Assembly (NCBI GenBank): GCA_019428825.1
Contig: JAHYJU010000003.1
Coordinates: 1-37,606 of the forward strand
Length of the DNA: 37,606 nt
Reading direction: 5' to 3'
Source: Patescibacteria group bacterium
GTDB lineage: Bacteria; Patescibacteriota; WWE3; UBA101185; UBA10185
The position numbers were made by a program, and so were the translations under genes. The notes beneath the pieces are model-generated. The model did not search any database. It had not been told where the DNA came from and was given only the letters and a program-made list of their open reading frames with translations. The first letter of the stretch is position 1; each line of letters begins with the position of its first letter. Positions 1 to 37,606 of the stretch are shown piece by piece.

Positions 1-2
1 AT

Positions 3-251
3 CGAGAAAAAGGCGAAAAATTAGTAAAGTATTTTGTCCAGAACAAATCCTTATCTAATTTTCCTGTTAATGCTGTTTGGGACTGTTTTGCTGGAAAATA
101 TTACGTGGATATTTCTATTTTGCACAGAGAAAAGTTCATTGGATTTTTAGAAGAGCATAGAGAGTCCTACAAGCACTCCAAGTTCAATTTGAAACTAGAA
201 TACTCACCAAGCGGCACAATCCTTGTCAGTTGGGTGAAAAAAAGGAGATAG
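3..251 (+). CDS. 3' part of a hypothetical protein, truncated by the window start (...YSPSGTILVSWVKKRR*)
   Basis: Frame 3 is open from the window edge to TAG at 249-251 and is followed by a hairpin plus T-run. Confidence 0.6.
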   Translation, partial: REKGEKLVKYFVQNKSLSNFPVNAVWDCFAGKYYVDISILHREKFIGFLEEHRESYKHSKFNLKLEYSPSGTILVSWVKKRR

Positions 252-266
252 TATAGATTTATTCAT

Positions 267-301
267 CCCCCGTGTTATTTAAAAATGCGGGGGCTTTTTT
301 T
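267..301 (+). terminator. Intrinsic terminator between convergent genes
   Basis: CCCCCGT...GCGGGGG stem followed by a T-run. Confidence 0.6.
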
Positions 302-458
302 ATAGAAAAAGATAAGGAAGAATTGAAGTTAAAATCAAGGCTGAAGTAGCAAGAATAATAATGATTTTAGTTATTGTGTCCTTCTTGAATATTTTTTTAA
401 CTTTCTTCTTGAACGCCTTCTTTTTATCTTTTTTAAATAAATCAGATATTTTTTTCAT
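300..458 (-). CDS. Small basic protein with a C-terminal TM helix, 52 aa (MKKISDLFKKDKKKAFKKKVKKIFKKDTITKIIIILATSALILTSILPYLFL)
   Basis: Translated by hand. ATG overlaps the tyrS stop (ATGA), suggesting translational coupling; Lys-rich N-terminus and hydrophobic C-terminus. Confidence 0.6.
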   Translation of the reverse strand: MKKISDLFKKDKKKAFKKKVKKIFKKDTITKIIIILATSALILTSILPYLFL

Positions 459-1666
459 TTATTTACCTCATAAAACTTTCTTTTACCAAACTTAACTATA
501 GTACCTTCTTTAAAATCCACAACCAGGAACGGGTCTGTAATTTTATTACCATCTATCTCTACCCCACCCTGTTCAATAATTCTTCTAATATTACTTAATG
601 AATTTTCCTCGTTATCAACTTTTTTCAAAAATTCAATTATCTGGAGAGTTCCGTTTACATCTGTTTTTGTAGTCGCTTCAGAAGTAATATCTTTATTCTG
701 CACAGTTTTTTCAAAAAATTCTTCTGCATTCTTAGCTTCTTTATCTCCTTTAATCATCTTAGTTATTTCGTAGGCCATAATCTTTTTATATTTCATTGGA
801 TTTTCTTCGGTTTTAATTTTTTCTTGAATTTCCCATATCTCTTCCAAAGGCATGTCGGTTAATAAACGAAGTCCTTTTAGAATAAGTTCATCGGGATAAG
901 ACATAGCTTTTCCATAAATATCCTCAGGGGAATCATTTAGGTTGATACCATTACCTTTGGTTTTACTCATAGTGATTGCATCAGGGGCTTCCATAAGCTC
1001 GTGCCCTCTCACAAATTTTTCTTTATTTATCATTACACGGGATAAACTTCTTCCCATCAACATGTTGAATATTTGGTCATTACCACCGATCTCCAAATCT
1101 ACTTCCATGGCAACGGAGTCATATCCTTGCATCAATGGATAAATAAACTCCTGTAATCCTATGGGAGTTAGTTCTTTTAATTTTCTCTGAAAAAGATCTC
1201 TTTCAAGCATTTGTTGAACAGTTGTTTTGGACATTAGGTCGATAATATCTTTAAGACTAAGTTTTGAAAGCCATTCTGAATTTCTTTTAAAATAAGCAGG
1301 GTTATCCCCTTCGAAATCAATTAGTTGGGATGCTTGTTTTTGCCAACCTTCCATGTTTTTCAAAATATCTTCTTCGGTCATAATTTTTCTATGCTTACCG
1401 TCACTTGGGTCGCCGGCGATAGCGGTAAAATCACCAACTAAAAATATTACCTCGTGACCTAGTTGTTGAAGTATTCTCAACGCTCTTATACCCATTGCGT
1501 GCCCGATGTGTAGGTAGGGTCCCGTAGGGTCGAATCCTGAATAAGCCTTAATCCTTTCCCCGGACATCAATTTTTCTTTTAAAGCTTCGGGTGAGGGGAT
1601 TATAGTCTCAACACCCCTTGTTAGGAATTTTTCTATTAGTTTTTCATCTTTTAGAACTTTTGGCAT
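455..1666 (-). CDS. tyrS: Tyrosine--tRNA ligase
   Basis: GFDPTG..LHIGH (HIGH motif), MSKT (KMSKS-like), YPLMQGYD, GGNDQ and a C-terminal S4-like domain. Start placed at ATG 1666, just after a TGnTATACT -10. Confidence 0.97.
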   Translation of the reverse strand: MPKVLKDEKLIEKFLTRGVETIIPSPEALKEKLMSGERIKAYSGFDPTGPYLHIGHAMGIRALRILQQLGHEVIFLVGDFTAIAGDPSDGKHRKIMTEEDILKNMEGWQKQASQLIDFEGDNPAYFKRNSEWLSKLSLKDIIDLMSKTTVQQMLERDLFQRKLKELTPIGLQEFIYPLMQGYDSVAMEVDLEIGGNDQIFNMLMGRSLSRVMINKEKFVRGHELMEAPDAITMSKTKGNGINLNDSPEDIYGKAMSYPDELILKGLRLLTDMPLEEIWEIQEKIKTEENPMKYKKIMAYEITKMIKGDKEAKNAEEFFEKTVQNKDITSEATTKTDVNGTLQIIEFLKKVDNEENSLSNIRRIIEQGGVEIDGNKITDPFLVVDFKEGTIVKFGKRKFYEVNK

Positions 1667-1692
1667 ATGTTGAAAGTATATCATCTTTTTCA

Positions 1693-1741
1693 AGGGCTCA
1701 GCCTAGGGCTGAGCCTAGGGCTGAGCCCGGGGCTCAGCCCT
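1693..1741. repeat. Tandem array of four 12-bp palindromic units (AGGGCT[C/G]AGCC[T/C]), REP-like
   Basis: AGGGCTCAGCCT AGGGCTGAGCCT AGGGCTGAGCCC GGGGCTCAGCCC read directly. Confidence 0.9.
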
Positions 1742-1748
1742 GAGAATA

Positions 1749-1784
1749 GAAAAACCCCCGGGGTCAATAAATGAAGCCGGGGGC
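1749..1784 (-). terminator. Intrinsic terminator for the 2368-1799 gene pair
   Basis: CCCCCGG...CCGGGGG stem with an A-run on the + strand, which is a U-tract on the - strand. Confidence 0.65.
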
Positions 1785-1798
1785 CAAAGTAATATTAA

Positions 1799-2065
1799 CT
1801 AACTAAAAGAAACTCTGTACTTGAAATCGTGTTTTCCTTTGCGACTTAATTCTTCCAATATGGTCATTTTGAAAAACTCTCCACTTTTGCGTGTTGAGTA
1901 GGAAAAATAGTAAGTTTTACCTATTTCTAGCTCCTTACCAACACTTACGCAGCCTTCTTTCAGTTCTGCTTTTGATTGTGCTTCAATCGAAATCGTTGCA
2001 GGAATTATTTTAATCGACTCTACATACTCTAATAAAATGGGAAAATTGTTACATCCCTTGCCCAT
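1799..2065 (-). CDS. Hypothetical protein, 88 aa
   Basis: ORF with SD (AAAGGAG) before ATG and a terminator after it; no family recognised. Confidence 0.6.
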   Translation of the reverse strand: MGKGCNNFPILLEYVESIKIIPATISIEAQSKAELKEGCVSVGKELEIGKTYYFSYSTRKSGEFFKMTILEELSRKGKHDFKYRVSFS

Positions 2066-2098
2066 CTGTTCTCCTTTTTCTCTATTTTTATAAGTTTT

Positions 2099-2368
2099 TT
2101 ATTTTACTATCTTTTCTTTCACCGTAAATTCGACATCTACGTGGTGGTTTACTTGCTTTCCACAATCTTGAGTCAAATAGCGCCAGATAATTCTTCGCGT
2201 CTCTCTAATAATTTCGCAAGGTCCCTTTAGTGTAAAAGGCCCTTTGAAATATAATGATGCTCTGCCCGGTTCCAAAGATGTTATGCGTTTCGTAATCTTC
2301 ATTTCAACATCTTCTTGCCTTTTTCCATTAGAATCAACTAGCGTTACGGAAAAAGTTTTATTAGCCAT
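2099..2368 (-). CDS. Hypothetical protein, 89 aa
   Basis: ORF with SD (AGGAG) before ATG; no family recognised. Confidence 0.6.
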   Translation of the reverse strand: MANKTFSVTLVDSNGKRQEDVEMKITKRITSLEPGRASLYFKGPFTLKGPCEIIRETRRIIWRYLTQDCGKQVNHHVDVEFTVKEKIVK

Positions 2369-2443
2369 ATTACTCTCCTATACTCTATTAGTGAATTTGT
2401 CTAGTCAATATACTATAAGGTTCGAGGGAAATCAAATGATAAG

Positions 2444-2504
2444 AGGGCTCAGCCTAGGGCTGAGCCTAGGGCCCGGCCTAGGGCCCGGCCTAGGGCCGGG
2501 CCCT
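2444..2504. repeat. Tandem array of five 12-bp palindromic units, REP-like
   Basis: AGGGCTCAGCCT AGGGCTGAGCCT AGGGCCCGGCCT AGGGCCCGGCCT AGGGCCGGGCCC read directly. Confidence 0.9.
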
Positions 2505-2527
2505 GCAATATCTGATATAATAAGTCG

Positions 2528-5272
2528 ATGAAAAAAACGCGTGCGCCAAAATACAAATCAATGCAAAAATTAAAGGGTAAGAATAAATTTTTTAGTCGTG
2601 TTTTGAAAATAATAAAAGCTGTTTTTGGTTTTATTTTAAAGGTAATTCAGAAAATATTCGGAATGTTTGATCTTTCACAAAAAAACAAAGGCCTTACAAC
2701 GACACAGAGAAAAAAGAAGCTTTACACCATGTCTTATATAGCATCAATATTCCTCGGGGTGATAGTAGCAGGAATGTTTTTTGTAATTTTCATTTTTGCA
2801 TTTTTTTCAAGAGACCTTCCAAATCCTAATCAGCTTTTGGAAAGGACATTCGAACTTTCCACCCGTTTTTACGATAGAAACGACGTTCTCCTATATGAAG
2901 TTTATGGAGATAAAAATAGAACCCTAGTTCAACTTGCTGATGTTTCCCCCAACGTGGCACACGCAACCCTATCAGTTGAAGATTCGGAATTTTATTTACA
3001 TAAAGGTTATTCACTAAGAGGAATCGTAAGAGCCTTGAGAAACACAATTTTTGGCGGGGATCTGCAGGGTGGTTCTACCATAACTCAGCAAGCCATAAAG
3101 AATACTCTTTTAACCCAGGAAAGAACTGTTGTAAGAAAAATTAAAGAATTAATCCTCTCCTTACAGCTAGAGAATAGATACTCAAAAGATGAGATTTTGC
3201 AAATGTATCTTAATGAAAGTCCTTACGGAGGTATGAATTATGGAATTTATAGTGCCGCTAAAGCTTATTTTAATAAAGACCCAAAGGATTTGAGTTTGTC
3301 TGAGTCCGCTTATCTTGCGGGTCTAACTCAGAGTCCTTCCTATTATTCGCAGTTTGGGTCCAATCCGGAAGCTGGGATAGAAAGAAGAAACTATGTTTTG
3401 TATCTTATGAGAGAGCGTGGTTGGGTTGCTGCGGATGGTAAGAGATATTACATATCGGACGAAGAACACGAGCAGGCCAAAAATGAAGTATTGAAATTTG
3501 ATACTGCAAAAATTCCGCTAGAAGCACCCCATTTTACTTACTATGTTAAACAATATTTGGTTGAGATTCTTGGTCAGGAAGCTGTGGAGATGGGTGGTCT
3601 AAAAGTTAAAACTACCTTAGACCTTGAAACTCAAAAACTAGCTCAAAAAATCGTTGAAGAGGAAATTGATGATTCAAGTAATTTAAATATTCATAACGCC
3701 AGTATAGTTGTTATAGATCCTAAAGAGGGTGGTATTTTAGCAATGGTTGGTTCCAGAGGTTACAACCTAGACCCCTACCCCGAGGGTTGTGTGTCGGGAG
3801 CTACGGGAGAAGGAAGTTGTTTGTTCGATCCATATGTTAATGTAGCTTTAGCAAAAAGACAGCCTGGGTCAGCAATAAAGCCCATTACTTACGCCACCAT
3901 GCTTTCACAAGGTTACACCGTGGCTTATCCTTTTGTTGATGTCCCTACAAATTTTGAGGGTTCTGCCCCGAACAAACCATATCAACCTACAAACTACGAT
4001 GGTTCTTACCGAGGTGTAATGCCGCTAAGAAAATCTCTTGGAAACTCAATAAATGTAACAGCTGTTAAAGCCCTAAAGATTGTGGGCATAGATAACATGA
4101 TAGACCAGGCAGAAAAAATGGGCATAACGACATTTACTGATAGAGACCGCTATGGTTTAGCCCTAACTTTGGGTGGTGGTGAAACAAAGTTATTAGAACT
4201 CACAGGAGCTTTTTCTGTATTTGCTGCAAAGGGAATATATAGAGAGCCAAATCCAATAATTGAAGTTACCGATCAGAGAGGAAGAGTTGTTTACAAACCT
4301 TCAATGGCAGAAAAAAGAGCTTTAAGTGAGGAAGTAGCCTTTTTGATATCTGATATTTTATCCGACGACGGCGCCAGGTCCGATGTTTTTGGTGCCGGCT
4401 CCTTACTTAATGTACCCGGAAGACAGGTAGCAGTAAAAACAGGAACTACCGATGATAAAAGAGATAACTATGCTATCGGTTTCACTCCATCTGTGGTCGC
4501 AGGAGTATGGGTTGGTAATAGTAATAATGACAGAATGAATCCTTATGTGGCTTCAGGTATCTCAGGCGCTACACCGATATATAGAAGATTTATGATGGAA
4601 TATCTCGAAGGAAAGGAAGTTGAGAGATTTGAAAATCCCCCTACCGTTGAAAAAATGGAAGTTGATAGATTAACCGGTGGTCTTCCTTATAAAGATTTTG
4701 ATAGGAGAACCGAATGGTTCGCAAAAAATACCCAGCCGACTGCAGTTAGTGATTGGTATCAAAGAATAAGAATTTGCAAAATAGATGGAAGAATTGCTAA
4801 TGAGTCTTGTATTGAAGCCGATCAGTCTAAGGAAGCTGATTTTATTCGCATAAGAGCGGAGTTCAATGAATGGCAGAGTTCAGTTGATTCTTGGGTAAAG
4901 GGTGCTTATAAAGATGATGAAAAATATTTTCCTCCAGAAATGGTTTCAAGACTGGAATTTGATGAGGACGGTAAGGTTTCAAATAAGGATGATGTTTATG
5001 CTCAAATAGTAGGCTATAAAAATGGTGATTCAGTGAACTTGAATTTTAGATTGAATGTTGAAGTTTCAAGTTATAGAGATATCGAAAGAGTTACTTTCTA
5101 CATGGACGAAGAAAAGGTGTCTGAGGATAAAAACTCTCCTTATGGTTATACTTTCAGTTTAAGCGCGGATAAGATAGGTGAGCATACTTTTAAGGTTATT
5201 GCTACCGATGAAAAAGATAATAAAGGGAGCGATGAGATAAAGCTAAATGTTCGGGGTTATGCTGTCGACTAA
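2528..5272 (+). CDS. Class A penicillin-binding protein (transglycosylase/transpeptidase) with a C-terminal Ig-like domain
   Basis: N-terminal TM; GT51 motifs EDSEFYLH, QGGSTITQQ and RKIKE; transpeptidase motifs SAIK (SxxK), SIN (SxN) and KTGT. Confidence 0.93.
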   Translation: MKKTRAPKYKSMQKLKGKNKFFSRVLKIIKAVFGFILKVIQKIFGMFDLSQKNKGLTTTQRKKKLYTMSYIASIFLGVIVAGMFFVIFIFAFFSRDLPNPNQLLERTFELSTRFYDRNDVLLYEVYGDKNRTLVQLADVSPNVAHATLSVEDSEFYLHKGYSLRGIVRALRNTIFGGDLQGGSTITQQAIKNTLLTQERTVVRKIKELILSLQLENRYSKDEILQMYLNESPYGGMNYGIYSAAKAYFNKDPKDLSLSESAYLAGLTQSPSYYSQFGSNPEAGIERRNYVLYLMRERGWVAADGKRYYISDEEHEQAKNEVLKFDTAKIPLEAPHFTYYVKQYLVEILGQEAVEMGGLKVKTTLDLETQKLAQKIVEEEIDDSSNLNIHNASIVVIDPKEGGILAMVGSRGYNLDPYPEGCVSGATGEGSCLFDPYVNVALAKRQPGSAIKPITYATMLSQGYTVAYPFVDVPTNFEGSAPNKPYQPTNYDGSYRGVMPLRKSLGNSINVTAVKALKIVGIDNMIDQAEKMGITTFTDRDRYGLALTLGGGETKLLELTGAFSVFAAKGIYREPNPIIEVTDQRGRVVYKPSMAEKRALSEEVAFLISDILSDDGARSDVFGAGSLLNVPGRQVAVKTGTTDDKRDNYAIGFTPSVVAGVWVGNSNNDRMNPYVASGISGATPIYRRFMMEYLEGKEVERFENPPTVEKMEVDRLTGGLPYKDFDRRTEWFAKNTQPTAVSDWYQRIRICKIDGRIANESCIEADQSKEADFIRIRAEFNEWQSSVDSWVKGAYKDDEKYFPPEMVSRLEFDEDGKVSNKDDVYAQIVGYKNGDSVNLNFRLNVEVSSYRDIERVTFYMDEEKVSEDKNSPYGYTFSLSADKIGEHTFKVIATDEKDNKGSDEIKLNVRGYAVD

Positions 5273-5350
5273 AATGATTCTGAATGAATGTTTATCTCAG
5301 CTTTTCGTTATTGGCACTTATCCTTGTAACTGATATATTTACATTATTCT

Positions 5351-6388
5351 ATGGACAATCCCAATGATATTGAGAATATAAAAAAATATTTGTCCGAAAA
5401 ACTTGAAACTGTTTCAAGTGTTGATGATATTTCAAAAATTAGAAACGAGTTCTTAGGGAAAAAAGGGTTTATCGGTAAAATGCTTTCCGATATGAGAAAT
5501 ATTTCTTCAGACCAAAGAAAGGATTACGGTGCAAAATTAAACTTATTGAAAATAGAGGTTGAAAACATGATAGATGAATACTCCGGGAAATTTGAAAACG
5601 ACAAAGATTCAATCTATACCGAACTTTATAAATCGTTGCCCGGGCGTAAGCCTGAAATTGGTCATATAAATATAATTACCCAAGCAATTTCTGAAATAAC
5701 CAAAGTATTTGCCCCACTGGGTTTTAACAGAGTTAGATACCCTGAAATTGATAGAGAATATTATGTTTTTGAAGCTCTTAATATGCCTGAAACTCACCCC
5801 GCAAGGGATGAGTGGGAAACTTTCTTTGTAGATAGTCCTAATGACGAAAAACTTGGAAGACTTGTTATTACGCCCCATACCTCAAGTGGTCAGGTTAGAG
5901 AAATGCTAAAAGGAGAATTACCTATAAGAATGTTAAATATCTCAAGATGCGGAAGAAGACAAATAGATGTTAGCCACGTTCCCAGTTTTTATCAATTTGA
6001 GGGTTTGGTTATTGATGAAAATATAAGCACAACCCATCTTATTGGAGTTTTGGACTATTTTGCAAAAAATTTCTTTGGGGCTGATAGAGAAACCAGGTTG
6101 CGACCTTATCACTTTAGATTCACAGAGCCCAGCTTTGAGGTTGATATTAACTGTGGAATATGTCATGGCAAGGGTTGTAAACTTTGTAAAGGTGGTTGGC
6201 TTGAACTTGGAGGTGCCGGAATGGTTCATCCTAATGTTTTAAAAGCCGGTGGTGTTGACACTGAAAAGTATTCGGGTTTTGCATTTGGTTGGGGAGTTGA
6301 AAGAACTTATATGATGAAATCAGGAACAAAAATTGATGATATAAGAAACCTTTTTTCAAATGATTTAAGATTTTTGGAGCAATTTTAA
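5351..6388 (+). CDS. pheS: Phenylalanine--tRNA ligase alpha subunit
   Basis: HPARD, TPHTS, FYQFEG, FRFTEPS, GAGMVHP and GFAFGWGVER; contains a CxxCxGxGCxxC insert. Confidence 0.97.
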   Translation: MDNPNDIENIKKYLSEKLETVSSVDDISKIRNEFLGKKGFIGKMLSDMRNISSDQRKDYGAKLNLLKIEVENMIDEYSGKFENDKDSIYTELYKSLPGRKPEIGHINIITQAISEITKVFAPLGFNRVRYPEIDREYYVFEALNMPETHPARDEWETFFVDSPNDEKLGRLVITPHTSSGQVREMLKGELPIRMLNISRCGRRQIDVSHVPSFYQFEGLVIDENISTTHLIGVLDYFAKNFFGADRETRLRPYHFRFTEPSFEVDINCGICHGKGCKLCKGGWLELGGAGMVHPNVLKAGGVDTEKYSGFAFGWGVERTYMMKSGTKIDDIRNLFSNDLRFLEQF

Positions 6389-6389
6389 T

Positions 6390-8294
6390 ATGAACATATC
6401 TATACCCTACTCTTGGATAAAAGATTATATAAAAACAGACGCTAAAGCAGAAGATATAGCTAGAATATTATCTTTGCATTCTTTTAGTGTGGATAAAATA
6501 ATTAAAGCCGGGGGCGATGAAATTTTTGAAATAGAAGTTACCCCGAATCGCGGAGATGCCTTATCTGTTTTGGGGATAGCAAGGGAACTAAAAGTACTTT
6601 TACCAAGACAGGGATTTAAATGTGAGTGGTTAAAAAAAGAATATGAAGAGCCTAAGAATTTGGACGTGCAGGATAATATTGAAGTTGTGATTAAAGATAA
6701 AACATTGGTGCCGAGATTTAGTGCGGTAATAATGGATAATGTAAAATTTGTCGAATCTCCGAAACTAATCAGAGAGCGTCTTGAAAATGTCGGTATTAGA
6801 CCTTTGGGCAATGTTATTGATGTTACTAACTATATGATGATAGACAAAGGCCAACCCATGCATGTTTTTGATTACGAAAAAATATTGGGTTCAAAGATGA
6901 TAGTAAGGGAGTCAACAGAAGGTGAGGTTATTTCAACTTTGGACGGTATAGATAGAAAACTTCCTTCGGGGGTTATTGTTATTGAAGATGAGGACGGACG
7001 TTTAATAGACTTGTGCGGAATCATGGGTGCAAAAAACAGCGAAGTTGATGAAAATACAAAGAAGATTCTTTTATTTGTTCAGGTTTACGACCCGGTTAAG
7101 ATAAGAAAAGCTTCTATGAGTTTAGGTCACAGGACCGATGCTGCTTTGAGATTTGAAAAAGGGATTGATTACGAAGGCGTTATCCCCGCACTTTGGGAAT
7201 CAGTTGAAATGATAAGTAAGCTTTCAGGTGCAAAATTATCATCGGGTCTTATTGATATTGTAAATTATGAAAGGGATCCCAAAGAAATACATATTGATTT
7301 TCAGAAGATAAATAAATTAGCCGGTATTGAGATAGAAAATCAAAAAGTTTCTTCAATTCTCTCTGACTTGGGTTTTGAAAAAGTTGGTGATGGCAACGTA
7401 ATGGTACCTTCATGGAGATATGAGGATATAAACATTATTGAGGATTTAGCTGAAGAAGTAATTAGGATTTACGGTTATTACAACTTACCTGCAAAACTTC
7501 CTTCGGGGGAAATTCCCGTGAGGGAAATTGATAAAACTTTTTATTGGGAAAAGGTTGTCAGGTATTTTCTTAAATACGTGGGATTTTTTGAATGTTATAC
7601 ATATTCCGCTACAGATAAAGAAAATGTAGATGAAAATGCATTGAATTTATCTAATCCTCTTAATGAAGATATGACCCATTTAAAAACTTCCCTACTCCCC
7701 CAGCTTTTGGATGTGGTTAATAAAAATCAGGGTTACTCCGAGAAAATAAAAATCTTTGAAATAGGGAGCGTCTATCTTTTAAGTGGGTTGAATAGTGAGG
7801 ATAAAATACCAGATCAACCACTGAGGCTCGGAATAGTAACAAAAGGTATAGATTACAATGAGTTAAAGGGAATTTTGAAGGGTATGTTTGATACTTTGGG
7901 AATTAAATATGGCTTAGAGGAGAGTTTAGGCATCAAATACGAGATAAAAGAGTATGGCGGGGAAAGACTTGGTGTTGAGTTTAATTTTGACGATTTAGTT
8001 CAAAAGGCCACTAAAGTAAGAGCTTACAAACCTCTGACCAGCTTTAACTCAATAAAGGAAGACCTTACTTTTGAGATTCCTCAGGGAGTTCTATATCCTC
8101 AAATTGAGAAGATTATTCTGGAAACTGATAAAAGAATTTTCAAACTTGAATTTAAGGATATATATAAAAATTACCTTACATTCTCTATTGAATATTTGGA
8201 TGATGAGAAGCAAATTTCTTCTGAAGATACCCAGGAGATTAGAAAAAAGATATTTAAAAATTTAGAAAAGCTCGGGGTTAAACTTAAAATTTAA
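6390..8294 (+). CDS. pheT: Phenylalanine--tRNA ligase beta subunit, short form
   Basis: EVTPNRGDALS, VIDVTNY..GQPMHVFD, RFEKG and DLAEEVIRIYGY; directly follows pheS. Confidence 0.95.
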   Translation: MNISIPYSWIKDYIKTDAKAEDIARILSLHSFSVDKIIKAGGDEIFEIEVTPNRGDALSVLGIARELKVLLPRQGFKCEWLKKEYEEPKNLDVQDNIEVVIKDKTLVPRFSAVIMDNVKFVESPKLIRERLENVGIRPLGNVIDVTNYMMIDKGQPMHVFDYEKILGSKMIVRESTEGEVISTLDGIDRKLPSGVIVIEDEDGRLIDLCGIMGAKNSEVDENTKKILLFVQVYDPVKIRKASMSLGHRTDAALRFEKGIDYEGVIPALWESVEMISKLSGAKLSSGLIDIVNYERDPKEIHIDFQKINKLAGIEIENQKVSSILSDLGFEKVGDGNVMVPSWRYEDINIIEDLAEEVIRIYGYYNLPAKLPSGEIPVREIDKTFYWEKVVRYFLKYVGFFECYTYSATDKENVDENALNLSNPLNEDMTHLKTSLLPQLLDVVNKNQGYSEKIKIFEIGSVYLLSGLNSEDKIPDQPLRLGIVTKGIDYNELKGILKGMFDTLGIKYGLEESLGIKYEIKEYGGERLGVEFNFDDLVQKATKVRAYKPLTSFNSIKEDLTFEIPQGVLYPQIEKIILETDKRIFKLEFKDIYKNYLTFSIEYLDDEKQISSEDTQEIRKKIFKNLEKLGVKLKI

Positions 8295-8305
8295 TCTATT
8301 TTCAT

Positions 8306-9595
8306 ATGTTTCAATTAAAAGATTTTGGAGTAACTAAAAACACAGGTGTCTTAAAAAATGGTTCGAAGGTTTTTCATTTTTATAAACCTAATATGCCTGT
8401 TTCTACTGCTGTTATTTTTGATTCAGGTTCTAAATTTGATCCCGTTGGAAAAGAAGGACTTGCTCATTTTGTCGAACATATACTTTTTAAAAGCACTAAA
8501 AAATTTAAAGACGAGACGGAGGCCGGGCTTTTTTTAGAAAGTATCGGTGGTCAGGCTAATGCCTTTACGGGTGTTGACCTTCTTGGAGTAACTGCCGATA
8601 TCGGTATAGAATTAGATTATCCTAAGGTTGTTGATTTTATCCACGAGCTTACAAAAGAATCTTTATTTGAGGAACAGAAGATTGAGATTGAGAGAGGAAC
8701 TATTCTTGGTGAGATAGCCGATTATGAGTCAAACCCCGCACTTCATATTAGAGATTTAATGCAAGATGGTTTGTTCCAGGGTACTTATGCTGAAAGACCT
8801 ATTGCCGGAAATGCTGAAACTGTTATGGGCATATCACGCGATGACTTGTATAATTTTTACAAATCAAGGATAGCAGCAAAAAATATGTCTGTTGTTGTAG
8901 CAGGTGATATTGAGTTTGATAAAATCGTTGATTTGTTTGATGCTACATTTTCTGAAGCACTGCCCTTCGAAGAAAAATCGGATGCCGGGGATTTAGAGGT
9001 TATTAGGAAAGATCCTTTGGGTATAAAGGTTTACGAAGGTATTGACCATATATTTACGGGTTTTTCTTTTAGAACGGGCAGGTATACTAATCCTGATTCT
9101 AAGGTTTTGGATGTCATTGAAACACTTATGGGAGAGGGTTTTTCTTCGTCTCTTTTTAGAAAATTAAGGACTGAAAACGGATTGGTTTATTCTCTTAAGG
9201 TTATGTCGGGAAGTTATATAGACAGAGGTCATTTTTCTGTTGTAACCGCGACTTCGAAAGAAAAATTACAGTTAGTTCTTGATATTTTAACAAGTGAGTT
9301 TAAAAGATTGGAGAGTGGTGATGTTGATGAGGTTGAGTTAAATCTGGCAAAACAAAAAATAATTAGATCTAAAATAAGAGAAATGCAGGATTCTAACACT
9401 TGGGTTGGTTTTCATCTTTCTGATATTTTTTTTAATCCGGATAATCCTATTGACCTGGCAGGGTATTTGAATGAGATTGAAAATATTACACTAAAAGATG
9501 TAGTTGAAATTTCCAAAAAGTATTTTACTAAAAACAGTTGGTATTTGGCTCTGTGCGGTGATGTTAAGGAAAATGATTTTAAGATTGATTACTGA
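8306..9595 (+). CDS. M16 family (insulinase/pitrilysin-like) zinc peptidase
   Basis: GLAHFVEH (HxxEH), NAFT and LRTENGLVY. Confidence 0.92.
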   Translation: MFQLKDFGVTKNTGVLKNGSKVFHFYKPNMPVSTAVIFDSGSKFDPVGKEGLAHFVEHILFKSTKKFKDETEAGLFLESIGGQANAFTGVDLLGVTADIGIELDYPKVVDFIHELTKESLFEEQKIEIERGTILGEIADYESNPALHIRDLMQDGLFQGTYAERPIAGNAETVMGISRDDLYNFYKSRIAAKNMSVVVAGDIEFDKIVDLFDATFSEALPFEEKSDAGDLEVIRKDPLGIKVYEGIDHIFTGFSFRTGRYTNPDSKVLDVIETLMGEGFSSSLFRKLRTENGLVYSLKVMSGSYIDRGHFSVVTATSKEKLQLVLDILTSEFKRLESGDVDEVELNLAKQKIIRSKIREMQDSNTWVGFHLSDIFFNPDNPIDLAGYLNEIENITLKDVVEISKKYFTKNSWYLALCGDVKENDFKIDY

Positions 9596-9601
9596 AAAAT
9601 A

Positions 9602-11449
9602 TTATTCTTTGTATCCCTCGGCTTGAATTCTAAACCCTTCTGTGTACTTTCCGTTTAATTTAAGTAATTCCTCATGGGTTCCCTGTTCTATTATTTTTCC
9701 GTCATCAAGAACAATTATCCTATCAGCGTTTCTTACTGTCGAGAACCTATGTGAAATTATTATTACTGTTTTATTTTCAAAGAATTCATATATTTTTGTA
9801 AATATTTTTGCTTCTGATGCGGTATCTATGGCTGCAGTAGGTTCATCAAATATTACCAAGGGGGCGTTTCTGTAGAAAAACCTTGCTAAAGCAATTTTTT
9901 GCCATTGACCTGTGCTGGGTCTGACACCTCCCTTAAACCTCTCACTTAAAATTGTATCGAATTTATTCGGATACTCTTCAATAAAGTCTAGGGCATCCGC
10001 GGTTTGTGCAGCATCTCTCATCTTTTTTTGGTCTATCTCGTCAACTTTACCTATCATAATATTCTCTTTAACACTTAGACTGCTGTAATTGTTAAAATCC
10101 TGAAATAACGTCCCAAAGTTTTTATATAGTGATTCTGATTTAATGTCAGAGATTTCTATATCATTAATAGTTATCTGTCCCTCAGATGCTTTATAAAACT
10201 TGCAAAGAAGCTTAACCAGTGTTGTTTTTCCGGCTCCGTTGTGACCTACTATTGCAATCTTCTCTCCCGATTTAATATTTAAAGATAGGTTTTTTATGAC
10301 CTTTTTATCATTTCTGGGGTAAGAGAAACTCACATCTTTGAAATCAATACTAGGGCCTTTATCCATCATAGGCAGTTCCTTATCTCCGTCATTTAAAACA
10401 GGTTCTGCCATAAAAAGATAGTATACATCTTTAATTTGTATTGCTGACTCTGAGACATCATTAAAGTTTTGTACTACTCTGGTAACGGAGGTTTCTAAAA
10501 TGTTTAGAGATCTCATCCAAAAAGCTACATTACCGATACTTAGAATTCTGTTAAGAAATCTTTTAAATATTTCCAAATATCCGTAGAAGGTTAGTAAATC
10601 CCGAAGAAAACCTATAAAGTGACTCCAAAATCTGGATTTCTGAGCGAATTTAAGATGTCGGTCGGTAAGCCAATTTGTAAACTTAGTGTACAAATCATCT
10701 ATATATTTAAATGACCCTGTAACTGTAACTTCTTGTAGGGGTGTTGGGTTTTGCAAGGTCCAAGCAGCTTCTGTTACCCTTCTATGTTTTTCTGTATTTT
10801 CAAAACGAAGTTTATATATTTTTCTTCTCATTACCCTATCAATAAACAAATATGGGATTGATATAATGAGTGTTAATACTACGAATTGGGGCATAAATCT
10901 TAGAACAAGAGTTAATGTTACAAACATCTTTACTACGTTGACAATAAAGTCGATACTAGTGTCTACATATCTGAAAACATTCCAAAGATAATTACCGGCT
11001 CTATAAACTTTGTCGCTTATTTCCGGTTGCTCTAGAGTCTGGATTCCTAATCGATTTAGTTTGTGATAGAGTTCCCTCCTTAAGAACACGTCGCTTTTTA
11101 ATCTAATTATGGATCCCGCATAGCTATTTACAAAAGCAAGGACAGTTTCAATAACACTGTATGTAAGGAGAACTGCTAGATAAGGATACATGCTTTGAAT
11201 AACAGCATTTGGTTCTTGTATGACCCTCGTTAACTCGTCTAAAGCTCTGGCGAATATCAGAGTATAGATAATGTCCTGAACTTTAAATATTGTTTGACCA
11301 ACAATATATACAGTGGTTGCATAAGGGTGGTTTTTGAAAAATAGTGATAAACCCCATTTAGATATTTTAAATGTTTCTAAGAAACTGACTTTTTGGTAAT
11401 CATCTGAATTATCAGGTTTATTAGAGGATGCAGATTCATTATCAGACAT
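9602..11449 (-). CDS. ABC exporter, fused permease and ATP-binding protein
   Basis: Several N-terminal TM segments; Walker A GHNGAGKT, Walker B VIFDEPT, ISHR H-loop; atypical signature PSTGQ. Confidence 0.92.
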   Translation of the reverse strand: MSDNESASSNKPDNSDDYQKVSFLETFKISKWGLSLFFKNHPYATTVYIVGQTIFKVQDIIYTLIFARALDELTRVIQEPNAVIQSMYPYLAVLLTYSVIETVLAFVNSYAGSIIRLKSDVFLRRELYHKLNRLGIQTLEQPEISDKVYRAGNYLWNVFRYVDTSIDFIVNVVKMFVTLTLVLRFMPQFVVLTLIISIPYLFIDRVMRRKIYKLRFENTEKHRRVTEAAWTLQNPTPLQEVTVTGSFKYIDDLYTKFTNWLTDRHLKFAQKSRFWSHFIGFLRDLLTFYGYLEIFKRFLNRILSIGNVAFWMRSLNILETSVTRVVQNFNDVSESAIQIKDVYYLFMAEPVLNDGDKELPMMDKGPSIDFKDVSFSYPRNDKKVIKNLSLNIKSGEKIAIVGHNGAGKTTLVKLLCKFYKASEGQITINDIEISDIKSESLYKNFGTLFQDFNNYSSLSVKENIMIGKVDEIDQKKMRDAAQTADALDFIEEYPNKFDTILSERFKGGVRPSTGQWQKIALARFFYRNAPLVIFDEPTAAIDTASEAKIFTKIYEFFENKTVIIISHRFSTVRNADRIIVLDDGKIIEQGTHEELLKLNGKYTEGFRIQAEGYKE

Positions 11450-11481
11450 AATACTTTATTCTAATTTGAAAAGAGTGAAAT

Positions 11482-11835
11482 TTAAAGGTTTTTCTTAACT
11501 TTATCCACTATCTCATCAAAAGATGCGGGGTCTTGAATAGCTATCTCCGATAACATTTTTCTGTTCAACTCAATTTTTGATTTTTTTAAGGCGTTAATAA
11601 ATCTGCTGTACATAATCTCATGTTTGGTTAAAGCTGAGTTTAATCTTGATATCCAAAGTCTCCTTAGATTACCGGGTCTTTTTCTTCTACCTCTAAAGGC
11701 ATGTTCCCCGGCTCTTAATACAGCCTCACTTGCCTTTTTATAATTTTTGCTTCTATTACCCCTATACCCTTTTGCAAGTTTTAATACTTTTTTATGTCTT
11801 TTTGCGGCGCTAGGCCCACCTTTTACTCTTGGCAT
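11482..11835 (-). CDS. rplT: 50S ribosomal protein L20
   Basis: MPRVKGG...KLAKGYRG...LWISRLN...LNRKML; canonical operon position. Confidence 0.97.
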   Translation of the reverse strand: MPRVKGGPSAAKRHKKVLKLAKGYRGNRSKNYKKASEAVLRAGEHAFRGRRKRPGNLRRLWISRLNSALTKHEIMYSRFINALKKSKIELNRKMLSEIAIQDPASFDEIVDKVKKNL

Positions 11836-12053
11836 TATATTTCCTTTCCATGCTTGTTCAGCATCTTTTTAAACATTTTTTTATGACCTTTGTTTTTCTG
11901 TTCAGAAACACCTGTATTTCTGGTTTTATTAGGACTACTTTTTTTCTCTTTTAAGTGGCCCATACCTACACTTTTCTTCATTATTTTACCTGTTTTTGTT
12001 ATCTTTACTCTTCTAAGTAAAGTTTTTTTTGTTTTTATCTTTTGTTTTGCCAT
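11835..12053 (-). CDS. rpmI: 50S ribosomal protein L35
   Basis: KIKTKK...RRVKITKTGKI...H; lies between infC and rplT. Confidence 0.93.
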   Translation of the reverse strand: MAKQKIKTKKTLLRRVKITKTGKIMKKSVGMGHLKEKKSSPNKTRNTGVSEQKNKGHKKMFKKMLNKHGKEI

Positions 12054-12059
12054 ATTAAT

Positions 12060-12566
12060 TCACTTTCCTACAAACATTGCCCAAACGGTATTACCCAATC
12101 TTTTGGGCTCTTCTTCAATTTTTGCTACTTCATTAAGTTCTTTTTCAATTTTCCTGATTTGATCTATTGCTACCTCAGGGAACATTGCTTCCCTACCCTT
12201 CATTTTTACTGTTATCTTAACTTTGTCTCCATCGTCAATAAATTCTTTTGCTCTTTTAACAAATCTTTGCATATCTCCTTCTCCTGTGGTTGGGCTCAAT
12301 CTAAGCTCCTTTACTTCAGTTTTTTTACTTTTTGCCTTTGCTGTGCTTTCTTTCTTTTTTTCGTCGTATAAAAACTTAGCAAAGTCTACTATCTTAGCCA
12401 CCGGGGGGTTGGCGTTTGGAACTACTAAAACAAGGTCCAAATCATCTTTTAAAGCTATACCCAATGCTTCACTTGTTTTCATCACACCTAAATTTTCGCC
12501 TTTAGTCGAAATTACTCTAACTTCTTCTGATTTTATCTGTTGGTTTTTTGTGTACCAGTTTGGTAT
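12060..12566 (-). CDS. infC: Translation initiation factor IF-3, probable ATA start (168 aa)
   Basis: IF3 motifs DLDLVLV..PPVAKIVDF and KVKITVKMKGRE. The frame extends 27 codons upstream of the track start (NQQIKSEEVRVI) to an ATA lying 7 nt after AGGAGG. Confidence 0.93.
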   Translation of the reverse strand: MPNWYTKNQQIKSEEVRVISTKGENLGVMKTSEALGIALKDDLDLVLVVPNANPPVAKIVDFAKFLYDEKKKESTAKAKSKKTEVKELRLSPTTGEGDMQRFVKRAKEFIDDGDKVKITVKMKGREAMFPEVAIDQIRKIEKELNEVAKIEEEPKRLGNTVWAMFVGK

Positions 12567-12593
12567 ATGCTTTCCTCCTAAAACCTTAGTAAA

Positions 12594-14390
12594 TTACCAC
12601 AAATTGAGAGATTTGGTCAAATACATTTTTTCAATTTTCTCAATTACTTCATCAAGGGGTTTTAACCCAAGATTCTCTTCAGTGCGTAGTCTAACACTTA
12701 CTCCATTATTTTCAATCTCTTTATCCCCGATTATAAACATATAGGGAATTTTCTGCATTTGAGCATCTCTTATTTTTGCTTGCATTGTTTCAGATCTGTC
12801 GTCTATTTTTACTCTTATGTTTTTCTCTTTTAGCTTTTCGGAAACTTTTTGTGCGTATTCAATGTGTTTATCACCAATAGGTATTATTTGGACTTGTAAG
12901 GGACACATCCATACAGGAAACGCTCCGTTTGTATGCTCTATATAAACTCCCATGAATCTTTCAAGTGATCCTAAAAGTGCCCTGTGTATCATGAATGGTG
13001 TTTTTTGATCCCCACTGTTGTCTATGTAGGTCATGTTGAATTTGCTCGGAAGATTAAAATCTACTTGTATAGTTGAAAGTTGCCATTTTCTACCTATAGC
13101 ATCGGAAACTTTGATATCAATTTTTGGACCATAGAATACTGCCCCACCTACATCCGTAATGTAGTCTTCAAAACCAAAATTTTTGAGAACTAGTTTTAAT
13201 CCTTCTTCGGCTTTATCCCAATCTTTATCTCCCCCAATGTATTTTTCCTTGTTCTCAGGGTCTCTTACCGATAAATTAACTTCAAAATCGTCAAAACCGA
13301 ATGTTTTTAGGACGAACATAGTTAAGTCCATAGCTTCCATAAGTTCATCGTGAAGTTGTTCCTCGGTGCACATTATGTGGCCGTCGTCTTGGGTAAATCC
13401 TCTTACTCTGGTTAAACCTTGCAAAACTCCACTTTTTTCATATCTGTAAACTGTTCCCATCTCTGCTGTTCTGAATGGAAGTTCTTTATAACTTCTAGGT
13501 CTGTGATTGTAAATTTTAATATGCATAGGACAATTCATAGGTTTTAACCTGTATTGCTCATCTTCTATTCCAAAGGAGTTATACATGGCGTCTTTATAAA
13601 AATCCAAATGCCCGGAGTGTGACCATAGAGCTTCACTTGCAATATGAGGAGTTGTTACCGGTAAATACCCTCTTTCAAGATAAGTGTTAAAGGCAAACTC
13701 CATGGCTTTGTGTCGGACAAATGCCCCGTTAGGCATCCACAGAGGAAGTCCTTGACCAACCTCGTCGTCCATAAAGAAAAGTTCCATTTCTTTCGCTATA
13801 TTTCTGTGATCTCTTTCTTTGGCCTTTTCAATCATCTCAAGATATTCATCTAGTTCTTCTTGAGTTTCAAAAACAGTTGCATAGATTCTTGTGAGCATTT
13901 TGTTTTTTTCATCACCGTGCCAATAAGCTCCGGCAACACTTAAAAGTTTGAAAGCGCCGATGCTACTTGTTCTTCCAGTGTGGTTGCCCGCACACAGGTC
14001 AATATCATAGTATCTTCCCTCTTTGTTCCCTATTTCACAAACTGTCGGATTTCCTCCGTCTTTTTCAATTTCTCCTATCATTTCAAGTTTAAAAGGATTA
14101 TCTTTGAAAATTTCTTTTAATTCTTTGAAACCGGCATCTCTCATTAAAATAGGAAGATTTGCTTCTACAATATCTCTCATTCTTTCTTCTATTTTAGGAA
14201 AGTCCTCTTCTGTTATTTTTCCTTCGTAATCGAAATCACCGTAGAAACCATTTTCTATTGGAGGTCCCATTACTTTTTTTGCTCCCGGGAATAAACTTTC
14301 CACAGCCATATGCATGACATGTTCTGTGCTGTGCCTTAGAGGGTACAGCGGATTATCTTTGATTTTATCTATTACTTTTTGTTTTTTCAT
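12594..14390 (-). CDS. thrS: Threonine--tRNA ligase, lacking the N-terminal TGS domain
   Basis: RHSTEH, GPPIENGFYGDF, RDHR, LKPMNCP, RVRGFTQDD, FYGPKID and HRALLGSLERF. Confidence 0.98.
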   Translation of the reverse strand: MKKQKVIDKIKDNPLYPLRHSTEHVMHMAVESLFPGAKKVMGPPIENGFYGDFDYEGKITEEDFPKIEERMRDIVEANLPILMRDAGFKELKEIFKDNPFKLEMIGEIEKDGGNPTVCEIGNKEGRYYDIDLCAGNHTGRTSSIGAFKLLSVAGAYWHGDEKNKMLTRIYATVFETQEELDEYLEMIEKAKERDHRNIAKEMELFFMDDEVGQGLPLWMPNGAFVRHKAMEFAFNTYLERGYLPVTTPHIASEALWSHSGHLDFYKDAMYNSFGIEDEQYRLKPMNCPMHIKIYNHRPRSYKELPFRTAEMGTVYRYEKSGVLQGLTRVRGFTQDDGHIMCTEEQLHDELMEAMDLTMFVLKTFGFDDFEVNLSVRDPENKEKYIGGDKDWDKAEEGLKLVLKNFGFEDYITDVGGAVFYGPKIDIKVSDAIGRKWQLSTIQVDFNLPSKFNMTYIDNSGDQKTPFMIHRALLGSLERFMGVYIEHTNGAFPVWMCPLQVQIIPIGDKHIEYAQKVSEKLKEKNIRVKIDDRSETMQAKIRDAQMQKIPYMFIIGDKEIENNGVSVRLRTEENLGLKPLDEVIEKIEKMYLTKSLNLW

Positions 14391-14456
14391 ATATTTGTCT
14401 TTCTGATTATATCTGAATTTTGCTTAAATGAATACGTTTTATGAGTTTTAATAAGA

Positions 14457-14522
14457 TTATTTCCCCGCTCTTGGCGAGGTTGTGGTTGTTGTAAAGATTG
14501 TGTAAAAAAGATTATTTTTCAC
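14457..14522 (-). CDS. Putative Thr-rich leader peptide, 21 aa (MKNNLFYTIFTTTTTSPRAGK)
   Basis: GTG...ACA ATC TTT ACA ACA ACC ACA ACC...TAA; five consecutive Thr codons; ends 66 nt upstream of thrS. Confidence 0.65.
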   Translation of the reverse strand: MKNNLFYTIFTTTTTSPRAGK

Positions 14523-14530
14523 TGTGTTTA

Positions 14531-14559
14531 TTTTTACTACTTGAGATTGGGTGTGTCAA
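14531..14559 (-). promoter_or_regulatory. Sigma70-type promoter for the thrS leader
   Basis: TTGACA (14559-14554), 17 nt spacer, TAAAAA (14536-14531), 8 nt before the GTG; the -10 is imperfect. Confidence 0.5.
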
Positions 14560-14569
14560 TGAAAAAGCT

Positions 14570-14968
14570 TCACAAAATTTTTGTGAAGCTTTTGGCAGTA
14601 GCTCTCTTCGATAATCTGTTTTCAATAAATGTGACCTTGTCGGAAAAAGACATTTCTAACCATTTTTCTTTTTCAGCCCCTTCATTGGGAACTCCAAAAT
14701 AGGCACAGAATATTGCGGCTTCGTAAAGATTTATAGGGGTTTTTTCTTCTTTGGGAATCGGAACGAATCCTCCATTTTTATCTTTTTTTACTCCGCAAAG
14801 TTTTTCTCCGATTGTTATAGTCCTTGGATCTTGTTTACCAACTTTCGTAGTTAAGAAGGTTAACTTACCTGATTCTTTATCAGTTTTGGTATTTTCTTCA
14901 TTTGGTACAAAATCCAAAATCTCGAACAAAGGTTTATCTGTCACATAATCGTTATTACTCTCAGCCAT
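14570..14968 (-). CDS. Hypothetical protein, 132 aa
   Basis: ORF with SD AGGAG and TTGACA and TGnTATAGT elements upstream; no family recognised. Confidence 0.7.
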   Translation of the reverse strand: MAESNNDYVTDKPLFEILDFVPNEENTKTDKESGKLTFLTTKVGKQDPRTITIGEKLCGVKKDKNGGFVPIPKEEKTPINLYEAAIFCAYFGVPNEGAEKEKWLEMSFSDKVTFIENRLSKRATAKSFTKIL

Positions 14969-15034
14969 TTTTACTCCTATCTATTTTTTCTTAAAGAATA
15001 TAGCAGAAGACTATAGCAGATTTGAATTAATGTC

Positions 15035-15088
15035 AAAAAAATGGCACGTAATATCTCAAAGTTTTTAACCTTGGTTTTATTACGTGCC
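15035..15088 (-). terminator. Intrinsic terminator
   Basis: Perfect 11-bp inverted repeat GGCACGTAATA/TATTACGTGCC followed on the - strand by a T-run. Confidence 0.65.
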
Positions 15089-15303
15089 TAAAACGATCAT
15101 TTTTTCCGCATAAAATTCTCAATGGCTTATAGAGTCCAGTTCCCTATGCCGTGAGATTATTAGCCCCACAGTTTCCTCCTTTCGGATTTGATAGAGATGA
15201 GATACTTGATTCCACAATGATTATAGAATCCCATCTCTTTCCGATGATATCTGTCCTCCTCCCTCTAAACCTACTCAATAAGCAAAGAGTAGCTAATGTA
15301 GGA
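15089..15303 (-). ncRNA. Candidate structured small RNA or short-ORF transcript
   Basis: Bounded by TAGACT-16-TATAAT (15334-15307) and the 15035-15088 terminator; long imperfect hairpin at 15182-15244; no - strand ORF long enough for the track. Confidence 0.35.
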
Positions 15304-15349
15304 AGTATTATACCTAAAATTTTTAAAAAGTCTATAAGTCTATTTGTAG

Positions 15350-16282
15350 CTATAATTCTAAAATTTCTTTCTCAACTGGTATTGTTTTTACATGAATAAG
15401 GCCAAATTTTTTTAAAAGAACTAGAATTAAAAATATTGTGTTTGTGTAGATAAAATATATTACAGAGTTATAAATTTGTAAGATTCCAAATACTAACAAA
15501 GCTAATGTAGGGCTAAAAAGATTTTTGTATGGTTCTACAACATTATTTATTTGTGTGGATATGGAATTTTTTATCGTTCCCGTAACGCTTTCTGTTGTGC
15601 TTTCAGGCAAGGATATGTTAGCGGGTAATTCAGTAATTCCGAAGCTGTTTAGAACAGCAGCTACTTGAGGATTTGATTCCTTAAGTGATTCAAGGTTTAA
15701 GGAAGTAATCTCCTCGGCTACCTGTTTTTCATATTCTTTCTCTACAGCTTCTTTTACGGGTTTTTCTACTATATCTGCGGCCCACTCCCCTACATTTATC
15801 GAAGAGATATTTTCAGACATAAGAAAAACCGACAATGCTGTAATTACACTTATAATAAGAAGAAATCCTTTTGTAGCAGACCTTCCGGAGTATCTAATTC
15901 TTATTTTAATTAAACTCTTACTTATGGAATTTGTTCTTTGAATTGAAAATAGAAAATAAAGAAACGAAAATACTGAGCCTACTATAGCCTCTTCTGTTTT
16001 AAATTTAGTCAAAAATATGAAAGATAAGATAAAAACTATCGAGGGTGCTATAAATATTTCCCATTTTTTATTTATGGAATGCGAGATTAATCCAATAGTC
16101 CAAAGAGTCGGTAGCAGGATTAAAGCAAAGGGAATTGCAAACTCGGGAGACAGGGAAAAATACCTTTGGTTTTCTACAAAGTTTGTAATTACTCTGCAAA
16201 GAAAAAACAACTCTATTGCAAAAAGAACATACAGTATTGATTTTTTTACAACAGAATATTTATTCAAGCCAACACTTTCCAT
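15350..16282 (-). CDS. Hypothetical multi-pass membrane protein
   Basis: 310 aa with about 6 hydrophobic segments and one soluble loop. Confidence 0.8.
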   Translation of the reverse strand: MESVGLNKYSVVKKSILYVLFAIELFFLCRVITNFVENQRYFSLSPEFAIPFALILLPTLWTIGLISHSINKKWEIFIAPSIVFILSFIFLTKFKTEEAIVGSVFSFLYFLFSIQRTNSISKSLIKIRIRYSGRSATKGFLLIISVITALSVFLMSENISSINVGEWAADIVEKPVKEAVEKEYEKQVAEEITSLNLESLKESNPQVAAVLNSFGITELPANISLPESTTESVTGTIKNSISTQINNVVEPYKNLFSPTLALLVFGILQIYNSVIYFIYTNTIFLILVLLKKFGLIHVKTIPVEKEILEL

Positions 16283-16321
16283 TGTTTAAGTATAGATTTT
16301 AGACTATTTTCTTACAAGTCT

Positions 16322-16711
16322 TTAGTCGTGATGATGAGATTTTTCGTATTCATCTGCTTCCGTCTTGGTTTCATGAATAGTCCCATCGGGATGATTTGCG
16401 GGGCTATAAACTGTGTAGAGTTTCAAGTCTTCTGTCTCACTTGTGTTTATGATATTGTGCTCTGTTCCCGCAGGAATGACTATTGCGAACCCGTCAGTAA
16501 TACTATATTCCTGACCTTCGGCAACTAATTTTCCTTCACCTGCGTCTATTCTGAAAAATTGATCTACATCACCGTGTATCTCCATCCCAATTTCCTCACC
16601 CGGTTTTAGACTCATAATGACAAGCTGGCTATGCTCGTTTGTTGACAGAACCTGTCTAAAATTACTATTTCCGAGAGTTAATTCTTCAATATTATCTACG
16701 AATATTGGCAT
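16322..16711 (-). CDS. Cupin domain protein
   Basis: QLVIMSLKPGEEIGMEIH..DQFF and IPAGTEHNIIN cupin motifs. Confidence 0.9.
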   Translation of the reverse strand: MPIFVDNIEELTLGNSNFRQVLSTNEHSQLVIMSLKPGEEIGMEIHGDVDQFFRIDAGEGKLVAEGQEYSITDGFAIVIPAGTEHNIINTSETEDLKLYTVYSPANHPDGTIHETKTEADEYEKSHHHD

Positions 16712-16826
16712 AATATTTTTCCTTCCTTAAAATTATTATAACTATTTACTTATATTATTTTATTTATTATATATTAAACATTGGAAGTCGTTAATCTTAA
16801 CTGAGATCAAGATAAGTTACTCTACT

Positions 16827-17612
16827 CTAAGAGTGCCACTCTCGAATAGATATTTCGTGGATTATTGAATGTGTTTTTCCAAAGACTATCAACAAGTTGT
16901 ATCCCTTGTCCCACAATCTTTCCATGTTTTGAAGTGTTACTTTGTCTTTGTATTGTGATTTTGTGTTTATTACATCATTTATTATGTTTATTTCTTGATA
17001 AGGATTAGTCTCATTTTTTATATATTCCAAATTATTGTAATCAAGTTCAACCCCCGATATTTCCTGGTAGCACTTAGAAATATTACTTAATTCGAAGAAA
17101 TTAGCATCCCACCCCGATATTCCTTTAAGGTAATCCAGGTAGCTTCCAAGAGATGCCTCCATGTTGTCAGGTTTTATATAGTTACTTCTTATTGATATTT
17201 GCTCAACATAAAGACATGTTATTACTACATCTTTAGGGAATTTTTGAGCAAGGTGATTTAGTTGGTCAACTGTATCTGGCTCCGGGCTTGAAACTTGTAT
17301 GGCAGAAGCTTGTGCTAGAAACCAAGTGTAATAAGACTCACCCAGGGATTTTATCTGCTCCTTCCTGTTGTACGGAAGCATTTTTTCACCACCTTCTACA
17401 AGAACCATTCTTCTTTTTCCATCTGTTTTATCAATAAAATCTTGAAGATAGTTTTCTAAAACTCCCCAAGCAGGGTCTTTAGGATCGTATATGTGTTCAA
17501 AGCCTAAATAGTATAATATTTGCCCCCCTTTTCTTATATGAAAAAAGTACGGGGTTGGATAAGGCCCGAATTTTGTAAGTTCGAGATATTTTTTTTGAAG
17601 ATTGTTTAGCAC
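16827..17612 (-). CDS. Hypothetical protein, possibly TraB/GumN/EreA-ChaN-like fold
   Basis: Motif order YLGFEH, VLVEG, IVFGKTH resembles that superfamily; the assignment is tentative. Confidence 0.55.
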   Translation of the reverse strand: MLNNLQKKYLELTKFGPYPTPYFFHIRKGGQILYYLGFEHIYDPKDPAWGVLENYLQDFIDKTDGKRRMVLVEGGEKMLPYNRKEQIKSLGESYYTWFLAQASAIQVSSPEPDTVDQLNHLAQKFPKDVVITCLYVEQISIRSNYIKPDNMEASLGSYLDYLKGISGWDANFFELSNISKCYQEISGVELDYNNLEYIKNETNPYQEINIINDVINTKSQYKDKVTLQNMERLWDKGYNLLIVFGKTHSIIHEISIREWHS

Positions 17613-17630
17613 AGGTTAAGTATATATTAA

Positions 17631-17753
17631 AGGGCTCAGCCCTGTACAGGGCTGGGCCATCTGCTAGACTCAGTCTAGCATTTCTATTCTCACTAGAATT
17701 TACTTTATTACCAACTAAAAAACGGTTTAGTGGAATTTCCGGACTGAGTCCGG
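17631..17753. repeat. Cluster of palindromic REP-like units
   Basis: AGGGCTCAGCCCT-GTAC-AGGGCTGGGCC (17631-17658), TGCTAGACTCAGTCTAGCA (17662-17680) and CCGGACTGAGTCCGG (17739-17753). Confidence 0.85.
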
Positions 17754-17801
17754 CATACCCAAATAGTTGTCAAAAATCCCCCAAAAGTTTAAAGTATACC
17801 A

Positions 17802-20441
17802 ATGAAAAAATACGTATACTTTTTTGGAAATAATAATACTGAAGGTTCCTCGGACATGAAATTTATATTGGGGGGTAAGGGTGCGAATCTTGCTGAAATG
17901 AGCAAGGTAGGAATTCCGGTTCCGTCTGGATTTACAATATCCACTGAAGTTTGCAGAGATTACAATCTAAATGGGGGTCAAATTCCCGAGGGTTTGGAGA
18001 AGCAGGTTGATGAATATTTAAAACAATTAGAAGAAGCTACAGGAAAAAAATTTGGAGATGATAGTAATCCTCTCCTTGTTTCTGTAAGGTCAGGGGCTGC
18101 TGCATCAATGCCGGGTATGATGGATACTATTTTGAATTTAGGTTTAAACGATTCTGTTGTGTCAAGAATTTCTGAAAATACAGGTAACCCAAGATTTGCT
18201 TGGGATTCGTACAGAAGATTTATTCAAATGTACGGGAACGTTGTTGAGAATATTGAGCACGAAAAATTTGAACATATTATTGATGAAGTTAAGTTATCAA
18301 AAGGTAAAAAAGAAGATACCGAAATGTCTTCCGATGATTGGCAAGAGGTTTCAAACGGATATAAAAAATTATTTAAGATAGAAAAAGGATATGATTTTCC
18401 CGATGACGCTAAAAAACAACTTTGGGGATCAATTTTGGCTGTTATAGGGTCTTGGAATAACACCAGGGCTGTTACTTACAGACAACTTAATAGGATTGAT
18501 GAGACAAAAGTATTTGGTACTGCTGTTAATGTTCAATCAATGGTTTTTGGAAATCTAGGTCCTGAATCAGGTACAGGTGTTGCCTTTACGAGAAATCCTT
18601 CCACAGGAGAAAATCTTCCTTATGGTGAGTATTTAATGAATGCTCAGGGTGAGGACGTAGTTGCAGGTATAAGGACTCCTAAACATCTTGATTCTTTAAA
18701 GCAGGAAAACGAGGAAATATATAATCAACTTATTGAGATTTTCTCTATTCTGGAAAAACATTACAAGGACATGCAGGATGTTGAGTTTACTATTGAGAAT
18801 GGAAAATTGTTTATCTTACAAACTAGAAGTGGAAAAAGAACCGCCCCGGCTTCAGTTAAAATTGCCGTAGATATGGTAAGTGAAAATTTAATTACCGAAA
18901 AAGAAGCGTTGCTAAGAATAGAGCCTGATAAATTAGATCAGCTTTTGCACCCAACACTTGATGAAAATGCTAAGTCTCAGTTTAAAGTTATAGCAAAAGG
19001 GCTACCCGCTTCCCCCGGGGCCGGTGTGGGTGAGGTTGTTTTTGATGCAGATACCGCAGTTGATTGGAAAAAGCAAGGAAAAAAGGTAATTTTAGTGCGT
19101 TTAGAGACATCTCCCGAGGACATTGCAGGTATGAACGCTGCAGTTGGTGTTTTAACTGCAAGAGGAGGTATGACTTCTCATGCCGCGGTTGTTGCCAGAG
19201 GTATGGGAAAGTGTTGTGTATCGGGTTGTGAGTCAATATCTGTGTCGGAAGCTAAAAAAGAGATGCATGTAGGTGATTTAGTAGTTTCTGAAGGTGATTT
19301 GATAACATTAGACGGTTCTACAGGTGAAGTTTTTTTAGGAGAAGTTCCTACAACCGATCCCGAACTTTCGGGCTATTTTGCAACTATAATGGAATGGTCG
19401 GACAAATATAAAAAGCTCGGAGTAAGAACTAATGCAGATACTCCAAAAGATTCCCAAGTTGCAAGGGATTTTGGAGCCCAGGGAATTGGTCTTTGCCGAA
19501 CCGAGCATATGTTTTTTGAAACTGATAGGATTTTTGCTGTCCGTCAGATGATTGTTTCTGATACAGTTGATCAAAGAAAAGCTGCTTTGGAAAAGATTTT
19601 TCCTATTCAGAAAAATGATTTCAAAGAGTTATTTCAAATTATGAGTGGCTTACCTGTTAAAATACGTTTACTAGATCCCCCACTTCATGAGTTTTTACCC
19701 AAGACAAAGGAAGATATAAAGGAAATTGCAGATGAAATGGAAATTTCGGAAGAAAAATTAACCGATAAAATTGAATTTTTGCACGAATTTAACCCTATGA
19801 TGGGTCATCGGGGGTGCCGTTTAGGAGTTACTTATCCTGAGATATTTGAAATGCAGGTTAGGGCAATATCAGAAGCTGCTTGTGAGTTTATTAAAGAGGG
19901 AAATTCTATTACTCCTGAAATTATGATTCCTCTTATAGGGGAGTTTAATGAGTTAAAGTGGTTAAAGGACCGTTTAGTTCCGGTAGTTGAGGAAACTATA
20001 AAAAAGTTCGGGGTTGAGATGAAGTATGAGATTGGAACTATGATAGAAATTCCCAGAGCAGCTTTAACTGCTGATAAAATAGCTCAGGAGGCTGATTTCT
20101 TTTCTTTTGGTACAAATGATTTAACACAGATGACTTATGGGTTTTCGAGAGATGATTCGGGTAAGTTTTTGAATGATTACATTGAAAAGAAAATTGTTGC
20201 TGAGGATCCTTTTAAGAGCTTGGATATTGATGGAGTTGGAAAATTGATGAAAATGGCTGTGGATTTGGGTCGTTCTACCAAAGAACACCTGCACATCGGG
20301 ATCTGTGGTGAGCAGGGTGGGGATCCTGCAACGATAAAATTTTGCCACGAAATTGGGTTGGATTATGTATCTTGCTCTCCTTATCGTGTTCCTATTGCAA
20401 GATTGTCCGCAGCTCAGGCAGCTATTGAGAGTGAGGAGTAA
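17802..20441 (+). CDS. ppdK: Pyruvate, phosphate dikinase
   Basis: LGGKGANL, LLVSVRSGA..SMPGMMDT, TSHAAVVAR (phospho-His), GLCRTEHMF and FSFGTNDLTQ. Confidence 0.98.
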   Translation: MKKYVYFFGNNNTEGSSDMKFILGGKGANLAEMSKVGIPVPSGFTISTEVCRDYNLNGGQIPEGLEKQVDEYLKQLEEATGKKFGDDSNPLLVSVRSGAAASMPGMMDTILNLGLNDSVVSRISENTGNPRFAWDSYRRFIQMYGNVVENIEHEKFEHIIDEVKLSKGKKEDTEMSSDDWQEVSNGYKKLFKIEKGYDFPDDAKKQLWGSILAVIGSWNNTRAVTYRQLNRIDETKVFGTAVNVQSMVFGNLGPESGTGVAFTRNPSTGENLPYGEYLMNAQGEDVVAGIRTPKHLDSLKQENEEIYNQLIEIFSILEKHYKDMQDVEFTIENGKLFILQTRSGKRTAPASVKIAVDMVSENLITEKEALLRIEPDKLDQLLHPTLDENAKSQFKVIAKGLPASPGAGVGEVVFDADTAVDWKKQGKKVILVRLETSPEDIAGMNAAVGVLTARGGMTSHAAVVARGMGKCCVSGCESISVSEAKKEMHVGDLVVSEGDLITLDGSTGEVFLGEVPTTDPELSGYFATIMEWSDKYKKLGVRTNADTPKDSQVARDFGAQGIGLCRTEHMFFETDRIFAVRQMIVSDTVDQRKAALEKIFPIQKNDFKELFQIMSGLPVKIRLLDPPLHEFLPKTKEDIKEIADEMEISEEKLTDKIEFLHEFNPMMGHRGCRLGVTYPEIFEMQVRAISEAACEFIKEGNSITPEIMIPLIGEFNELKWLKDRLVPVVEETIKKFGVEMKYEIGTMIEIPRAALTADKIAQEADFFSFGTNDLTQMTYGFSRDDSGKFLNDYIEKKIVAEDPFKSLDIDGVGKLMKMAVDLGRSTKEHLHIGICGEQGGDPATIKFCHEIGLDYVSCSPYRVPIARLSAAQAAIESEE

Positions 20442-20500
20442 GAATTTCCGGGCTGAGTCCTGCGCTAGACTGAGTCCGGCGGACTGAGTCTAGAAAATTC
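20442..20500. repeat. Cluster of palindromic REP-like units
   Basis: CCGGGCTGAGTCC, CTAGACTGAGTCCGG and CGGACTGAGTCTAG, enclosed by GAATTT...AAATTC. Confidence 0.85.
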
Positions 20501-20511
20501 TAGATAGTTAA

Positions 20512-20588
20512 TGGTGGGCGGTAAAGGAATCGAACCTATGACCTCCACAATGTCAATGTGGCGCTCTAACCGACTGAGCTAACCGCCC
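20512..20588 (-). tRNA. tRNA-Val(GAC)
   Basis: Cloverleaf GGGCGGTTAGCTCAG...CCACA-TT-GAC-AT-TGTGG...GGTTCGATTCC...ACCGCCCACCA with encoded CCA. Confidence 0.96.
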
Positions 20589-20807
20589 CTGCTTATATCT
20601 TATTCTATTTTCAATCTTTCTCACTCGGACAAGCCTCGTTTTATACCCCACTTAATTTCTTGTGTGTATGGCTAGCTCCGGATTTTCAATTAGGAGCTAA
20701 CCGCCCCTGTTTATATCTTATTCTATTTTCAATCTTTCTCACTCGGACAAGCCTCGTTTTATACTCCACTTAATTTCTTGTGTGTATGGCTAGCTCCGGA
20801 TTTTCAA
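20576..20807. repeat. Tandem duplication of 114 bp (period 118) including the first 13 nt of tRNA-Val
   Basis: 20576-20689 vs 20694-20807 are identical except for 2 substitutions. Confidence 0.92.
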
Positions 20808-20838
20808 GAATATTTTATCAATTTTCAAAGGTTTTTGT

Positions 20839-21435
20839 TTACTTTTTCTTAGGATTCATTACCTTATCAATAATCCCATATTTTACAGATTCTTGAGCGT
20901 CCATCCAATAATCTCTGTCCATGTCTCCCTTTACTTTATCAAGTTTTTGATTTGTTTCTTTAGATATAGCTCCTGCATACTGGTCTCGTAGTTTTAACAT
21001 ATGTTTAGCTGTAATTTCAACATCGCTGGCTTGTCCTTCTACCCCACCAATGACTTGATGAATCATTGTATGTGATCCCGGAAGTGCATACCTTTTACCT
21101 TTTGTTCCCGCAGCTAGTATTAAAGCCCCGGCTGATGCTGCTAACCCTACATTTATTGTAACTACGTCATTTTTAATGTGTTTTATAGTGTCATACATAG
21201 CAACTCCGGCATACACCTCTCCGCCCGGAGAGTTGATGTAAACACTAATATCTTTTTCAGGATTTTGGCTTTCTAAAAAAAGCAGTTGAGCGATAAAAGT
21301 GTTTGCAACTCCCATATCTATCGGTCCTGTAACAAAAACAACGTTGTCTTTTAGAAGTCTCGAATAAATATCATAAGACCTTTCCATTCCTGATTGGTCT
21401 TTTTCGATTACTATTGGTACTAATGTGTTTTTCAT
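20839..21435 (-). CDS. clpP: ATP-dependent Clp protease proteolytic subunit
   Basis: [29 protein letters not shown] and DRDYWM. Confidence 0.97.
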
Positions 21436-22373
21436 TTTTCCTCCTTTTCTTCATTCTCACTATCATGAGTATGATTATGAGATCCTTGTGTTTCTTCAAT
21501 TAACATATTTAAAAGCTTATTTTTTTGCAAAATATTTTTGATATAAAGTTTCTGCATTGGGTCTTTCATTTGTTCTGCAACACTCGGGTCTCCGGATGCA
21601 TTTATCATTTCATCAATTTCATTATCATCTATTTCTATCTTTTCTTCAGTTATTAAATGAGAAAGTACAAATTCGGCCTTTATATTATTTTCCGCCATTT
21701 TTAAGTAATCGTATCTTATTTCTTCCGCTGTTTTTTCTTGTGCTTGAAGGTATTTATCTAGTGTTAATTTTATTGTTTGTAGCTGTTGCATCAACTGACC
21801 CATTAACCTATCCGCTTCTTCTTCTATTAAAATGTCAGCCATCTCAACTTCAGATTCTTTTAAAAGTACCTCTATTACTTCATTTGGACCAATATGGACA
21901 TGCTCGTGGCCTTCTTTTTCAATGTCCAACTCACCTTTCTGAAGTTTTTCTAACTTTTCTTTTTTAATTTTCTCCGTTTTTTCTTTGTAGTAATCCTTTA
22001 ATGCTTTTTTATAATCTTTCATCTTAACTTCGGGTTTTGTTGCGAATTCTGCTGTGAATTCCAGGTCTTTCTCTATATCAAATTCTTTTATTTCTACTTT
22101 AGGGTTAGATACAGGCATTAGCTTATTCTCTTTTAGAGCTTGGGGATAAAATGTTTGAAGAACCTCATTTATGGTATCTCCATAGAGTTTTGACTCCCCT
22201 ACCTTCTCTATTACCATTTCTCTTGGAGCTGTTCCTTTCCTAAAACCTTGTAACTCGGTATTTTCAACGGCTTTATCAACTTCTTTCTCGTAGAATTCTT
22301 TTACAGTGATGTTTTCTACGGTAATAGTAAGTTTCATGGCCGATTTTGGTAGTTTTTGTATTTGTGTTTTCAT
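21432..22373 (-). CDS. tig: Trigger factor, short form without a recognisable PPIase domain
   Basis: GFRKGTAP ribosome-binding motif; tig-clpP synteny; 313 aa. Confidence 0.9.
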
Positions 22374-22398
22374 AGCTTAGTTATTGTATCATAAGTTT

Positions 22399-23508
22399 TT
22401 AAGTAATTACTCCTGACCCTACACATAAATTTCTTATATAAAAAACACAATATTGCCCGGGAGTTACCCCTATCTTAGGTTCTCTAAACACTATTTTGTA
22501 CTCTTTATTAATTTCATTTATTGGAAAAAGCTCAGCCGAAGAACTTTTTTGTTGATATCTTATCTTTGACTTAACTTTTATTTTTTTTCCGTAGAAATCT
22601 TTGTTTGAAAAAAATACGTCCGAAAGCAATATTTCTGTTTTTCCTAGATCTTTTTTATCAGTAGAGACGATTATTTCGTTTTTAGAAATATCTTTTTTAA
22701 TTACATAATAAGGACCTCCTGCTAAACCTATCTTTTTTCTCTGTCCGATTGTGTAATATTGTAAACCTTTGTGATTACCTAAAACCTTTCCATTTTTATC
22801 AACTATATCACCGTTATTATTTCCAATTTCTTTTTCAATAAAACTGTCTAAAGATTTTTCTGAAACAAAGCAAAAATCCTGACTTTGTAAGATTTTTTCA
22901 TAGAAACCGAGACCTTTTTTTCTAACCATTTTATAAACCTCAGATTTTGTCATTTCTCCTAAAGGGAATATAATTCTTTCTAACCATTCTTGTGGTAACA
23001 AGCTTAGATTATATGTTTGATCCTTAGTTTCATCATTTGAATGTGAAATAAATAATGAGTTGTATTTTCTACTTTTAACAATCTTTGCGTAATGGCCGGT
23101 TGCTACGTATTTTATTCTCTTAGAGTCCGCAAAATTAATCAGCTGTTGAAATTTTGTATTACGATTACACACCATGCAAGGATTCGGGGTTTGGGATTTT
23201 TTCATTGAATCGACAAAATAGTTTATAACATTTTTTTGGAATTCATCCGTAATATCTAAAATATGGTGTTCGCATTCAAATTTATTGCAAATTTCTTTTG
23301 CTCTTTGAATTGAATCTACAGTACAACATGGGTTTTGATTTAAATTTGATTCGTCTTCCCAAACTGAAAATTTTAATGAGACTCCAATAGGTTTCCAGCC
23401 GTTTTCCTTTAAGAGAATTAGTGTAGCGGTTGAGTCGACACCTCCTGACATACCCACAACTATCTTTCTACCTTTTCCCTTGTCTATTCTTCTTGATGTT
23501 CCACCCAT
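22399..23508 (-). CDS. mnmA: tRNA 2-thiouridine(34) synthase
   Basis: MSGGVDS, TPNPCMVCN, ATGHYA, KDQTY, SQDFCF, YTIGQRK and TPGQ. Confidence 0.95.
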   Translation of the reverse strand: MGGTSRRIDKGKGRKIVVGMSGGVDSTATLILLKENGWKPIGVSLKFSVWEDESNLNQNPCCTVDSIQRAKEICNKFECEHHILDITDEFQKNVINYFVDSMKKSQTPNPCMVCNRNTKFQQLINFADSKRIKYVATGHYAKIVKSRKYNSLFISHSNDETKDQTYNLSLLPQEWLERIIFPLGEMTKSEVYKMVRKKGLGFYEKILQSQDFCFVSEKSLDSFIEKEIGNNNGDIVDKNGKVLGNHKGLQYYTIGQRKKIGLAGGPYYVIKKDISKNEIIVSTDKKDLGKTEILLSDVFFSNKDFYGKKIKVKSKIRYQQKSSSAELFPINEINKEYKIVFREPKIGVTPGQYCVFYIRNLCVGSGVIT

Positions 23509-23966
23509 TCTTCGTATTTTTCCTCCAAAATCTCATTACTCTTTATAACTTGATCGTGTTTTTTTTGGAGAGATTCGGGAATTGGTCTTTTATTTTTGCT
23601 TAAATAATCGTAAATTGCTTCTGCTAAGGCTTCGGTGGCAAGAACTGAGCAGTGGATTTTTATGGGAGGAAGCCCGTCAAGTGACTCAATGATGCTGTCT
23701 TTACTTAATTCCAAGGCTTTTTCTATGGTTTTACCTTTTACCATATCGGTTATTGCGCTACTTGTAGCTATTGCAGCAACACATCCAAAGGTTTGGAATT
23801 TTACATCGGAGATTATCTCTTTTTTACCATCTTTTTTTATCTTGATGTAAAGATACATCATGTCACCGCAAGCTAGGTTTCCGACCTTTCCTACCCCATC
23901 GGCATCCTTTATTTTTCCGAGATTTTTTGGTTTTCTAAAATATTCTAAAACTTTATCTGTATACAT
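23484..23966 (-). CDS. iscU: Fe-S cluster scaffold, NifU/IscU family
   Basis: GNLACGD, FQTFGCVAAIATSS and LPPIKIHCSVLA; ATG 23966 preferred over the GTG at 23981. Confidence 0.93.
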   Translation of the reverse strand: MYTDKVLEYFRKPKNLGKIKDADGVGKVGNLACGDMMYLYIKIKKDGKKEIISDVKFQTFGCVAAIATSSAITDMVKGKTIEKALELSKDSIIESLDGLPPIKIHCSVLATEALAEAIYDYLSKNKRPIPESLQKKHDQVIKSNEILEEKYEEWVEHQEE

Positions 23967-23968
23967 AT

Positions 23969-25162
23969 TTACATTTTCCAATTTTCTACATTTAAAGGAG
24001 ATATTTTTCTCATTTTCTCCACCGCTTTTGGTAACACTTCTAATAAATAATCTACATCTTTTTCAGTTGTGTACCTACCCAGTGATATTCTAATAGTTCC
24101 TTGTGCATACTTTTCCTCTATCCCACAGGCTAAGAGTACGTGGGAGAATTGCAGTGTCGAGGACGCACATGCGGAAACTGTTGAAACCTCAATTCCCTTG
24201 TTATCAAGTTCCATCATTAAAGCTTCCCCCTCTATAAAATCAAATCTCATATTTACATTGTTAAAGAGTCTATTCTTCGGATGTCCGTTTAGGTGGGAAT
24301 TAGGTATATTTTTTAATATATTTTTAATAATTTTATCTCTTAATTGAGTTTGCCTAAGTTTTTCATCCTGCATTTCTTTTAGACAAAGTTCCAATGCTTT
24401 TGCAAAACCCACTATCCCTGCTACATTTGAGGTTGAAGATCTTTTTCCTCTTTCGTGACCCCCTCCGTGCAAGAGCGGTTCTATCAAAGTTCCTTTTCTT
24501 ATGTATAAAAGTGCAACTCCCTTGGGTCCGTATATTTTGTGCGATGACGCTGTCAAAAGGTCGATATTTACTTTTTTCAAATTTATAGGCATTTTCCCAA
24601 AGCTTTGTGCCGCGTCCGTGTGGAATAAGACCCCTTTTTCTTTGCAGATTTCTCCTATTTCCTTTACCGGTTGAAGTGTTCCTATCTCATTGTTTGAGTG
24701 CATGATGGAGACTAAAATGGTTTCTTTTGTAATCATTTTTTTGAGTTTTTCCAAATCTACGGTTCCGAACTCATCCACGGGGGCGTATTCTATTTCAAAT
24801 CCGTTTTGTGATAACCATTTAGCGCTGTTTAAGACACAATCGTGCTCAACTGAAGAGACAATTATTTTATTTCCCTTGTTTTTATATGCTCTCGCTATTC
24901 CTTTTAATGCCCAGTTGTTGCTTTCTGTGGCTGAGGATGTAAAAAATATCTCACTTAGGTCGCAACTTAAATAATTTGCAAAAATTTCCCTGGCTTTTTC
25001 TAAAGCTTTATTTGCTTCCGTTCCCGCCGAATGAATTGATGCAGGATTCCCGAATTTTTCAGTAAAATAAGGGAGCATAGATTTTACAACGGCTTTGTCC
25101 ACAGGAGTTGTAGCCGCGTAATCCAGGTATACTCTTTTTTTCTTTGTTTTATTGTTTGTCAT
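23969..25162 (-). CDS. iscS: Cysteine desulfurase, NifS/IscS family
   Basis: YLDYAATTP, FGNPAS, HTDAAQ, SSHKIYGPKG and SAC catalytic loop. Confidence 0.95.
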   Translation of the reverse strand: MTNNKTKKKRVYLDYAATTPVDKAVVKSMLPYFTEKFGNPASIHSAGTEANKALEKAREIFANYLSCDLSEIFFTSSATESNNWALKGIARAYKNKGNKIIVSSVEHDCVLNSAKWLSQNGFEIEYAPVDEFGTVDLEKLKKMITKETILVSIMHSNNEIGTLQPVKEIGEICKEKGVLFHTDAAQSFGKMPINLKKVNIDLLTASSHKIYGPKGVALLYIRKGTLIEPLLHGGGHERGKRSSTSNVAGIVGFAKALELCLKEMQDEKLRQTQLRDKIIKNILKNIPNSHLNGHPKNRLFNNVNMRFDFIEGEALMMELDNKGIEVSTVSACASSTLQFSHVLLACGIEEKYAQGTIRISLGRYTTEKDVDYLLEVLPKAVEKMRKISPLNVENWKM

Positions 25163-25262
25163 AAGTTCCGTTATTCTAGCATAAGTAAGACGTGTTTTTA
25201 TCTCTTAGTTTGTAATTTTTCTTACATTTTTCTAGCTATTATAGTGGGTACTTTTTTAAATC

Positions 25263-25472
25263 TTATTCCTTACGAGTCATCGGGCCACCGCATTTCGGGC
25301 ACTTTATCTGATTACATGGCGTACCCGTGTAATGGGGAACTTCGTGTTGGCATTGTTCGTTTGTGCAAATACACGTACCACCAGGTCCCGCTGCATCAGG
25401 TCCGCCCATTCTCCCCCCGGGTTGTCCCCCTCTTCCTATTCCTACTCTACCGAGAAAGTCTTTTAGAGCCAT
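25263..25472 (-). CDS. Small Gly-rich, Cys-rich metal-binding protein
   Basis: GPGGTCICTNEQC..H..GTPC...CPKCG; strong SD AAAGGAGG. Confidence 0.75.
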   Translation of the reverse strand: MALKDFLGRVGIGRGGQPGGRMGGPDAAGPGGTCICTNEQCQHEVPHYTGTPCNQIKCPKCGGPMTRKE

Positions 25473-25570
25473 AAAAACCTCCTTTTTAATGAAATACTTG
25501 TATATTTATATTAGCACTTATCGTGATTTATGTGAAAATATTTCTAAATAATAATGTTTAATAAATAGAG

Positions 25571-26191
25571 TTAAATGTTTAGAATCTCTTTTATTTTGTT
25601 TCTATCTCTTTCGCCTTTTGATATAACACAGTCAAATTGAAAAGTATTCCAATTAAGCTTCTTAGCGCCCTCACAATTTTCTTTAACGTCATCAATAAAA
25701 AATATTTCAGCACCACTATATCCAATTTCATTTTCAATGACTTTATAGATTTCTTCGTCAGGTTTTCTTATACCCATATAACAAGAATCGAAAATATGGT
25801 CGAAAAGAGAGAAGTCAGGATGAAACTCCATTTGCTTCTCTAACGTATCTTTCCAATTATTAGTGCAACAAACGGTCATCAAACCTGCTTTTTTAATTTC
25901 TTTCAGTAAACCCCACCCTGCTTCTATTCGAGGCTGTTCCTCTATCCATGTTTTTTTAAGAGACATCGGGTTTGCCTTAGGATTATATTTTTCCGATAAA
26001 TATTTCCAAAATTCATCCTGATGTTTTTTACCAAGATCCATATCAACATTGTGAGACCAAAGTTCTTCGAACATTTTTTCATCAGAGATATTTAAGAGTT
26101 TTGAGACTTTAGGCACAGCTGATTTCCAGTCAAGTACTACGCCACCGACATCAAAGATTACTGCCTTTGGTTTTTGAATTGTCTTTTTCAT
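25571..26191 (-). CDS. HAD-superfamily hydrolase
   Basis: IFDVGGVV, TNN, RKPDEEIY and FIDD motifs. Confidence 0.9.
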   Translation of the reverse strand: MKKTIQKPKAVIFDVGGVVLDWKSAVPKVSKLLNISDEKMFEELWSHNVDMDLGKKHQDEFWKYLSEKYNPKANPMSLKKTWIEEQPRIEAGWGLLKEIKKAGLMTVCCTNNWKDTLEKQMEFHPDFSLFDHIFDSCYMGIRKPDEEIYKVIENEIGYSGAEIFFIDDVKENCEGAKKLNWNTFQFDCVISKGERDRNKIKEILNI

Positions 26192-26200
26192 TAGTAAAAA

Positions 26201-27508
26201 TTATTTTTCCAGAACTTTTATATTCGCTCCAAGCTTTGTGTAGTCTTTAATAATATTTGGATATCTTCTTAGTAAATATTCCGCGTTGTGAATTGTTGTT
26301 TCCACAGGATCACTTAGAGCAAGAAGAAATATTGCCATAATTGCCTGAATTACTCCCGGAGGATAAACTTCCGAATTTTTTAGTTCTGACGGTCCTGAAA
26401 TTATTACTCTTTGGGGGTCACATAAAAACACATTGGCTCCCATGGTTACCAGTTCTCTGGAAAATTCTAAGCCGGACTCGTACATCCAATTTTGAATTAG
26501 TATCCTCCCATTTAATTTGCACCCTAAGGCCACTACCTGAGGAAGTGCATCTACCGGAAAACCTGGCCAGGGTCTTGGAGAAAATTTAGGTAAGTCATTT
26601 CCTGCCAGGGGCATACTTGAATTTATTAGGTCTATCTTTATGGGTTTAGTCCCATCAACGATTAAATCATTTCCGCTTTTTTTAATTTTAATATTAAATT
26701 TTGATAAATTTTGAATTATTCCATCAACAATATCCGGAACATTTGCATTTTTGATTGTAATAGTACCCTTTGTTAATGCGGCTGCGGTTATGTACCCAAC
26801 TATGTCGATGGCGTCGGGGCCGGGAATGAAAGTCGTTTCTTTGAGCCCCTTTTTTCCTTTAATAGAGATTTTATTTGAACCTATTCCGCTTATCTCAGCA
26901 CCCATACTGCTTAAAAATTTAAGTATGTCAGTTACGTGAGGTTCACAAGCTGCGTCGGTTAGCTCAAAATGTGCTTCGGTTCCTGCTGAGTACATAGCAA
27001 AGTTCTCCGTAGCTGTTACGCTAGCTTCAAGTTGCCAAATTATAGCTTTATTAAATTTTTGTGTAACTTCGAAATTTACTGAATTGGATTTTATTTCAGT
27101 TTTAATACCACAGCCTTTAAAAACATCTATATGAGAGGAAATTGATCTTTTTCCCAGTACACATCCACCTGGAAGGGGGATTCTTGCTTTTCCGAAACGG
27201 GCTAAAAGAGGGCCTGCAAACATTATGGAGCCTCGGAATTTTTTAGATTCTTGGGAATCAATAACCCATTTATTTACTTTTGTACAATCAATTACCAAGT
27301 TATTGTAGTTTTTATCGTTAAATTCCGCTCCAAGATCTTTTAAAATTTGTAGTATTTTATCAACATCTGTAGATTTCGGAACATTTTTATAGATTGTTTT
27401 CCCTCTAACAAGAATACTTGCGGGAAGTGCTGCGACGATGGAGTTTTTATTTGCTATTGGAGTTACTTCTCCACTAAGTTTTTTACCGCCTGTTATCTTT
27501 ATTTTCAT
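26201..27508 (-). CDS. murA: UDP-N-acetylglucosamine 1-carboxyvinyltransferase
   Basis: KNS, LPGGCVLGKR, SVTATEN, AACEPHV and PWPGFPVD. Confidence 0.93.
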   Translation of the reverse strand: MKIKITGGKKLSGEVTPIANKNSIVAALPASILVRGKTIYKNVPKSTDVDKILQILKDLGAEFNDKNYNNLVIDCTKVNKWVIDSQESKKFRGSIMFAGPLLARFGKARIPLPGGCVLGKRSISSHIDVFKGCGIKTEIKSNSVNFEVTQKFNKAIIWQLEASVTATENFAMYSAGTEAHFELTDAACEPHVTDILKFLSSMGAEISGIGSNKISIKGKKGLKETTFIPGPDAIDIVGYITAAALTKGTITIKNANVPDIVDGIIQNLSKFNIKIKKSGNDLIVDGTKPIKIDLINSSMPLAGNDLPKFSPRPWPGFPVDALPQVVALGCKLNGRILIQNWMYESGLEFSRELVTMGANVFLCDPQRVIISGPSELKNSEVYPPGVIQAIMAIFLLALSDPVETTIHNAEYLLRRYPNIIKDYTKLGANIKVLEK

Positions 27509-27595
27509 GGGATTAATTATAACAGGTAAGAAAGGGGCTTGTTAGAAGCATTATTATAAAGATTTAGTTATGTTTTTTCTCTTGTTTAAGTAAAC

Positions 27596-27630
27596 AAAAA
27601 AAGAAAAGGCCGCCTTGAAAAGGCGGCCTT
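27596..27630 (-). terminator. Intrinsic terminator
   Basis: AAGGCCGCCTT-GAA-AAGGCGGCCTT hairpin with a T-rich tail on the - strand. Confidence 0.8.
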
Positions 27631-27642
27631 CCCTAAAATTAA

Positions 27643-28383
27643 TTACTTTCTTTTCTTAAATCCTACTGCGGACATTAAAAATCCAAATAATCCTACGATC
27701 AAATTCCCTGCTCCTGTTTCAGGTAGCTCAGTAATAGCAGCAAGCTCTTTTTCTGCAGCTTTTGCTTTTACTTCGGGAGCTAGTTCTTCAAAATATTCAT
27801 CTTCTTCCTCTTCCTCGTCCTCTTCAATATTCTCTACTTCATCGTTAGTGCTTTCCTCAGTTTCAATTACCGGATCTTCTATTATTTCTTCATTTTCTTC
27901 TTCAATTACATCCATAGTAATTATCTCTTCCTGTTTTTCCTCAACAGGTTCCTGCTCAATTATTTCTTCCTTGGGGTCTTCTTTAGGTGTCTCGATTATA
28001 GGGTCAGATGATTTTACGGAATTATATATATCTATGTGACTAACTTCTTTACAGGAATCCCCATCTTTTAACCTTGTTACAGAGATGTTGTCGGTTCCAA
28101 CACCTTTTACCTCGTAACAACCGTTTTCATATATACCGTTAGAAAGAACATCGCTGTGACCATCTCCAAACATGTCGTTTCCGGCTTTTATACAAATGCC
28201 GGTGATAATTGTTTTATCATAAGTCTTATAGTAAGCATTACCTTCTGTATTAGAAATCACGGATAGTTGTGCATCAGCACATTCCCCGTTTCTACCACCA
28301 AAGGCATAAACTTTATTACTGAGAGAAAAAACTATAGAAACAAGAGAAATCGATAATATTAGATTAAAAATATATTTATTCAT
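27643..28383 (-). CDS. Secreted protein with an acidic linker and C-terminal LPXTG-type anchor
   Basis: Signal peptide (...KVYA), Cys-containing N-domain, Glu-rich stalk, LPETG plus hydrophobic segment plus KKRK. Confidence 0.8.
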   Translation of the reverse strand: MNKYIFNLILSISLVSIVFSLSNKVYAFGGRNGECADAQLSVISNTEGNAYYKTYDKTIITGICIKAGNDMFGDGHSDVLSNGIYENGCYEVKGVGTDNISVTRLKDGDSCKEVSHIDIYNSVKSSDPIIETPKEDPKEEIIEQEPVEEKQEEIITMDVIEEENEEIIEDPVIETEESTNDEVENIEEDEEEEEDEYFEELAPEVKAKAAEKELAAITELPETGAGNLIVGLFGFLMSAVGFKKRK

Positions 28384-28416
28384 TAGTACTCCTCCTTTTT
28401 AAATTTTTACTCTTAT

Positions 28417-28445
28417 ATTATATCCTATAGTAAAGGATTTGTCAA
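28417..28445 (-). promoter_or_regulatory. Consensus sigma70 promoter
   Basis: TTGACA-17-TATAAT, followed by SD AAGGAGG. Confidence 0.8.
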
Positions 28446-28542
28446 TGTGGGGGGACGTAAAATTTTTGAAAAATGGGTATGAAATGATACCTAAGATTAT
28501 TTTATTGATGTCTTGTTTATTAATCTAGTATATAATTTTTGT

Positions 28543-29721
28543 ATGAGTGAAATACCAAATACACAAGAAATTACTGAACCTGTTGATAAGCCTGTATTGG
28601 CAGAAAAAGTTTACAGAGAACTAATTGATAATAAAGATAAAGGAGGGGAACTTTTATCTAAGATAAAGTGGTCTTTAAGTTTGCAAAAAAATCCTGATGT
28701 TCCCGACAGTGATGAGAGGAGACTCTCCAAGTTGGAGGGAAATCTTCGAGGTGCTGTTGCTGAGGAAGTTAGTAATTTATTAGGAATCGATAATTGCGAA
28801 ACAGTATTTATATCAGGTAACGTTTCTTTGGGTAAATGCTCTATATTATCCCCGCATGAATTTGTTGGTTCTGAGAAGAATACCAAGGCTAGTGTTATAT
28901 ATACAGCTTTGATAAAAGCTTTGGATTTAAAGCCTATTGAAATATTCGGGAAAGATATGAGTGATAGCGAAATTGTTTCCGAGTTCAAGGAGTCCCGAAA
29001 AGGTAAGGGGTACCTACCTAAGGAGAAATATGGTGAATTACTTAGATCCTATTTAGATCAGAAAAGAAAAGAGATTAAGGGGGGAGTAGGGGTCGATAGG
29101 AAAATAGAAGAAGAGTTGAGAGAGGATTATAGGTCGGTACCAAGAGGAGCTCCGGATGAGTATAGTACTTTAACTAGCGAAGCTTTTAATAAAACCGTCA
29201 TACCTGATGGTTTTCTTGTAAGAGAGGGTTCTCCAGTTGGGTTATTGGAAGTAAAGGCTTATGAACCGGATGAATTAGCTACTTTAATGCAAAAAATTAA
29301 GGAAACAGGCAAGCTTGGTACCCAATACAGAGGATTTGCCTCAGATTTTGGAAAAAATTATCTCGGAGCTGATAAAGATAAATTTGTTATGGGAGCGGAC
29401 TTCAATAAAGAGACAGAGTTTGTAGATTTTATTCGAGGGGTTTTAAATGGAGAGCCTAATAAAAATGAAGAGAATATTTTGGTTTTGAGGTTTCCGAATG
29501 ATATCCCTGATAACTTACTAAACCAATTTGGACAGATGATAGTTGATTATGGATATCCTAATGTGTTAATACAAAAATTACCCTTGTCTAACCAAGAACT
29601 TACAGTAATATCTAAAGAGATAGTTAATGCTAGTTATTCTTATATTCTTTTACAACTTGGAAAGGATAGAAAATTCTCTAATAAGGAGATTGACGTTTTG
29701 GATGGATTTAGGAAAAGTTAA
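28543..29721 (+). CDS. Hypothetical protein with a PD-(D/E)XK nuclease-like motif
   Basis: IPDGFLV...GLLEVKAY; ATG 28543 follows TATAAT. Confidence 0.6.
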   Translation: MSEIPNTQEITEPVDKPVLAEKVYRELIDNKDKGGELLSKIKWSLSLQKNPDVPDSDERRLSKLEGNLRGAVAEEVSNLLGIDNCETVFISGNVSLGKCSILSPHEFVGSEKNTKASVIYTALIKALDLKPIEIFGKDMSDSEIVSEFKESRKGKGYLPKEKYGELLRSYLDQKRKEIKGGVGVDRKIEEELREDYRSVPRGAPDEYSTLTSEAFNKTVIPDGFLVREGSPVGLLEVKAYEPDELATLMQKIKETGKLGTQYRGFASDFGKNYLGADKDKFVMGADFNKETEFVDFIRGVLNGEPNKNEENILVLRFPNDIPDNLLNQFGQMIVDYGYPNVLIQKLPLSNQELTVISKEIVNASYSYILLQLGKDRKFSNKEIDVLDGFRKS

Positions 29722-29831
29722 GTATTTTAATGAAATTTAATATTAATATCTACCCAGAAGACTTATCAATCTCGTATCATAATGAATAGCGGCCCTAAAG
29801 TTTATTAAAATTTGACTTTAAGGCCATTTAT

Positions 29832-30131
29832 TTATAATTCTTCAGAAATAGTTATGGAGCCAATATCTCTTATAAATTGCTTAGAATTTTCTTTATACCT
29901 CTTGTATGTACTACTAAACATTCCTAATTTTGGATTTTCCTCGGTGGATAATCCTTGTCTAAAGATATATTTGCATAAACCGAAACCGCAAACAATTGCA
30001 AATCCTTCAGAATTTGGTAAAGGTTCTAAACCAAGAACAAGGGTAACCACGGAAGTTTTAGAAGTGGTAACCTTATAAGCTTTTCCAATTTCTAAAAAAT
30101 TTACTGCATCGCCGTATGTAATAATTTCCAC
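29832..30131 (-). CDS. Hypothetical protein, 99 aa
   Basis: GTG start with SD AGGAG, its own promoter, and a hairpin (GGCCTTAAAGT/ACTTTAGGGCC) downstream. Confidence 0.6.
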   Translation of the reverse strand: MEIITYGDAVNFLEIGKAYKVTTSKTSVVTLVLGLEPLPNSEGFAIVCGFGLCKYIFRQGLSTEENPKLGMFSSTYKRYKENSKQFIRDIGSITISEEL

Positions 30132-30180
30132 TTTTCTCCTATCTGATAATGTATCTCTCCAGGTTAATTCAATTAAAGCG

Positions 30181-30209
30181 ATTGTATATAAGGGTATAAT
30201 TTATGTCAA
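30181..30209 (-). promoter_or_regulatory. Sigma70 promoter
   Basis: TTGACA-17-TACAAT. Confidence 0.7.
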
Positions 30210-30218
30210 ATATGTATA

Positions 30219-30710
30219 TTAGAATCCTCTGTAGTCCCTACTTTTCTCATATGGTTTTAACCTATCACTATGTTTTTCGTTATAGAAATTTTTCATAGGG
30301 CCTCTTCTTGACCATATTTCATTCAAGCCTAATACATTAATGATTTGTGCGGATAAAAAGATTGCAGTTAACAGAGTTATGATTATTAAGATAAAGTTCT
30401 TTTTATATGAAAAATCGTATTTTTTTAGTAACCATATTCCCACTAAGAAAAGCCCAAGAGCTACAATAGGTATCCAGATTGGGAATGATTGTAGCATCAT
30501 GTATATTCGTCCTGTTCCCGGTCCCCGTTTTCTGATTAAAAATAATGTTAAGTTGGTAAAAAAGATAGCTCCTATAATAGAACCTGTTAAACCGATGTAA
30601 GAAAGTATAGAACCCAATACAAAGTACCACTTTGGTTTCATTTTGACTTCGCCGGATAATATTTTATCCATTATTTTATTTTCTATGTTTACTTTATTTT
30701 TTCTTTGCAT
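30219..30710 (-). CDS. Membrane protein with 3 TM segments, candidate anti-sigma factor
   Basis: Overlaps the end of the ECF sigma gene; soluble N-terminus followed by three hydrophobic segments. Confidence 0.7.
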   Translation of the reverse strand: MQRKNKVNIENKIMDKILSGEVKMKPKWYFVLGSILSYIGLTGSIIGAIFFTNLTLFLIRKRGPGTGRIYMMLQSFPIWIPIVALGLFLVGIWLLKKYDFSYKKNFILIIITLLTAIFLSAQIINVLGLNEIWSRRGPMKNFYNEKHSDRLKPYEKSRDYRGF

Positions 30711-31243
30711 ATTTTTTTTAAAATAATTTTTGCCCTTTTTATTCTAATTGAAACTGTACCTACAGGAATTCTTAAAATGTCACCTATTTCTTTGTAGGAT
30801 TTATCTTCTAAATAATAAAGAGATAGAGGTTCTCTGTAAATTAAATCCATATTTTTCAAACATTCGCGAGTATTTGATATAAGCTCTTTCTTTATGTATT
30901 CATCTTCAATATCTTCCCCACTTTCAAAATCAATATTCGGATCTATATTTACAGTCTTTTTATCCTTACTAATTAAATTAATAGATTCGTTATGTACTAT
31001 CCTATAAATCCAGTTAGAAAAGTTCTTTTTTAGGTCAAAGCTGTTCAGATTTATGTAAGATTTTATTAAAGATTGTTGTACTGCATCACTTGCCTTGTCG
31101 TAATCACCAATTAAATATTCCGCATATCTAATTAACTTATCTTGGTATCTTCTAACGATATATGCATATATTTCTTTATTATTATTTCTAACAATTTCGA
31201 CAATTTCTTCGTCTGTTTTTAATTTAATTTCACTATCTTTCAT
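30689..31243 (-). CDS. ECF RNA polymerase sigma factor
   Basis: DAVQQ, FSNWIYRIVHN and SYKEIGDILRIPVGTVSIRIKRAK (regions 2 and 4). Confidence 0.93.
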   Translation of the reverse strand: MKDSEIKLKTDEEIVEIVRNNNKEIYAYIVRRYQDKLIRYAEYLIGDYDKASDAVQQSLIKSYINLNSFDLKKNFSNWIYRIVHNESINLISKDKKTVNIDPNIDFESGEDIEDEYIKKELISNTRECLKNMDLIYREPLSLYYLEDKSYKEIGDILRIPVGTVSIRIKRAKIILKKICKEKIK

Positions 31244-31250
31244 AAAGCAC

Positions 31251-31310
31251 CCATAATTTTACACTATGCCTAATCTGAATATTTGAATAGACATAGTGTA
31301 ATTTTTATGG
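31251..31310. terminator. Long intergenic hairpin (partial terminator or stabiliser)
   Basis: CCATAA..TTACACTATG / CATAGTGTAA..TTATGG inverted repeat. Confidence 0.5.
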
Positions 31311-31312
31311 AA

Positions 31313-31693
31313 TTATTTGGAATTTCTGCCAAAACCTCCGCCCATTCTTCTACCCGAACCGGTACCGTTACGAAGACCTAAACCTAGCTCCTCTCTTATT
31401 TGTTGTGCTTCCTCTGTTTTACCTTCTAAAGAGAGTCTGTGTGCTTCGCCAAATTTGGAAAAATTTTCCTCATTTATTACCTCTGTGACTCTTCCCTTAC
31501 CGTTCATAAGCTCTTTCCATGATTGATAATCATTGTTATCAAAAGCAGCTACCATTTTCTCGTGTCTTTCTTCTGTGCAGTCAGGGCCTTTAACTGATGC
31601 GTCTCCTCTGTATGCAAGAACTTTTGAAGGAACAATAAAAATAGCTCCTAATAAAAGACCTGCGGAACCCAGTACTATTAATTTTTTATTCAT
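31313..31693 (-). CDS. Secreted small helical protein with a Gly-rich tail
   Basis: Signal peptide (...KVLA), SD AAGGAGGTGA, first gene of the ECF operon. Confidence 0.8.
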   Translation of the reverse strand: MNKKLIVLGSAGLLLGAIFIVPSKVLAYRGDASVKGPDCTEERHEKMVAAFDNNDYQSWKELMNGKGRVTEVINEENFSKFGEAHRLSLEGKTEEAQQIREELGLGLRNGTGSGRRMGGGFGRNSK

Positions 31694-31733
31694 TTAAAAT
31701 CACCTCCTTAATTATTAACACTTACATATCTAA

Positions 31734-31760
31734 TACAATCTGAGGTTGGGTTTTGTTTCA
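31734..31760 (-). promoter_or_regulatory. Putative ECF-type promoter
   Basis: TGAAAC-17-TGTA, resembling SigW/SigX-class promoters. Confidence 0.5.
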
Positions 31761-31863
31761 TATGAAAATTTTTCTAGGGTAATTAAAGGTTGTTAGTTAC
31801 TTTATTTGCAGGTAGGTGTGGTTTATTTGTGAGAGTTCGCAAAAGGTTGGCAAGTTGTGTGGA

Positions 31864-32250
31864 CTATTTACGAACCGAGTATTTTTTGAATACTGATGTA
31901 ATTTTTTTCAGATCCGCTTTTTTGTCAGCAATATCTAATCCTAGTTTTATCAATTTCTTTTGAGATATAGTAACTTTGTATCCGTTTAGTTCCAAAAAAG
32001 TCAGTGCTGCGTGTAATCCAGTTCTTTTGTTCCCATCTACAAAAGGATGGTTTCTAGTAATAGAATAAGTTAGAACAGCAGCTTTTTCATGAACAGATTT
32101 GTACATGTCTTTACCGGAAATGTTTGTAATGGGTCTATTGGCAGCTGATTCAAGGAGCGGGAGGTTTAGTACTCCTTTTGATCCTCCAAAACGTTGTATT
32201 TGATAATCGTGAAGAGCAAGAATTTCTTCAACACTTAGGTATCTCATCAT
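31864..32250 (-). CDS. doc: Doc (death-on-curing, Fic family) toxin
   Basis: NHPFVDGNKRTG Fic/Doc motif and LESAANRP. Confidence 0.92.
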   Translation of the reverse strand: MMRYLSVEEILALHDYQIQRFGGSKGVLNLPLLESAANRPITNISGKDMYKSVHEKAAVLTYSITRNHPFVDGNKRTGLHAALTFLELNGYKVTISQKKLIKLGLDIADKKADLKKITSVFKKYSVRK

Positions 32251-32480
32251 TTTGCCAATTCTCTAAATGCCTCTTGATACCTATCTGCTAATGAATCGGC
32301 AATTTTAAGAAACTCGGGTGAAATGTTACCTGAATTTTCTTTTTCTATTAAAAGTTTATCTTGTACTTGTTCTACAAATACCTCGGTTCCAACACCGATA
32401 TTTAATTTTTCCAGTATCTGACTTGGGATTATAATTCCTACCGAATTACCTATTTTTTTTAGTTTTTGAGTATATTTCAT
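32247..32480 (-). CDS. AbrB/MazE-type antitoxin
   Basis: KLKKIGNSVGIIIP; C-terminal YQEAFRELAK; overlaps doc by 4 nt. Confidence 0.9.
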   Translation of the reverse strand: MKYTQKLKKIGNSVGIIIPSQILEKLNIGVGTEVFVEQVQDKLLIEKENSGNISPEFLKIADSLADRYQEAFRELAK

Positions 32481-32481
32481 A

Positions 32482-32500
32482 GTTATAACATGTTATAACA
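32482..32500. promoter_or_regulatory. Tandem palindromic operator of the TA operon
   Basis: GTTATAAC and TGTTATAACA palindromes directly before the antitoxin ATG. Confidence 0.6.
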
Positions 32501-32658
32501 TTATGTAATTTTGTCAAGAATTTGATGGGGGCACTTGTGATTATGTGCAATCCGATAAGGCTCTTCAATTTACCCTTCAAAAGATAAGTTAAATTTTTAT
32601 TACAATGTCTAAAACATTACCACGTTATTTCAGAATTTCTATTTTTGTAAAATTTCTA

Positions 32659-32799
32659 TCAAAGTCCAAATAATCTAACGATCAAGATTATTACGGCAAT
32701 AACGATTAGTATGTGAATCAACTCACCTCCAATATGAAAAGAGAATCCTCCTAGCCATGCGATTACTAATATTATTATTATAATATCTAACAAACCCAT
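32659..32799 (-). CDS. lmo0937/DUF5670-like small membrane protein, 46 aa (MGLLDIIIIILVIAWLGGFSFHIGGELIHILIVIAVIILIVRLFGL)
   Basis: Translated by hand; SD AGGAGGTGA; W-LG...GG-LIH-L pattern. Confidence 0.8.
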   Translation of the reverse strand: MGLLDIIIIILVIAWLGGFSFHIGGELIHILIVIAVIILIVRLFGL

Positions 32800-32867
32800 A
32801 CTTAATCACCTCCTAAGTTCCTACAACTATTTAAATTAAAACCAATACTCTCTCAATCTATCTATTT

Positions 32868-33281
32868 TTATTGCTGTTCCTTAGAAAATATTCTTACTAG
32901 CTTAACAAGTCCCCAGGCTAAGAGTGCGTATACTATCATTGCTACAAGTGTTGCCGGCTCAAGAACTGAGGTTGTTTCTATACCTTGGGACACGGAACTT
33001 TGGAATATTCCTTCAAAAGGAATTATGAACAACCCTGTTAATCCGTAAATAAAGCTCACAAAAGCACTCGATATACTAGCTCCCATCAACTTTAGAACAA
33101 GACGAAAAGCCAATAGAATTTCTACAGCCCCAAGTATGTAGTAAACCAAATATTCACTCGTTTGTGATTTAGTTGCCGATGTCTGGACTTGAGTCGTCAT
33201 AATCGGATCGTCACTATTATTTGAATTAGTTAACACACTATCATCTTCAGTAACTATCGTTTCTTTTAATATTTCTGCCAT
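32868..33281 (-). CDS. YggT-like membrane protein
   Basis: EILLAFRLVLKLMGA...FIYGLT...PFEGIF...ATLVAMIVY pattern. Confidence 0.75.
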   Translation of the reverse strand: MAEILKETIVTEDDSVLTNSNNSDDPIMTTQVQTSATKSQTSEYLVYYILGAVEILLAFRLVLKLMGASISSAFVSFIYGLTGLFIIPFEGIFQSSVSQGIETTSVLEPATLVAMIVYALLAWGLVKLVRIFSKEQQ

Positions 33282-33325
33282 ATTTTCTCACCTACTTTCA
33301 ATTTTTAATTTATTACAAGTTATTT

Positions 33326-33580
33326 TTACTTACGTACAAGATGTACTAAGAAAATAACCACAATTGCTCCAATTATTGCTACAATCAGGCTATAAAGATT
33401 AAATCCGGTAACACCCGATTTTCCTAACAGATCCATTAAGAAACCTCCTACCACTGCTCCAACTATTCCCAAAATAATATCCGTGAGGGTTCCTTGTTCG
33501 GAATTGGTTTTCATTATTATTGATGCAATCCATCCGACCAATGCTCCAAAAACTATCCAAAGTAATATACCCATATTCAT
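33326..33580 (-). CDS. GlsB/YeaQ/YmgE family stress membrane protein
   Basis: WIVFGALVGWIASIIM...IILGIVGAVVGG...SLIVAIIGA; the start may be ATG 33574. Confidence 0.88.
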   Translation of the reverse strand: MNMGILLWIVFGALVGWIASIIMKTNSEQGTLTDIILGIVGAVVGGFLMDLLGKSGVTGFNLYSLIVAIIGAIVVIFLVHLVRK

Positions 33581-33611
33581 TCACCTACTTTCACGTTCTA
33601 AATTTTTATTT

Positions 33612-33683
33612 CTAAATCGAAATAATTACTGCCGTAATAGTTCCTAACAAAGCCCCAATTGTAGCCCAAAGTACTATATACAT
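33612..33683 (-). CDS. 23-aa single-TM peptide or truncated GlsB-like copy (MYIVLWATIGALLGTITAVIISI)
   Basis: SD GAGGTGA; resembles the first helix of the adjacent GlsB-family gene. Confidence 0.45.
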   Translation of the reverse strand: MYIVLWATIGALLGTITAVIISI

Positions 33684-33773
33684 ATTTATTCACCTCATTA
33701 CAAAAATTAATTAACTCTTGATCAGCAGTTTTAGTTTCTAACAAACTCTAACTCAGCCTTTATTCTGAAAACT

Positions 33774-34013
33774 TTATTCTGATGGAATATCCTCAGGCTG
33801 GGTATCAGGAATAACTACTTCCGGAGATTCCACATTAATTTCAGGAGTAGGCACGTTGATCTCAACCGGCTTCATATTTTTTATTGCCGGAATAGCAAAG
33901 TACAAAATAACTCCGAGAAATATAACTATAATTACAACACCTACTAGAAAGCCACTCCCTCCTCTATCCCCGTCTTCCTTTACAGGTGCTGGGTTGTTTA
34001 CCACTGTTGTCAT
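33774..34013 (-). CDS. Small single-TM protein with a Pro/acidic tail
   Basis: Extended SD TGAAAGTGGGTGA; one hydrophobic segment. Confidence 0.75.
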   Translation of the reverse strand: MTTVVNNPAPVKEDGDRGGSGFLVGVVIIVIFLGVILYFAIPAIKNMKPVEINVPTPEINVESPEVVIPDTQPEDIPSE

Positions 34014-34110
34014 ATATTATTCACCCACTTTCAGGTTCCTAAAATAATTACGTATTAAATTTTATAAATTGGTTAAAATAAACTAATCTAAAGGGTTAAG
34101 GAGTTATTTT

Positions 34111-34290
34111 TCAGCCTAACTTTTTAATTATCTTTTTTATGATAGTTTTCTCAGGTAGATATTTTACTAATGCTTGTTCGACAAGAGATGTCAGAGTTAT
34201 TTCCTCAACAACCGACTGAGCTTTTGCTTGTTTAGCTATAGAGGGATCAATGAATAAGGTAATTCGTTGTTTTTTAATTTGATTTGTCAT
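34111..34290 (-). CDS. Ribbon-helix-helix-like DNA-binding protein, 59 aa (MTNQIKKQRITLFIDPSIAKQAKAQSVVEEITLTSLVEQALVKYLPEKTIIKKIIKKLG)
   Basis: Translated by hand; beta strand RITLFID, then helix, then TLTSLVEQAL helix. Confidence 0.7.
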   Translation of the reverse strand: MTNQIKKQRITLFIDPSIAKQAKAQSVVEEITLTSLVEQALVKYLPEKTIIKKIIKKLG

Positions 34291-34313
34291 ACTTCATATA
34301 CTACACTTATTGT

Positions 34314-34337
34314 AGTGGTTGTCGATAGACAACCACT
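34314..34337. promoter_or_regulatory. Perfect 10-bp inverted repeat, candidate operator
   Basis: AGTGGTTGTC-GATA-GACAACCACT overlapping a TCGACA-16-TAGTAT promoter candidate of the RHH gene. Confidence 0.6.
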
Positions 34338-34408
34338 TTAACTATATGAAATATCGTTGAGTATATCTGAATGATTTTGAAAAAGAATGGAATGGATGTA
34401 TAGAAAAT

Positions 34409-34439
34409 GTGGTGGGCCATTTGTGAAGAAGTGAGAACC
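34409..34439 (+). repeat. 31-bp att-like direct repeat, copy 1
   Basis: GTGGTGGGCCATTTGTGAAGAAGTGAGAACC, 28/31 identical to 37375-37405. Confidence 0.85.
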
Positions 34440-34492
34440 ATTTTTGAATAAATTTTAAATTATTTTGTTCTTAAATATGATATTATGTAAAA

Positions 34493-35785
34493 ATGATTAT
34501 CCTCAATGATTTCAACGTAAAAAGGGAGAGTATAAAGCTTCCAAATGGTTGCAATTTAACCCTTTTCAAACGTTCTAATACGCCAGTATATATGATGTTT
34601 TCACTAATTATTGGATCGAGATTCGACCCGGTAGGTAAGGAAGGATTGGCACATTTTTTTGAGCACATGCTTGTCGCCGGTACAAAAAATTTTTCAACAA
34701 AAGATCTTTTAGCAGGATATTTAGAGGATTTAGGGGGTTCAGTGGGAGCTTCTACAGATGTAGATATTTTAAAAATAAGACTTTCTCTTGGAGATCCAAA
34801 AGATATTGAGTCCGGGGTGTATCTTTTATCGGAAATACTTTTTAACTCGCTATTCGATGACAACACTATTGAGAATGAAAGAAAAGCAATATTAAGGGAA
34901 TTAGAGTCTAGTAATGCAAACCCCGCAAAAACAATATATGAGGTAAAAAGAAGATTGTTTTATCAAGATACCGAGGTGGGGAGATCTACACTTGGGACAG
35001 TTGAAAGCATAAATAATATTAATAAATCCGATCTACTAGACTATTTTAATAATAAAATTACAGCTTCATTATCCGATATAACTATCTCTGGGGATCTAGA
35101 TATTAATGAAATAAAGCCACTTTTTGAAAAGTATCTTTCGTTAGAAGAAGGAATCAAGCCTTTGTTTGAAGATAAATTACCAATAATTAGAAATAAACTT
35201 ACTGATTTCGAATATTTTGATAATGAGAGTATGGAGACGTTGTTGGGTTTTAGAACAGAAAATATTTTACACGAAGATACTAAGGCTCTAGATGTTCTTA
35301 CGAGTATTTTAACAGGAGGTAGAACCGGGTTGTTAATAAAAAAATTAAGGTATGAGAAGGGGTTGGTTTATTCTGTTAGATCTCGCAATGAATCTTCGTT
35401 TAATTTCGGAAGTACCTACATAAGTTGCCCGATATCTAAAGATAAAATACAAGAGGTGTTGGATACTATTTGTTTGGAGTTAAGAAGGATCTCAGAAAAG
35501 GGCCCTACCTTGGAAGAATTGCAGCTAGTTAAAAATAGGATTTTAAAATCTATTAATATTCGTATGCAAACCTCAGAGGCTTGGGTCTGGTTTCATTATT
35601 ATGAAAATCTATTTTTCCCTGAAGAAATTTGGACCATTGAGGATTATTTAAGTTCTATTGAAAAAACCTCAGCCGAGGATATTAAAAGGGTGGCAGAAAA
35701 ATATTTTACAAATGATAACTGGTACCTAGCTTTTGCAGGGCCTGTAGATGAATCCTTTATTGATAATATAAAAGTATCTTTGTAA
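34493..35785 (+). CDS. M16 family zinc peptidase, second paralog
   Basis: FDPVGKEGLAHFFEH and LRYEKGLVY. Confidence 0.92.
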   Translation: MIILNDFNVKRESIKLPNGCNLTLFKRSNTPVYMMFSLIIGSRFDPVGKEGLAHFFEHMLVAGTKNFSTKDLLAGYLEDLGGSVGASTDVDILKIRLSLGDPKDIESGVYLLSEILFNSLFDDNTIENERKAILRELESSNANPAKTIYEVKRRLFYQDTEVGRSTLGTVESINNINKSDLLDYFNNKITASLSDITISGDLDINEIKPLFEKYLSLEEGIKPLFEDKLPIIRNKLTDFEYFDNESMETLLGFRTENILHEDTKALDVLTSILTGGRTGLLIKKLRYEKGLVYSVRSRNESSFNFGSTYISCPISKDKIQEVLDTICLELRRISEKGPTLEELQLVKNRILKSINIRMQTSEAWVWFHYYENLFFPEEIWTIEDYLSSIEKTSAEDIKRVAEKYFTNDNWYLAFAGPVDESFIDNIKVSL

Positions 35786-35815
35786 GCTTAGATATTTGAT
35801 TTAAATTGAAACGTC

Positions 35816-37297
35816 TTAATAATTTATAGAATATTCCAATTTGTTGAGACGATCCTCCATATTTAAGTACCCCATATCGATAGTATCTCTTCCCTTTGCA
35901 AACTCTATGTATTTTTTATTACCCATAGAATAGTCTTCGTGCATATGTATTCTCTCTTCTTTATTTCCGGGATTAATGGTGTACCATTTTTTCTCATCGT
36001 ATATATAAACATTTACAAAATAATGTCCAGAAACCGGAATTTTTTCATCGTTTTTCCAATTTGGGTTATCTTTTAACCAGTCTTCTTCTATTGTATCTAC
36101 TATTAAGGAGGGAACACCTTTTGCAAGTAATAAAGCTCTCGTAATATAGGAAATTTGAGTACATCCATTGATGTTTCTAACCCTTGTGTGGCCAGATATT
36201 AGATTATTTTCATCTAGAAGTTCGTCTGCACTTGTATCCCATTTATCTATTTTTGGAATTGGCCTATTTTCTCTCGCTTTATCTAGAATTTCTATAGAGG
36301 GCATCATAGATCTAATGTATCTACATACTTCTTCAACTAATTCTAACCCTGATAGTTTGTTTTTAGGGTCAATTTCTTTTGATATTTTTAATACGTTCTC
36401 TGTAATTTTTGTTCTTGGTCCTTCATCCTTAGCCCTACTAATTTGTTTGATGTAGTCTATAGAATACTGAATAATATCTTCTTTATCGTAGTAAATGTCC
36501 GGTTTTATTTTTGTTTCTTCAATCGGTCTTGTTTCTCCGGCTAAAACAAATCTCCACGTTGGAATTTTAACGATATAGGTTTCTCCGTCAATAACAACTT
36601 CGCTTTCTATGGGATTAGCACTACCTCCTTTTGTTTTTGTTCCAATCAAAACGCAGTTCGTTCCTGCTTTCATAGTTGCAATAAATCTTTCGGCTGAGCT
36701 AAATGTATTAGTTGATGTTAGGATAACAATAGGCTTGTAATAAGGATTTTCACTATTTGACTCTGTGGGTAAAGATACCCGTTGCAAACCTGTGTCCTCC
36801 GGTCCAAGAAAGATGTTTGTTCCCATATCATTGCTTTCAGGATTAATAAAATATTTCTGAGCAAAATTTCTTGCGGGCGCTTCTTGCCCACCCCCATTAT
36901 CACGAAGATCTATAATTATTCCGTCTGTAGAGTCCTTGTAAGGTAAAAATTGATCTTCTAGATCTGTTAACTTAATTCCTGATAGTGTAGGAATTTTGAT
37001 ATATAAGATATTATCGATAACTTCACTACTTGGCGCTCTTTCAGGATCTAAAGATCGTTTTTGTGTTTCATAATTTGAACTCTTTTTCCTTATACTTGCA
37101 TGGGGGTTGTTTAACAGCTCTATTAGTTCATTGATTTCTTCTAGTGCCCCCTCTTTTTCTATTTTAGTAGCCTTTTCCATGTATTTTTTATATTCCTCGT
37201 CATTTAGAAAGGGGTAGGTGGTTGCTATCTGCGTAAGTATTTGTGAGGGGTAGTCTTTTTCTTCTCTTTCAATTTCATATATGCGTTCAACACTCAT
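35816..37297 (-). CDS. S41 family peptidase fused to a transglutaminase-like domain
   Basis: IIDLRDNGGG, TFSSAERF, IGTKTKG and IKPD; then GCTQ...RALLLAKGVPS...GHYFVNVY...WYTINP. Confidence 0.75.
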   Translation of the reverse strand: MSVERIYEIEREEKDYPSQILTQIATTYPFLNDEEYKKYMEKATKIEKEGALEEINELIELLNNPHASIRKKSSNYETQKRSLDPERAPSSEVIDNILYIKIPTLSGIKLTDLEDQFLPYKDSTDGIIIDLRDNGGGQEAPARNFAQKYFINPESNDMGTNIFLGPEDTGLQRVSLPTESNSENPYYKPIVILTSTNTFSSAERFIATMKAGTNCVLIGTKTKGGSANPIESEVVIDGETYIVKIPTWRFVLAGETRPIEETKIKPDIYYDKEDIIQYSIDYIKQISRAKDEGPRTKITENVLKISKEIDPKNKLSGLELVEEVCRYIRSMMPSIEILDKARENRPIPKIDKWDTSADELLDENNLISGHTRVRNINGCTQISYITRALLLAKGVPSLIVDTIEEDWLKDNPNWKNDEKIPVSGHYFVNVYIYDEKKWYTINPGNKEERIHMHEDYSMGNKKYIEFAKGRDTIDMGYLNMEDRLNKLEYSINY

Positions 37298-37374
37298 ACT
37301 ATAATTTTAGCATAAAAAATTGTTTACCCCTCCGTTTATACTTATGAAATAGATTGATATAACAACAAAAAAAC

Positions 37375-37405
37375 GTGGTGGGCCATTTGTGAGGATGTGC
37401 GAACC
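37375..37405 (+). repeat. 31-bp att-like direct repeat, copy 2
   Basis: GTGGTGGGCCATTTGTGAGGATGTGCGAACC. Confidence 0.85.
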
Positions 37406-37426
37406 GCATAATGATATAATTGCTAC

Positions 37427-37606
37427 ATGAACGATGAATCTTTTACTAAGAAGATAATTAGTGATGAAAAACCACAATCAATCGAAAAATCTGTGTCAGA
37501 TGAAATAAAAGCCCATGCATATAATATAGTTGAGAGGTTTGCAGAAGATAATAAAACCCCAGTTATTACAGATAAGTTACCAACTGAAATTGCCCCGTCG
37601 GGAGAT
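37427..37606 (+). CDS. 5' part of a hypothetical protein, truncated by the window end (MNDESFTKKIISDEKPQ...)
   Basis: ATG 6 nt after TGATATAAT; frame stays open for 60 codons to the edge. Confidence 0.6.
   Translation, partial: MNDESFTKKIISDEKPQSIEKSVSDEIKAHAYNIVERFAEDNKTPVITDKLPTEIAPSGD

Follow-up and report, generated by a model that had tools for sequence, protein, structure and literature searches.

The question raised by this locus is whether a short, threonine-rich open reading frame (ORF) upstream of thrS is a chance string of codons or a device by which a bacterium adjusts its threonine--tRNA ligase to the supply of charged tRNA-Thr. CPR/Patescibacteria have tiny genomes with few recognisable regulators, and to our knowledge almost nothing is known of nutrient sensing in them. 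Neither threonine synthase nor homoserine dehydrogenase was found in the present genome, which is 92% complete, so threonine must presumably be imported. A conserved Thr leader in such an organism would mean that the cells monitor tRNA charging directly with their ribosomes, and that they respond by adjusting the synthetase instead of a pathway for making threonine.

The window is the whole 37,606-nt stretch that was analysed, from contig JAHYJU010000003.1 of the Patescibacteria group bacterium assembly GCA_019428825.1, and all leader elements lie on its minus strand. On the upstream side, the intrinsic terminator of a 132-aa ORF (14565..14591; AAGCTTCACAAAA and TTTTGTGAAGCTT, then a T-run) can be read in the sequence, and its hairpin is also kept in five loci of the same genus (L003, L005, L007, L008, and L010); the leader promoter is shielded by this terminator from upstream transcription. 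The distal promoter, P1 (14531..14559), comprises a -35 box TTGACA (14559-14554), a spacer of 17 nt, and a -10 box TAAAAA (14536-14531). A GTG start codon (14522-14520), 8 nt past the -10 box, opens a leader ORF of 21 codons plus stop (14457..14522), (M)KNNLFYTIFTTTTTSPRAGK, with the codons GTG AAA AAT AAT CTT TTT TAC ACA ATC TTT ACA ACA ACC ACA ACC TCG CCA AGA GCG GGG AAA TAA. Its run of five Thr codons, ACA ACA ACC ACA ACC (14478..14492), is the proposed sensor, and a sixth Thr codon is located at 14499-14501. Within the last codon of the run begins a GC hairpin, CCUCGC-CAAGA-GCGGGG (14463..14479), which is likewise read in the sequence and is present in the MFE fold; its arms (CCTCGC, 14479-14474; GCGGGG, 14468-14463) enclose the loop CAAGA, and the stop codon lies 3 nt past it. 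The hairpin is followed by an A/U-rich, G-poor spacer (14412..14456), identified by composition and motif search, which lacks a U-tract right after the hairpin and holds a semi-conserved block (CTCATAAAA, 14437-14445; ATTCATTTAA, 14425-14434). A proximal -10 box, TATAAT (14406..14411; P2), stands 15 nt before the thrS ATG (14390), and the distance from leader ORF to thrS is 66 nt. The thrS gene (12594..14390) encodes a threonine--tRNA ligase of 598 aa with the Pfam domains tRNA-synt_2b, HGTP_anticodon, and tRNA_SAD, identified by NCBIfam TIGR00418 at 673 bits (cut-off, 384). Downstream on the same strand are infC, rpmI, and rplT (11482..12567), possibly co-transcribed with thrS; infC has a probable ATA start (12567-12565) preceded by an AGGAGG Shine-Dalgarno (SD) sequence. 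The promoter, uORF, Thr run, hairpin, and second TATAAT that the initial annotation listed were all confirmed in the sequence. It had additionally pointed to AAATAATCTT, found at each end of the leader ORF; this direct repeat is absent as a conserved feature in the closest relatives (L003, L007, and L010), and because they do not keep it, its significance is unsupported and it is treated as incidental.

Taken alone, this single sequence gives weak evidence for a leader. A promoter scan over 1.2 kb returned 4 promoter-like sites against 3.5 expected, the whole leader of the window folds no better than its shuffles (z -1.66), and three or more ACN codons followed by a GC hairpin occur 15 times in the 842-kb genome, two of these occurrences being intergenic and the sole five-codon run being that of the thrS leader. 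Searches with Rfam leaders and the T-box gave no match in the window at gathering score and none in the region at E<=10, and nothing was found at the leader position of 10 related loci at E<=1. One Leu_leader row, at 25 of 50 bits, was recorded in the related loci about 3 kb from the leader. The leader is considered more than chance because it is conserved in relatives.

The same layout was present in 15 of 29 thrS loci of relatives. A wider sample, with one genome per species from the same class, gave 106 usable regions upstream of thrS. Of these, 47 loci spanning 35 genera have an ACN run that is in phase and directly adjoins a GC hairpin: 38 of 68 in the family of the window and 3/3, 4/9, 1/2, and 1/10 in four others, the relatives not being independent, so that these and the following counts overstate the number of independent events. 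The leader features persist in the window's own family, over 26 genera, and in genera of the four other families, whose ThrRS are 43-64% identical. The initial annotation had proposed that relatives should show an in-frame Thr run with synonymous codon variation and a covarying hairpin, and each of these expectations was borne out. The Thr frame is open from the start codon in 47/47 loci, compared with 2/47 and 9/47 for the other frames, and a stop codon falls inside the hairpin or no more than 12 nt past it in 41 of the 47, compared with 12 and 13. Statistics over 43 of these loci, from which L021 (of the classical type) and L136, L157, and L161 (doubtful or distant) are omitted, give a run of 2-6 Thr codons, a median leader ORF of 21 codons, and a median spacer of 67 nt. 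All four Thr codons are used in the run before its last position (ACA 61, ACT 25, ACC 21, and ACG 2), and the last Thr codon is ACC in 41/43 loci. A looser criterion, a short ORF with at least three Thr in five codons, was satisfied in 63/106 regions on the thrS strand and in 4/106 on the opposite strand, with L005, L178, and L186 (leader region N) and L149 (too short) excluded from the count, and with about 8 of the 63 matches being antisense frames of a divergent neighbouring gene. The next residue in this comparison, Leu, scored 38 on the thrS strand and 53 on the opposite strand, and no residue other than Thr exceeded its opposite-strand count. The N-terminal sequence of the leader peptide showed no conservation across loci. 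A functional micropeptide is unlikely, since the conserved part is limited to the T-run-P-x-x-G end and the RNA dictates that end.

The hairpin is conserved as a structure. Thirteen different stems and 34 different loops of 3-6 nt occur in the 43 loci with pairing kept throughout, and the stems include ACCCC/GGGGU, ACCCCU/AGGGGU, ACCCCA/UGGGGU, CCUCGC/GCGGGG, CCCGCU/AGCGGG, and CCCUCA/UGAGGG. The G-rich arm is conserved even in L004, L016, and L020, whose leader ORF ends in the loop and leaves the arm untranslated. These stems were counted by script, as MAFFT leaves the loops ungapped and consequently misaligns the 3′ arms; RNAalifold on 26 leaders recovered only two core pairs of the hairpin and no conserved structure between hairpin and thrS. 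The first two bases past the hairpin are A in 33 and 34 of the 47 loci, and positions 4-14 are rich in T, which occupies position 8 in 31/47. Farther downstream, AA(A/C)TT(C/A)ATAT was noticed by eye 18-20 nt from the hairpin, and a Gibbs search returned TTTC(A/C)nnn(T)AA at 24-34 nt. A role of the post-hairpin motif as the -35 element of the proximal promoter was ruled out because its spacing to the proximal -10 box varies from 14 to 28 nt.

The leader mRNA is most readily understood as leaderless because the leader start codon follows a -10-like box at a distance of 5-9 nt in 42/47 loci. A -35 sequence matching TTGACA in at least five of six positions and properly spaced from that box accompanies it in 24/43 loci, compared with 1.4% at random positions, and promoter-to-start distances in this genome peak at 6-10 nt; the earlier description of the uORF as near-leaderless thus gains support from the relatives. 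A TATAAT-like box near thrS is found in most loci with and without the leader, and L006, a locus of the same genus that has lost the leader, keeps the proximal TATAAT block after a terminator. The caution that a second TATAAT might bypass the leader was accordingly well placed: the sequence comparison suggests that it is probably a real promoter, P2, independent of the leader.

The element appears essentially confined to thrS in a genome-wide scan. Across 128 genomes, the pattern ACNACNACCCC-N3-8-GGGG matched 50 distinct sites, of which 35 directly precede thrS and 14 lie elsewhere; the reversed control pattern gave 14 matches, equal to the number elsewhere. The initial annotation had suggested looking for cognate-codon uORFs before other aminoacyl-tRNA synthetase (aaRS) genes; none was seen before the 11 examined in this genome, located through four Pfam families that do not cover Ala, Arg, Cys, Glu/Gln, and Phe. 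The sequence MKIIQMILLL just upstream of leuS was treated as chance since no L-rich ORF occupies the same position in relatives (29 loci with the leuS N-terminus present, two with unrelated L-rich ORFs further upstream). Among short ORFs with amino-acid runs found genome-wide, the two that were followed had no link to a cognate function: an Ile run precedes a 608-aa protein without Pfam match, and another Thr run precedes a UvrD/PD-(D/E)XK helicase.

Systems with the same gene and the same signal are known elsewhere, thrS being regulated by T-boxes in Firmicutes and by a tRNA-like operator in Escherichia coli. The present leader differs from the former in having no T-box match, and a tRNA-mimic operator of the E. 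coli type was ruled out because 34 loop sequences in 43 loci leave no conserved anticodon-like loop. In E. coli thrL, a run of Thr codons senses charged tRNA-Thr in a leader with Thr and Ile codons and a four-segment terminator that controls biosynthesis genes; the present leader precedes thrS instead of governing thr biosynthesis and has no match in Rfam, where the E. coli leader is the family Thr_leader (RF00506). In E. coli pheM/pheST, a cognate-rich leader peptide controls an aaRS operon through ribosome stalling; pheM is SD-led and has a classical terminator/antiterminator, whereas the leader here is leaderless and lacks a U-tailed terminator. Mycobacterial leaderless poly-Cys short ORFs show that a run of one codon type can control downstream genes by ribosome pausing; those ORFs are reported to unmask a downstream ribosome-binding site, for which the accessibility predictions here give no support. 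The closest counterpart is thrL-thrS of Streptomyces lividans TK24, in which a short leaderless ORF likewise sits immediately ahead of thrS, Pro comes after the Thr codons (…ETTPGF… there, …TTTP/TTTTSP… here), and the ORF is followed by one hairpin with no U-rich tract (PMC8079986). It belongs to another phylum and has two Thr codons compared with 3-6 here; it came to light in the RNA-seq annotation of a single strain, and its mode of termination is described as 'not clear' (PMC8079986). The kind of element is thus already known from S. lividans thrL-thrS and E. coli pheM, and its occurrence in CPR bacteria is without found precedent, no report of such an element having been found in the literature on leader-peptide attenuation or aaRS leaders in these bacteria.

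Kinship with classical attenuators was found within the Patescibacteria themselves. In six loci from other Patescibacteria (L021, L046, L048, L054, L099, and L100), a Thr-run leader ORF before thrS is followed by a hairpin and a U-run terminator, and masking the Thr run in L021, L046, and L099 turns the predicted fold into an antiterminator. The mutually exclusive antiterminator and U-tailed terminator present in these last three are absent from the window and from 45/47 class loci, and the earlier remark that no U-tailed terminator is visible therefore holds well beyond the window. The comparison supports a functional pedigree for the element, and the hallmarks of a leader-peptide attenuator appear in it together: a leader ORF on the same strand, a cognate run, conservation in frame, and an abutting RNA structure. 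A ribosome-mediated attenuator, in which the leader peptide serves as a Thr-tRNA sensor for thrS, is accordingly the likely interpretation at the sequence level. The initial annotation had proposed that a Thr-sensing uORF tunes thrS; of this, comparison among genomes bears out the architecture, from leaderless promoter through ORF and reading frame to Thr run and hairpin, as well as its specificity for thrS and the classical kinship, and we infer the response to Thr-tRNA charging, the polarity (starvation as the ON state), and the read-out step.

The mechanism would proceed as follows. Transcription from P1 would begin at or beside the GTG, yielding a leaderless mRNA onto which a ribosome would load at the 5′ end. 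About 10 codons in, the ribosome would reach the 3-6 Thr codons, here presumably read by tRNA-Thr(UGU) and tRNA-Thr(GGU), the genome possessing tRNA-Thr UGU, GGU, and CGU. The hairpin starts in the last Thr codon and extends to the stop codon, and would therefore form only with no ribosome on the run. When charged tRNA-Thr is scarce, the ribosome would stall on the run, the hairpin would stay open, the C-rich, G-poor RNA would be covered, and thrS would be transcribed; when it is plentiful, the ribosome would leave, the hairpin would form, the RNA would be naked, and P1 transcripts would be lost before thrS. Basal expression of thrS would be supplied by the nearby P2.

Since no terminator follows the hairpin, the sequence does not show the step that makes the sensor matter. 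The favoured read-out, at somewhat less than an even chance, is Rho-dependent termination on a leader free of ribosomes; next in rank comes a stalled ribosome that shields the mRNA from RNase J/Y, and then non-canonical pausing or termination at the hairpin. Rho is encoded in this genome (PF07497 at 85 bits) and in 118/128 genomes of the class; G027, which bears the leader and is 97% complete, has no Rho match. Ahead of the hairpin, the ORF body has a C/G ratio of 3.5, and past the hairpin the ratio is 1.14; the Rut site would be a weak one because the tract is only about 45 nt long and mostly AC, not YC, and C/G falls to the latter value past the hairpin. In uORF-dependent Rho attenuation as described for tnaC, speFL, cruR, and mgtA/corA, a stalled ribosome masks RNA from Rho and no intrinsic terminator is needed; the Rut site of cruR lies within the uORF, as is proposed for the thrS leader (PMC12360218). 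According to the same account, stalling in these systems is triggered when a small molecule or an ion acts on the ribosome or its nascent peptide, in contrast to the cognate-codon run here (PMC12360218).

The same Thr sensor could also be read out through mRNA stability: a ribosome that stalls at a distance of 30-45 nt from the 5′ end would block 5′-end-dependent decay (RNase J exonuclease, RNase Y), and the P1-thrS mRNA would live longer during a shortage of Thr-tRNA. Stalled ribosomes act as a comparable 5′ stabiliser in Bacillus, where erythromycin arrests them on erm leaders. This genome carries RNase Y (516 bits, above cut-off) together with an RNase J-like gene that is split over two contigs and scores 377 bits, just below cut-off, and it gave no match to RNase E/G; furthermore, a leaderless transcript places the stall site near the 5′ end, and such a mechanism, needing no terminator, fits the absent U-tract. 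This explanation is nevertheless an unlikely one, as it leaves the strictly conserved hairpin and stop placement without a role and the classical relatives rely on termination. To an equally low degree of probability, the hairpin might act on RNA polymerase as a pause hairpin or a weak NusA/NusG-type terminator whose folding is blocked by the stalled ribosome. The 1:2 hairpin is the pause element of textbook attenuators, and the hairpin here matches the tip of that hairpin in classical CPR attenuators (e.g., ACC AAC CCC TAG GGG in L048), with the T-rich stretch at positions 4-14 and its frequent T at position 8 pointing the same way. Set against this, intrinsic termination would call for the reverse of the A found at positions 1-2 in about 70% of loci, the gene upstream in the window has a canonical U-tailed terminator, and a pause by itself decides nothing. 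With regard to terminator style in this genome, a GC-rich hairpin is found at 62/754 gene ends, with mixed tails, and many of these are GGGCTCAGCCC-type repeats.

More improbable still is the absence of any regulation in this lineage, the element being what is left of a classical attenuator in decay, or a tiny gene in its own right, and thrS being expressed from the proximal promoter. The missing terminator and the probable P2 would be in keeping with this, as would the loss or decay of the leader in L006, L028, and four genomes of genus g12. However, promoter, start, frame, Thr run, hairpin, and stop position persist over the 26 genera and the four other families, stems and loops turn over while the architecture remains, and unselected sequence would not hold a frame open in 47/47 loci. 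Counting against the attenuator itself, 59/106 class loci are without the run and hairpin signature and four of the six g12 genomes have visibly decayed versions, so that the element is dispensable. Least probable is a translational attenuation like that of ermC or of the mycobacterial poly-Cys ORFs, in which the stall would free the G-rich arm to re-pair and unmask the thrS ribosome-binding site: a UUUCC-type anti-SD-like block does lie between hairpin and thrS in L009, L011, L012, and L124, and masking the run raises predicted start-region accessibility in L012 and L196, but the mean predicted change at the thrS SD/start is +0.009 (9 up and 9 down in 43 loci), the stretch from hairpin to thrS has no conserved structure, and the window's own thrS has neither a clear SD nor such a block, and an ermC-like switch was thus rejected as the general mechanism on accessibility, folding predictions of A/U-rich RNA being weak evidence.

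Returning to the ribosome-mediated attenuator, its minimal form may tentatively be regarded as a distinct two-strand switch based on ribosome occupancy, a reading that we would hold possible but not probable. The 4-7 bp hairpin would be the sole RNA structure, with no terminator. Acting jointly with the ORF and the run, it would gate a fate of the transcript that depends on a further factor, be this Rho loading or attack by RNase J/Y; this form would have been derived from, and have replaced, the classical four-strand attenuator of other Patescibacteria, and would recur, independently or anciently, in Streptomyces. If true, the switch would sense an amino acid by simpler means than the textbook attenuator does, and it would be a conserved cis-regulatory system in CPR bacteria lacking detected Thr biosynthesis genes. 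The family offers a natural series of classical terminator-bearing, minimal hairpin-only, and decayed forms, which could reveal how an attenuator is simplified and how leader-peptide regulation operates without an intrinsic terminator, a question likewise posed by Streptomyces thrL-thrS. For genome annotation, a leaderless ORF ending in T(3-6)-P-x-x-G together with a CCCC/GGGG hairpin provides a signature for a gene that is currently unannotated.

On the minus strand of the window, an upstream 132-aa ORF is closed by a canonical hairpin and T-run (14591-14565), read from the sequence as its terminator, and is followed by the distal promoter P1, the -35 element of which (TTGACA, 14559-14554) lies 17 nt before the -10 element (TAAAAA, 14536-14531). 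The leader ORF begins 8 nt further on (14522-14457); its 21 codons run from GTG to TAA, encode (M)KNNLFYTIFTTTTTSPRAGK, and include five consecutive Thr codons, ACA ACA ACC ACA ACC (14492-14478). A hairpin, CCUCGC-CAAGA-GCGGGG (14479-14463), starts within the last Thr codon and is the sole robust structure in the predicted leader fold, and 66 nt of A/U-rich spacer, with a TATAAT at 14411-14406, extend to the thrS ATG at 14390. Pfam domains and TIGR00418 (673 bits) identify thrS, and infC, rpmI, and rplT are placed downstream by gene calls and Pfam. The leader in the window matches no Rfam family. The assembly carrying the window, G000, comprises 842 kb in 71 contigs and encodes tRNA-Thr(UGU), (GGU), and (CGU); searches of this 92% complete genome found neither threonine synthase nor homoserine dehydrogenase.

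Taken singly, the sequence hardly provides evidence for a non-chance origin of the leader; promoter-like sites are no commoner than in shuffled sequence, and the whole leader folds no better than its shuffles (z -1.66). At least three ACN codons adjacent to a GC hairpin occur at 15 sites in G000, two of them intergenic, the window leader having the longest run. It is the comparative evidence that we regard as decisive for the leader being more than chance. Public relatives retrieved by ThrRS similarity bear labels of Patescibacteria, CPR3, and Microgenomates-type candidate phyla. In a first set of 41 relatives, 38 yielded ThrRS, and 15 of the 29 loci fetched share the leader layout seen in the window, with one further locus carrying an N-run exactly across the leader position. 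Of 128 genomes sampled from the class, 124 yielded ThrRS, and 80 additional upstream regions brought the usable loci to 106, one per species-level genome, with L005, L178, and L186 excluded from scoring as their leader stretch is an N-run. A short ORF with at least three Thr in five codons is present on the thrS strand in 63/106 loci versus 4/106 on the opposite strand, approximately eight of the 63 being antisense frames of a divergent neighbouring gene, and no other residue has a Thr-like strand bias in the 106 upstream regions. The Thr-rich uORF that the initial annotation had proposed to look for upstream of thrS in relatives is recovered in 47/106 loci by a signature defined on nucleotides alone, namely ACN repeats in phase with a GC hairpin directly adjoining them. 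These comprise 38/68 loci in the family of the window (26/44 genera) and 3/3, 4/9, 1/2, and 1/10 in four others, counts that span kin genomes and not independent samples. The strict signature is absent in 59/106 loci, partly through evident decay.

Genus g12, in which the leader is intact in L122 and L123 and decayed in L120, L121, L125, and L127, the latter with a broken Thr run and stem and an adjoining divergent gene, shows recent leader loss. In L031 and L181 of family f4, the T-T-P codons and a CCCC/GGGG hairpin make up the C-terminus of a long ORF upstream (…ALEEIK…TTP…) and a separate leaderless ORF is absent; either the leader and the upstream gene have fused, or the hairpin is the 3′ structure of that gene. 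In family f8 (L170-L173, L177, L179), no leader ORF precedes thrS, which itself looks leaderless, with a TGTTATCAT-type extended -10 box 7-8 nt before its GTG/ATG; another f8 member, G033 (L021), has a classical Thr attenuator instead.

In 47/47 loci, the Thr frame extends without a stop back to an ATG, GTG, or TTG 6-40 codons upstream (2/47 and 9/47 in the other frames), and a stop codon falls within the hairpin or at most 12 nt past it in 41/47 loci in this frame versus 12 and 13 in the others. The leader ORFs are 16-26 codons long in the Thr frame (median 21), and indels therefore involve whole codons. As all four Thr codons are in use within the runs (ACA 61, ACT 25, ACC 21, and ACG 2), the in-frame synonymous variation initially proposed is confirmed; the last Thr codon is ACC in 41/43 loci because ACC forms part of the stem. 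The N-terminal leader peptide has no conservation across signature loci, the conserved peptide end T(3-6)-P-x-x-G is the encoding of the Thr run and the CCCC...GGGG stem, and the G-rich arm is retained in three loci despite a stop codon in the loop. Since the N-terminus varies and the RNA-dictated end and untranslated G-rich arm are kept, the pattern points to selection on the RNA and Thr decoding, not on the peptide product. Furthermore, 5-9 nt separate the leader start codon from a preceding -10-like box in 42/47 loci, with a TTGACA-like -35 (at least 5/6) 16-18 nt upstream of the box in 24/43 loci versus 1.4% at random positions; judged by this spacing and the matched -35, the leader mRNA is putatively leaderless, in agreement with the near-leaderless uORF first envisaged. 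Leaderless translation seems common in G000, because promoter-like TTGACA/-10 pairs lie most often 6-10 nt before a start codon (18 cases, nine at 6 nt).

Over 43 loci, the hairpin stems fall into 13 types, in which the arms differ and pairing is kept: ACCCC/GGGGU (14), CCCC/GGGG (six), ACCCCU/AGGGGU (six), CCUCGC/GCGGGG (four), ACCCCA/UGGGGU (three), ACCCCG/UGGGGU (two), and rarer stems including CCCGCU/AGCGGG, CCCUCA/UGAGGG, and AGGCCU/AGGCCU. The CCCC:GGGG core is nearly invariant, and the covariation that the initial annotation proposed to test for is therefore confined to flanking and inner pairs and alternative stems.

The element is specific to thrS. Scanning of 128 genomes with the pattern ACNACNACCCC-N3-8-GGGG gave 58 rows, representing 50 distinct sites in 46/128 genomes, which were assigned by hand against thrS coordinates; 35/50 immediately precede thrS on its own strand, 14 lie elsewhere, and one is uncertain owing to a fragmented thrS, compared with 14 matches of the reversed control pattern. 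Having a CCUCGC-type stem, the window leader is itself not matched by the pattern. The suggestion that cognate-codon uORFs precede other aaRS genes was not borne out, as the upstream regions of 11 such genes in G000 hold no cognate-rich leader. A Leu-rich short ORF before leuS was rejected as a leader because it is not conserved in relatives.

In 80 ThrRS loci from named public genomes, with leader ORFs judged and counted by hand and grouped by record names, convincing Thr-run leader ORFs were found in 9/28 loci with CPR-type names, in 4/8 MAGs labelled Pseudomonadales, Gammaproteobacteria, or Pseudomonadota, and in none of the 44 remaining loci (Chloroflexota, Acidobacteriota, and others). 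Several of these have the textbook attenuator form, with a G/U-rich strand that pairs with the Thr codons and, after it, a GC hairpin with a U-run; masking the Thr run in L021, L046, and L099 turns the predicted fold into an antiterminator, and L048, L054, and L100 have a terminator but no switch in the predicted fold. A third form, …TTSPDRA (L052, L066, L092), resembles …TTTSPRAGK of the window. The minimal hairpin in the class of the window is equivalent to the tip of hairpin 1:2 in the classical form, and this terminator-less design is notable as the conserved norm of the class. Leader peptides that control aaRS genes are already known, among them pheM-pheST of E. coli. An RNA-seq annotation of Streptomyces lividans describes leaderless leaders before leuS, trpS, alaS, and thrS (PMC8079986), and its thrS leader, as described there, is the same in kind and strikingly similar in layout, although from a different phylum. 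No report of such a leader in Patescibacteria was found in a literature search covering part of the journals.

From these comparisons, we infer the function of the entire leader. A ribosome that has a Thr codon in its A site would cover the 5′ arm of the hairpin, and a terminating ribosome would cover the hairpin entirely, so that it would form only when the leader is unoccupied; homology with the classical relatives implies that a stall on the Thr run should turn thrS on. The first two bases past the stem are A in 33/47 and 34/47 loci, no terminator or U-tract was found after the hairpin in 45/47 loci, and no further conserved structure was found in the leaders. Rho is encoded in G000 and in 118/128 class genomes, with no match in one leader-bearing genome, and the leader ORF body, a short tract, is C-rich and G-poor (C/G ratio 3.5). 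uORF-controlled Rho attenuation is well established, one described case having a Rut site within the uORF that the stalled ribosome masks (PMC12360218). Given this precedent, the presence of Rho, the C-rich body, and the lack of a U-tract, of further structure, and of support in the predictions for a translational SD-unmasking model, Rho loading on the unoccupied leader is tentatively favoured as the read-out. A viable alternative is that the stalled ribosome protects the transcript, in line with the RNase Y and RNase J-like genes of G000 (the latter split over contigs C52 and C70), in which RNase E/G was not found. An anticodon-mimic operator is ruled out by the variable loops (34 sequences in 43 loci).

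A proximal TATAAT-like box lies near thrS in most loci, leader-positive and leader-negative alike, and is kept in the same-genus locus L006, which has lost the leader; on these grounds, thrS probably has a constitutive proximal promoter, to which P1 and the leader would add a regulated share. A semi-conserved A/T-rich block (14425-14445 in the window and equivalent positions in 41 loci) follows the hairpin at a roughly fixed distance, AA(A/C)TT(C/A)ATAT lying 18-20 nt and TTTC(A/C)nnn(T)AA 24-34 nt from it; the block is not the -35 of the proximal promoter, because its spacing to the proximal -10 varies, and it may serve in pausing or termination or bind a factor. The same-genus loci L003, L005, L006, L007, L008, and L010 carry an extra hairpin, absent from the window, between the proximal TATAAT box and the start codon of thrS, with stems varying by species (GAGCG/CGCUC, AAGCC/GGCUU, UGCGGU/ACCGCA) and UGU or CGU, Thr anticodons, at the loop centre in 3/6; it is conceivably a ThrRS-binding operator. 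In this subclade, window included, thrS has no clear SD.

The tRNA-Val(GAC) gene at 20512-20588 (minus strand) lies 6 kb upstream of thrS on the same strand and may be a remnant of synteny; it is directly upstream of the thrS leader or thrS in L021, L078, L092, and L169. Right after the thrS stop, a non-canonical ATA that follows an AGGAGG Shine-Dalgarno by 5 nt is the apparent start codon of infC (12565-12596, minus strand); the listed GTG ORF (12485) misses about 22 positions at the start of the IF3_N domain. Unusual start codons are the classic signature of IF3 autoregulation. Finally, intergenic clusters of palindromic, REP-like GGGCTCAGCCC / GACTCAGTC-type repeats occur at ~1694-1760, upstream of a tyrS-like gene (455-1693, minus strand), and on many G000 contigs, where they precede several aaRS genes (C1, C47, C63) and sit at many gene ends.

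Follow-up and report, generated by a model that had tools for sequence, protein, structure and literature searches.

Near the right end of the window (the whole 37,606-nt stretch analysed, contig C63 of this genome), a short repeat recurs at the borders of small gene modules. What is this repeat, and how did the modules come to lie between its copies? The initial annotation read the copies as att-like scars left by successive integrations. Our analysis supports this reading, whose testable predictions were all borne out, and confirms the observation in part: the two good copies stand, while the decayed copies and the identity of the tRNA gave weaker or negative results. Specifically, the motif is likely to be the recombination junction of cassettes stacked at the 3' end of tRNA-Leu, presumably by a trans-acting large serine recombinase (LSR).

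Motif copies and cassettes of the window

Two copies of the motif, each composed of a core and an arm, lie in the window: copy 1 (34410–34438, + strand) at the left end of an M16 + S41 cassette, and copy 2 (37376–37404, + strand) at the left end of an alginate-lyase cassette. As claimed for 34409–34439 and 37375–37405, they are intergenic, on the same strand and identical at 28/31 positions; 0/100 dinucleotide shuffles gave any match. The core of copy 1, TGGTGGGC (34410–34417), is followed by a 21-nt non-tRNA arm, CATYTGTSAGGATGTGCGAAC. Copy 1 is matched with E 1.9e-6 by nhmmer and E 4.2e-8 by a second profile, with 5 mismatches to the family consensus, and copy 2 with E 2.1e-9 in a model search. 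By eye, two direct half-repeats of 8 nt, TGTGAGGA and TGTGCGAA, can be made out in the arm.

The window contig and contig C42 share a 64-nt exact overlap at the window end, and C42 continues the window. Consistent with the prediction of more copies past the right edge, C42 carries copy 3 (G000:C42:475-503(-), E 3.1e-10; about 38641–38669 in joined coordinates). The search for scattered copies found none: the whole 842-kb genome contains three, which form a single co-oriented array spanning C63 and C42. So few copies exclude a promoter or factor site used across the genome. Extended −10-like boxes, each 6 nt before an ATG, can be read by eye after both window copies (TGATATTAT at 34478–34486, ATG at 34493; TGATATAAT at 37412–37420, ATG at 37427), as the initial annotation had proposed for two near-leaderless genes, but a promoter consensus scan found the first site only and no excess overall (26 sites vs 24.6 expected).

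The right end of the cassette preceding copy 2 (37354–37375, + strand, ATTGATATAACAACAAAAAAACG type) can be read as a P half-site, and together with copy 2 it would make an attP-like junction of ~51 bp. Contigs from four other metagenome runs match from 37354/37368 to 37403/37404 only, with different flanks on both sides.

The module contents were assigned with Pfam. From left to right, they are a Fic/DOC toxin with a MazE-type antitoxin (31864–32480, − strand); four small membrane proteins with a 59-aa protein (32621–34354, − strand), the latter claimed as ribbon-helix-helix and here a weak DUF6364 match; and the M16 + S41 cassette (34439–37375), with convergent M16 (34493–35785, + strand) and S41 (35816–37297, − strand) peptidase genes, in which the claimed transglutaminase part was not seen (Pfam, E<=0.01). 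The next open reading frame, previously unnamed, is an alginate lyase (PF05426, E 7e-58); its cassette starts at 37405 and runs to 37606 (+ strand) in the window, and the frame itself starts at 37427, continues on the reverse strand of C42 and ends about 50 nt before copy 3.

The same units recur beside the motif elsewhere. In G019 the toxin–antitoxin pair (72.7% nucleotide identity over 578 nt) has an intact motif immediately to its right. G041 has the whole small-membrane-protein block conserved as one unit (77% over 1774 nt); G069 has part of it, with a degenerate motif after it. In G043 an S41-type gene lies by itself between two copies of the motif, and two contigs of run X1 place the motif 27 nt before sequence like 35822–35876.

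Two further copies had been proposed farther left. The degenerate copy at 32523–32553 (+ strand), between the toxin–antitoxin and small-membrane-protein cassettes, is supported by its position: the intact motif of G019 lies 35 nt after the same cassette, and G041 has a similarly decayed copy at the matching place. On sequence it is weaker, with an edit distance of 7 from the 29-nt motif and no score from an HMM built from relatives. True copies aside, the genome has this and one other site at edit distance <=7, and shuffled genomes have 3.0 sites at <=8. The weak copy at 31815–31845 (+ strand), between a conserved block of genes 8-9-10 (30219–31693) and the doc gene, would be the oldest and most distal junction, but at edit distance 9 (60 genome sites vs 33 in shuffles) it is not above chance on sequence.

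Cassettes are gained, lost and reordered at the core beside tRNA-Leu

The initial annotation correctly took TGGTGGGC, the first 8 nt of the motif, for the reverse complement of a tRNA end: GCCCACCA ends tRNA-Val(gac) of the window, and it is also the 3' end of tRNA-Leu. The proposed tRNA-Ile GAU ending did not hold, because tRNA-Ile(gat) here ends CACCCACCA; the sole tRNA ending GGCCCACCA in the genome is tRNA-Val(cac) on C44. tRNA-Ile and tRNA-Val as candidate targets were replaced by tRNA-Leu (TAG/TAA), which is found at the array ends.

We surveyed 86 genomes of the family, from 51 genera, whose records are titled candidate division WWE3. The motif is carried by 20/86 genomes at <=3 mismatches and, by a sequence model, by 27/86 genomes in 15/51 genera. 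Every copy lies on one strand within its locus in 22/22 family loci (46 copies, <=7 mismatches) and in 16/16 metagenome contigs, and the median spacing is 1.6 kb. Conservation is confined to a sharp 30-nt block, with near-zero information in the flanks (62 distinct junctions). The ATTGATATAACAACAAAAAAACG type of cassette end occurs at 15/34 internal vs 3/27 leftmost junctions; the proposed P-side flank is seen at about half of internal junctions only.

In 12/22 family loci a tRNA-Leu gene (TAG or TAA) on the opposite strand follows the last copy, 0.7–4.4 kb to its right, and a tRNA-Leu is likewise placed in 5/16 metagenome contigs. All 12 family tRNAs read TGGTGGGCGAG on the motif strand. No tRNA was seen right of the array in 10/22 loci, in 8 of which the contig runs out within 1.8 kb; in G069 and G056 a stretch of 4.8 kb right of the array has no tRNA. 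Arrays stand at both tRNA-Leu genes in G027 and also, with a variant motif, in G076. In this genome tRNA-Leu(tag) is on the 2.7-kb contig C5, next to the two genes that are its neighbours in relatives too; its 3' end is abutted by a cassette-type end (...GCTATAACAACAAAAAAATG, the type of the 37354–37375 flank). C42 would adjoin C5 by synteny, not by assembly. The active tRNA predicted beyond the right edge is matched by tRNA-Leu.

Close relatives differ exactly at the motif, as had been predicted for module gain or loss, and the breaks fall at TGGTGGGC in two pairs. Specifically, G036 has 9.85 kb extra compared with G045, inserted directly after TGGTGGGC at the tRNA end. G035 and G044 share a 4.4-kb cassette (89.7% identity); after it comes the tRNA in G035 and a further motif cassette in G044, and homology stops inside the core. 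Cassette order and content at the core vary between species of one genus.

In the reading we favour, TGGTGGGC would be the common core where crossover happened, and the arm the element-side half-site. Each motif would form the left end of a small cassette that reaches rightwards to the next core and usually holds one gene or two, in some cases apparently with a promoter of their own. Cassettes would have entered successively at the tRNA-Leu 3' end, on the opposite strand beyond the right edge of the window, and every newcomer would have pushed older cassettes away from the tRNA, so that the leftmost copies should be the oldest and most decayed. As the initial annotation had stated, decay is leftward: edit distance or mismatches grow with distance from the tRNA side.

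The enzyme and the alternative readings

The window encodes no tyrosine or serine recombinase, as stated earlier. PF00589 and PF00239 matches of the genome are on C48, C58 and C26 only; no recombinase was found adjoining the array in this genome or within any array examined. Because arrays lack a recombinase, the cassettes would be cis-mobilizable passengers or fossils.

The enzyme is probably an LSR, judging from the loci of the family. At 23/30 family LSR loci, the LSR reading frame runs convergently into a tRNA gene and terminates within the tRNA 3' end. For one truncated LSR type the endpoint is tRNA-Leu(taa) in G076 and, in metagenome contig L102, the motif; the two copies share 90% amino-acid identity, and their DNAs align closely as far as TGGTGGGC and diverge beyond. 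All three copies of the tRNA-Leu-type LSR are truncated (a 280-aa frame in G076, a gene cut by two inserted ORFs in L102 and 321 aa in P0001), with no match for the N-terminal catalytic part in any of them, and no intact one was found. LSR presence (E<=1e-10) does not track the motif (15/20 motif-positive vs 38/66 other genomes).

With an LSR in trans, the motif and its left flank would act as the ~51-bp attP-like site and the tRNA end as attB. The outer motif recognised by the zinc-ribbon domain would be the conserved T-loop GTTCG in the tRNA, and in the cassette site it would stand 5 bp farther out. CGAAC occupies positions 25–29 in the motif and 20–24 in the tRNA. The additional 5 bp between core and CGAAC in the motif agree with the attP/attB geometry of LSRs, in which, according to Rutherford et al. 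(2013, PMC3783163), the zinc-ribbon-domain motif of attB lies 5 bp nearer the centre. The 5-mer is the universal T-loop, and the shift was noticed after the fact. Shared with the serine integrase pairs of that account (PMC3783163) are a short common core, a conserved unit (about 51 bp) longer than the host site and an outer motif 5 bp farther out on the element side; here the left half-site is only loosely conserved and no intact cognate enzyme was found. A tRNA-His locus in G005, which has an intact LSR, shows the same +5 shift and architecture. Among 6 other LSR-tRNA loci tested, only 1 had upstream core repeats within 20 kb. LSRs normally recombine attP with attB only; repeated insertion beside an already occupied tRNA needs relaxed site choice, which has been reported for staphylococcal cassette chromosome (SCC) recombinases.

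A possible, though less probable, alternative is that the copies are inert fossils of past integrations, with an arm conserved through recent common descent and not through present function. It overlaps the preferred explanation and differs on present activity only. The truncation of all three LSR copies, the decayed motif copies and the lack of any match to the exact motif pattern in viral contigs are consistent with it. Against it stand the variable cassette order and content noted above and several contigs that break at the motif, as population heterogeneity would give (G042:C57 starts there; G043:C27 and C40 end near it). Also, cassette proteins common to different genera are 74–84% identical vs 40–65% for flanking core genes, the same genome pair being used in one comparison only, G036 vs G076 (74% vs 60%).

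It is unlikely that the same junctions were made by a tyrosine recombinase, either a resident Xer-like pair, in the manner of elements that use Xer for insertion at dif-like sites, or a non-resident integrase. Exactly two Xer-like tyrosine recombinases are present in 6/6 genomes checked, and tRNA 3' ends are described as classic tyrosine integrase targets (Islander). The motif can be written 11-6-11 (GGTGGGCCATC / TGTCAG / GATGTGCGAAC), with 7/11 arm positions symmetric and the middle most variable, but partner homology breaks at TGGTGGGC and not in the 6-nt middle, and the 8-nt core lacks flanking inverted binding sites. A cumulative GC skew peak lies within about 45–60 kb of the motif in G076 and G007, but the signal is noisy and the motif off the peak. 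Arrays at two tRNA-Leu genes per genome (G027; G076, variant motif) misfit a single dif site, and the only recombinase genes seen to abut the core are LSR fragments.

A regulatory DNA site (operator or promoter-upstream), bound for example by the small ribbon-helix-helix-like protein of 34111–34290, would account for the half-repeats of the arm and for the setting of both window copies, each in an intergenic region between divergent genes and ahead of a −10-like box and a near-leaderless start. This already disfavoured reading is highly improbable, since copy 3, which touches a stop codon, has a converging gene end on either side, the distance to the −10 is unequal (7 nt vs 39 nt), the right-hand gene points away from the motif in only about 15/40 cases in relatives (by eye), a hairpin terminator often precedes the motif, the motif is confined to tRNA-Leu loci and cassette boundaries fall on it.

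Comparison with known systems

The array resembles an integron in being a co-oriented stack of small cassettes, mostly of 1–2 genes, with a fixed acceptor site and one short site each; it differs in that cassette genes point both ways and some apparently use their own promoters, not Pc. No IntI gene or hairpin-forming attC was found in the arrays (fold z-scores −0.1 to −1.6), and integron membership was rejected, leaving the label "integron-like" apt only as an analogy.

SCC elements differ from the WWE3 arrays: they target rlmH, a protein gene, need CcrA plus CcrB, or CcrC, and are tens of kb long. Alike, as SCC composite islands are described, are LSR insertion at the 3' end of one conserved gene, tandem stacking with short direct repeats between elements, and mobilization of recombinase-less elements in trans (PMC3146451).

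The Dehalococcoides ssrA islands, as described by McMurdie et al. (2011, PMC3146451), lie in tandem downstream of a gene for a tRNA-like RNA; short direct repeats of that gene's 3' end bound each island, and their integrase is a CcrB-like LSR adjoining the attachment site. Like the WWE3 arrays, they combine a short repeat at an RNA-gene 3' end with an adjacent conserved non-target motif. Their target is tmRNA, with a 20-bp repeat and T-loop insertion, whereas here it is tRNA-Leu, with an 8-bp core at the extreme 3' end; cassettes of the WWE3 lineage are also far smaller (median 1.6 kb). Sixteen ssrA islands have a 6-gene integration module and the WWE3 arrays none; some ssrA islands without one were proposed to be cis-mobilizable by accretion (PMC3146451).

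Prochlorococcus tycheposons, in the account of Hackl et al. (10.1101/2020.12.28.424599), differ in that 910/937 use tyrosine recombinases and most have replication genes; in the WWE3 arrays, only 8 nt are common to repeat and tRNA, and the arm is not tRNA-derived in register. Alike are integration at tRNA genes in small, streamlined genomes and the rarity of elements with an integrase relative to islands; no autonomous element of the WWE3 array type was found. In tycheposon islands, too, newcomers push older elements into the island, and partial tRNAs and degenerate remnants stay (10.1101/2020.12.28.424599). The WWE3 arrays would thus represent a known mode of gene gain, here in a bacterial group with tiny genomes.

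Motif copies in the window genome and its family

The two direct repeats that the initial annotation placed at 34409-34439 and 37375-37405 are real. They lie on one strand, are identical at 28 of 31 positions and have zero matches in 100 shuffles. The conserved unit, hereinafter the motif, is 29-30 nt long, at 34410-34438 and 37376-37404 (both + strand), and consists of an 8-nt core followed by a 21-nt arm. The genome is 842 kb in 71 contigs with 35% G+C, and the window is the entire contig C63. The last 64 nt of the window overlap exactly with the reverse strand of contig C42, on which the ORF starting at 37427, an alginate lyase (PF05426, E 7e-58), carries on. Further copies beyond 37606 had been predicted, and a third was found on this continuation. 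Specifically, copy 3 lies on the reverse strand of C42 at 475-503, ~50 nt past the alginate-lyase stop, and abuts the stop codon at which a convergent ORF of unknown family ends. The whole genome contains these three copies only, whether searched with up to 8 mismatches over the 31 nt or by an HMM derived from relatives, and the genome-wide scatter at promoters that would have spoken against the initial reading was not seen.

The two weaker copies fared differently. The degenerate copy at 32523-32553 (+ strand) draws its support from its position, at the place where the relative G019 has an intact motif 35 nt beyond the doc/antitoxin pair. Its edit distance is 7, a value reached at a single unrelated position of the genome, and in shuffled genomes 3.0 sites score ≤8. 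By sequence, the copy at 31815-31845 (+ strand) does not exceed chance: its edit distance is 9, with 60 sites genome-wide versus 33 in shuffles. A search of 31000-37606 against the Rfam 15 covariance models gave no match at E ≤ 1.

Among the 86 family genomes, the motif is present in 20 at ≤3 mismatches and in 27, from 15 of 51 genera, by a sequence-only covariance model (E ≤ 0.01). When all species genomes were scanned for the exact pattern, matches were confined to this family, with record titles that include candidate division WWE3, and viral contigs gave 0 exact matches. The family consensus is TGGTGGGCCATCTGTCAGGATGTGCGAAC. Across 62 distinct junctions, information content is concentrated in a sharply bounded 30-nt block and drops almost to zero in the flanks; within the motif, variability is highest midway along, at positions 11-16. 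All copies within a locus share a single strand, in 22 of 22 family loci (46 copies, taken at ≤7 mismatches) and in 16 of 16 metagenome contigs. The copies are spaced 502-8876 nt apart, with a median of 1562 nt (n = 34 spacings). We designate the module from one motif rightwards to the next core as a cassette, and a co-oriented stack of cassettes as an array. A variant motif, TGGTGGGCCATCGTTGACCAGGTTGCGAAC, occurs twice in G076, at 377423 and 379670 on the reverse strand of contig C1 (L040/L041), 2.2 kb apart and 7.5 and 9.7 kb downstream of tRNA-Leu(taa), which suggests sub-families of the site.

The tRNA-Leu 3' end and the geometry of the site

The core of every motif copy, its first 8 nt, is identical to the 3' end of tRNA-Leu in reverse complement. 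When the motif is set on the + strand, a tRNA-Leu gene follows rightwards of the final copy, on the opposite strand and 0.7-4.4 kb off, at 12 of 22 family loci (anticodon TAG in six, TAA in six) and on 5 of 16 metagenome contigs. Eight of the remaining 10 family loci have ≤1.8 kb from the last copy to the contig end, while G069 and G056 have 4.8 kb to the contig end without a tRNA. On the motif strand, all 12 family tRNAs show TGGTGGGCGAG, which makes the 8 nt at the start of the motif the 3' end of the tRNA itself. As a whole, the motif does not look like a tRNA fragment: no register of T-arm plus acceptor stem is apparent by eye, and tRNA 3' ends are matched only at edit distance 8-9, a distance shared by many tRNAs of the genome.

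In the genome G027, each of the two tRNA-Leu genes carries one array. The tRNA-Leu(tag) of the window genome is located on the 2.7-kb contig C5, beside the same two neighbour genes as in relatives. Only 45 nt lie between this tRNA and the contig end downstream, and the motif strand reads ...GCTATAACAACAAAAAAATG and then the core, the GCTATAACAACAAAAAAATG stretch being of the flank type found at cassette ends. Synteny, rather than assembly, puts C5 on the right-hand side of C42.

As described by Rutherford et al. 2013 (PMC3783163), the minimal host-side site (attB) of serine integrases is ~10 bp shorter than the element-side site (attP), and the zinc-ribbon-domain motif is 5 bp nearer the centre in attB half-sites. 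The pentamer CGAAC occupies positions 25-29 of the motif versus positions 20-24 of the tRNA-Leu end, where it is the T-loop. Judged from these sequences, the motif and the tRNA-Leu end are a plausible attP and attB of a large serine recombinase (LSR), with the longer attP and the 5-bp shift of such sites (PMC3783163). The cassette-end flank TTGWTATAACAACAAA (≤4 mismatches) is found at 15 of 34 internal junctions versus 3 of 27 leftmost ones, which fits internal junctions of the form P-core-P' and leftmost junctions of the form B-core-P'. Flank and motif together make up ~51 bp, the stretch common to contigs from foreign metagenomes. The symmetry of flank and arm would put the centre of the site at the GT of motif positions 3-4.

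An independent case of this arrangement is present at the tRNA-His locus of G005 (L138, contig C7), where an intact 563-aa LSR frame lies beside the tRNA (19775-19851). Two co-oriented upstream copies, at 5421 and 7275 (14.4 and 12.5 kb from the tRNA), read TGGGGTGGC plus TTCYTAACAAAGTTTAGAAC and have left flanks of the GTTGATRTRACAA type, as in the Leu arrays. AGAAC is at positions 25-29 of these copies versus CGAAC at 20-24 of the tRNA, the same +5 shift. Both the architecture and the shift match those of the tRNA-Leu motif. Five other LSR-tRNA loci, of six tested, have no repeat of ≥8 nt within 20 kb, and the window genome has no tRNA-His-type motif.

Gain, loss and reordering of cassettes at the core

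Comparison of relatives bears out the expectation that modules are gained and lost at the motif, with breakpoints at the core in two genome pairs. G045 and G036, of one genus, show 98.7% identity as far as the 8-nt core next to the tRNA. There G036 has 9.85 kb extra, which opens with the motif arm straight after TGGTGGGC, comprises two cassettes, each headed by a motif, along with another copy of a ~210-nt segment, and stops at the next core before the tRNA. G035 and G044 share a 4.4-kb three-gene cassette, from motif to next core, at 89.7% identity. Past this core, G035 continues into the tRNA body, and G044 into a further motif and a different cassette, which is found elsewhere within the G035 array. 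Presence/absence or order breakpoints at the repeat are also observed between the metagenome contig L102 and G076. Taken together, the repeats of the tRNA 3' end, the intact tRNA at the array end and the breakpoint polymorphism that characterize a tRNA-targeted island array are each observed.

The modules of the window follow this pattern too. The block of small membrane proteins (32621-34354) is kept whole in G041 and is partial in G069, where a degenerate motif follows. In G043, the S41-type peptidase gene is found by itself between two motif copies. Cassette proteins common to different genera are 74-84% identical and flanking core genes 40-65%; the two values come from the same genome pair only for G036 versus G076 (74% versus 60%).

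Contigs from other metagenomes (four runs, four studies) resemble the window only from 37354 or 37368 to 37403 or 37404, with unlike flanks on both sides, and two contigs of one run have the motif 27 nt ahead of sequence resembling 35822-35876. These contigs come from other organisms (likeness ≥85%), so that they attest to modularity and not to mobility in the source population. The six sequencing runs listed contain ≤8% of the sampled words, in contig form throughout, a scope unable to reveal circular forms or unoccupied sites in that population, and the parts that the contigs leave uncovered carry no information.

Two further features of these loci were observed. The ~210-nt segment lies next to tRNA-Leu(tag), is headed by a 21-nt partial tRNA-Leu 3' end, TGGTGAGCGAGAGAGGACTCG, and ends in the tRNA's terminator hairpin; with one copy in G045 (L062) and two in G036 (L058), it is possibly a scar left by another type of element. 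A large cassette between motifs, of 8.9 kb in G036 (L058, contig C40) and 7.6 kb in metagenome contig L096, carries a tRNA-Tyr gene pair. The window genome has a tRNA-Tyr pair on contig C38, besides one tRNA-Tyr on C24.

Recombinases, alternative readings and related systems

The window encodes no tyrosine or serine recombinase, in agreement with the initial annotation, and neither do the arrays of five relatives (G035, G036, G043, G056 and G027). LSRs are present at E ≤ 1e-10 in 53 of 86 family genomes, with no clear association with the motif across the 86 (15 of 20 motif-positive genomes versus 38 of 66 others). At 23 of 30 family loci (L103-L132), the LSR frame ends within the 3' end of a convergent tRNA gene, the targets being tRNAs for Pro, Gln, Asn, His, Trp, Ser, Gly and Leu. 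One of the other loci is unplaceable, and three of the remaining six stop at a contig end. The LSR of the window genome itself (contig C26, 13687-15177) reads into tRNA-His and is cut by the contig end. Database homologues likewise finish in peptides that encode tRNA ends.

An LSR of tRNA-Leu type is known from truncated copies only. In L102, a C-terminal LSR frame of 331 codons ends at the motif, with two inserted ORFs upstream. G076 contains a fragment 90% identical to it that ends at tRNA-Leu(taa). The two DNAs align closely up to TGGTGGGC and then part: L102 continues with the motif arm, G076 with the body of the tRNA. Truncated LSR genes adjoin the core in G076, in L102 and in P0001, and in the latter two the protein has a C-terminal peptide encoded by the motif. 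A search for an intact tRNA-Leu-type enzyme gave, in the family genomes, the truncated G076 fragment (90%) as best match and 40% as the next, and, in a set of 5.8 billion proteins, one 99% match, itself truncated, and others at 32-42% that run into other tRNAs. Viral contigs hold no relative of the L102 fragment. The two inserted ORFs of L102 (93 and 302 aa, within 1709-2852 of the oriented contig), located between upstream genes and the C-terminal fragment, look like a putative two-ORF-type insertion sequence.

The cassettes may be fossils or may still be mobile. The truncated enzymes and decayed copies favour fossils, whereas the reshuffling at species level and the contig breaks at the motif argue for recent activity. 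In form, the motif could possibly also be a Xer/dif-like site, since it can be written as 11-6-11 with 7 of 11 positions symmetric. Such a site occurs once per chromosome, at the terminus, whereas G027 and G076 have arrays at two tRNA-Leu loci, on which ground this idea was given up. Moreover, the breakpoints lie at the core, and the GC skew of G076 and G007, followed over 200 kb around the motif, is noisy, with its peak 45-60 kb away. A reading of the motif as a regulatory site conflicts with copy 3 lying between converging genes, the varying spacing to the -10 element, the mixed orientation of downstream genes in relatives, and the restriction of the motif to tRNA-Leu loci. The likeness to integrons proposed initially does not extend to membership, there being no IntI (no PF00589 match in the window, and in each of the five relatives exactly two, both Xer-like tyrosine recombinases far from the arrays or on other contigs) and no attC hairpin (fold z of -0.1 to -1.6 for 61-nt stretches of the three copies, both strands).

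Among the closest described systems to the tRNA-Leu arrays are the tandem ssrA islands of Dehalococcoides, for which PMC3146451 describes a CcrB-like serine recombinase, a 20-bp repeat and an adjacent conserved motif, some islands being proposed as cis-mobilizable. The tRNA-proximal tycheposon islands of Prochlorococcus (bioRxiv 10.1101/2020.12.28.424599) and the SCC composite islands also belong here. The WWE3 array is set apart by its lineage, its very small cassettes, an 8-nt core at the extreme tRNA 3' end and the lack of a resident enzyme. A literature search on the candidate phyla radiation and WWE3 found no description of such an array, which is not proof of absence.

A broader reading, tentative and in our judgement rather unlikely as a whole, is that WWE3 possesses a serine-recombinase cassette system with the working of an integron and different parts. 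The tRNA-Leu 3' end would be the acceptor. Cassettes of 1-2 genes, some apparently with their own promoters and each with a ~51-bp attP-like site, would be taken up and stacked there, and would pass between genera, through the action of a rarely resident recombinase, whose clade would read the T-loop GTTCG as outer motif and the acceptor stem for specificity. If true, this combination would explain the many different tRNA targets of the clade. 

Genomes in the candidate phyla radiation are smaller than 1 Mb, and to our knowledge gene gain in these bacteria is poorly understood. The locus is a fixed entry point with precise bounds, open to the addition and swapping of peptidases, a polysaccharide lyase, a toxin-antitoxin pair and membrane proteins, and it supplies a short tag for spotting such islands in fragmented metagenome bins. 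LSR frames that run into tRNA 3' ends across the family, together with the +5 T-loop shift, yield a testable rule for tRNA target choice, which may help to predict the attachment sites of uncultured serine integrases.

Other repeats were noticed in the window genome. Two blocks of a G+C-rich 12-nt tandem unit (AGGGCTGAGCCT type), at 1681-1751 and 2432-2514 of the window, are 714 nt apart and mutually complementary. At 20576-20689 and 20694-20807, a 114-nt stretch is duplicated in tandem with 98% identity, and the duplication overlaps tRNA-Val(gac) (20512-20588) at the 5' end of the gene. A string of ~30 nt (TGGTGGACTATCTGGGAGGTTGTTGGGAAC type) occurs at least five times on one strand, at ~5260-7350 of contig C28 and ~560-590 of C38, and probably represents a repeat within coding sequence, unrelated to the motif.
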